Assembly (NCBI GenBank): GCA_012295275.1
Contig: CM022673.1
Location: 14,322,001-14,386,000 of the forward strand
Source: Chrysomallon squamiferum
Taxonomy: Eukaryota > Animalia > Mollusca
DNA: 64,000 bases
Reading direction: 5' to 3'
Shown: positions 1-64,000 of the stretch, piece after piece
Layout: each line of letters starts with the position of its first letter
Numbering within the stretch: position 1 is the stretch's first letter
The notes under the pieces: model-generated
Seen by the model: only the letters and a program-made list of their open reading frames with translations
What the model was told of the DNA's origin: nothing
Database searches by the model: none
Translations under genes and position numbers: made by a program

Positions 1-430
1 CGTATTATCACAACTGTTATGTGTGACTGCATTTATCAGTGCTTGTATAGTTTTGTGTCATCTTTTTATACGTGAGTACATATTATCGTTATAATTGTGC
101 GTGACGTCATATTATCATTAAGCGTGTTTTTATTATCATTATATTTATGCATGAATTCATTGCGCTTACGCGTGATTTCATATTATCATTACGTTCATAC
201 GTGATTTCATATTATCGTTATGTCATGCGTGAGCTCATATCATTTTAATTAAACTTATTTTCTCTATGTGCGACTATATGTATATCACTGTCATTTATAC
301 TGGTGTTTGTATAAACCATTATTTATATGCATGTGTTCATGACATCATGTATTCATTATATATATATGCATGTTTTTATGTTATTGTTTATTTGACGTCA
401 TATTATCATTAAATATGTTTCGTCGAAATA
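1..430. repeat. Degenerate ~28-bp minisatellite
   Basis: Recurring catattatc(a/g)tta...(g/a)cgtga. Confidence 0.6.
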
Positions 431-919
431 TTGATACTTACTAGTTTTTAATCAAATGTTTGTTTTAATCAATAATACTCGCTAACGTTTAATAATTCAG
501 AGATCGGTTATATCGGTATATCAGGTCTCTGCTTTTAGTTTTGTTCAGTTTTAAACAATTTAATTTATAAAAATGACTGATAGAAGCTATATTTACTGTA
601 TTTTATTTATTATTATTACTATTATTATTATTATTATTATTATTATTATGTCTAATCTTTGCTTATTCTCCACGTTAACCGCACTCGTGCACGTCAAATC
701 TTTTAATTATTACTTCCAACGTATTTTGAATTGTTCGTCAGTATCATGCCATTGTTGTATTTGTTATTTTCCCAAACTTAGCGACTAATGACGAGTTAAT
801 CTCGGTGTCAGACGACGATCATTTCTCACAATGAAAGATTTCATCTTGTCACTGTTCTGACCTTCACGTCCAGACTGAAGTAAGTAAGTGTGGTTAACAA
901 CAGGCATTGTTCCTTTACT

Positions 920-1285
920 GGAGTGTTCAAACACAGCTGTCGTCGTCATAACTGCAGCTATGCAGACAGTCTTGTATATATATATAGAGGAATTATTACT
1001 GTACGATATTTATCGATAGATAGGAGTCATTTTAGTACGATATTTATTAGTGTATTTATCTCAGTGTTAAAACTCAATTACGTCTATCTGGTTATAACTA
1101 CAACTATGCAGACAAATTTGTAGTAGATAGGAGACTATGTAGTACGACATATATCAATGTTTAACTCAGTATTAAAACTGAACTACGTCTGCCGTGGTAA
1201 TAACTACAACAACGATGACATCTTTGTAGCTGATAAGAGTCATTATAGCACGATATCTATTAAAGTATTAACTCAGTATAAGAAA
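920..1285. repeat. ~107-bp tandem repeat, ~3 copies
   Basis: taggagtcat / taggagacta / taagagtcat at 1021, 1129 and 1234 with colinear flanks. Confidence 0.75.
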
Positions 1286-2218
1286 TTTGTTGTTTTGACG
1301 GAATAACAACAAAATCATCTCCATATTCTACCCAACACCGCCTCTTTAAACGTTAACTATTAACAGGTGTCAATCAGCATACAAAATCCGTTACCACCCG
1401 CAGCGCCGCACATACCATTGTGTTTGGTAAACTTATAAATAATTCCAGCTAAGACGGATAGATCCTTTGACTTAAGGTTTTGATTATTAAATTACCGACA
1501 CGTTGTAACAGGTCGTAACACGCAGGGTAATAAACTTTAATGTAGGAGATAAAAAAAAAGCTTTACACCGGTTTATTATGATTACCATATTAAACACACG
1601 GCTGTGTAACAAGGGTTGATTTGTAATAAAGCAGACACGACAAAACACGTGACATGTATAATCTATATTTAATGTCAGCTGGATTTAGTGAAAACATTAA
1701 ATGAAGATCTTACTGTATAAATAAGAACAAATTTAATGTATTGTTTAAGTCTGAAGACGAGACTGGTTTTTGCAAGGATTTTTTTTTTTAATGGCTGTCT
1801 GTTCTTAAATATTTCAGTATTTACAGGTTTGTTTGTACCTCACAGCGAAGTGGTGATATGAAACCCTGCCCTGTCTCAGTTTTCTATATGACAACAACAC
1901 TAATTCTATTCCATGAAGTTATATAATATTCTAAAGTCAACACGCGACAGTGTCTACACATAATTATTAATTCCAGACACGTTTTACTATACAGTACGCT
2001 GAATTCTGTTTCATTATGATAAAATACAGCCGAAAAAAAAAAAAACACTGAAAAAGTCAAACAAAATAAAAAAAGAAAGAAGAAGAAAACGAAGAAATAA
2101 AACAACAAAAACCAACAAAGAGACTAAAACAAAACAAAAACAAACAAAAAAACAAATGGAAACAGGCAGAAGTAATTCTAGAACGGTTTATATTTTGCAG
2201 TTTTTTGTTTTACTACTG

Positions 2219-2261
<43 letters not shown>

Positions 2262-2314
2262 AACTACTACTACTATTATTACTATTATTGTTATTATTAT
2301 TATTATATTATTAT

Positions 2315-2346
<32 letters not shown>

Positions 2347-2829
2347 TTAGTATTTTTGATCTTATTCTTGTGTATTTATTTATTTTGTGTGCTTTATTTT
2401 GTTAGCCTATTAAAAACTGTTTCAGTTCTTTAAGTATTATTCGATTTTCCTATAAATCAACGACCTGATATCGCCGCAGTTTGATCACAAAGTTTACACC
2501 TGGGAGCCATTTTAAACATAAATTCTGCTGCGCCTTCTTTTTATTGAAAATGCTGAACAGAACATCGATAAAATGAACTAAGAATCTGTTTCTTTAATAC
2601 TTTGTCTTTGAACATTTCGTCTAGAATTTCATGTTTTATGGTGGTAGTAAAATTTGAAGAAATATATTAGCAAGTTAATATAAAATGAAAATAGCAACGT
2701 TTCTGTGAATTAATTTTATTTAGTAAAATCTAAATCTAGTGCAGTTAGGTGAAGAAACAAAAAGAAAAATTATAATAATATAGTTGTATGAGTGTATGAC
2801 AGAAATAGAGATATACACACCAGATGGGG

Positions 2830-2989
<160 letters not shown>

Positions 2990-3460
2990 GTGTGTGTTTG
3001 TGGAAGTTGCAACTAATTACAGAAAACAGATTTCATTAAATCCAAAGTCTACAAAATATTTTCTTTTAGTTAGGGTCAAATTATCAAGTCTGACTAAACT
3101 GAAGTCTAGGGGCCTATCATTCTCAAACGCTGATACCCGCAGCAGCGGAGTGACTGACGGATAAGCTGTTTTCTCATTCATGTAAATCAAAATGATTTTG
3201 TAAGCCAAAGAAAATTAAGTAACATTTGATTGCTCTATCTATAATTTATGACTTAAACCAGACACACAAGATTCGTTACGTACACATAATTTTATCAAGC
3301 TGATTTACAATGAACAGTAGTAACCTATATCAATATAATGTATACCGTTTACTATACCCGGCTAGAAGTGTCATGTTTCTGATATAAACACGTATTGTGC
3401 GATTTAAACGTCATTTGCAGGAAGATTTAGAGACTGTGTTTTGAAGGCACAGTGTAAATT

Positions 3461-4384
3461 TTAAAATGGATACCAACGACACGACTTCAAGTTGTCTCTT
3501 TTAACAAGCCTCTGGTTAATATTCAAATCTGTTATTTGTCTCATTTCTTCGTCTGTCAGTGTAAAGTCACAGACGTCAAAGTTTTCCTTGATGCGCGAAA
3601 CAGTGCAGGATTTGACCATCACTGCGCAGCCCCGCTGTAACGTCCACTGAATAACAACTTGAGCCGCGGTTTTCGAATGTTTCCTCGATATTCTTGTAAT
3701 GACGTCATCCTCAAGAATATTGAAAGTCTTTTCTCCTTGATAATTGGCTACGCCTTTGGTGAGTGGAGAATATGACGTCACAGAGATACCTTGGCGATGG
3801 CAGAATGTCATCAGCTGTGTGTTGGTCAGGTACGGACTCATTTCGATCTGCAGATTGGCGGGTTTGTACTTCAGATCGTCTGCCTCTAGAAGCCTGGTTA
3901 CTTGTTCTAAGTTAAAGTTGGATATTCCTATTGCACGTGCTTTTCCGCAGTCCACGAGTTTCTCCATCGCTCGCCAGGTGTCAAGATAATCAGTATCTTC
4001 AAACACAACACCACGTGGAGTTTTTCTGAGCGACAGTGGCCAGTGCATTAAGTACAAATCAACGTAACTCGTCTGAAGCTGTTCCAGCGACTCCCTCATG
4101 CCCACCGGTACCTCCTCTGGGTCGTGGAAGTAGTTGGCGAGTTTTGTAGTAATAAAAACATCTCCTCTGTCTATCACTCCATCTTCTATCTTCTCTTTAA
4201 GCGCACTCCCGACATCACCTTCACTTTCGTACACCCACGCAGTGTCGATATGACGATAACCGACGTCAACAGCAGACTTGACTGCGTCGTACATGCCTGG
4301 CAGACGATAGTTCCACGTGCCGAATCCCAACGCAGGCATCAAATGTCCGGAATTTAGTTTGATAGACGGAATCGAATTTGTCAT
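3461..4384 (-). CDS. Aldo-keto reductase (AKR1-like), 307 aa, single coding exon
   Basis: Full ORF with AKR motifs (MPALGFGTW, GYRHIDTA, LQTSYVDLYLMHWP, RAIGISNF, RIKENFDV). Catalytic tetrad D47/Y52/K81/H114 is intact. Confidence 0.95.
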   Translation of the reverse strand: MTNSIPSIKLNSGHLMPALGFGTWNYRLPGMYDAVKSAVDVGYRHIDTAWVYESEGDVGSALKEKIEDGVIDRGDVFITTKLANYFHDPEEVPVGMRESLEQLQTSYVDLYLMHWPLSLRKTPRGVVFEDTDYLDTWRAMEKLVDCGKARAIGISNFNLEQVTRLLEADDLKYKPANLQIEMSPYLTNTQLMTFCHRQGISVTSYSPLTKGVANYQGEKTFNILEDDVITRISRKHSKTAAQVVIQWTLQRGCAVMVKSCTVSRIKENFDVCDFTLTDEEMRQITDLNINQRLVKRDNLKSCRWYPF

Positions 4385-4399
4385 TTTATGGAAATTTTA

Positions 4400-5440
4400 C
4401 TGAAAATAATAAAATAAAATAAAATAAAATGATAAATAAATAAATAAATAAATAAATGATTGTTTAACAGCTGTTTCAAAGTTAATTCCCAAAGGTTATT
4501 AGATTTCAGTTATGTAATATTCTGTTATTTTTCTAGAAATGACTGAATTAGAGGCGCTTCCAGCTTCTGTACGCTATAAATTAATCTTACTGACAAATTA
4601 ATGCGTTGGAAAATATTAACTCTTTTGCTGCTTGTTGGAGATAACATTGATTGTCTCAGCAAAGTCTTCTAAGTCTACTGATCTAACAGTGAAGTGAGAC
4701 CAACCCAGTTGTGAAAAAGTCATAGTAAAACATTTCTGATAAATGAGCACAACAGCTATAGCTGATGTATAAGATGTAAACAGCTGTACTGTTTTTAAAA
4801 TAATTATGTTACAGGTTTCTAAAGGACAGACGTTAGAGTTAAGAATATTGCAAAACCTGCCATCTGTGGACAGTTTGTTACAGCTGACTGTTGAGTGAAA
4901 CATAAAATAATAAAATATGTAATATAAATACTCTGTTTAAATTAAAAATAATTTAAATATCAGTGTATATTTGAAGTACTGGTTAACATCACCACTAATG
5001 AAAATTGAATTGACGGAAGTCATCCTAACGATTTCGTAGTCCAAGGGAGACAACTAATGTTTACAAAAGACGAATGAAAACGCAAAAGAAAAATATAATT
5101 ACTAAAATAATCTATTCTATTTTCATAAACCTTTTGTGATAAATTTATTGATAAAATCATTTAAAATGAACTAAATAAACAAAACTTATTTGTTAATTCA
5201 AGTACTGATGAAAAAAGATATCACTTCATTTGCCGTTGTGTTACAAAAACGGTGATGATAAAAACTAATTCGGTTAGAACTAAATGAATACACGTGGGTG
5301 TGATTTCTGTGAATATAAACGAAACCATTTCTACATCATATCAAATACCGAGTCAAAAACAAACAATGAACATTTAAATATCTGTAATAAAAATGTAATA
5401 ATTCAATGCAAACGTAAAACAAAACACTGAAAATACTCAC
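4400..5440 (-). other. Probable 5'-UTR intron of the AKR gene
   Basis: Minus strand: donor CG|GTGAGT at 5440 and T-rich tract plus TTTTCAG acceptor at 4400, 15 nt before the ATG. A TATATAA-like sequence lies near 5537-5543. Confidence 0.5.
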
Positions 5441-5538
5441 CGAAAGTAACCGGTGATCTATCCTAAAACAGCCCTGTGACAGAAATATTTTAATCGAACT
5501 TGGAATGAATGAAATCTATAATAGTTGAAGAAACTTGT

Positions 5539-5589
<51 letters not shown>

Positions 5590-5662
5590 TTTGTTTGTTT
5601 CTAAAACACAAATTAATTCTAAGTCTAAATTTAAATTACAGTGAAGAATTCTGTATTAATAG

Positions 5663-5675
5663 CACGTGACGTGGA
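5663..5675. promoter_or_regulatory. Overlapping E-box (CACGTG) and TGACGTGGA (CRE/UPRE-like) motif upstream of AKR
   Basis: cacgtgacgtgga lies ~220 bp upstream of the putative UTR donor. Motif match only. Confidence 0.3.
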
Positions 5676-5955
5676 AACGACATATTTGATTTGAATGGCT
5701 ACAGCTGACAGATGCTGCTCCGTCTTTTCAGTCGATGTTAAAGTAACAAGCAGCATATAAATATTTTAGATATGGTTATTATTGCAGTTTTATTTTCACC
5801 TAAATACATATCCATTAATATTGTTTTCATATTTGATTAAATTATATCTTGAAAACTTGATTGTAAATAAATAAATAAATTGTGCACTGAAAAAGAGCCT
5901 GTATATATATGTCTGTGTAGCAATACTATCACCAACAGAAACAATAATAATAATA

Positions 5956-6032
<77 letters not shown>

Positions 6033-6105
6033 TCCATCTTTCTACTGACATCTCTCAGTTTGTTCGTATTAGCAAATGACGACTGATAATATGAAGCAAA
6101 ATATT

Positions 6106-6147
<42 letters not shown>

Positions 6148-6747
6148 TGCAGTAGTAGTAGTAGTAGTAATTATTTTTATTATTATTATTATAAAATTTG
6201 CTGATTTATCTTTTTTTAAAAAATATTATTTCATTTCTGCTCAAAAGAGATATATTAAAAGGCAAATAATAATAAGAGTTTTAATAACAACAACAACAAT
6301 AAATAACAAAACAAAAACAGAAAGAAGAAAAACGAAAAAAGAAAGAAAAAGGGCAAAAATCATTACTATTCGCTAAGATCTGATGAACAGAAAATTAATT
6401 TCACTGATATTTATTTCTCTATTTCTTCTTCTTCAAATTCTTTTTTTTTTTTTTTTTTTTTTTTTTTCCCCGTTTACTGATTCCAGCTTCTTTATAACAG
6501 TTAATAAAAGTTTGAAGAAAAATGTTTTTTGTGTGATAATTTTGTGTAATAAATAAACAGTTTGTTAATAGTGAAGTCCAGAGAGGAAGGAGGACATTTG
6601 TATTTATTAAAACTGTCAGGCTTGAGACAGGATAATTAAAGTGTAAGAAATATTGCTCAGAATCGCAGCATCCCACACAACACCAGACTCTAATACAGAC
6701 AAGCGTGCTTGTCATTAGACACAAATTGATTATTTGTCGTTCCCGTC

Positions 6748-6795
<48 letters not shown>

Positions 6796-6871
6796 TCGGA
6801 TTTGGTTTATAAAAAGGTAGTACTTTCCTACCTGTGAGAAAATATATATTTAAAAATCCTTTGCTGTTGAG

Positions 6872-6958
<87 letters not shown>

Positions 6959-8922
6959 GAGGAGGGGTTGGCCTATGAACCTATTGTATTTTTCTTATTT
7001 ACTTCAAAATTTTAAGAATGTTGATAATATAACATAAGTAAAGATAAAAATTGTTCTTTCGTTCAATCTACGTTCACGTACACCCATATCCCCATATCAG
7101 ACGCTGGCAGGCACACACACTGGTATTTAAACGATCAGATTGTACTGAATGAACAAATTTAGAACACCCGGAATAAAATGTGATGTTTCTCAGAGAAAGC
7201 CAAATCGAGCAGAGACATTTGTAATTAAGCTGCGATGTGTAAGTAAATGTTTTATGACGACAGTTTCAATATGTCTGCTGGCAAAGTGAGCAAATCCCAT
7301 GCGAGTTCATTTCAGTTATAATCACCGAGTTAATTATTATAGATCTTCTTCTTGACAATCATATATTTTGGTATATGACATATAGGCCCTGGTCAAGTAT
7401 AAATCTCATCTTCTCCGTGTTGGCGTTCACTGATGTAAGTTATATAAACCCTCATCGAGCATTCATCTTTCGTTTTCTGTAATGCCTTAATATTATTGCC
7501 CTGGTAGAGTACTTTCATCATTTTTGTTTTCTGATATTATGTTCTCATATAATTCTGCCACCATAAATATAAACGTTATTTTCTGGTGTAACTGTATTCG
7601 AGTATAACTCATTTTGTCTCGTTTGTGTTAGACTGGCCCTGGTCGAGGTTAAATGCCATTCTTATGCATTTTTGAGTATACAAATTTTGGATCATGTCGG
7701 ATTAGTTAAATATGGCCACATTTTGAAAGTAGACAATGAACTGTATTATCGTTATTGTTGTTTTTATTGTTATTGTGGTTGTTGTGGTTGCTGCTATTGC
7801 TGCTGGAGCTGTTGATGGTTGTGGTTTAGAACGTTATAAGTTCATTTTTTTATTTTAATAAATAAATGGTATGATCTCTTGGTTTTTGAGTTGAAAAAGG
7901 TGACGTCAGTTGTGACGGAGTTATCTGTTTCCGTTAAACGTTTCACTGCATCACAACACAGATAGCGTGTTGGACATTTTATTGTCTCCAAACAACAAAA
8001 AAAAATAATTGTTATTACCATTAATCGGCAATAAAAACGACTCGGTAATAATGTAGCTGCATCTACCTGATCCCGATGGAATATTCTGGAAGCTTCACTC
8101 TGGTGAACACATAAACACGCTGAACATAACTACATAGATTGTATGATATACAGTCACGTGACGGCAAGCTGTGGCTACATTTTCCCCAGGGACACCTTTT
8201 TCAGTTATTAGACTCTCGCTCTCTTTCTCTCTGTGAATCTGTGTGAACAATTACCAAACTCATTCCGCGAGTTCGCTGCATTTCACATACATAAATATCA
8301 ACTACATGACGTCATAATTCTATTTTGCTTGTGTTTGTCTGGGAGGTGCTAAAACCTGATGCATCATTCATGTGAACGTTATTCAATAATTTTTAAGTCG
8401 GAGGCAGCAGAAGTAAATATTCCATTCCACCGAAGCTTAAAATTTAATAAGAGCAGTGAATAACGTCCTCAAATAGAAACTGAACAGAACTGAGAAAAGT
8501 TTATTCATACAAGTCAGTCAACCAAGTGAAAACGTAACTTTCTTCCACTGAACATTCCAACACGTCTCAGTATGCAAGTCTATGACGCCTGTCAAACACG
8601 ATGTTAGTTTGTTAGTTTGTTAAAGAGAAGTGAACATTTGGTCGTTTCATTTAGTTCCAGTTAGCCACATTGTAATAGTGTATATTGTAAACGCAGATAT
8701 GATTATAGCAGACTGTAATTGGATGTTGGGCCAGTTTCTTTTCTCACCAAAGCTAAAAAGCTAATAACGTCAGTTATAACTTTGAGTCAGTTTTCTCGTT
8801 CCAGCTGTGGTGAAATTGATCCTCCTCGCTCGTTAATATGTATATATGTATGCATAGTATGTTGTTTATGTGTACATTCGTGTGTATATGTGCATCAGGG
8901 TATGCGTACGTGTGTGTGTGTA

Positions 8923-8983
<61 letters not shown>

Positions 8984-9425
8984 TTTATTGTTGTTGTTGT
9001 TTGCTTCTCGGAGTGAATATTATTTTTGTTTCAGAGTGAATATTTGTGAGTGTGTATGGGTTTTTGTGAGAGGGTGTATATATATATTTCTGTAAAACAG
9101 GTATGTGAGTGCACAATGTCCGCAACGTGAGATATCGAGAATTAACTTCATCTATCAGTTTTATATTAAAAACATTCATTAAGAAGATACATTTTCATAC
9201 TAGGAAATAAATGTTTCTCTGACATGTTGGTGCAAAACTACTCTTGCTAGGAAAACGTGGATCATGATTGATTTTATTTTGTTTTAGACAAATTTCCTAA
9301 TTAGATCTCATTAAAATAAGTTTATTAATTAAAAACAGATGAAGTGATTATTTTTTTATTATTATTTATTTATTTTTTATTTAATTATCTATCTATTTTT
9401 TTATTTTTTTATTAATTATTATTTG

Positions 9426-9478
<53 letters not shown>

Positions 9479-10412
9479 TCAAACAAAACTTCTCCTTCTT
9501 TTCTTCTTTCTGATTATCAAGTTTGTATCACAGTTCTACATTTCCTTTTGCCTGTCTGTGAAATCTTTCAGAGTTCCGAGTGCTCGTGCACGGAAAGCCT
9601 GCATGCTAATTTTTGCATGCACACACTGTGTTCATTTTCGTCAAACATCTGTCAGTCCGTTCTTCGGTCTGTTTGTTTGTCCGTTCACCAGATGAATACT
9701 TCTGCCTGAATACAGTCGACTGCACAAGACGTGCGTGTTCATTTCGCTGATAACAACTTAACTTTCACCTGTCTGTCTGACTGTCTGTCCTTTCGCTTGT
9801 TAGTGTGTCCGACTCTGAAGATACGTATTCTGTTTCTGCGTGCACACACCACCGCCGACTGTCTGTTTGACGTGCAGGTTCGTCAAACGAGATAACGATT
9901 TATTTGTTTTTCAGTCACTCGTTTGCATGATTTAGTCTCACGGTTCATTTGCCGTCTTATAACGAAGTAGCAGCTTCCTGAGTTTTAGTGAAATTTTAAT
10001 AAAAGCGACAATTACGCTCTGTTAGTTTAATCGATTCTGCTAGGAGTTCAGTCTTGTTCAGTCCTGTTACGACATTACGTGAACTGTTAACATCTCAGTT
10101 CACGATGCCGACTTAATGGATACGAAGGTTACACCGACACACTGTCAACGCTAACTGATTTTAATGTGACAGCATCCCTATAAAGCTAACCATTACATGA
10201 CATTATTTCTGGTTAATGTAGATAACTGAGTTTGTCTAATGTGTTAATTTCAGTATCATGTTTAAAATTAATTCAGTTTGGTTGATGTATTGGTTTCTGT
10301 ATCGTGTTTAAAATTAATTCAGTTTGGTTAATGTACTAAGTGATTTACTTGGCTGAAACTTTAAAAGAGGTGACACGTATAACTGACTGACTTGTGAAGA
10401 ATTTAGTTTACA

Positions 10413-10443
<31 letters not shown>

Positions 10444-10643
10444 CAATTTCATACTTTTCACTAACTTATTTATTTGTTTGTTTGTTCGTGTCTTTGTTTG
10501 TTTTATGTTTATTTGTTTGCTTGGTTGCTTTGTTTATATATATTATTTATTTTATTTTTTTGTTTTCATGTATTTGATTATTTTTTATTTTCTGTTTGTT
10601 TGTTGTTGTTATTTGTATGTTTATTGGTTTGTTTATTTCCTTG

Positions 10644-10709
<66 letters not shown>

Positions 10710-11169
10710 ATTATTTTGTGTTTATTTGGTTATTTATTTTATTGTTTGTTTGGTTGGTTGTCTCTTTTGTTTGTTTATTTATTTATTTATTTTGTTGTTG
10801 TTGTTGTGGTTTGATTGTCTCTCTCTTTGTTTAATAGTTTTTTTCGTATATTCATTCGTTTGTTTACAGGACTGGCAGACTGTTTTTTCACATACCTGTC
10901 AGCTGTTGCATGGTTAAAACCTGAGAGTTTATACATTAATAAAGAGACTACATCGTGTTTTTCTGTGTAAGCTAACGCGCGTTGTCTCTTTGTATGTTTA
11001 TTTATTTATGGAGTTGCTCTTTTCATGGAGTCAGCGTATTTTCCAAATCATGATTACGTGCATAATTAACAGAAAATGTCTTTAATTCATAACACTGGGT
11101 GTTGTTTTTCTTCTCCTAGTTTTAAATATTATTATTCATTTCGTCATTTTGTTTCTCTTTCTCTCTTTC

Positions 11170-11247
<78 letters not shown>

Positions 11248-11955
11248 TTCTTTGTGACTGTATAGACGTTTCTTTTATTCCTTTCTGTTTAATTTTCTTT
11301 GTTTGTCCCTCGTTCTCTATCTATAAAGCCTATTTCCCTGTCTATCAGTCTTCTGTGTGTCTATAAACTCACAGTATGCCTGCCTGATTATCTCTCTTTT
11401 TTTTCCCCCTCTCCATTCTCTCTCTTTATCTTTCTCTTTCTCTCTGTCGCTCTGTCTTTCTTTCTCTCTGTCGGTCCGTCTCTTTTTCTTTCTCTCTCTC
11501 TCTGTCTGTCTGTCTCTCTTTCTTTTTCTCTTTCTCTCAACCTGTCTGTCTCGGTTTTTCTCTCTGTGTCTCTCTCTCTGTCTGTCTGTCTGTCTCACTC
11601 GTCACACACATAAAGAAATATTTGTAATTATTTTGTATTTTAATATCGAGGTATTATTTGCCAGACATTCAGAAATATTACAATATATTCAGTATTGAAT
11701 TACGCTTTCCAGGCTGCTTTTTCCAGAAATTAATTAAAATTGATTTTCTTCTCATTTGATTGTATCCATGAGTGAAAACGTAGAACTCTGCAAAGCAAGA
11801 TATCACTGCTTCTTTATTCTCTTTTTTATTATTATTTCTAGATTTAGACCGCATTCTTTCTCATCCGATTTCGCTCAGGGGTGGGGTACGTGATGTTTTG
11901 AACGTGAACTGAAGAAATATTTTCAAGTGCTGTAAATATAATGAGATAATTATTA

Positions 11956-11986
<31 letters not shown>

Positions 11987-12849
11987 GTATTAAAAAAAAA
12001 AAATTATTTTTTTTATTTATATGTATGTTTGTTTGTTCGTTTATTTACTTATATTAGTATGGCTAATTAGATATGTTAATTAAAAAGTTTGGTTTTGGTT
12101 ATTATTTTGTCGTATTTTATACATTTATAATGTAAAGTAGAATATATGGGAATATGTGTTTGTCTATGGTTATGTGTGTTTATTATGTCTATGTATGCGT
12201 ATTTTGTTATGTATGTGTTATGTCTTGTGTGTGTGTATGTATATATGTGTGTATATTTGTATGTGTGTGTACATTTATTTATTTATTTATTTATTTTATT
12301 TTATTTGTTTATTTCTTACTAGTCCTCAATTTATCATGAATTATTTGAATAAATAAATGTGTATTTTGTTTATGTAATTTATACTGATAATACTGGCCAT
12401 AAATATCATTTTTAAAATGACGTGACATGAACACCCAAAATAAATATATAAAATAAATAAATAAATAAATATTAACACCTAATATATATCTGATATACTG
12501 AGCTGTTGTTTTCGATTTTAATATACATACATACGTTTCTGTTATTATAGTTACGCAAAAAAAAAAAAAAAAAAAAAAAAACAAAAGTAAACTGTAATAA
12601 TCGTCTGTTTTAAGGCATATTTTATTATTAACAAAGATTTCGTGCAGTAAAATTCAAAATTATTACTTGGGAATATACAACATATTTAAGCTGTTATTCA
12701 CTTCATCATAGCTACGTTTTAGCAACACGAAGTCTGACATTTGCAATAGAGAATCGTACATCTCGAGCAAATTGAGCGGATTTTGACTGATCGTTCACAA
12801 ACACTCCATAACCAATGTTTACACAGACGTAACATTTCGATGTGCGATA

Positions 12850-13104
12850 AATTACTGTCATTTTGTACAAAGACTCGATAGATATAACTGTCCGTTTGTA
12901 CAAAGACTAGACAGAGATAACTGTCCGTTTGTACAAAGACTAGATAGAGATAACTGTCCGTTTGTACAAAGACTAGATAGAGATAACTGTCCGTTTGTAC
13001 AAAGACTAGATAGAGATAACTACGTTTGTTCGGATTCTAGATACTGATAACTCCGTTTGTACAAAAACTAGATACAGATAACTGCCGATTTCTATAAAGA
13101 CTAG
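12850..13104. repeat. 33-bp minisatellite, ~7 copies
   Basis: Unit tttgtacaaagactagatagagataactgtccg. Confidence 0.92.
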
Positions 13105-13850
13105 AATATTACATTTGTTTTGTCAGTTTGTGTTATTAGTAAGATGTAATTTACATTATTCACTTAGTCATTTCATATTCCACTCAGTTGTCCAGAAATG
13201 TTTTTTTTCCAGTTCCAAACACTGTTCACTAGATTCAGCACGTTGTTAAACTAAATTACAAAAATCTAAAATTCGCACCTAACATTGCTCACTGTTGACA
13301 TGATGTTAAATATTAATTTGTTCAACACAGCCAGGTCGTTGTTGTAGTTCTCACGTGATAACGTAGTACACATTGAAAGAATTGTCTGGCACGTTTTAGC
13401 TTTGGGGAGTATAGAAAATCACTTTAAGCTGAAAAGTGTTATTAAAAATTAATCTAAACAACAGGAACAAGAGAAGAAGAAGTAAAAAAGTGAATCTGAA
13501 ATTCTATCTCCCTATCAAATGGCTAGATTAAAACATTCACATGAGTAATGTAATTCACTGGAAATTAAAAAAACAACAACAAAAAAACATGATAGATTTA
13601 CTTAATTTTTTTTTTTTTTTTTTTATCGATGTCATTAGAGTATTGTAAAGGAAACTTTCTGCCGACACAGAGCTGTCGTTCTTTTATCTAAAAGAAAAAG
13701 GTTTCACTGAAGATTATGAAAGTATATTTTCGTCTTTGAATATTAAGTCACAAGTGAAACCCTTCATCACTGAGTACTGACATAACAGGCGAGCTTTACT
13801 TTACTGAATTACACAAACTGCAGAGGGCGCTCTCATGACAATGAAGAGCT

Positions 13851-14008
13851 TAAGTCAAACTCATCTGCGCAGTGCATTCACTCGTAAGTCAAACTCATCT
13901 GCGCAGTGCATTCACTCGTAAGTCAAACTCATCTGCGCAGTGCATTCACTCGTAAGAGAACTATTCTGCGCAGTGCATTCACTCGTAAGTCAAACTATTC
14001 TGCACAGT
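13851..14008. repeat. 34-bp minisatellite, ~4.5 copies
   Basis: Unit taagtcaaactcatctgcgcagtgcattcactcg. Confidence 0.92.
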
Positions 14009-14580
14009 CTGCTGTGGCATTAGGCGAGCTCTCCTCCGTTGCAGCGTTCTGAGGCATGAGGAGAGTTCTTTATCGCCGAGCAGTGAAGCATAAGGCGAGC
14101 TATATCCGCTTGTCATTTTCTAGATTAGATTCAATCTTGTTCCCCCCGACTCATACTTCGCACGTTCTTAACTTTCTCCATCGACCTGCTCGCTAGATTC
14201 CCTGCGTTGAGACGTTGCCAGCAGTTTTTGATAATCATTTCCCTCTGGCCGAATTGCATGCACCACAAGTGATAATTTTTTCAAATTAGTCGGACGTTTT
14301 CAAAGCGAGTTTTACACAGAGGAAATCTCACAGAGTAAATGCGCCGCGAAGTGGAGCGTCCAGGGAACCCGCTAACACCGAAACTTATGAATAATGGCTT
14401 GATTTGTCGTGTGGCCCAGTCCACGTCAGCACGTGACTCCTGGCCAGCGATCAAGACGTTAGCGGAGAAATGAGCTGCATGAAATTTTATTGCGTTTGAC
14501 CGCGACGTCGCTGCTTTTATACTCATCACAGACTCAGTGATACGTTTATACACAGCGATGATTACTTCTACGTTCTCTCT

Positions 14581-14910
14581 GTGTGTGTCTGTTTGTCTGT
14601 GTACGTACTGTGTGTGTGTGTTTGTATGTATGTATCTATGTACAGTGTGTGTGTGTTTAAGAATGTATGTATCTATGTGTATCTATGTATGTATGTAGGT
14701 ATGTGTGTGTGTATATGTGCGTGTATGTATGTATGTGCGTGTGTGCATGCATATATGTTCAGTGTATGTGTATGTATGTGTGTGTGTGTATGTATATATG
14801 TATGTGTGTATGTGTGTATGTGTGTATGTATGTATGTATGTATGTGTATTTGTGTGCATATGTGTATGTACAGTGTGTGTGTTTGTATGTATGTTGGTAT
14901 GTATGCACGT
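14581..14910. repeat. Degenerate (GT/GTAT)n tract
   Basis: Purine-pyrimidine low-complexity run; the complementary AC-rich type lies at 16735-17000. Confidence 0.85.
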
Positions 14911-17514
14911 GAATTAGTATTTGTGTTCATACACTAATAAACTATCTGTTTCTATCCAGTCTTCTTATCTGTTTGTCTGTAGAACAATTATGTAGGTGTC
15001 AGACAATGTCAGTTGTGTAAATGTCAATTTGGGTCCGTTATTGTGTCTGTACAACAATTAGTCTGATGTTAGTGTCAGCATAATTAGATATGAATGTCTA
15101 CTGGATTCCACACGTGTCGCTGTGTATATATACAGATAGTGAGGTACGTAACATAAGATAGCTAGCCGAGCAAATAATCGTTTTGATGTTGAAGTTTTAT
15201 GCCGAAATCCTCAATATTTTTGTCAAACTAATTGTCTGTTTGAATTCAAACAAATTTCTAACTCACTTTACAATTTGGTATTGCGATAACACACACGTTT
15301 TAGTATTACAGTGTAGCTTCGGTGATACGTAGAGATATTCTAAAAGTATTTTACTTTCTTGTAAGCTGTTTTGTTTGTTTTTCACTGTTAAATCTTAATT
15401 CAAATAAAGCAATTATAGAATACAATTTTTGTTCTTCTAATTGCTTATTACAAATCTAAATGGATAAACAGATAGAAAGATAGACAGAAAAATGGTAATA
15501 TAAACAAACAAACAAAAAAAAAAAAAAAGAATAAATAAAGGTGGTTCTCTTTTGTGCCTATGTGGGTGTGTATGTTATATTTTTCAATTTATTATAATTT
15601 AGGCATATAGATGACAGGTAAATAGATGTCGATACAGATATACATAATATCTTTGTAGCTGACATAATTGAAACACACACTTTTTCGACTGTTTTTTTTT
15701 TTTTTTTTATAAAAGTTACTAAAGACAAGAATTATGAAATTTACAGTTAACCTTCCAACGCTTCGCTTTTCTTCGTTTGTTAATTAATAGCGGCTTGCAG
15801 TACAGAGAAGCGTGGAAGGTGTCAGTATAAACAGTGGAGAGTATTCGAGCTGTTTTGTTCCTGCTAGATAATGTCTTGTTAAACAGGGAGTGAAGGTTAT
15901 ATTGTGTTTTCAGCATTAATAATTAACTCAGAGTCGATAAAGCTAACATCGCAACAAGAAACGAGGCGCTCGATGATATACGTGTTTGACTGGTACTCGA
16001 TCATCCGACAACAAGCAGCACAGGGGAAAAGGCAACAAGCGGTACGTCAAATAAAAGCACGGTTTTGAAATGTCCGAGGTCAGTTTTGTACGCGGCGTGG
16101 CGAAATCGATAGTAAATCAACTATTTTTTCATCATTGCTTCCTTCGTAGAATTTATCAAATGTCCCGTAGGGACGTACAGTTTTTTAATTATTTTTTTTT
16201 TTTAAAGGCAATTTCTTCAGATTTCTGTCTCTGGCTGAGTCGAATTAAACCTTTCCTCGGCTGGTTAATTCCTGTGGTCACTGCAGGGCGATTGGCTTCA
16301 TCAGTGATCGATTGACGGGGGTGATAAGGTGAAATCGCCAACTTGTTATTCTCTGTATGGCGCTTCCATTCGTCCGTCCGTCTATTGATCCGCCGCTTAT
16401 TTACCCAAGCTTCTGGAATCTCAATGAAGCACTTACATCTTTCCACTTTTCATTATAAAATATCAGCTGTCCATGAGTTTACATCTGTGAGTTCTTTTAC
16501 GTTATATTTACATTTTATGTGTACAGCTTTTCAGTTTAATAAATAAATAAATAATATGTGTTTTCTTATTTAATAATGAAGTTTATTTGTTTGTTTTTTT
16601 CGTTCGTTTGTTTACTTGTGTGTGCAAAGTGTCAGACCTCAACAGATAAATAATTTCTTTTTGCTTTTGCACTCTTAGAATATGAGAATAACAAAGATAC
16701 ATACGCGCAAACACAAGAATGCACACAATAACATGAATACATACATACATACACAGATACATACATACACACATACATCAATATAGACATACAGACATAA
16801 ATACACATATACATACACACGAATACACACATATAAGCATAGACACACCCACGCATACATATATACATACACACATATATATAGATATATACATACATGC
16901 ACATATACACAGATATACACACATAGATATACACATACATACATACATGTATATGGATACATATATATGTACATACACACATATTTATACACACATATAT
17001 TCTTACTTACATATACAAAATAAAAATTACAAGCATACAAAACATAATTCTGTTAGTGCAGAGACGTCAACAAGCTTGCTGACTAAATTAGTGCTAAAAA
17101 AACCAAAAATCGAATTCAGTTTATGATTTTCAGAAAATTCATAGAGAAAGTGAAACATATTTAGTTATGTCATTCCAGTTTTAATAATGCAAACGTGATC
17201 TGGGAAATATTAAATATTTAACAAAACATTTTCGTTTTTGGTGTTTTCCAGCAAATGGGAAAAAAAAGAAATAATAAAATTCTTGTGGGAATGAAACGAA
17301 CTCGGCTGACTCGCCATGCATTAAATAAAACATTTTCATCCAGCGAACAGCACCAGCGTTTCATTTATGCGTTTTTTTGCGGTCATTTCCGGGACGCAAC
17401 GACTCCAGTTAAAAAAGAAATTTTAATTTTTTTTTTTTTTTTTTTGTTCAGGGACTTAAAGAAAGGTGGGGGAGTGTAACTTGATTCCGAGTATCTTTTT
17501 ATTTTAATATTACT

Positions 17515-17554
<40 letters not shown>

Positions 17555-18239
17555 TTATCTTTTTTTGTCATTCTTCTTTTTTTTGGTAGTATAAAAGTGG
17601 AAAGAAACTATCGCTGCTGAGTTTTCGGGTTAGAATAACACAGCAGAAATATCTAAAAACAAACAGAATTTTTGTTCATGCCTCGGTGGGTAAAGTAGAA
17701 ATCAACGAGGACAAACGGTTACACAAACGTACGGGGCAGGAGGAGGAACGCGACCCTTACAGCCCTCCTCTTTAATCGGCGCCTCGTTTCCATGCACTAA
17801 TTTCCCTTGTCGTGATTACGAAGGCGGCAGTCGGAGCGAGCAGGGTTGTAATTCAGTTATACTCAGATCGATTTCAGCCCCGCTTACATCATGTCAGTTA
17901 ATGACACGCCTTGTGAAGAAATTAAACCCCCCCAAAAAAAAAACATTTGAGAGAAATAGTAAAGAACGATAACTCATCTGTCAGAGAGCTCTTCGGTGCG
18001 TTCTCCAGAGGAGGTAATAAAATTGGGGAGTGTTAGTGGTGCTGGGAAACAAAGACGTTCAAACATCATCTCACTCAGACAATTACCCAGAGCTCTGGAG
18101 AGTTTACCACTCGTCTCCTGGTTACACTCGTAACCAAATTTCAGCTTTTGTTATTTGTCTGGGTTACGCAGTGTGCCATCTTATTCAAAGTCCTATTAAC
18201 CTTAGGAGAGGTTAAATCGAAGTTTGCATCTGTATTCTG

Positions 18240-18620
18240 GTAACCTCAGTGACATCACTAAGGATATATCGTGACTTACAATTAACATCAGTGACGTTGC
18301 GTAGGATATATTGTGACTTACAAATGTAGGACTTTTAAACTCAGTGACGTCGCGAAGGATAAATTTTGACTTACACAGTAGTATTTTTAACCTTAGTGAC
18401 GTCACGTAGGATATACTGTGACTTACAATCGTCGCACTTTTATACTCAGTCACGTTGTGTCGGATTTATCGTAATTGAAAACTGTAATCGTTTAACCTTA
18501 GTGACGTCATACAGGCGATTACGAATCAAGTCTTACAACTATATTAATTTTAATCTCAGTAATGTCAAGACAGATGTAATTTTCGGATTGCAGTAGTTTT
18601 ATTCTTAAGCTCAGTAACGA
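18240..18620. repeat. Degenerate 40-57-bp tandem repeat containing TGACGTCA-type cores
   Basis: Recurring aac(c)tcagtgacgtc...aggata...tgacttaca. Confidence 0.75.
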
Positions 18621-21600
18621 TGTTTTTCAGCTCAAATGAGCTTTGCTTTTGAAATCTAATCTCAGAAGAATGGAATAGCGAGGCGGGGTGATAGAGAGAA
18701 AGGGGGAGAAACAAAAAAAAAGAACATATCCTTAAATTAGTGAATATAATTACGTGTAAAAGAGAACCGTAGAAACTCCAAGATTTTGAAATTCGAATAC
18801 ATTTAAACTATGTAATTTGAAATACACTAAATAGATCACTTTGAATAAATGAACTGTTAAAACAAGTTCTTTTTTACGTTTGACTTTGTGGTGTTTCAAG
18901 GACAAATCAGTCTCCTCTTTTTAGATATTTTGCGGCTCTTCCCGTTGATTATAGCGTCAGTGTATGAAGTGATAGACTCGCTACGCGTTGTGTAATTAGT
19001 GCAATATATTGATTCTTTTTTTTTATTATTAACTTTCACACATTTATCTCTGCTTTGAATTATATCTGTCTATTGATTTTTTTTTCACATATGCGAATTC
19101 TGAACCTTTCTGTACTTTGTGATTAACAGTTTAAATATAAATAAACAACAATTGTTTAATAAATACTGTTTATTCCTTTTTCAGTGAAGATTTCCCCCAT
19201 TAATAACTGAGATATAATAAAATATTTGTTAATTAATAACGAAATTTAATACTTATGTTCTAACCATTTATTTCATATTTCAGTTTACGGTTCAAATATT
19301 TAACTTTTATTTAATACGTTCATATAATAATGATTATGAATTTATTTAATATTGTGCAACGTAACATACTAAATTATTTACATAAGAGGATATTGTCATC
19401 TAACTTAATTAGGTAATATTTAGGTAATCTTATTTGTTTTTAATCCTTATTAAATTTAATCCGATAACAATTTATCATTTATCATCCTTCCCAGGCAAAA
19501 TTAAACTGTAGTTATTTAATATATAAATACATTGCTGTCTGCAGTTAGATACTGGTTAGAGGAATCAATCTTCAGTCACTGAACGAACGCACTATTTAAG
19601 TCAGAACGCAATATGACGCTTTCAGCGCCTGACAAAGACCTTCAACAAATCCGATTTCCGGAAATCCTCGCCGTAAGGAGGATTATCAATATTTTGAATT
19701 CTGAACATAAAAAGTATTAGACGTTTTTGAAAAATATATAGCGAAAAAAGGTAAAAAAAAAAAAAAAAAAAAAACCCACAAACAAAACAAATGGATCTTG
19801 ATTACAACCAGAGACTTTTATATGACTGAGAAAACGAGAGAAAAAAAAAATGTCATTGATGGTTGAAGTCCAAATCCATTGACCCTCTCTGAATTCTCGC
19901 CTGATATCATATAATGTCAGTATGTCGTGGGTCTGTCTGTTTGAAAGTAAATGTATGTTTGGTGTAATGAAGTCGTTAGCGCGAAATGGTGATGTGACAT
20001 CACATGTAATTAGATGGTCTATGAGGACTGCTCGCGGCTGTCAGCGCGCAACAACGTGGTCAGCGTATGGCGATTTTTATCACGAGCATTTATCAACGTG
20101 TTCAACTCATACTAAGTTGTTCTCGCGTCGTAGTGATAATAATATTAATAATAATAATAATAATAAATAATAATAATAATAAAAAATATCACTTTATAAA
20201 AAGACTAGATGAAGATTACCAAAAAAAAAAAAAAAAAAAAAATTATCTTTATGAAACAGATCATCAAATCAATCATAAACATTTTTTTTTTTTTTTTTTT
20301 TTTTTTTGTTTTGTTTTTTGAATGAAGAACACAGCAATTTTCTTCTATAAACTGCTTGCAACAAATAACATATTTGTGACACACAATATTCTGTGACTGT
20401 GCTTAAACACTATTATTAACACACATATTAAAGAGAATATTTGAATATATATATCCTGTGGCTCAAACAGTTCACATTTACAGTATCTGACCACAGACAA
20501 TGTGTATATAAAATACAAAAGTCTGTAGTGTATTGATTTATCATCTGTATTGTATTTGCTTTGGTTACCGAAAGTAACATATTCCCGAACTCCAGTCAAC
20601 AAACGAAAAGAATAATTTAAAATATGCTGTGTAATATGATATCTACAAACAATTAAAATCCATTCCAGTTATTGTTAAACGAATATTGATTAGTAAATTC
20701 AGTGTGATAGAAATATTCTGCTGCAGTTGTAAATAAATATTTTATTTTTATGTTTCAGTCTGTCTGTGGCTAACTGACCTATTTTCGTGAAGCAGCTGTT
20801 TCCGGTTGTCACCTGGCTAACTGTCACCGACAGCAGGTCGTTGCTGACATCTGTACGAGCATGTTGACGTTGTTTCCTAGACACCTCCACGATCTTCTCA
20901 ACAAATTATTTATTTATTTGTTTATCTATTTAACACTGTGTATTTTAATAATGTGTTTAGTTACATAGTTCACACAGAAAATACAGAACACACTAAGTAT
21001 GACTTACACTGGTAAATAAACTGTTAACGTAAAACTGTGTTAACTGTCTTTTGCACGCAGTGAACTATTTGTTACGTTCGTGAATTGTCTCGAAGGTTCA
21101 ACCACGCCTGTCGTGCATGCTACACGATGCACTGTGTGACTGAACATCTGTGTTTTATTACATAAATTAAAATCAATAATTACCGTACGGTTTACATTTC
21201 GTTTATGACGTGGTCATGTGGTTAGAAAACACGTGACGAACACTGTTTCCTTCCTAATCGTTGCTTCCTTTCGGCTTTTTTCTCGTTCCAACCACTATGC
21301 GGCTTTGCTGGTTTATTAAAGTTACCTGCTTTGCTGCTGTCAAGAAGCTGAATATAAAATATCTTACTTCTAATAGAAAACAACGTCTGTGGAGTCTTAG
21401 CATTGAATTTCCTCTTTCATATAATCAGAATAAAAATAACATATTGATGTTTGTCGTCTAGTAATCGTGATTAGAGGAATATTCATCCCTTTAAAACACA
21501 ATAATTGTTGATACTGTCTTCATATTCCTGACAAAAACTGTCGTGTCAATAGATAACAGTAAATTTGTTCAAATAGATCATTATTTTACCCTATATATCT

Positions 21601-21633
21601 ATATTTATGTCTATCTAACAATTTTTCTATCTA

Positions 21634-21671
<38 letters not shown>

Positions 21672-22928
21672 ATGTCCATTTGAAACCTTTACAAGAATTA
21701 TTATCAGTGACAAATAAATAAATAAGTAAGTAAATAAATAAATTAATTAAATAACAAATAAGTAAATAAATAAATAAAACAAACAAACAATAATAAAAAA
21801 AAAAAAAAATTATAAATATTCACAGAACGAAATAAGAAAACATTAAAAAGAAAAAGAAAAAAAAGAAAAGAAAAGAAAAAAGAAGAAGAAAAAAATTATC
21901 CCGTATTCAGGCCATAAAGTTTTCTCTTCTATAAAATTACTGGAAATAGAATTTCTAAAAAAGATTCTTAATTTAAAACAAATGACGAAGATAAAAACAT
22001 GCCCACACAGTAATTAAATAACGAAAAAAAAAAAATTAAATGAAAAGTTCAAATAATCATCATAAAACATTAATTCATTATTTCCTATGAAACAGTTGAT
22101 ATAATGGCTTTCTCAAATATATTAAAATCAAACTGAATGTTAGTCTGATTCTCCGTAAACGTTTTGATAATTATAACTTGATATAAGCTTCAGATATTAT
22201 TTATTTATTATTATTTTTTTAAGATTATTATTATTATTATTATTATTATTGTTATTACTATTATTAGTATTATTTTTCCTTTCTCTCTTTTTTTTATTCA
22301 TTCTTTTAATTAATTTCGTTTCAGCCGTAATGTATATTCAACAATAATTGTGTCTTCGCTTTCTGCAACCAGGTCTTCCTGATAATAAAAATATTATTTT
22401 TCAAAAACCATCAGTTTTCTTGACTGTATTAGAGACTCGAGTAAAGACATTTGATATTCAGTCGTTTTTATCTTTACAATATCTTTTTCTCTTAGTTTTC
22501 GTTCGACAAACAGCTTCTGTTACTGTTTATTGAGTAACAACATTAAAAAACAAAAAAAAGTGGATTTACTTGTTTTTTCTTTCAGCTCGTTAAAAACTAT
22601 GTAAATTGCGTAGAAAATAACACGCGAAGAAAATCGAAAGATACGTTCTAAAAAATAAAAAACAAAATAAAATACTTCTAATGTTACTGAAATGAATTCT
22701 GTACTGTGTATATGCGAATATACTACACACACACACACACACACAACACACACAAACACACATATCTATATATGTCAGTCTGTCTATCTGTATATCTGTC
22801 TGTTCGTCTGCTTGCATCTCTGTCTATTTATGAGTATACGCCCGTGTAATTATATTTATGTATGGATATTCATCTGTTTATCTATCTGTCTATATTTCCA
22901 TCCATCCATCCATCCATCTATCCGTTCA

Positions 22929-23020
<92 letters not shown>

Positions 23021-23584
23021 CCTCGTCTCTAAGCCGCTTCAGAAATTTAGCTCGGTAATAGGATGCCTCGCTCCATATGGAATTGCATTTAGCAAATCGG
23101 TCTGAAGCCGTGTAAAAAATCAATAGAATAGTGACATCTATTTAACCAGTGTGACAGTTTATGAGCACCGCACTAACAAACCGAGTGATAAAACCAGTTA
23201 ATTTAATCAGAACCAGTGAAATGATATCGCTGGATGAAATAGTCTTTCTGCACACGACGGAGCGAAAAGGTTATTTTAATAAGCAATCAAAGCCTTAATT
23301 TAATATCAACAGTTTGAAGTCGTGTCTCACTGGCACAGGTACTTTAGAAGCGGACTGGAGGAGCTGATCTGTTGATTCACCCTGATATAACCAGTGCACC
23401 GCAGTTACTACATCAAAGTGTGCGTTAACTGCTTCCATGTTTTCCACGTGGCCCTATAAAATACTTATTATTAATATTACTGGTTGCACACATGGTTCCC
23501 CTCTCCTACTTTCATTATTAAAACATCTGCTTGACCATAATATATATATGTGTGTGAGTGTGTGCGCGTGAGTGTCTGTGAGTC

Positions 23585-23615
<31 letters not shown>

Positions 23616-24781
23616 TTTTTCATTTAGCACTGTATTCACTTTGTGAAAATATAAATCAAAAACAAAAACACAATGAGACATGGGAAGAGTGTTAAAATTT
23701 AATAAACTGGAAAATTAACTTCATCTGAAGAATTCGTCGTGAAAAAAAAAAAATTGAAAACTTGAACAGTTGTGAAATATTGAAATGCATTTAAACAGCA
23801 AACCACCTCGTTAATATATGTAAAGTACTTAAGAAACAAAACACCCTGCAAATGTACGTAAAAATCATTCAAAGAGCAAATCATCTCGCCCAAATATATA
23901 TGTAAAATATTTAAACACGAAATACACCAGCAATATATAAATAACGAAATACACCTGAAATACATATAAAATATTTTAAATAACAGAAAGTAAAATGGAT
24001 TGTTAAAATATCTAAACAGTTCAGAAGGATAAACACTTTGGAATCAATAACGATATGTAAATGTGAATGAATTATGAATGCCAAATTTAATGTATGATGA
24101 AGAATATATGAAAAATAAAATAAGTAATTAATCAAAACTAAATGAAAAAAATATATATATTAGTGTAGACTTTTATATTATAGAAAGAATGAAAATCTGA
24201 AAACAACAACAACAACAACATACAATAAATAAATAAATAAATAGGAAAAATATAGTTTAAAAAAAGGATAAAAGCTCATAAATTTAATCTACATTATGTC
24301 CATGATTTCATATTACAGTTTACCATAGTATTCAAACCAGCTTAATGATAGGTATTAGAAATGAATTAAAGACATGAATAAATAATGCTTTGGAAGTATT
24401 TCAAGTAAATAAATAACAAAATGAAAATGAGTCAGAAACAGGAGAAAATGTACACTGAAAGTGCGTATACTTATAACAGAAGAATAGTACTTTAAACGTA
24501 TATGATTAACGAAAGTAAACTTCAGGTACATCAACAATAATATGAATGACTTTTTTCTCTTTTTTTTTTTTTTTTAAATTTTAGAATGATTAAATAACGT
24601 ACTGAAGTAAATTTAGAATATGCAAACAAAAAAATTAATACTGAATTAAAATTTCTTTTATGAATATTGTATTAATATTTTCGTGATGTTATTTAAATAA
24701 AAGCACAAACGAATGAACAAACGAACGAATGAATGAACCGAATGTAGAATGAATGAATGAATAATAATAATAATAATGATA

Positions 24782-24866
<85 letters not shown>

Positions 24867-25099
24867 AATAATAATAATCTAAGAACTGGTGTTATTTACA
24901 AAAGGTTAGAAAGAATACACACATAAAGACAACACACAAAACAAGAATATTTCAAACAAAACATTATATCAAAATGTTGAAAGAAAATCACACAAACCAA
25001 TACGTCACTAAGGCAACCATTCTTTGTCCAGAATTCGCTGTTACATTCCATCAATATATAAAAAAAAATGACCACCATTATTTGCCTGGCAAACAAACT

Positions 25100-25270
25100 A
25101 AGGTACTTCCGGTACGAAGTCACGTTATCTACGTAGCTTTTCCTGTCTAAATATTACTTCCGGTGCTTAATACTTAGCTACTTCTGCAAGCGGAAATGAC
25201 GTTGTTAGCACTAATTGATATGAAGAATGTTGTAATAACACTGACAGCTCCGTGATGTGACGTGAGGTGT
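25100..25270. promoter_or_regulatory. Promoter-like cluster of ETS and CRE motifs
   Basis: ACTTCCGGT at 25105 and 25156, GCGGAAATGACGT at 25190, GTGACGTGA near 25257, CCAAT near 24997. Confidence 0.45.
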
Positions 25271-25479
25271 AACATTTTTTGTAACATATGTAACTGTTGT
25301 TGTAACATGCTGATTAATCCTTTGGTGTAACATGTTGTGCAACTTTGTGAAACCAAAGGTAAAGCTTGTTTCTCTTCTACAAAACATGTCTGCGATCATT
25401 GTCCCAAAATAGCTGAATAATTTCTACTATTGAACCAATATTCGAGATAAATCACTAGCAATTTATTTTAATATTCGTG

Positions 25480-25820
25480 TTAATCACTAATCAGCTGGTG
25501 ATTTACATTAGTTTGATTTCACAAATAATATCCAATTACTAATCTTCGTGTAAGATGGTAATCCGTGTTACTGGTCCTTTTTCAAAGCTGGGATGTAACA
25601 ACTGTTCGTAAATAGGTGTGATCACAGAGTGATGTGCTGTTTGTAATACTGTTAACCAATCACTAATCAGTTTAGTAACCACGAAGTGGTATAGTGCGTG
25701 TAATACTAGTATCCAGTCACTATTCAGTTTAGTAATCACTCATTAATGTAGTGTTTGTAATACTAGTATATGCAATCACTATTCGGTTTAGTAGTGGCAT
25801 AGTACGTGTAATACTAGAAT
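25480..25820. repeat. Degenerate ~58-bp tandem repeat downstream of the membrane-protein ORF
   Basis: Recurring aatcacta(a/t)tcagtttagta...gtgtaatactagta. Confidence 0.7.
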
Positions 25821-25869
25821 TCGCTCGATGAAGTGTACTGAAAGAGCTGGGTAGAAGAAGGTTCAACAC

Positions 25870-26208
25870 TCACACATAAAACTCCTGCTCTTTCCTCACT
25901 TTGAGTTTAATGGCGTCAGCAGGAAGAAGGTTTTCCAGCGTCTCTGTGGAATCAACGAGTCTCTTCTCGTCGTCCATGCGTCTGTTCCTCGACAGACGCG
26001 CCAAAGGGTTCGACTTGCTCCGGCACTGCACGAAGATGTACACGAGACACACGATGATGACGACGCCGCCGATGACGAGGATGATGGACAGTTTGATTTC
26101 CGACAGAAGGTGTTTGTTTCTGATCAACAGATGGTGAAAGCGGGTAGCACCCGACAACACGTTCTGTGTTGCTTTCATGTCGTCGTCCATTTCGTTCGAT
26201 GAATACAT
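25870..26208 (-). CDS. Small single-pass membrane protein, 112 aa, C-terminal class II PDZ-binding motif (EFYV)
   Basis: Non-repetitive, GC-richer ORF. One hydrophobic helix (LSIILVIGGVVIIVCLVYIFV) is followed by a basic stretch (CRSKSNPLARLSRNRR). An in-frame TAA lies just upstream of the ATG, and an acceptor ttttaacag lies at 26240. Confidence 0.75.
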   Translation of the reverse strand: MYSSNEMDDDMKATQNVLSGATRFHHLLIRNKHLLSEIKLSIILVIGGVVIIVCLVYIFVQCRSKSNPLARLSRNRRMDDEKRLVDSTETLENLLPADAIKLKVRKEQEFYV

Positions 26209-27989
26209 TGATGTTTACCTCACCTGTATTCCCGAGTGTCTGTTAAAAATGTGCTTAATGACAAACGAGAACAAACGTTGTGTAAATTGAACTCACTGTA
26301 ATGGATCCATTGGTTTGGTGGCACTTAGAGGCGCCTTGTTTCGTGCTGCATTTTGTCAGTAATATGAAAATGAATGTATGGATAATTTCTGCTGCAGATT
26401 TCACAGTTTGCCGCTACTTTATTACGCTAATCACTTTTCCATTACTCTACGCGATGCCGTTAAAGCAGCACGTTCCAAAACCTTTGAGAATTGAAACAAA
26501 AATCAAAATATAAATCCCCTGTCGTCTGGTTCTAACACGTTTGTCCGTCTGCTGTTTCAGTACACACGTTCGGTCAGCGGAGGAAGGATTGCTGATTTGC
26601 TTGACTTTAAAAGCCGACCAATCGCCGTTTTCAATCACGAATATGATGCATAATTTACATTTATTCCCAGACTCCACTTTCAACTGCCATCAGTTTAATG
26701 GCGCGGTTTCTGTAGCTGTTTGTAGAGCAGGATCGTTACCGATGCAGAAAACGTTGAGAAACACGTAGTTGCCACATGTGGCCAGCGCAGACCTCGTTTC
26801 TCACGTGTCTATGTGCAGTTTAAAACACACAGGATGTCTGCAAACAAATAAAATCTTTATAAAATAAATGTTTATCACGTCTGATTCGTGCTCTCTATAT
26901 GAGAATTCTGCATCCGATCAAAAAAAAATTTGAGCCTAGAGCTGAATATTAATTCGACAAATAATGCGTTTTCCTACAAACACTGGAAAATAATATCAGT
27001 AGTTTAGATTATCGTCACAGGTGTACTGCTGTTGTTATGTCACGCGTTAACGTTTTTTTTACGCGAGTAGACAATATCCCTGTCCACGTGGTAAAATATA
27101 TATTACTTGAATTAGATAAAAAGATAATACTGCAATCGCTTAGTAAATATTTATCACTTAAATTATTTATACAGATACTGTTATGGCCCCCATGGTAAAA
27201 TATATATTTTGAATTAAATGTACAGCTATTATTACAGTCGCATATCAAAATATATTATTTGAATTAGATATATGAATAATAAATAGTACAGACACATGGT
27301 AAAATGAGATAGTATTACCGTTACATGGATACGTGTATGAATGTATATCTAATAATAAGATTACAACTGATAAGTGATAATTCGTTTTACACGAATACAA
27401 TTGAAAAATACTATTGTTGTGACTTGAATTTATAAAGAAAACATTACTCTAAAGAGGATTATATCGTGGCTCGTACTTCTGTTATTATAAATATTTTATA
27501 AAAACTGGGGCAGATGGAGAAGAGGTAATCGATGAGACTTACAGTGACACAACGTGATCGCTTGTCTGTTTATCCGTTTGTCTGTCAGCACACCACAACA
27601 ATAGTCAATCTTCTTAAACGTTTAAACCTTGTCTTCAATTCCGAACAGAGAATAAAATACACTCCGACATCTCATTTCATTCCCAATCGATTTTGCAATC
27701 ACCTACGTTATTTCAAAAACCGACGTTAGTTATACTTTTTCATTTGTAAAACGCTTAACATTGATTTTTGTTTTCTGACATTACGTACAGAAAAATAAAA
27801 GTAAAAAATGATTTATGCATTAACACAGCGCCCACTATTTGTCTCTTCATTAAGCAGAAATATAAAAATCATTGTTCCAAGAACGAATAATGACTCATAA
27901 CCACTGAAATATTTCTTTTAAAAATCCATTGCTCCTCTCAGACCAAACACATCGGTTTTGCCTGCTTGAAACACACACACGTTTCGTTG

Positions 27990-28120
27990 TCTTCACGTCA
28001 GGCGGAACAGCTGTAGCAGCGACAAGGAAAAACCAACTTTACGGAACAGTCACTTCGATAAGATCTGTCTTTTGCGTTATTGGCTAAATTTGTCGTTCAA
28101 GGGCGGTAATTGGATTTAAC
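27990..28120. promoter_or_regulatory. Promoter-like island (CCAAT x2, GC box, CRE half-site)
   Basis: cacgtca ~27994, attgg ~28079 and ~28109, gggcgg 28101, with CpG-rich flanks. Lies upstream of the minus-strand membrane-protein ORF. Confidence 0.45.
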
Positions 28121-29235
28121 TCTGACTAGTGCAGCGATGTGATAGGCGCGTTGCCTCAGAGGACGTTCGCTTGTGAACCGAGGAAAACGAAGCCGACTGC
28201 CCGCTTCGCAGACCCAACCTGCACGAACTGGTGCTCAGAAAAAACGAGGAGGAGAAAAAAAAAAAAAATAACGACTTCCTTATGTTTTTACTTACGGTTG
28301 TGTTTGGCGGAGCAGATGTGTCGATGCTGTCTGCTTATCCCCTGCGTCCAGACAACAATTTCCAGTTAATTATTTTATCGATGGTTAGTGCGGACTAGCT
28401 TCTTGAGCAGGAAATTCGTGTAGCCTGTTCGCGACTGCTGCTTTGTGCAACATCAAAAATTCATGTTTGATCTTTTACAAGCGAAGAGAACACGTGGCGC
28501 TGAATAAACGCAGCTGGAGATTGCAGTCGTAGTCGTTTTTCTTATTTCCTTTATCCGACAACGTCGCTTTCTGCATGTTAGTGATGTGGACGACGTATGA
28601 ACATCATGATAATCAATACACGTAGCTGTGTAAAACACAGAAACCGAGAGTTGTTTGAAGATGTTCTTTATAGTGTGCGTTTTAATTGTTATTCTGAACA
28701 GGCTATCGCGTGATAGCTTGACGCTTTGAATAATCTGTCATCTCGTCGTTTTTTACTGTCACATGACAACAAATATTTAATAGAGATTAATGGTTTTTAT
28801 ATTCAAATAATTATTACTGTATTGATGATAATAAATGGTCCATGTGTCAGCGCGCTTTTGTTTTTCTAATACTTCAGGCGTATAATAAATATGTGTGTGT
28901 GTGTGTGTTAGAAAATAAATGTACTCATTTTATTCTCATAAGAAAAATATATAAAACATAATTCATATGTTAATGTGTGTGTGTGTGTGTTTGTGCGTTA
29001 GAAAATAAATATACTAATTTTATTCTGATACGAACAGTTAAGAAAACATACCAATACACCTGACCAGTGCAGCAAGATAGAATTGCCCTTGTAGGTGGAC
29101 TGCAGTGGCACCTGACAAAAACACGATGACGAGTTGTGAATCTCCGGGAGTCTATTTAGATTACTCCAACAAACGAAACGAATCTGAATTTTCACGGAGA
29201 AGATTCATAATATAAAGCATTCACAAAATATCAGT

Positions 29236-29272
<37 letters not shown>

Positions 29273-30314
29273 TTTTTTTTTTTTTTTTTTTTTTTTTAAC
29301 TAAAACCAATTTTAAGTTCAGGACTCTCTAATCATATATTTATAAAATTATTCGCAAAAGTACAAAACTGTAATGCTTGAAAGATCTTTTTTTGAGTTTT
29401 AGAAGAATAATATTTCTTCTTCGTAGCGTTTCAGAATGCCCAGCTCAAGATCTTGTAATTTCGTGTGATTGTGCTCAGTTCAGTCTGTCTGTATTCCTCG
29501 CGGTATACCCCCCGCCTCCCCAAACACACACACCACTTGTACAACCTACTGACAGCCAAGACGTTAAAGAGTTCAATTCCAGTTGTCACAAACACATTAA
29601 GCTTTAATTGCGCCACACATTACTCTGCAATTCAAATGCCTTCGATCTTATTGTGTGTGCGGAGAGTCTTCCGGTTTGAATGATGGAGTAGCGCGGTCCA
29701 CAAGTTGCCGTTTGACACTTGTTTAAAAAGCGCGCAGGAAACGACGGCATTAACACGACTGCTGGTAATTGCCATTTCTAAAATGTTAACGCGAAGAAAA
29801 CGTCTTGAGTTCATTCGTAAAGAAATAAAATGTCCGCGGAGAGAAAAGGGCGGGTGATAATCAAGGTTGAGAGATTCGTAGTTTATCGAACTAATAGTAG
29901 ACAATACTTCTCATTGATCGAGAGAGAAAAAAATAAATAAAAGAGTACAAAGAAGCTATAAAACCCGGAAATCGTGAAAGCATCGTTAAACGTGGTAGAT
30001 AGAAGAGGCCATTAAGCATGAAAAAAGATTGAGAGAGAACATACAAATTAAACTCGAAATTTTTTTTTTTTTTTCTTTTTTAAGGGAAATGAGTATGGCT
30101 AAGGTTTGATGTCAAATTTGTTACCGAAATAACTGTAATACAAATTCATATAAATTTTATAATAGATTTCATACATTAGAAGAAGATTATTTTTGGTTAT
30201 TAACTTTATCATTTTGCATTGTTTTAAATGTATTTAACGATGCTGGTAGATACGTTCTAGATAGGTAAGCAGGTAGATGGAGGTTGGAGGATTTGGAAGA
30301 AAGGGTATGTATCT

Positions 30315-30362
<48 letters not shown>

Positions 30363-31067
30363 ATACGCATGTATAATCATACATGTTTGTAGATATTCGT
30401 GTAAAGGAACGGGGAGAAAGGTGTATCTCTATATGTATATATGGGTACATATATCTCTAGGTATGTATGTTTGTGTATGTACCTGCATATAATTATATAT
30501 GAACGTATACATGTAGACCTATATGTTACTCTGTATGTAAATGTACTTGTGAGCGTGCGTACGCTAATATCAGTCTTTAAACCCTAGTATATCGTTATGA
30601 AACGTGTTCGAAGTTCAGACTTTCAGCAGTGTGTTGTTACACGGCTGTGTGTCCATGTTTTGCATCTCTCTGTGTTGTTAATACTGTTATTAACGATGTT
30701 ATTGTTTCCCTCTCTTCTGTGTATGTTTGTTCAGAGACCCGCCTGACAGATGTGATAAACTAAGTAAACACAACCATCAAGTGAGTGCTATCGATTTCTT
30801 TGATATGTCACTGCCATTAGATTAATAATCTCTTTCATTTCTTCCACTTACGTACGCTGATAGGTCTACCGACATCAGTCTATTCTGTAGACTAACTTCC
30901 ACCACAAAGAATCGAGCATCTGAGATAACTTTAATGTAACCAGATTAACTGAAGTGTCATGACAACGATAGAAAGTGAAAAGCTTGTTTGACTAAATTTA
31001 CATGTTAATAAGTACAGCTCTTCAAATGAAGATTCATCAGTATAGTCTGTCAATGAGTCGTAGAAAT

Positions 31068-31148
<81 letters not shown>

Positions 31149-31589
31149 TTAGCAGAGAGAAAGAAAGAAAAAGATCATGAATAAAATATTTATTTCTCTG
31201 CTACAAGATCGTAATTTATTTATCAGGGGCAGACAACTCGGCCGTTAGAAGGTTTCAAGTATGTGAACTCTTTGACTTCATTTCCTTAACGAAACAAATC
31301 GACCAACTTCAAACCGATTTGTTTCTTTACCCGTCGTCTTAGTTTCCATTTTGCAATTAACCATTCTTCTACGACTTCATAAATAAAGAAAGACTTTTTT
31401 TTCCCGTTTACAGATTTACTGTTTCTTAACTAGGGGTTTATGCCATGTCCATTAGTTTCTTCTGAAAGATTTATCATTTTAATAAAACAAAAAAAAAAAC
31501 TAAAAATTAAAAAATTAAAATATATATTTAAAATTTTCATTTATAGTTTTAAATAAATTACATTATGATAGTTCTGATAATAATAAGTA

Positions 31590-31875
31590 GTAGTAGTAGT
31601 AGTAATAATATTAATAATAGTCATTGTAATAACAGTGGCTGTAGTAGTAATTGTATAGTAGTAGTAGTAATAGTAGTAGTAGTAGTAACAGTAGGAGTAG
31701 ATGTATCAGAAGCAGTAATAGTAGTTGTAGTAACTATTGTTGTAATAGTAGTAGTAGTAGTAATAGTAGGAGTAGTAGCAGTAGATGTAACAGAAGCAGT
31801 AATAGTAGTTGTAGTAACTATTGTTGTAATAGTAGTAGTAGTAGTAGTAGTAATAGTAGTAGTTGTAATAGTTAA
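31590..31875. repeat. (GTA)n-derived repeat with an internal duplication
   Basis: gtagatgta.cagaagcagtaatagtagttgtagtaactattgttgtaat occurs twice. Confidence 0.85.
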
Positions 31876-32760
31876 TTAAAATTAAAATAACTAATATCAA
31901 CCATTGGATACTGACTATTATTGTTATGTATTAATTTATTTAGTTAGTTAGTTAACTGATTAGTTAGTTAGTTATATAATTTAATCGTTATTAAATCATT
32001 CTTATTGACTTATGCCCATATCCCCAGCATTTTATTTAAACATAGTTATATAAGTTCTTAACATCGGTTTTTAAAAGTTGTTTTATTTCAGTCTGTAATA
32101 ATGATGTATATTTATAATAGAAAGAAAAAAAAAGGGATGAAAACTCATTTATATAATCTGCATCATGTCCATGATTTCATATTACAGTTTACCACAGTAT
32201 TCTTGTAATACGTTTTTTTTTTTTTTTTTTTTTTTTTGCTCCAAATATATGAAACATAATTAAATTTTCGGCTGTATTTGTCGCTTCCTCTTCCAATTTA
32301 ACGTGAAATCCATAGCAGGTCTGCCTTCGATGATTCATCATTTAACCCAAAACTCACACACCATCACTTCAGTTTAACTCTTAATCTCTTTTTATTTATT
32401 TCGTTAATATTCTTCCGTTTTTTTTTTTTTTCACACATTTATTTCTTGTCTTATTATTCTTTTTTTTTTTTTTTTTTTTTCTTCGGTTTTTTTTTTTTTT
32501 TTTTTTTTTTTTGGGAAAAACTATCGGAATGCAGTTGTACGCATAACAGGAAACAGAGATAATGGGGCGTAGATTAACGACGGATAACCATCGATCTTTT
32601 CCGGACAGCTATTTCCACCACACAGCTGCGATCCGCAGATAACGTTCACGGAACCAGCTTAAATGGACTTTTGCTGCTTAGATAATCAACACTGTACATT
32701 TATAAGCGATTGATTAAAATATATCGGTTTTAGTCATAAACTGCGTAATGGTTTTCTGTC

Positions 32761-32792
<32 letters not shown>

Positions 32793-32967
32793 GAAATGTT
32801 CTTGTAATGTTTTGTAGTTCATTGATCAAAAATTCATTCATCTTTTATATATTAAAGAATTCTTCCTCTGTTTGTGTAAAAAGTTCAGAAAGTAATTACC
32901 TAGATGATCCGCGATTACATTTCAAAGTGAAATTTATTTCATCTTGAAATTAACTGCCAGCACATTT

Positions 32968-33417
32968 ATGTTTTCTCCATAAATCTGAAACCGGGGTTAT
33001 CGGTGAAATTTAAGCTGATATAATTTTATCTTAAAACCTGACAAATATTTCTTCTTCTGATTTGGGTTCAGTGACAGCAACATGGAATAAAAGTTTTTAA
33101 ATAATCTTAATAATATCTTTATCGCTTTATTCATCTATTTCTCTGTCTTCTTTCTGTTTCTCTATCTATATGACCGCATGTGTGGGTATCTTACAAGCCT
33201 TTTATTATCGGTGTTTCTTTGCATATCATATATAAAAATTGTTATATTTATAGATGAATAAACTAATAAAGATGTTATTAAGATTATTTTTAAACTTATA
33301 TTCCATGTTGTTGTCACTGAACCGTGAAGAATAAATATTTGCCAGTTTTTAAGATAAAATTAATACAGCTTAAATTTCAGCGGTAACTGCGGTTTCAGAT
33401 TTATAGGGAAAAAACAT
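32968..33417. mobile_element. Fold-back/MITE-like element with ~170-bp inverted arms
   Basis: Arm 32968-33137 is the diverged reverse complement of 33251-33417 (ataaatctgaaacc / ggtttcagatttat; ttcagtgacagcaacatggaata / tattccatgttgttgtcactgaa). Confidence 0.75.
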
Positions 33418-33431
33418 CATCATCATCATCA

Positions 33432-33466
<35 letters not shown>

Positions 33467-33825
33467 TATTATTTAGTAAATCCCGACAATACATTACGTT
33501 AATTAGTTAATTTCCATTCGTAAGACCGATAACTCTCATAACAAAATAACAAATAATCCTTCAATAGTACTCTCCCTTAGTTTATGAATTTCTTTTTATT
33601 TATTTCACGTTTTCGCTTGTATCGTGATAAAATGGCAAACTGTGTGAAGTCATTAAGCTGATATATAGTTTTGTCTGCATGTGAGTTGATTATGTGCATT
33701 TGTTATTTGTTTCTTTGAATTAGCAGCATTAAACAGCTTTGGCTGGGATAATGTACCAGCTGGTTTCCTATTTTTACCAAAACCAGACAAGCAGGCATAG
33801 CAGATCAATTTTAACTGTTACCGGC

Positions 33826-33888
<63 letters not shown>

Positions 33889-34362
33889 CAGAAGAAGAAG
33901 CAGAATAGCAACAACAACAACGATAATAATGGTATAGAAAGACAGAAAGGATTGGCTTCTGTTATTTCCAGAGTAAACTTGTTGCTTGCCATTTTCATAC
34001 CAATCAAACCTGATACTGCGAAATTAACTGAATCGAATACTAAAACAAATATATATATATATATCTGACTTTTTTGCACTATTTCTGCAATTTAATATCT
34101 TATGTACGTTTTATTTTTTATTTTATTATTATTATTTTTTAAAATATTATTAACATTATATGGTATGAATTATTAATTGCCTATAAAAAAGATGAAGAAA
34201 TCTTTCTTAAATAAAACAAATAATAATGACAATAAAACAATAATCTGCAATCCAAATGAATGAGGTTTTGAATCGTAACTGCACAGTTTGGACACTAACA
34301 GGTATGAAGAAGACAGCACCGAGCGTAGACATTTCCGTATAATTTCTGGAAGTTATAGTATT

Positions 34363-34411
<49 letters not shown>

Positions 34412-35689
34412 ACCACCACACCTTATCCGTCTGATTTTTAAGTTTATATGACAGTGGTCTAACGGTCAGAATTCTAATTGGGATTTTTTTTGCTTGCAAG
34501 AAACTGATGTCTTTTATGAGTTAATCTTCCATATGATTTTCCGCCCCATGTCGGTTTAGTCAAGAATCTGACTTCACATGTTGTATTAAGTGTCACTGCG
34601 GAATCAATGATATGTTGATTTCTTGTATATATATATATCTGTATTCAGTATCGTCTTCTTCCGTTCAGTTAGTTAATGTTTAAACTGCTAAAATACGATT
34701 CAGAACATCAAGCTGTAATTGTCCATAGCCTGGTATCTCACACTCAAATGATAGTCCAAATGACGTCACACAATGGATTCGATTAATTCTAAGTAGAACC
34801 ATTAAAAATGAAATACAAATATTGAAATAAAATAATTAAAAATAAACAAAAATTGTTACAGCTTTATACAGAAAAACTAAATCAACAGAATGACTCATAT
34901 ATCGACTGTGGTGATATAAATACATCATTATATCTGCTTATTTTTTATTTTTGTTTTTATTCGTATACATACATGTTATTAAAGTATATAAATACATTAA
35001 AAATCAAGACAAAGCGTTAAAGTGAAACCATTTATTTCAGTTGTGCACCTAATCTATAATGATAAATTATTCACCTTTCTCTAAACCCGTGCTATATGCA
35101 CACAGTAATAAACTGCATTTGAAACACTATGTGTGTGTTGTATATATTTCCTACTTTTAATACTAAAGAACTGGTAATTTTGGGGATCAAAATAACTGGT
35201 TAATTAAATTATTTTATATTTGCAGATTATTAAACTGTTAATCTACTGTTTGCTAATGCAGATTTCAAATAACTACAGCAATTATTTATCAGTACTAATT
35301 ATAAAACGAAAAGGAACAACACAATATTAATAATAATGATAAAAAGAAAAGACTGCTTGACTGTCTCTGTTCCTGGACATACTGACTTTTGCAGTGAAAT
35401 TTAATTTGACAAATTATAACGCTTTTGTTTGACTCGCTAGAATACATGATTGATGGTCAATGGGCAAGTACGTAAGTTAATTTGTAGCTCGAAAATCTTT
35501 TGATTTACATATTGGCTGACTTTATTTCTGTTAGTAAATGAAACACAAGTTTATTAAATTACGTATTAATCTAATTCAGATAAATAATTTCATTAAACTT
35601 AAATTTGATTGCCATTTCTTCTGATGAAGACAGAGAAAGTCCGTCTTTTACGTGTTACCCTTCTATGCCCATGCGTAATAGCATTTAAG

Positions 35690-35760
35690 AGTTACCGCAT
35701 GCGCAGGTTTACAAAAACAAGCACGAACTCAAAATGGTTGTTCATCGCGGAAATGGGGTT
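35690..35760 (+). promoter_or_regulatory. AF10 proximal promoter with NRF1-like motif
   Basis: cgcatgcgca at ~35696-35705, plus aaaatgg and cggaaatgg (YY1/ETS-like), ~60-110 bp before the ATG. Confidence 0.45.
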
Positions 35761-35808
35761 GTTAAAAACAAACAAAAATCATTTATAGTGCAACCTTAGG
35801 GTTTAAAA

Positions 35809-35917
35809 ATGAAAGCGATGGTAGGGGGTTGTTGTGTATGCTCTGATGAGCGAGGATGGGCTGAAAATCCACTTGTTTATTGCGACGGACATGGCTGTAA
35901 TGTAGCCGTTCATCAAG
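35809..35917 (+). CDS. MLLT10: AF10 exon 1 (PHD1)
   Basis: MKAMVGGCCVCSDERGWAENPLVYCDGHGCNVAVHQ; donor G|GTTTGT. Confidence 0.95.
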
Positions 35918-38900
35918 GTTTGTAAACGTGTTTTTCTCGTGTTCTTTGGTGATGTCAGATCGTTTCGTTATGAAAGAATATCATATTATTTTATCTCTTC
36001 AATTGTTACACGTTTAATTTACAGCGTGCTATGGTATAGTACAAGTTCCTACTGGACCATGGTATTGTAGAAAGTGTGAGAGTCAAGAAAGACAGGCTAG
36101 AGTGGTAAGTTGTACCACTACTTACCTGTTGTCGTTGAATCGTATTGTCGTACAAATATCCATGTTGCATAGTTAATATTTTCATACAACGAACGGTATC
36201 TGAAGCACAGCTAAATATTTTATTTATTCATAATCTACTAATATCAACATTGTTTGATTGTCCATTTTAAAAATGTCTTTTATCTGGTGATTAATTTTAC
36301 AGAAAAAAAGATGAAATATTTGAGATTTTTTACAATATTTTATACATCATTTTTCATATCAGTTTCAGTTTATAAATCTCTATGTCATCAGGTAATTTTC
36401 ATTTAATACTAAAATTGTGCAGGTTTTGTTTCTATTAAACAGTCTTGTGAAATAGAATCAGAAATGTGCTCCTCTTTGCATAATTGTTAGTGTTAAAATT
36501 GTATTTGATTTTATTATTTTTATAAAAATAATTCTTTATATAATATATATATTACTCATTTTTTCCATTTTGATAGAAATGTGAACTTTGTCCTCAAAAA
36601 GATGGTGCATTAAAACGAACAGACACTGGAGGTTTGTTTATATGTATTTAAAATTTAATATTAATATTAATCAAATCAAAACTTTTATATATTATTTAAC
36701 ATTAGTATTAACAAAAAATAAATTTTCATATCAGGTAACAATAACTGTCATTTGCTATATTTGTCTAGCATATTAAAAGGAGAATATTACAAATATCTAA
36801 ATAAATAATCTTACTGAAGAAAAAAAAATGTAGTTGATTACTGTCACTAGCTTATGCAGAATTAAACATTTCAGTTTGACTGTATAATTTATGTTGTTTC
36901 CTTTTCATTTATGTAGGTAATGATAATGTACAAGTAGGATTTCACAAGACATTTTATGACATTAAAAACTAACAAGTAATTTACTCTTTTTATTTAATTA
37001 ATGTTTCTTGTAGGCTGGTGCCATGTTGTATGTGCTTTGTTTATTCCTGAAGCTTGGTTTGCCAATGTTCAAACGATGGAACCGATTGTGCTGAAGAATG
37101 TTCCTGGAGATCGGTTTAATAAGGTGATGAATAATGAGAATGTTTATTATAACAAAATCCATTAGAAAGATTGAGTTGAGTTGTTTTAAAATAATATAAA
37201 ACCTATATTAGATTGGATTCTCCATAGTTCATGTTTAATACACATACCTTCATATGTCATATTTTGAAGCTGTTTATAAAGCAATAACTTTAAACAAATA
37301 TAGTTTAAATTTTAAAAAATCATCAAAACAAATGTTTCTCCAGCATTCTGAGATGTTTGAAAATTGATATGATATTTTTGTTTTATTTTACACAAAGTCG
37401 TACATAGAAAAACTAATATTATTTTTTAACAGGTTTGTTACATTTGTGAGGAACATGGGCGTGAGACCAAGGCCACCAGTGGTTCGTGTATGACATGTAA
37501 CAAGAATGGATGTAAACAGAACTTTCATGTTACATGGTTAGTTACTTGTTACATTTGTAGTTTTGCTGAGCTGTTGTAATTTATAACAATGCATTGGCTG
37601 TCATGTAAAGTGGTTGCACATTGTTATACAGCAGGGAAAACAAGCTTGTAAAATAAAATTTGAAATTTGAAATTTCTATGCAATATTAATAAAATTATTT
37701 TTATTTAAATTTAATTATTATTATTTTATTATTTTTTATTTTTTATAAAATTGGTTTGCTCCATAATTTAAAATTTATAATTACATATGCAATGTGCATA
37801 AAATTATTTTCATTTAAATTTAAAAAAATTTATTATTTTTATTTTTGACTACTTTATGCATCTGATAACTAACATTAAGGATTATATTAAAAATAATATA
37901 TTTCATTTTCTATAGTGCACAAAGTCAGGGTTTACTTTGTGAAGAAGCTGGTAACTATGGTGACAATGTCAAATACTGTGGTTATTGTGTTTACCACTAC
38001 AAGAAATTGGTAAGTTTATTATGTTTAAACAGCTTGCCTTTCTGGACATTTATTGAACAATAATTTCAGAACAGCTCATATTCAGTCTGAAGGAATTGTT
38101 ACCTACATAGGCAAACATAGAAAACTTTTAAATATTTGTATTTAAATGGTTCACAAATAAATATTACTGACTTGTTTAGACCTGACTTTGAGTGATCTTC
38201 TTTTAAAAAAATTATATTTTATTGTGTGCTGAAATTACTTTTGTTAACATAAAATTGATTGTAACTGAGAATATGTAATTATCAACAATTACTTTTACAT
38301 TTAACATTCTCTTTGTTCTTCAGTATGAGTTTCTATGTATATTTACATGATTTATTGATTTATTTACTTTTTAATTTTTTCAGAAGAAAGACGCTAACAT
38401 TAAAATAATTCCAGCATTTAAACCAATACCTTCGGAAAATGCTACCCCTGATTCCACGCCGGAGAAACACACATCATCACGGTCTGACAGAGAGGAAAAG
38501 GTTTGTACTCACTTTATTAACATTAAACTGGTGAGGAAATATATGTTTTCCTCAAAACATATATAAACTGTCCCTCACAGCACATATAGCCCACAGGATG
38601 ACCAGACTAGCTGTGTTTATTAATTTTGTTTTATACAGTGGTAGATGACAGTGGTAATGTCTCGTGCTTTAATTTCAGTATCATGTAACTGTTAGTTGAG
38701 AAATTGTACACGTCTTTACTTTACACTCACTATCAAGTTTTAATTTAACTTAATCTTTAAGGGGACACACTAGGCAAAAAATGACAATATTTGAAATAAA
38801 ATAGTTCAGAAAATGTACATAAAAAATATAATTTTTCAGATATATGTTTCATATTTTAAAAACTATTTGGGCTAGAGTTTTCAAATTTGGAATATATATA

Positions 38901-41900
38901 ATTTAAAATATGAATTAAAAGCAATATTTTTTTTTTTTTAAATATTTCTTTTGAAGTATGTAAACAAAGACAAATTTCTTTCTTCTATGTTGTAGAAGTA
39001 CATGTCTGTTATGAACCCCAGCAGTTTGAATGATATTTATATATTGGTTTTGGTTGGAGAGGTTCATGAAATGGAGTACTGTAATATTTAAAAAAAGCCA
39101 AAAATAAAAGTTATCATTTGTCATAAAAAAAAATAAACTAGTACTAGTTTCAGTTCTGTAACAGAAAAAATTGCAATTTTTTGTTTTTGCCACATGTGTT
39201 CCTTGGACACATTTATGTCCATATGTCCATTCATTTGTAATGTATTTTGAAATAACATAGCAATTATTAAGTTATGTTTTTTTATAAATTTTTATTATAA
39301 ATGTCATTTCACCCAGAATGTGAGAATGAAGAACTCTGATGTAATGGACCCATCTCTGTGTGGGAGGACGAATATTGGTTCCTGTAGTGGTCAGCGGCCG
39401 CAGATGACCCCACCAGCCATTCTCAACAACAGTGCTAATTCTGACTCATCTCTGAAGTCTCCAGACTTCGCAGGCTTCACAGAAGCCGACATTAAAAATC
39501 ACATTACAAATGGTGTTGCTACTGAAACAAAATTTGACACTACTGTGACATCATCATCATCATCAACATTATCAGCTGTTTCAACAGCAACTGCCACTTC
39601 AACTCTGTCCAGTATATCAGCTGCAGAGCAAAAGTTTATTTTTGATGCTCGTTTTAAAGTGACGGAACCTAACAGCAGCAGTATGTTTACAAAGGTGGAA
39701 AAGTCGGTCAGTCCACACAGTAGTGCTAGTGACCGATCAAGTCCGAACCACGATGAGAACACTTCGTTCGCTGGTTCTTACGACACCTTCGCCACCAATG
39801 GACCAACAGCATCATCAGAAGACACAGGCACCACAAACAGCAAAACTAATGATTCAGAATTATACGGTTCTAAGCGTCAACGGTCAAGGTATTTATCTGA
39901 GCAAATACCTCAATTTATTTGCCATGCAGATCAGTACATAACTTAAGTGTGAAAATAAAGATAGTATTCTGTTACATATTGTTGATCAAACCATGATGAA
40001 ATATTTCAGTTTTCATAATTATTGTTACAGATGTCTTTACTTAAACCTGCCTTTGTATAAAAAGTGTTTGTTAGAGATCTCTGTTAAATTGTATTTGAAT
40101 TTATAAAAACAGTTTAATTAATATTAGATATCTGTTCATAAACTGCATTTGAGTTCATAAAAACAATTAAATTTAGCTAAACTATATACAAGTTTATAAC
40201 AAACAGTTTAATGGTTGTTAGAGATCTGTGTGTGTTGTAAAACTGTATTTGAGTTTATAAAAATAATTTAATTATTGTTACATATCTCTGTACACAGTTA
40301 AACCTGTATATGAGTTTATAAAAACAATTCAGTAGTTATTACTCTGTACATTGTTAAACCTGCATTTGACTTTTTATAAACAGTTTAACTGTTACAGATC
40401 TTTGTACATAATTAAACCTGTATTTCAGTCTATAAAAACAGGTTTAATTATTGTTGCACATCTCTGTACATAGCTAAACATGTATTTGAGTACAGTTTAA
40501 TTGTTGTTACAGATCTCAGGACACTGTGGATAAGAAGAAGGCAAAGCGAGGAAAGCAGATGCAGGCGTCTGCAGCAAAAGTGAAATCTGGGAAGGACAGT
40601 TCAGGGAAGACAGTTCTAACTCTGGGTGCAAAGAAACACACACAGAAGAGAAAGAACGGAGCAGCAAACAGTTCCGTTCAGTAAGTAACTACACTGTCAG
40701 TGGTTAGTTTTACACTTCTGTTCAGTAAGTAACTACACTGTCAGTGGTTAGTTTTACACTTCTGTTCAGTAAGTAACTACACTGTCAGTGGTTAGTTTTA
40801 CACTTCCATTCAGTAAGTAACTACACTGTCAGTGGTTAGTTTTACACTTCCGTTCAGTAAGTAACTACACTGTCAGTGGTTAGTTTTACACTTCCGTTCA
40901 GTAAGTAACTACACTGTCAGTGGTTAGTTTTACACTTCTGTTCAGTAAGTAATTGTCAGTGGTTAGTTTTACACTTCTGTTCAGTAAGTAATTGTCAGTG
41001 GTTAGTTTTACACTTCTGTTCAGTAAGTAATTGTCAGTGGTTAGTTTTACACTTCTGTTCAGTACACTTCTGTTCAGTAAGTAACTGTCAGTGGTTAGTT
41101 TTGTTCAGTAAGTTTTACACTTCTGTTCAGTAAGTAACTGTCAGTGATTAGTTTTACACTTCTGTTCAGTAAGTAACTGTCAGTGGTTAGTTTTACACTT
41201 CTGTTCAGTAAGTAATTGTCAGTGATTAGTTTTACACTTCTGTTCAGTAAGTAATTGTCAGTGGTTAATTCTGTTCAGTGTAATTGTTGGTTATTTTACA
41301 CTTCTGTTCAGTGTCAGTGGTTAGTTAGTTTTATTTTACTTCTGTTCAGTAAGTAACTGTCAGTGGTTAGTTTTACACTTCTGTTCAGTAAGTAATTGTC
41401 AGTGGTTAGTTTACACTTCTGTTCAGTAAGTAACTACACTCAGTGGTTAGTTTTACACTTCTGTTCAGTAAGTAACTACACTGTCAGTGGTTGGTTTTAC
41501 ACTTCTGTTCAGTAAATAATTGTCAGTGATTAGTTTTACACTTCTGTTCAGTAAGTAATTGTCAGTGGTTAGTTTTACACTTCTGTTCAGTAAGTAATTG
41601 TCAGTGATTAGTTTTACACTTCTGTTCAGTAAGTATCTACACTGTCAGGGTTAGTTTTACACTTCTGTTCAGTAAGTAATTGTCAGTGATTAGTTTTACA
41701 CTTCTGTTCAGTAAGTATCTACACTGTCAGTGGTTAGTTTTACACTTCTGTTCAGTAAGTAATTGTCAGTGATTAGTTTTACACTTCTGTTCAGTAAGTA
41801 ATTGTCAGTGGTTAGTTTTACACTTCTGTTCAGTAAGTAACTGTCAGTGGTTAGTTTTACACTTCTGTTCAGTAAGTAATTGTCAGTGATTAGTTTTACA

Positions 41901-44900
41901 CTTCTGTTTAGTAAGTAATTTTCAGTGATTAGTTTTACACTTCTGTTCAGTAAGTAATTGTCTTCTGTTCAGTAAGTAACTGTCAGTGGTTAGTTTTACA
42001 CTTCTGTTCAGTAAGTAACTGTCAGTGATTAGTTTTACACTTCTGTTTAGTAAGTAATTTTCAGTGATTAGTTTTACACTTCTGTTCAGTAAGTAATTGT
42101 CAGTGGTTAGTTTTATACTTCTGTTCAGTAAGTAACTGTCAGTGGTTAGTTTTACACTTCTGTTCAGTAAGTAATTGTCAGTGGTTAGTTTACACTTCTG
42201 TTCAGTAAGTAACTACACTCAGTGGTTAGTTTTACACTTCTGTTCAGTAAGTCAACTGTTCAGTAAGTAATTGTGTCAGTGGTTAGTTTTACACTTCTGT
42301 ACACAGTTTTACAGTCAGTGTGGTTAGTTTTACACTTCTGTTCAGTAAATAATTGTCAGTGATTAGTTTTACACTTCTGTTCAGTAACTAATTGTCAGTG
42401 GTTAGTTTTACACTTCTGTTCAGTAAGTAATTGTCAGTGATTAGTTTTACACTTCTGTTCAGTAAGTATCTACACTGTCAGGGTTAGTTTTACACTTCTG
42501 TTCAGTAAGTAATTGTCAGTGATTAGTTTTACACTTCTGTTCAGTAAGTATCTACACTGTCAGTGATTAGTTTTACACTTCTGTTCAGTAAGTAATTGTC
42601 AGTGGTTAGTTTTACACTTCTGTTCAGTAAGTAACTGTCAGTGGTTAGTTTTACACTTCTGTTCAGTAAGTAATTGTCAGTGGTTAGTTTTATACTTCTG
42701 TTCAGTAAGTAACTGTCAGTGGTTAGTTTTACACTTCTGTTCTGTAAGTAATTGTCAGTGGTTAGTTTTACACTTCTGTTCAGTAAGTAACTACACTCAG
42801 TGGTTGGTTTTACACTTCTGTTCAGTAAATAATTGTCAGTGATTAGTTTTACACTTCTGTTCAGTAACTAATTGTCAGTGGTTAGTTTTACACTTCTGTT
42901 CAGTAAGTAATTGTCAGTGATTAGTTTTACACTTCTGTTCAGTAAGTATCTACACTGTCAGGGTTAGTTTTACACTTCTGTTCAGTAAGTAATTGTCAGT
43001 GATTAGTTTTACACTTCTGTTCAGTAAGTATCTACACTGTCAGTGGTTAGTTTTACACTTCTGTTCAGTAAGTAATTGTCAGTGATTAGTTTTACACTTC
43101 TGTTCAGTAAGTAATTGTCAGTGGTTAGTTTTACACTTCTGTTCAGTAAGTAACTGTCAGTGGTTAGTTTTACACTTCTGTTCAGTAAGTAACTGTCAGT
43201 GATTAGTTTTACACTTCTGTTCAGTAAGTAAGTTTTACACTTCTGTTCAGTAAGTAATTGTCAGTGGTTAGTTTTACACTTCTGTTCAGTAAGTAACTGT
43301 CAGTGGTTAGTTTTACACTTCTGTTCAGTAAGTAACTGTCAGTGATTAGTTTTACACTTCTGTTCAGTAAGTAATTGTCAGTGGTTAGTTTTACACTTCT
43401 GTTCAGTAAGTAATTGTCAGTGGTTAGTTTTACACTTCTGTTCAGTAAGTAACTGTCAGTGATTAGTTTTACAGTTCTGTTCAGTAAGTAATTACACTGT
43501 CAGTGATTAGTTTTACAGTTCTGTTCAGTAAGTAATTACACTGTCAGTGATTAGTTTTACACTTCTGTTCAGTAACTAATTGTCAGTGGTTAGTTTTACA
43601 CTTCTGTTCAGTAAGTAATTGTCAGTGATTAGTTTTACACTTCTGTTCAGTAAGTAATTGTCAGTGATTAGTTTTACACTTTTGTTCAGTAAGTAATTGT
43701 CAGTGATTAGTTTACACTTCTGTTCACTAGATGTCATATTAGTATGTGTAATATCAGTATATATAACATCTGTGTGCAATATACATACATACAGTATCAG
43801 TATGGGTAATATTTATATACATAATAACAGTATATGTAATTTCACTATATTTAATACTGGTAGTTCTGTAATGAGTTTTGTCTGTATGGCAGATCTGTTC
43901 TTTGAGTGTGTTCTTGTACAGTGATTTCACATTCCAACCAGTGCATCAAATACTGCTTTTACTTGTTACGCTTAAATTTTAAAAATAATGTTTTTGTTAC
44001 AGACCTACAAGTTTAAGTAGTACCAGTGTGTTCGGTGGGTCACCCTATTTCCAAAGTCTCACAGCTCCTGGTCCAGTCTCTCTCTCCACTCAGGGTAAGT
44101 GTGATACTGTACATCCTCTCTGCATGTAAGGAATGATGTGTGTGTTACCTCTGTCTGAGTGTAAAGAGTGATGTGTGTTATCTCTCTCTCTGTTTAACAA
44201 AAGGTTGAAGAACTTGTCATTCTCTGTTCTTTCTCCGTCCATAAAATAAAATATTTGAAATTATTCTCTTTTTTTTTTTTGTCTCTGTAGACTATGATTT
44301 ATTTATTTATATATGTGACAGGTTCTACAATGACATCATCATCCAGGGTGGTGTCTGGAGCGGGGGATGCCAGTAACACGGGCGAGACAAATGATGTTGT
44401 TAATGGTATCAGCAGGTTTGTTTGTCCACCCAAAATCTTCCCCTCACAGCAGAAACCAGCGGATTCTAACACAGGGTAAAATAAAATAAATTTTTATTTT
44501 TTATTTTTATTAATTCAAAAATGTGTAATGGAAATATTTCACACAAATCTTAATAGATACAGCTTTTAAGTTAAACTATTTAATTTAAGATTTTGGTAAA
44601 TGTTACTGGGACTAATTTGTATAATGTGTTTATTTTGTTTCTTTGGGTATTACTGTGGACAGTTCATATTATGTCAGTAGGAAGATATATATAAAAAATT
44701 GCTGTTAATGAATGTCTCTTTGTGTGACAGTAGCAAGCATTATTAAGAACTAAGCTGCCATAATCACTCTATTTTATTTAATTCATATATCTACAAAAAA
44801 AAAAATCTTCAATTTTTTTTTTTATTTTCTTATTTTTTCAAAATAAATGTCCATTCATTTGTTGGTTTTGTTACACTGTTAGAGAACACACACACACATT

Positions 44901-47271
44901 GCTGTATTGACATGTGAAATATTTACTCAGTAATTCATTGTCTGTGTTTCCAGGTTTCCACAGACGATGGAGCAGTTGTTAGAGAGACAGTGGGAGCAAG
45001 GTTCTCAGTTTCTAATGGAACAAGGACAGCATTTTGACAGTAATTTTACTTTCACATCACAGTATTAGAATTTGATTCACAGACTATGTTGACTGTTAAC
45101 ATATAACAACTCATTATAGTTAAACTGTTATATATTAAACTGTTACAGTTAAACTATTATTATAATTTGTTTTACAATTAAATTGATGTGTTTGAGTGTG
45201 TGTATAAAGGAATAACAATTATGTACATTTTTACATGAATTACAATTAACTGTTATGTTTACAGTCAAACTGTGTAGTGAATTACATTTAAGTGTTATGT
45301 TTAGTTATACTATGTAGTGAATTACAGTTTATTTTTAAGTTTACAGTCAAACTGTCTAGTGAATTACAGTTAAGTGTTATGTTTATGGTCAAACTGTGTA
45401 GTGAATTACAGTTAAATGTTATGTTTACAGTCAGACTGTATTGAGTTACAGTTTATTGTTATGTTTACAGTCAAACTATAATGAATTACAGTTAAGTGTT
45501 ATGTTTACAGTTGCCTCTCTGTTGAACTGTTTAAATCAGCTGAAGAGTGAGAATCAGAAGTTAGAGGAGTATGTGAAAAACCTCACTGACCGGCGTGACC
45601 ACTTGCTGACCGTCAACGCTCGGCTATCTCTGCCTTTCTCCAACATCAACAACATCGTCAACACATCACTTCCTGACTCATCTGACCACAAGGTAGATTT
45701 AGTTTTTTTTATCATTTATTACTGGTTTTTAATTAAAGCAGAATAAAAGTGTTTAATTTTTTTACTTAAAACTGACATTAGTACATATTAATTTGTTATA
45801 AGAAAAAATATATAAATTTAGAAAGTTAATTTAGGTTAACCCTTTCCTTGCAATAAGGAGATAGGTCTGTTAATTTGCTGTTAATTGCAGAAAGCAGATT
45901 TACCCTCAGCCAGTATGTGTCCTGACAGCTTTGTTGATTTTGCCAGGAGATAATTTAATTACATACTGAAAGTTTTGAGAATGGTTTAATACAAATATTA
46001 CTGTAATTTCATTTTTGACACTGTCTTTGTTACAGTGTTTGAGACCATGAAGAAAAATAAAAGATAATTGTTGACAGTTAGAATTAAACTGATTATCAAC
46101 ACTGATATTTTTTGTTTTCTGCAGGATCCAAGCTGTCCCATTTTAAGTCCGGCCATAATTGACAGTGTCCCCAGTCCTGTAGGTTAGTGAACATTTCACT
46201 TAGAACTGTTTTACTTTCTCCTTTACTCATGTAAATAATACATTTTTTGAAAATCATTGAATTTTCATTCTTTCTTCTGTATTACTATATCAGTTAAAAT
46301 TATCAGATGGATGCAGGTACGTGTGTTTTCGTGTGTGAGTGTTTAGGTATATGTTTTTGTGTATACATTGTGTGTGTGTGTGTGTGACTAACAATTTTAT
46401 TTCATCCAGTCAGTAATTAAACTGAAATTCACTGAAATGATAATTTTTCACAACAGAAAACTGACTTTAGAAACTTGTAGATAAATTATTATTATTATTA
46501 TTATTAAACTTTGGTTCTTATGTGATGTTACAACTTATGTTTGCTGTTTCAGAGTCTGATTCTGTGAGTGTTTACTCACATTCTAAGATGTCCGACATCT
46601 CTCTCACTTCAGATTCCTCCGTCTCAACTAGGGTAAGATTTTCAAACTGTTTAATCATTTGGTAACGTGTTATGTTTAAAATTAACGTCAGTCTTCATGT
46701 GACGAATGGTGTAATAGACAGTTTTAATATTCCAGTTTGGTAAACTGTTTATTCAGACCTCACTTGACTGTTCTTTTTAACAGAAATTAATGTTGTGAAC
46801 TGAATTATATTTAATTAAAATACATTATTATTGAAAATGGTTTTAATTAATTAGCTTTTATAGAGTGCTTCCAGTCTCATTAAATGAAACTGCCTTTATA
46901 GACAAATGTAGCATATCTTTTCTAGATATATACACTCATATACACACAGATATAGATATAAATATAGATTTAAATGTAGTTATATCTATAGATATAGATA
47001 TATATAGACATATGTAGGTATAAATATAAATATAGATGTAATAGGTATATAGATACATGAATGGATAGATACAGATATATATAAACACAAAGAATTATTT
47101 TGATGATCTGTTTTTTTATCAGTTTTATTCTTTCTGTTTCAGGACCCTTCATCTCAAGTTTTGAGCTCCTCGACAAACTCTCCACTGACCAGTTCCCAGT
47201 TCTCATCTGGTCACTCTCTCACTAACAGTACAAGTGCTATCAGGGACACACAGACAAAAGACAAAACGTGA
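35809..47271 (+). CDS. MLLT10: AF10/AF17-family protein (PZP domain plus OM-LZ; DOT1L partner), 16 coding exons, 2190 nt, 729 aa
   Basis: Starts MKAMVGGCCVCSDERGWAENPLVYCDG and contains EQLLERQW followed by a leucine zipper. Phase-consistent GT-AG exons: 35809-35917, 36025-36104, 36577-36631, 37014-37123, 37433-37536, 37916-38009, 38384-38500, 39317-39888, 40513-40680, 44003-44094, 44322-44475, 44954-45039, 45511-45692, 46125-46182, 46553-46632, 47143-47271. Likely co-orthologous to MLLT10 and MLLT6. Confidence 0.93.
36025..36104 (+). CDS. MLLT10: AF10 exon 2
   Basis: ACYGIVQVPTGPWYCRKCESQERQARV. Confidence 0.95.
36577..36631 (+). CDS. MLLT10: AF10 exon 3 (Zn knuckle)
   Basis: KCELCPQKDGALKRTDTG. 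Confidence 0.95.
37014..37123 (+). CDS. MLLT10: AF10 exon 4
   Basis: GWCHVVCALFIPEAWFANVQTMEPIVLKNVPGDRFNK. Confidence 0.95.
37433..37536 (+). CDS. MLLT10: AF10 exon 5 (PHD2)
   Basis: VCYICEEHGRETKATSGSCMTCNKNGCKQNFHVT. Confidence 0.95.
37916..38009 (+). CDS. MLLT10: AF10 exon 6
   Basis: CAQSQGLLCEEAGNYGDNVKYCGYCVYHYKKL. Confidence 0.95.
38384..38500 (+). CDS. MLLT10: AF10 exon 7
   Basis: KKDANIKIIPAFKPIPSENATPDSTPEK...; phase 0-0; NAGNAG-type acceptor (cagaag). Confidence 0.85.
38761..39202. mobile_element. Decayed MITE-like element in AF10 intron 7
   Basis: Left end TTAA-ggggacacactaggcaaaaa versus right end tttttgccacatgtgttcc-tt: imperfect TIRs, with TTAA at one side. Confidence 0.4.
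39317..39888 (+). CDS. MLLT10: AF10 exon 8 (Ser/Thr-rich linker)
   Basis: Matches ORF 39320-39946; acceptor cccag, donor AG|GTATTT, phase 0-2. Confidence 0.85.
40010..40520 (+). repeat. Degenerate ~60-bp tandem repeat ending at the AF10 exon-9 acceptor
   Basis: About 8-9 copies of ttgttacagatctctgt...aaacctgtatttgagtttataaaaacagtttaatta. Confidence 0.8.
40513..40680 (+). CDS. MLLT10: AF10 exon 9 (basic, NLS-like)
   Basis: RSQDTVDKKKAKRGKQ...QKRKNGAANSSVQ; phase 2-2; donor CA|GTAAGT. Confidence 0.85.
40671..43730 (+). repeat. 39/44-bp minisatellite, ~75 copies, in AF10 intron 9
   Basis: Unit cttctgttcagtaagtaa(ctacac|t)tgtcagtg(g/a)ttagttttaca; begins inside the last ~10 nt of exon 9. Confidence 0.97.
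44003..44094 (+). CDS. MLLT10: AF10 exon 10
   Basis: PTSLSSTSVFGGSPYFQSLTAPGPVSLSTQ; phase 2-1; donor G|GTAAGT. Confidence 0.8.
44322..44475 (+). CDS. MLLT10: AF10 exon 11
   Basis: GSTMTSSSRVVSG...PADSNT; phase 1-2; an alternative same-phase donor lies after 44415. Confidence 0.75.
44954..45039 (+). CDS. MLLT10: AF10 exon 12 (octapeptide motif)
   Basis: FPQTMEQLLERQWEQGSQFLMEQGQHFD. Confidence 0.93.
45230..45512 (+). repeat. ~41-bp tandem repeat ending at the AF10 exon-13 acceptor
   Basis: About 7 copies of tgttatgtttacagtcaaactgtgtagtgaattacagttaag. Confidence 0.88.
45511..45692 (+). CDS. MLLT10: AF10 exon 13 (leucine zipper)
   Basis: IASLLNCLNQLKSENQKLEEYVKNLTDRRDHLLTVNARLSLPF. Confidence 0.92.
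46125..46182 (+). CDS. MLLT10: AF10 exon 14
   Basis: DPSCPILSPAIIDSVPSPV; strong acceptor, donor G|GTTAGT. Confidence 0.7.
46553..46632 (+). CDS. MLLT10: AF10 exon 15
   Basis: ESDSVSVYSHSKMSDISLTSDSSVSTR; donor |GTAAGA. Confidence 0.7.
47143..47271 (+). CDS. MLLT10: AF10 exon 16 (terminal)
   Basis: DPSSQVLSSST...QTKDKT*; TGA at 47269-47271. Confidence 0.7.
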   Translation, partial: DPSSQVLSSSTNSPLTSSQFSSGHSLTNSTSAIRDTQTKDKT

Positions 47272-47406
47272 TGCTACGACTTTGATGTAACCTATTTCTC
47301 CTGTCAATCAAATTTTTCTCTTCTTGTCAGTCATGTGAAATCCCAGTTATACACAGACCAGTGATATAACAGTGTCAAAACCTGACTCAGTGCTTGTTAT
47401 TATTAA

Positions 47407-47449
<43 letters not shown>

Positions 47450-50400
47450 TTTTTTTTTTTTTTTAGGCTTTATTAATTTAAAAGTTTACCAAAAAAAAAA
47501 ATAACATTTAAAGATAAAGTTGAGTTTGATGTCACAGTTAAAATTACAATTTAATGAATTTAATGACATAATCTAGATTAAATTGATTTTCTAACTAGTT
47601 ACTGGGAGTCAAATCTTTGCTCATTTTAAAAAAAAAATAGTTTTTGACAAACAGAACAGCAAGTACCTTTGATTTTTAATTTAATTGGGTTTGTCTTGAT
47701 AGTTTTTAAAGTATAATTTCACAACAAATTATTACAAATTATACACAACACATAAATATATATATTATTTTTTAAATAAATATATATATATATATATATA
47801 TAACATGTTAATAAAATGCAGTAAGATATGTTTTTATTACTGAACTATACTAAATAATTTTACTACATATGCCAAAAAAAGTTTTTATTTGAACCATATT
47901 TAATTACACACATGAAATGTTCACATCTTCATTCTTATTTCTAGGATCTCACTGTAAACAAATTCTGACTTTGTTTTAAATATTTCTCAATATAACAAGC
48001 ATGAGAAAAGACCAACAGACACAAACAAAATTCCCAATATTCTCTGCACTTTTTATTTATTTATTTATTTATTTATTTTTTTGTTTTCCTTTATGTTGTC
48101 ATTTTCATCATGTGTACCATTCACTTTCAGAAACAGCAATTCTTCTAAAATGTCTAGATAGCAATGATTTTTTTTATGGAAAATCCATACTTGCCATACT
48201 TAAACTTTTCAGTGAAAGTCTGATCAAATGTGTCACTTTTTCAAGCAGTCAGTATAGACAGGCCTAGAGTGTAAATGATGTTTCTATTCCATAGTGACAG
48301 AATATTATGTGAGTAACACAACTGATTGAAATCCAGAATTCTGCAACATTCATTTTTACTATTCACTGTTCATCTTATATATTTTTTATTAATACATACA
48401 TCCTCAAACGTCATCATGCTGATTTTAAATATATATTTTTTTCCAGTCTGTATATTATATTTCTGAGTGTTATTTTGTACTAATTTTCTTTACATTTATA
48501 TTTGACCTGGAGTAGCAGAAATTCTTTTTACATAACACCCTAATTTTCATAGTAAATATGATTCATTTTAACATTTTTGTTTTATCAGATGTTGAACAGT
48601 ATAATAATAATAATAATGATATATAGACACACTCACACATTCATTTCATTCTTTGTTGGTTTCAGAATTGCATGTTTTATGACAGTTGACATTTTCTCAG
48701 TGTGACCAAACATAATGTATTCCACATTCAGATGATGGAAATAAAGGCAGCACTGTTCATTTTAAAATGTTTGTATATAAAAATGTTTTTTTATTCTCAC
48801 TGGCATTCACAGATTGACCCAACTGTGTATAGACATATTTTATCTACTGCTCTGAGCTTGTTTGTTGCATGTTTTGAGAGGTGAGAAAATAATAATAATG
48901 AACTAAAGTCTTATAATAGAGGTTCCATAGCTCCAGGGTTCAGTTCTTGACTCTGGAGATTTGTCCTAGATTTGAAAGTAAAACTTTTTTTAATCTCCAA
49001 AGTTGAAGGTCAAACTATTTTACTGGATATTTTCTAAGGTCAAACCTCGTTTATGGGATATTTTCTGAGTTAAAGGTCAAACTGGTTTTACTGGACATTG
49101 TATAGATTAAAGGTCATTCTATAATCACTGGGGGTTACAGAGGTGAGAATGTGAGTGAGAGACTGAAAATGATTTCAGATAACAGAAATGCAAGGAGCAA
49201 TACTTGAAGGAAACTGGCTAGATTATTTATTAATACAATACTGATTGCTTACAACACTTTCAGTACGTGAAAACTTTTGTTAGACTGTGTGAGGTGATTG
49301 TGTTATTAATTAATTTTATAGCAGGGTATAGCTTGGTGTGAGTTCAGTATATTATCTACTGAATACGATAAAACTGAGTTGTTTCTCGAAAGTTATCCTT
49401 AGTGTTTGAGCAGGATAGTGTTTGTAGTTCTGTAGCAGGAACTGTGTGTTACGGGTAGCCTGGCTGCGCAGGTTATTAAATTACCAAATAAACAGCAGAA
49501 ACTGCTGTAGTCTGAGCAGGATACAACTTGGTACACCACAGACATTCACAGCAACACTAAATACTACATCCTAAGTCAAAACAGTTAGAATTTTAAAGTA
49601 AAATTTTTGGAATACAGAAGTTGAGTAGGAAACAATCTAGTGATCAAAATAGATAAACTAAATGGCCAAACAGGATTAGATTGTAGGATTCAGTATTACA
49701 GGATACTAACTAAATGACAGAATAGGATGGTTTGTAGGACAAATAGTTAAAAATGTTTACGAAAACAACTGAAGGTGTACAGTTGTGTATCATTGTTTAC
49801 ATATATAATATATATATATCAGGCTTTTGTTGCTGTTTGTACCGTTTATTGTGTTCAGTAATACATTACTTCAGTTTCAGCATAAATGTTTTCATGTACA
49901 TAAATGTACATACAATGTTACTTCATTTTAAATGTTTTGATATACACTTGTATATATACATCACACATTTTATTGTCACTAAATTCTATCTTTGTTTCCT
50001 GTGATTTTCTTCTGTAAATACTTTCAGTGGCTTATAATTTCATTTCTTCGTTTTTGTCTTTTACTTTTTTTCTCTTGGTAAATTTTGTTATTTTGTTAAA
50101 ATAGGGTTTTTTTCTTTAAAAATGTTTTTATTTTTTAATAATTTTATTGTTTATGTTAATGTATGTTGTTTGACTTTGTTATATCAAGTTATGAAGTACA
50201 AGAGAAATGAAAATCTATAAATGAACAAAGAAAACTAAGTTAAAGATCTGTATTTTCACCAGAAAAAAAGAAATTTCTTAAAATGTTGGGTGACAATTTC
50301 TGCCATAATGCCATACAAGAAGGAAAGAAAATCAATTTTTTTTTTCCCATTATTTTCATTTACAATAATTTTTGGAAAATTGTTTTGATTTTTAAAAAAT

Positions 50401-50522
50401 TAAGGGAGAATATAAATGATGTAAAATCCAATTTTATGAAAACTGTTTTCTATAATAATATTTATTTCTAGTAACTTTATTATTTGTTTTAAAATCTGAT
50501 TCCTTTTTACATATTTGGACAT

Positions 50523-50921
50523 ATGTGACCCATCACATCAAGTCAGGTCTTAAATCACATGACCAAGTATTCAGCTTTAGCCAACAGTAGTGAAATGACC
50601 AAAATGAATACATATTTTGTTAAAACATGGTTTATGTATGTGAGTGTGTGTGTGTATGTATATGTATACCTGATATCTTTGATGCAGTCAACAAATTGAT
50701 AGAAATTAATCTAATGCATTTTTTAGAGCACTTTCATTCGCAGGGTCCCTCTTCTTTCCAAGAAAAAGAAACCATTTTTCACATTATCTCTAGAACTAAA
50801 ACCAAATATGAGGATGATTTAGATAACAGAATGAAGCTTGTGGAACAGGGAATCGGAAAATGTTCATAACCCAATTAGTGAAAATGCTGCATAAGACTAG
50901 AATCATTGTGATGGGTCACAT
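50523..50921. mobile_element. ~400-bp non-autonomous DNA-transposon-like element
   Basis: TIRs atgtgacccatcaca...gtctta and taagac...tgtgatgggtcacat (15-bp perfect, ~30-bp imperfect). Confidence 0.7.
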
Positions 50922-52185
50922 GTTTTCAAAATTATTCAAACTCTAAAGATTCTGTAATGTAATTCGTCTTGTATTGTTTCTTAAAATATTTTAATTAAAT
51001 TATTGCTACTAATAAAGTGCATTGTTTTCTATAAGTGATTGATACAAAAAGAGTTTTTGCTCAAGAAGTTTGATTTGAAATGTAATAAAATTCATTAAAT
51101 AACAATAACAAACAAATTTAATACACAATATATTATTGTTTGGTCTTGTAATTTTGTGTTTATTGCAGCTTGGTTTACAAACTTTGTTTTGATTTTGCTT
51201 AAATACTAATATATTAGAAAAAACTGTAATTCAAGAACAAAATGTGTAAAGAAACTGCTTGAAAAAGAAAACAGTATTATGATAAATCTGTTTTGTTGTA
51301 TTCTGTTGACTGTTCTATGTTTTGTTGTTGTCTGACATTGTTTTTATCTCACTCTGGGGTCACATGAGGATTTTTCTCTTGAATGAAAATGTCATATTTT
51401 CCAGATGTCTTGAAAAAACAGACTTTCTGTTATCAAGATTATTTTTTTTTAACTTGTTACATTCTTGTAAAATAAATCTGAAATGCCAGTCTATTTCTTT
51501 GTTTTGTTTTATTTTTATTCATTTATTACAAAATTCTGTTTCACAATCTAAACAAAAAGTTTTACATACAAATGTAGTTAATAATAATGTTTGATTCAAA
51601 AACAAAAAATAATAATAATAAATAAAAAAATAAAATTTCTTACTACAATCCATCAACAGAATGACCATCACAGCTACATTACTGGGAGTAATGTTCTAGA
51701 CATATTTCTGAATGACACAGAATTTGTCCCATAGAAGGTCCATCCTATTTGCAAGCAAAGATGGGAACAAAAAAAAAAAAAAAAAAAAACCCTCCATACA
51801 TTAGAAATGTTGCTTCATTATTTTATAAAAACCATAAAGTGTGAATCTGCAATTTTATCTGACAGTGATCAACTCAGTGCACAATAAAACCTTGTTTGAT
51901 AAAAACAATATTATATTTTTTGACAAAATCACATTTTTCATATTGTTATGTTCTGTTTGTATTTAACACTATATTATGAGAAACAGTCATCGGAACAGAA
52001 AAGAACAGTTCTACACAAATTTTTAATTAATGCTGATAATTAGAAATGTTAAATAAAAATTATGATTATGTGTAGTAAAAAAATTGTCAAAAAACCAAAT
52101 AAAAACTCCAATAATAATAAAAATATATATATGTACTTAAAGTGTGAAAAATCACAGTATCACATGAGTGGTATAATAAACATAT

Positions 52186-52261
52186 TTAACATCCAGGATA
52201 TTCAAACACTGCAGCAGCACCCATTCCAGTCCCTACACACATTGATACCACTCCATAACTC
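52186..52261 (-). CDS. ACAA1: ACAA1 exon 12 (terminal)
   Basis: [25 protein letters not shown]. Confidence 0.95.
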
Positions 52262-53832
52262 CTACAAAACAAAAACATAACAGCACTGTATTTCAATTTT
52301 AAATTATGTTTTTTATATATTATTTTTAATTTAATAATTTAAAAAAAAAAAAAATTCTCTGATATTATTATAAAGTTAAAAATAAAAATATATTTTTAAT
52401 CACTCACTAATATAAAAAAAAAAATTTTTTTATTCTTTATATATTAGTTTAACCCTTAAGTTTTATTTTGTTAATATATGTGAGTATTGACAATTAATTT
52501 CAAGAATATAATAATTATCAAAAAATTTTTTTTTTTTATTTTTTAAAAAGATTTAGGACATTTATAATGGAAATTCTCGTCACCTTTTTCCTCTACGTTT
52601 CAGTTCATGCAGTAATGTTGCAATCTGCCTCACCCCAGTGCAGCCCAGGGGGTGACCCAAGGCCACAGCCCCGCCCTTAGGATTCACTTTCTCATATGGA
52701 ATGCCTAGTTTTTCAATACAGTAAACAGCCTGGCTAGCAAACGCCTCATTTATTTCAAACACATCAATGTCGTTTATAGTGAGTCCTAAAAAAAAACAGA
52801 ACAGTGATTTTATGGTTAAATAAATATTTGTTCTACAACATCTGTTTTTATATTCAACAACCAGTTAGTATAAAACATGGGGAAAGCTAGCTCATAAGAA
52901 TTTTTTTTAATAAATGTAGAAAAGGATCTCTCTCATATTCTGCTTTTTTTGCGAGATAAAAAGCAACAAAAACACACTGGACACTGGTTTTAATGGGATA
53001 TGCATAAAGGATGTGGAACTTACAAACCTCTGTTTAGTAATTTAACAACTAATTTTCTTTTCTGTTCTAATGAGTGAAGGTTTATTTTGCAATAGGTGAA
53101 CCTTTTTATTATTTTTATTTATCTGACAACAATATCATTTTTACAATTATTAAAGAAATGATAGTTTTTTAATATTTGCATGAACAACAAAATTGCTTTT
53201 AATCAAGATATTGAATAAAAAAATAAAAAAATAAAAAATAATGATAATGATGATGATAATAATAAATAAAAATAAATATATCATAATAATAATAATAATA
53301 ACCAGAAAATCTTTGATCCAGTTTACTGATGTTAGTGAATAAAAATCATTTCCACAGTTTTAAATATAAAATAAAAAATAAACTAATTCTCAATTAATAC
53401 ATCTTTGTAATTTTTCAGCTGAATGCAGATTGACAATATCAAAATCAAGTGTAGAGAACTGTGTGTTATTCAAATATCCAAACTATTTATAATTAATACA
53501 TCTTTGATATTTTGATCTGCTGAATTCAGATTCACTAATAAAATCAGGAGTAGATAACTCTGTGACACCTGCTTTCTGCAGAACTCTGGGTATGGCTACA
53601 GCTGGTCCGATACCCATGATGTCCGGTGGACACCCGACAGCAGTGAATGACCTCAGAATGCCCAGTATCGGCCAGCAACGCCTTTCTGCCTCTGACCGGC
53701 GACACACAACACAAGCTGCTGCCCCATCACTCACCTGACTGGAATTACCTGTAACAATTTTAATTTATTATGTGAACATGGACAAACAGGTGGATGGATT
53801 GACACACAAAGACGGATGGAGATGCAAGTGTG

Positions 53833-53868
<36 letters not shown>

Positions 53869-53982
53869 CAGATGGATGTTTATATGGACACGGAGATAAG
53901 TGTATGGGTATATGAATATTAAACAATATTTTGTTTAATCATATTTTAAATATAGGTACTATAATCTATTGCTGTTTGTGCA

Positions 53983-54022
<40 letters not shown>

Positions 54023-55103
54023 TCTGAGTGTGTGTGTTTGTGTGTGTGTGTGTGTGACTGTATTAATTTAACAATACAGAAATAAAACTGAGTAAATAAA
54101 AGTTAAATCATACATAAATAAAATATAAATAAAAAAATAAAAAATATATAAATAAAATATTAATAAAGTTAAAATATAAATAAATAAAATATAAGTACAA
54201 AGTAAAAAATATATAAATAAAATATTAATAAAGTTAAAATATAAATAAATAAAATATAAATACAAAATAAAATATTTTATTTATTGATTTATTTATAGTT
54301 TTATTTATATTTTAATTTTATTTTTATATTTTATTTATGTTTATTTATTTATATTTTAACTTTTATTAATATTTTATTTATTAACATTTGATTTATTTAT
54401 AGTTTTTTTTTATTTATATTTTATTTTATTTTGTATTTATATTTTATTTATGTTTATTTTATTTATTTAAATTTTATCTTTTATTAATATTTTAAATATA
54501 CATTAATATAGTATAAATAGCTGTGTCACACACAAACCTGCAGTTGTACTTCCATTTTCTTTAAAAGCAGGTTTTAGTTTTGAGAGTCCCTCCAGGGTGG
54601 AGCCTGGTCTCACCCCCTCATCCTGAGTGACCTGTCAGTTGTTATATAATTAACATATAACAGTTATATCAGTCTAAACAAGTGAAATATTTTATTATAA
54701 ATTGTAGCTAGAAGGAGCATTCATTTTATTCCTGGCAAATATAGCAACAAAAATAATAATTTTCTTTACACAACCATGAGATAAATCAGTCTGTAACTTT
54801 TTAAGTTATTTTTTCATCATTTGTCCTGTGTCATTACAATTTTAAGACATGTCCATGTAATACTAATTATACTAGTTGTGTCTTACAAATATATTAACTA
54901 GGAAGATAACAATAAGTTACAAGAGCTATAAAAATATTAACAATAATAATTATAATGATAATGATAATGATGCTTATAATGATAATATGATGATGATGAC
55001 AATAATGACAACAACAACATCTTAATATCTAATATTCACTGTATTTTAGAAATAATTTAATAACTTGTAAATGAATTTTGTATAAGAGTAGAAAATACAA
55101 AAC

Positions 55104-55137
<34 letters not shown>

Positions 55138-56830
55138 GTGTTTGTCAAAGTTTGTTGACCCACCTGTACTTGATCATTAAATAAAAAATACTGAATTACC
55201 AGTATTTGAAAAATGTATGTAATGTGATTAAGACTATTTATTTGCTTATCTGTCTATTTACTAATAATGAAATTCTAATGTAATAATGTATATAAAATTA
55301 CTTATTAATAATATTATTTCTAATGTAATAATGTTGTTCAAAATTATCTGTTTTTTATAATTTTAATTTAAAATGCAATAATGTTTGTGAAAATGGTTAT
55401 TATAATGAATTTATTAAATTTTTAATTTTTTTTTTTTTACAGTCAAAGATAGTTTATTTATTTCAAATAAACAAAACAAAATGAGCTCACTGTCACAGAT
55501 TTTTCCTCTCCTTTTTTATCAGTCACTGTGGTTTTAACAGGAATAATCTCAGCATCAAAGGCACCAGTTTTCTGTGCAGTGTAAGCTCTGTAAAAAAAAT
55601 ATTTATACATTATTTTATTAAACTAATCAATCAATCAATCAATCTCTATGACATGCCAGGCTAAACTGCTACTTCTGTGATTAAAAAGTAACCATCAAAC
55701 AAATTGTTATTGTGATGTTAGAAGAGTCAAAAATTGTAATTTTCATGTTTGTACTGACAACTTATTATTGTAATACTTTATTATCAGCTAAGTTAAGCAA
55801 TAAAATAATTACTTTCAACATTCAAATTGTATTTGCTGGATTGGAACAAAAGTCTGTATAGTTTAGGATGAGTTCATTCACAGAAAGATGCCAAGTTCTC
55901 AGAGGATGGAATCAGTGAAACTGCCTTTAAGATGGTGAAAGGTAGAGGAAGAAAATGGCACATAAATCTATTTACAAAATATCTAAATATTTAATTTCAC
56001 TTAAAAAATTATGTTTTATTCCAAACCAGTATATGACTTGTTCACACGGACACCCTTGAAAAAAACAAATGAAACCAAACACTGGAAAGCATTTACATAA
56101 CTTTTGACACTTTAAACAATCAGAACATGAATGTTTACAGTGATTATTTCTTACTTTCTGTGTGATTCTAAAGAAAACTGATCTTGTTTTAATCGTGTCA
56201 CCCCAAATCTTTCTGCAACATTCTCAGACGTAATCCTAAAAACAATAAACATGAAATTAATGCTCCAAGACATAACCTGACAAACAAACTGCAAACACAT
56301 CTTTAAAGAAAATATATAATTTAATGCAGAGTCATTTTAGATTTAAAGAAACAAGCAAAGTAATTCAGTTTTACCTGAAAAATATATTAATATTTTTAAA
56401 CACCTCAGTATATTTTTATATTAACATAATTAAGATTTTTTAACATAAAAATAAAATATTAAATTATGTATGAATCTATGTGTGATATTAAAATGTAATA
56501 TTAAATTATGTATGAATCTATGTGTATATTAAAATTAATACTAATTATGTATAAATCTATGTGTAATATTAAAAATAATATTAAATTATGTATAACATAC
56601 CCCATTGGAGTCAAGCAGTCTCTTGCTTTATCTACCTCTAACAGTCTTGGGTTCACACCATCACCACCATCAAAACCCAGAGGAAACTTTGACATGCATT
56701 CAACTCTGCAAACAAATTTACATTAAAAACTATAAATTACTCACTGAAAATATCACTGAATCAGAAAGAATAATGTTTAATTTTATTAATATTTCTGTAT
56801 AAAAAATAATTAAAAATAAAATATCCATTT

Positions 56831-56877
<47 letters not shown>

Positions 56878-58919
56878 TTTGTTTGTTTGTTTGTTTATTT
56901 ATTTAGTGATTATTCCTGTTGTTACTGATTTTTTAATTATAATTATTATTGACTTATTTATTTTATTATTATCCTTTAATTATAATTATTATTAATTTAT
57001 TTAATATTTATTGCAAATATACTGTTAATAATATTTGGACTAACCAACACAACATCTACAAGTATTACCAGAATTTTGTTGCATATAGTACAAAATGTTT
57101 AAAACACAAAAAATAAAATTAATATAAACAGAACATTTTTTATTTACCCTGCTGCAACACCAATGTTACAATCTCCATTAGCTATACTGTCTGAAAAATA
57201 GAAAAACAAATTATATCTCTATTTTTATAAATATATATATATTTATATTCAAAATAAGAAAATTTTACAGTAACATTTTCTTATTTCATGAAAATAAAAA
57301 ATGTTACAACAAAAAGTAAATGTACTTTGAAAACTGGCTATGTTGATGTTCAGATTACTCTGTTGATGTTATTAACTCTTAAAATGTTGATGTTGTTAAA
57401 ACATACGGACAGTGTTGATGATATTAATAATTACAAAAATATTGATGATATTAACACTTACTGGCAATGTTGATGAAGGCTTGTAAGCCAGATGCACACT
57501 GTCTGTTTGTTGTGTAGATTGGGACAGTTTCTGGAATTCCACTGAAAATAAAATAAAATTTCTACCAAAAACTATCATCAAGAAATTTTCATTTAACAAA
57601 TGATTCAATGCTGGGGTATAATTAAACATCCATCCATTCATTCATTCATTAACAAATGCTTCAAAATACTTATTATTATTATAATTTTTACGTTAATGGT
57701 TATCAGGATTTATGTTTATAACAACAGAGAAGAAACCTGATACAACCCTTCTCTGTGAGACAGTTACAGACTGACAGCAATGTGAGTAAAGAATGTATTT
57801 CTGACACCCAGTTCTGAGTAATGAGAGGACAGAAAACAGCAAAATCAGGGTAGTGAAGAGAACTGATCCTGAGATATATCACTTTAAACAAACTTCCTGA
57901 AATGTTTTACTTATTATGGAGTCCTAATTTCATTATTTGTTTTACCAGTAATGTTAATTATGTCTGGAAACTAGTTAGTTTATTTTTATTGTTTAGCCTA
58001 GATGAATTCGGACTTATTAGACCATGTTTTTATTATGAATAAATAAGTTAATAAATTATTAAGTAAATAAATAAACAAACCAGTAAAACTGTGCAGTTCT
58101 TGCTGTGAAGGCAGGATGTGGATCATTAACAGTACCTGCCAAAAAATAAAAAATAAATAAATACTTAATTTCATATTTTTCTTATTCACTTTCTACAATC
58201 TGACAAAGAAAATCACTAAAGGTGCTTCTATATGCACTTTGTAACAGACAGCAAAAATGTATTCTGCAACCTTTGATAAACCAGTGATTTAAAAATGGTT
58301 AGAAGAGGAAATTGCTCAAACAGCACTCTGAAGACGTTTGATCCTGTTGCCAGTCACGTCTCTGGGAAATGATTTTGCATACAGCGACAAGCTAGTTATC
58401 TAGAGAACACAGAACAAGTTAATTTACCAACACAGATGTCTTCAATCTGGTAAGGATCGATTCCTACATCACGAATAACTGCAGTAAAGATGGTTGCCAG
58501 AAGATCATCAGGATAAGTGTCCTACAATATAAATTTAAAATATAATGTTTAATACAATTATTAACACTTATAAAATAATTATCACCTGTTTTCTTAATCG
58601 CATCAAGCCTTAAGGAATAATGAATTTCATGTTTATTGTTGTGGATTCTGTTTCTTATATGCATATTTTTATTTTTGTGTTTGCACAAGCCAAGCATACA
58701 CAGAATAATTCGTCTAAAACATTTTAATTTTTTCAATTACAGACTGTTTGTTAAAATACTTACTTTGAAAGCGCCTCGCTTTGCTTTTCCTATCGGTGTT
58801 CTTAACGCGGATACAATCACCACTTCGTCTTGGTGTCTGCTGCTCGCTGCCACCTCGTTAACAGAAACGTTACTGATTTTATTATCGAGATGGTTAAATA
58901 CAACGTTCAAACGATCCAT
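52186..58919 (-). CDS. ACAA1: Peroxisomal 3-ketoacyl-CoA thiolase, 12 coding exons, 1263 nt, 420 aa
   Basis: N-terminal PTS2 RLNVVFNHL (RLx5HL); catalytic motifs NRQCASG, NEAF, GHPLG and SMCVGTG. Phase-consistent exons: 58764-58919, 58428-58521, 58081-58135, 57462-57541, 57148-57190, 56601-56705, 56155-56235, 55491-55587, 54538-54631, 53569-53748, 52584-52785, 52186-52261. Confidence 0.95.
52584..52785 (-). CDS. ACAA1: ACAA1 exon 11
   Basis: [19 protein letters not shown]...[11 protein letters not shown]. Confidence 0.95.
53569..53748 (-). CDS. ACAA1: ACAA1 exon 10
   Basis: [13 protein letters not shown]...[18 protein letters not shown]. Confidence 0.95.
54538..54631 (-). CDS. ACAA1: ACAA1 exon 9
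   Basis: [31 protein letters not shown]. Confidence 0.95.
55491..55587 (-). CDS. ACAA1: ACAA1 exon 8
   Basis: [32 protein letters not shown]. Confidence 0.93.
56155..56235 (-). CDS. ACAA1: ACAA1 exon 7
   Basis: [27 protein letters not shown]. Confidence 0.95.
56601..56705 (-). CDS. ACAA1: ACAA1 exon 6
   Basis: [10 protein letters not shown]...ARDCLTPMG. Confidence 0.93.
57148..57190 (-). CDS. ACAA1: ACAA1 exon 5
   Basis: [15 protein letters not shown]. Confidence 0.9.
57462..57541 (-). CDS. ACAA1: ACAA1 exon 4 (catalytic Cys)
   Basis: [27 protein letters not shown]. Confidence 0.95.
58081..58135 (-). CDS. ACAA1: ACAA1 exon 3
   Basis: [18 protein letters not shown]. Confidence 0.88.
58215..58395 (-). 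mobile_element. Possible decayed tRNA-derived SINE in ACAA1 intron 2
   Basis: B-box-like ggatcaaac on the minus strand (~58336-58344). The run tatatgcact...cagacag...cctttgataaaccagt...tggtt resembles, from memory, a common gastropod SINE body; unverified. Confidence 0.4.
58428..58521 (-). CDS. ACAA1: ACAA1 exon 2
   Basis: [31 protein letters not shown]. Confidence 0.92.
58764..58919 (-). CDS. ACAA1: ACAA1 exon 1 (PTS2)
   Basis: [11 protein letters not shown]...[13 protein letters not shown]|GTAAGT. Confidence 0.93.
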
Positions 58920-59587
58920 TTTCGATTAACAGATCAAGGAATAGTTCAGAAGCTTCCAACCAAACGAAACCAAAGTCCAAAAATCACAAAATTCAAAGTC
59001 ATGTGTCGAGGTAGTTTTCAGGGTTATCCCCATCCCAAAGCGAGGCTCTTTGGGAATCCCTAAATGTTCGGGTAACTACGTAAAACGTCGCTGAATGCAC
59101 TCGGAATAGTTCGTATCTTTTGCTTTTCGTTATTGTTTTGTTATAATAATGTTTATATAATTATATATGTTATTATAATTCTTAACTCCCATACCATCGT
59201 CTTAAATAATATTTTTGTCAACTTTAATACGAAAAATAGTTCATAATCGATTATTATAGTGAAATATATGTCAAAAAGACATAATTATTATTTATTTCAT
59301 TAAAACAAATAAATAAAATAATAAACAAACAAACATATAAATAGAAATATTTATATACAAAGCAGTTAATTGTTCCTTTATTTGAAGCAATCTTACTTTC
59401 TTTCTTTTTTCATTTTTTTTTTTTTTCTCTTAACTTTTACGACTAATTAAAGTTAACATAAAATCAGTTCAGTCTTCATCATAGGATATTCACTGACAAT
59501 CAACCGTGTAATGTGTACATAACTGTTATTCATTATTTATTTTATTTTATTTTATTATTATTTTATTATTTAATAATAAGAATAGTA

Positions 59588-59623
<36 letters not shown>

Positions 59624-59641
59624 AAATCACACCATACATAT

Positions 59642-59842
<201 letters not shown>

Positions 59843-59914
59843 GAACTCTGTTTAATTTGAGTAACAGTATGTTTGTAAATGTCTTATAATGAATTAACTA
59901 AAAGACAACATTTA

Positions 59915-60095
59915 AGACACTTCCGTCCGGTAAGACAGTAAAGGTCGACAAAAAGTCCAGCGTGCCAAACCAGACGACCCAAGTTTTCACCAACCATGCA
60001 TCCAATGGGAAAACAGTAAACAAGGGAGATGTCACAGACTGACCAATGAGACAGGCCGAAGTAACGCCGGGATGGAGAGATGGCTGATATAATTA
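59915..60095 (+). promoter_or_regulatory. Alpha-tubulin promoter
   Basis: ACTTCCG ~59919, CCAAT at ~60002 and ~60043, TATAAT ~60088, about 100 bp before the ATG. Confidence 0.55.
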
Positions 60096-60189
60096 GTTTT
60101 GTCTAGAAGCGTTTCAGCTAATTCTCTTACCGCCATCTCACGTGCGATTCATTTACGTCTGAGTGAGAAGGTATCCGGATTTTAACAAC

Positions 60190-64000
<3,811 letters not shown>

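Follow-up and report, generated by a model that had tools for sequence, protein, structure and literature searches.

Minisatellites that span an exon/intron boundary and reiterate its splice site have been described in human genes and in lancelets, and the published cases are compared here on the basis of excerpts from the cited papers. In human F7, the 37-bp VNTR of intron 7 has its first unit at the exon/intron boundary, and minigenes showed in 2006 that the first donor alone is used (Borensztajn et al. 2006, PMC1557585). The donor is likewise reiterated by boundary-spanning minisatellites in CBS intron 13 (15-20 units), IFI6/6-16 intron 2 (25 pseudo-sites), LMNB2 and PDGF (PMC1557585). The 25-bp VNTR of ABCA7 intron 18 comprises about 12-427 units, with a use of the second donor that is low and length-independent (De Roeck et al. 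2018, PMC5954066). These excerpts also report some use of the copies closest downstream in CBS, IFI6 and ABCA7 (PMC1557585, PMC5954066). In amphioxus, such repeats, known as mirages, are found in Adh3, the globins BflGb6 and BflGb9, troponin C and PGBD5 (PMC3087553, PMC3902484).

The array analysed here, in intron 9 of the AF10 gene of the gastropod Chrysomallon squamiferum, is a boundary-spanning minisatellite of the type described in human F7, CBS and ABCA7 and in the lancelet mirages. As far as the excerpts describe F7, the two arrays share (i) a boundary-spanning first unit, (ii) later units that repeat the donor, (iii) use of the first donor only, and (iv) a similar unit length; they differ in copy number (5-9 units in F7, 80 in AF10), in host (mammal versus gastropod) and in evidence, which is mutagenesis for F7 and solely assembled RNA for AF10. 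ABCA7 resembles AF10 in having an array of kilobase length at an exon donor and a second-unit donor that leads to a premature stop and NMD; unlike the AF10 array, it starts at the GT and not in the exon, is longer at most, shows about 2% use of the second donor and, in the excerpt, exerts its length effect by causing the following exon to be skipped. In CBS and 6-16, splicing also takes place at the closest two pseudo-sites (PMC1557585, excerpt), whereas none is seen in use at contig level in AF10. The mirages are invertebrate tandem duplications that affect 5' as well as 3' exon/intron boundaries, occur several to a gene, and are unstable in length and reported not to disturb splicing; AF10 has one donor-side and two acceptor-side arrays, with 80 copies in the former against 2-7 in the mirages, and in a mollusc instead of a cephalochordate. 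The copies also resemble latent 5' splice sites, which are intronic consensus donors behind an in-frame stop that normally go unused, but these are a dispersed general feature of introns and not a tandem array, and their mechanism was proposed for mammals (PMC3510495, excerpt). A literature search by title for a gastropod splice-site minisatellite gave the lancelet PGBD5 paper as the only title on the subject, and a search for human VNTR cases at UPF3A and NOC4L returned nothing relevant.

At this locus, a 39-44-base piece of the exon 9/intron 9 boundary is repeated 80 times and the assembled RNA is spliced at the first copy only. We consider it quite probable that the array is a drifting, tolerated minisatellite and not a regulator.

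Results

The array lies in a gastropod AF10 gene

In the window (the whole stretch of 64,000 nucleotides that was analysed), the gene with the array is a gastropod AF10 of the AF10/AF17 (MLLT10/MLLT6) family, with a 16-exon model of 729 residues and matches to the PZP and OM-LZ regions (Table 1). In an alignment with the AF-17-like protein of Gigantopelta aegis (P0001), 537 of 745 columns are identical; for exon 9, which encodes a lysine-rich segment and whose length is a multiple of 3, the figure is 43 of 56 residues, and for exon 10 it is 29 of 31. Exon 1 matches the AF10 PZP structure 5DAG (E=3e-20, PDB sequence match). The OM-LZ, which is required for DOT1L binding by AF10 (PMC8254283, excerpt), had been assigned to exons 12-13 in the earlier note, and phmmer places the octapeptide motif (OM) in the first and the leucine zipper in the second. 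Five single AF10 exons gave nothing above the curated cut-off in Pfam, and identity was taken from the PDB sequence matches instead. The exon 11 donor is at 44475 according to RNA. Introns of the gene have a median length of 432 bases, and intron 9 has 3322.

Table 1. Positions in the window of the AF10 features discussed in the text
Feature	Position	Strand	Basis or description
AF10 coding span	35809..47272	+	16-exon model
Older degenerate array of ~56-base units copying the exon 9 acceptor and first exon 9 bases	40013..40523	+	about 8-9 units, 73% matches
Exon 9	40513..40680	+	both ends from spliced contigs X6, X8; 168 bases
Exon-proximal block of the array, six 44-base units	40671..40934	+	unit sequences
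Authentic 5' splice site TCA/GTAAGT	40681..40686	+	only donor observed in use; contigs X6, X8, X7, X9
In-frame TAA on read-through of the first donor	40682..40684	+	translation
Main block of the array, 74 units, mostly 39 bases	40935..43730	+	unit sequences
Exon 10	44003..44094	+	acceptor 44003; spliced contigs X7, X9; 92 bases
Exon 12, with OM of the DOT1L-binding region	44954..45039	+	phmmer to human AF10 6CKN/6JN2, E=5e-6
~42-base array ending at the exon 13 acceptor	45236..45511	+	6.7 units, 82% matches
Exon 13, with leucine zipper of the OM-LZ	45511..45692	+	phmmer to 6JN2, E=5e-7

The donor array and its units

The array is present where the earlier note had located it, at 40671-43730, and its estimate of about 75 copies of the exon 9 donor can be refined to 80 unit anchors (40671 to about 43730). 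The first unit spans the real exon 9/intron 9 boundary, beginning 9-10 bases inside exon 9. Units of 39 bases (46) and of 44 bases (12) predominate, and the others are truncated or carry indels. TCA/GTAAGT (the slash marks the boundary) is kept in 66/80 units, i.e. in 82% with the authentic donor counted in, and therefore in somewhat fewer than the "nearly every unit" first described. An 18-base unit motif has 74 matches (<=2 mismatches), all within the array; 0.01 matches are expected per shuffle and none of 100 shuffles reaches 74. The exon's own spelling, TTCCG, is retained by some exon-proximal units as had been noticed, namely by units 1, 5 and 6 only, with TTCCA in unit 4. The whole array contains 34 distinct unit types. 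The main block contains higher-order repeats, with exact copies of 324 bases at 41556/42869 and of 239 bases at 42327/42807, and the last unit, at 43717-43727, is partial and has no donor.

Each unit usually contains a second, weaker donor-like word, GTG/GTTAGT (41 copies), whose intron side is also that of the authentic exon 5 and exon 14 donors. In a recursive splicing (ratchet) site, a donor GT comes immediately after an acceptor AG. In the unit the AG and the GT overlap by one G (CAGTAAGT), so that splicing at the AG regenerates no GT, and recursive-splicing sites were thus ruled out. An acceptor array within the units was ruled out as well, the common CAG of the units scoring -2.4 against 1.1-13.0 for real acceptors in a matrix from the gene's 15 acceptors.

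Two further arrays in AF10 lie on the acceptor side, at exons 9 and 13, and in both the RNA takes the final copy: 40513 in X6 and X8, and 45511 in the case of exon 13, where the loose ends at 45039 in X7 and X9 correspond to the exon 13 start. Exon 9 thus has arrays on both sides. When all 30 splice sites were screened with 16-base junction words, copies appeared at two only (the intron 9 donor with 72, the intron 8 acceptor with 4); the exon 13 acceptor array, in which exon sequence is almost absent from the copies, escaped this screen. All three arrays inside AF10 touch a splice site, for which a rough, post hoc chance is 0.01.

The assembled RNA is spliced at the first donor

Eight of the 11 runs listed were examined (X4, X10 and X11 were left out). 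The matches in X5 are short and of low complexity, cover neither exon 10 nor the array end, and are uninformative. In all four runs with spliced contigs (X6, X8, X7 and X9; two studies; contig depth 5-19), 40680 is joined to 44003, and exons 9 and 10 are both contained in all four. Loose ends at 40680 run on into exon 10 in X6 and X8, and in X7 and X9 those before 44003 carry the end of exon 9. No contig in X7 or X9 joins array letters to 44003, at a depth of 5-19 at which contigs would miss use of a few percent; that cover at 43700-43746 is zero in both carries no weight. Counting the junctions into 44003 by donor, as the earlier note had proposed, gives 40680 throughout for assembled contigs, which drop rare variants, and NMD would hide rare use further. 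This is also the outcome that the note had named as its alternative, in which the spliceosome has to single out the first donor from many that are equivalent.

In the RNA runs, array words occur at roughly 8-11% (X6) and roughly 1% (X8) of spliced-contig depth per copy. They could come from pre-mRNA, carried-over DNA, retention or use of decoys, sources that are indistinguishable here, and rare, NMD-hidden use of downstream donors may occur in AF10.

Translation bears out that reading past the first donor gives CAG TAA, and together with the exon map it supports the conditional argument that any downstream donor would bring in this stop and lose the OM-LZ. If donor 2 is used, the TAA lies 692 bases before the last junction. 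Skipping of exon 9 would be in frame and drop the lysine-rich segment of 56 residues, whereas skipping of exon 10 (92 bases) shifts the frame.

Donor strength, structure and conservation

The description of the donor as a consensus U1-binding site holds for the intron side, where +1 to +6 match, and not for the exon side, which has TCA where the consensus has MAG (PMC1557585). The U1 duplex energy of the authentic donor is -7.2 kcal/mol, equal to the median of the gene's 15 donors, and 65 downstream sites have U1 pairing at least equal to it. Local folding revealed no structural hiding of the copies as opposed to the real donor (unpaired probability 0.31 for the real donor versus a mean of 0.27 for 68 copies). 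The folding z-score of 40640-40900 is low (-4.8), in a region that covers both the real donor and copies. The two common variant columns, examined for a possible hairpin, do not covary among 44 units of the 39-base type (Fisher p=0.53, with units that are not independent). Since neither U1 pairing nor local folding singles out the real donor, position or exon context must decide. Exon 9 is 68% purine with 5.95 GAA per 100 bases, and the array has zero GAA.

Conservation across the array is no higher for the donor letters than for the rest of the unit. There are 3 variant alleles over the 6 donor columns versus 19 over the 33 other columns; 5/6 donor columns are invariant versus 17/33 elsewhere (p=0.16); and GTAAGT, intact in 68/79 later units, ranks tied 13th-15th of 34 hexamers. 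The GT and positions +3, +4 and +6 have zero substitutions in later units, a lean to conservation that is not significant.

The array in other DNA runs

An assembly expansion, in which a short array was inflated by the assembler, would have removed the basis of the earlier note. No record examined spans the array, so that its exact unit count and order rest on the window sequence. DNA contigs of X1 and X2 continue from exon 9 into unit 1, those of X3 continue from the array end through exon 10, and both X2 and X3 show letter differences from the window elsewhere. Array-word depth relative to unique depth is about 0.95-1.62 times the window copy count in X1 and X2 (8 records among the 31 matches listed), contig depth being no copy number. 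The array edges in three other DNA runs and a word depth near the window counts together argue that the array is not an assembly expansion, and the diversity of unit types also speaks against an artefact, which we regard as exceedingly improbable.

Discussion

We suggest that the AF10 array arose when slippage or unequal exchange duplicated a 44-base segment composed of 9-10 exon bases and about 35 intron bases, and that unit-level and block-level duplication would then have expanded the intron from about 316 bases to its present length, units farther from the exon turning over to 39 bases. The two possible transitions at the CpG of TTCCG, the exon spelling, may have produced the common TTCTG and the rare TTCCA; alternatively, TTCTG would derive from an intron-side seed. 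Ordinary tandem turnover, as has been described in the lancelet mirages (PMC3087553, excerpt), is consistent with the exact higher-order repeats and with the longer units grouped next to the exon. Choice of the first donor would occur by exon definition across the purine-rich exon 9 or by a 5'-to-3' first-come rule, as shown for F7. Leakage to the second or any further donor would bring the TAA into the RNA, which is predicted to be removed by NMD, and this predicted removal would lower the cost of leakage and allow the array to persist. That the RNA likewise ignores the extra copies of the two acceptor-side arrays counts for the same reading. The array is thus likely a tolerated repeat of a known kind, a boundary-spanning minisatellite.

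The main alternatives give the array a function. The earlier note had proposed a dosage rheostat, in which regulated use of downstream donors yields an NMD substrate or a PZP-only AF10 of ~470 residues and array length sets AF10/DOT1L dosage; in a wider form of the proposal, stress would do so. The stop at the first donor and the loss of exons 12-13 follow from the sequence, many downstream sites match U1 as well as the real donor or better, the second-unit donor of ABCA7 leads to a PTC and NMD, and in human cells heat shock and hypoxia activate latent donors that lie behind in-frame stops (PMC3510495, excerpt). However, decoy junctions are found in none of the four runs with spliced contigs, the donor has no excess conservation in the array, second-donor use in ABCA7 is 2 +/- 1% and unaffected by VNTR size, and F7 minigenes with an intact first site gave zero downstream use (PMC1557585), the latter two points as given in the excerpts. 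No title on regulation of AF10 by NMD was found in a search by title of MLLT10, DOT1L and NMD topics. The proposal therefore lacks support, and we consider it quite unlikely. Support is also lacking for the second function that had been proposed, a U1 sink, and for a related one, a protective U1 landing strip, in which the copies (at least 65) bind and titrate U1 snRNP or shield the intron from premature cleavage. Many copies do pair with U1 as well as the gene's average donor, but the donor word bears no selection signal, a single gene of modest expression would hardly titrate an abundant snRNP, and AATAAA and ATTAAA, the signals for premature polyadenylation, are absent from the array and intron 9, leaving nothing to be shielded; we judge this function very improbable.

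Alternatively, the array might modify splicing in a length-dependent manner, a longer array weakening exon definition and causing skipping of exon 9 or exon 10. Exon 9 has an array on either side and could be lost in frame, loss of exon 10 would be predicted to lead to NMD, the length-linked effect in ABCA7 is skipping of the next exon (PMC5954066), and in F7 exon skipping rose with the distance to the first working donor, in both cases according to the excerpts. The depth ratios differ somewhat between X1 and X2, which is compatible with length variation, although contig depth is no copy number; and the presence of exons 9 and 10 in every spliced contig argues against skipping, which we hold to be unlikely. 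Comparably doubtful is a broader conjecture, i.e. that in the snail lineage minisatellites arise preferentially at exon/intron junctions and that the 80-copy array and the exon 9 acceptor array form an AF10 splicing dial sensitive to allele length or stress (by skipping exon 9 in frame or by leaking to a donor that brings in the stop) that tunes DOT1L-dependent H3K79 methylation.

Read as a tolerated minisatellite, the AF10 array adds a large invertebrate case to a repeat type that is already described, and it indicates that a mollusc with short introns also chooses, out of at least 66 equal donors, the one next to the exon. Given that AF10 feeds DOT1L and H3K79 methylation, the array would carry greater weight only if allele length or stress shifts AF10 isoforms. 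It is a trap for gene prediction and, at the same time, a convenient natural substrate for distinguishing first-come from exon-definition choice of donors outside vertebrates.

Results

The AF10 gene is modelled with 16 exons between 35809 and 47272, of which exon 11 was set from RNA. Exon 1 resembles the structure of the N-terminal PZP domain of human AF10 (5DAG; E=3e-20), and matches of exon 12 to the octapeptide motif (6CKN) and of exon 13 to the leucine zipper (6JN2) place the DOT1L-binding OM-LZ region in exons 12-13, as the earlier note had stated. A search with exon 8 among proteins of 334-2000 residues gave as sole match the AF-17-like protein of the peltospirid gastropod Gigantopelta aegis (P0001), and over 745 aligned columns the 729-residue AF10 model and this protein share 537 identities, the exon 9/10 junction residues among them, so that the window derives from a related snail. 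Predicted exon 7 (38384-38500, 39 residues) has no counterpart in P0001 and may be alternatively spliced; the numbering of exon 9 hinges on it. Exon 11 contains a donor-like site in frame at 44415, which contigs bypass for the donor 60 bases downstream (44475). The exon 12 donor at 45039, within the OM-LZ coding region, has the weakest U1 pairing of the 15 donors (-1.9 kcal/mol) and is nonetheless used in two of the spliced runs (X7 and X9).

Intron 9 is 3322 bases long, against a median of 432 in AF10, and would measure ~316 bases without the array. Cutting the array at the unit anchor gave 80 units: 46 have 39 bases, 12 have 44, and the remainder are truncated or carry small indels. All 74 matches to an 18-base unit motif (at most two mismatches) lie inside the array, against 0.01 expected. 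The donor word TCA/GTAAGT is present in 66 of the 80 units and absent from the remainder of the window; TTCTG precedes the intact donor in 59 units, whereas units 1, 5 and 6 have the exon's TTCCG and unit 4 has TTCCA. The earlier description of the array was therefore correct. Its description of the donor as consensus holds on the intron side only; the exon reads TCA, against MAG in the consensus (PMC1557585). The first donor is average for AF10 by U1 duplex energy: its -7.2 kcal/mol is the median value of the 15 donors. The array has 493 GT sites further downstream, 65 of which match or surpass it in U1 pairing (six surpass it). The array comprises 34 unit types, holds higher-order repeats that are exact over 324, 239 and 177 bases, and shows a separate block of 44-base units adjoining the exon edge; all of this fits ordinary turnover by unequal exchange.

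Features of the window and of AF10
Feature	Position	Location	Remark
Donor tandem array	40671 to ~43730	AF10 exon 9/intron 9	cut at unit anchor
Degenerate 56-base array	40013-40523	AF10	copies exon 9 acceptor
42-base array	45236-45511	AF10	ends at exon 13 acceptor
33-base minisatellite	12854-13105		
34-base minisatellite	13851-14008		carries GTAAG words
53-base minisatellite	18282-18508		
Faint 35-base duplication	44095-44185	AF10, directly after exon 10 donor	GTAA in each copy; perhaps a decayed donor-side repeat
Aldo-keto reductase-like frame (named by eye)	3461-4396 (-)		uninterrupted, 311 codons, intronless; possibly a retrocopy
Short frame	25870-26214 (-)		one hydrophobic stretch; resembles a small single-pass membrane protein
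Alpha-tubulin-like exons (named by eye)	61472-64000 (+)		interrupted by window end

When the 79 later units were aligned to the common unit, three variant alleles fell in the six donor columns, each at +5, and 19 in the remaining 33 columns; columns free of substitutions numbered five of six against 17 of 33 (one-sided p=0.16, the units not being independent). GTAAGT is retained in 68 of the 79 later units and ties for 13th-15th among 34 hexamers. Conservation of the donor columns is a lean rather than a signal, with no clear excess. Modelled folding does not distinguish the first donor (unpaired probability 0.31 versus 0.27 for the 68 copies), and covariation of two common variant columns was absent from the array units. 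The first donor is set apart by its context: purines make up 68% of exon 9, which has 5.95 GAA per 100 bases, whereas the array has no GAA and is 42% U. Purine- and GAA-rich exon sequence aids exon definition. At the end of exon 9 (40654-40679), a 9-pair hairpin that also appears in the centroid structure ends one base ahead of the first donor.

Spliced contigs came from four runs of two studies, X6 and X7 being recorded as RNA and X8 and X9 as 'DNA?' yet spliced. In X6 and X8, a single contig passes from exon 8 into exon 9, exits at 40680 and continues in exon 10. In X7 and X9, the sequence ahead of the exon 10 acceptor at 44003 is that of the exon 9 end, and no other contig links array letters to 44003. 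This latter test is the more sensitive, since junctions from every array donor would share the same words and add up. The decoy junctions that the earlier note envisaged did not appear at contig level; 40680 was used in four of four runs with spliced contigs, and the first site is the one used in the major RNA. Depth of the spliced contigs is 5-19, contigs drop rare variants and nonsense-mediated decay (NMD) would deplete the decoy product, so that decoy use at the ABCA7 level (~2%) would be invisible. Array words occur in X6 and X8, per copy at ~8-11% and 1%, respectively, of the spliced depth, and no listed contig in these runs extends exon 9 into the intron; their source may be pre-mRNA, DNA carry-over, retention or decoy use.

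Translation past the first donor confirms the predicted CAG TAA and puts the stop codon at 40682-40684. If donor 2 were used, this stop would lie 692 bases upstream of the last junction, and by the junction rule NMD is predicted. Protein from any downstream donor would be without the OM-LZ, deletion of which is reported to abolish DOT1L binding in human AF10 (PMC8254283).

Eight of eleven public runs were compared with the window, throughout as contigs and not raw reads. In the DNA runs X1 and X2, contigs span intron 8, exon 9 and unit 1 and are accompanied by many short high-depth array contigs; in the DNA run X3, a contig runs from the final array bases through exon 10 and carries substitutions of its own as well as a 34-base insertion. 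The insertion lies at 43889/43890; three substitutions are also listed for the stretch from the array to the exon 10 end, and X3 is a different haplotype. X1 showed no deviation from the window sequence and could be the run behind it; X2 and X3 do deviate and are therefore likely to be other individuals. X5 was uninformative for the array. Array-word depth relative to unique depth is 0.95-1.62 times the window copy count, a rough measure, depth not being copy number, from eight records among the matches listed, two of which assume which letter differs. The ratio argues against assembly expansion, which the earlier note had named as grounds for abandoning its reading, and hints that true arrays may be somewhat longer than in the window; it does not prove length variation.

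Discussion

The AF10 array is real and by every feature testable belongs to the boundary-spanning minisatellites, and it works like them. In the VNTR of F7 intron 7, the first repeat unit spans the exon/intron boundary and the pseudo-sites are described as functional, yet as not competing with the first; CBS, 6-16, lamin B2 and PDGF are named as other examples, and in CBS and 6-16 the two nearest copies are also spliced (PMC1557585). The ABCA7 VNTR, of ~12-427 units, includes the exon 18 donor (PMC5954066). Lancelet 'mirages' occur at both 5' and 3' boundaries with splicing reported as undisturbed (PMC3087553, PMC3902484). No gastropod case came up in a literature search, a weak indication that there is none.

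We consider it quite probable that the array is a tolerated passenger. It may have arisen when a 44-base segment at the boundary was duplicated, and have grown by slippage and unequal exchange; the first donor would be picked by exon definition or first-come scanning, and any leak to later donors would be cleared by NMD. That array length acts through exon skipping is unlikely; in ABCA7, skipping of the next exon is reported to increase with VNTR length (PMC5954066). The earlier proposal that decoy donors form a rheostat is unsupported, and we regard it as improbable: its best human analogue speaks against length control of decoy use, since the ABCA7 second-unit donor leads to a stop and NMD at 2 +/- 1%, independent of length (PMC5954066). 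That the copies serve as a U1 sink seems very improbable, and an assembly artefact, given the array edges in X1-X3 and the depth ratios, scarcely credible.

Three of the six minisatellites in the window (period at least 20, at least three copies) lie in AF10. Each of these three reaches a splice site (post hoc, the chance of this is roughly 0.011), which is the most interesting leftover of the analysis; beside the 34-base minisatellite, no adjoining coding exon was recognised. At both acceptor arrays, contigs use the exon-adjacent copy. Boundary arrays are recurrent in AF10, and this recurrence makes a dedicated regulatory role of any one of them less likely.
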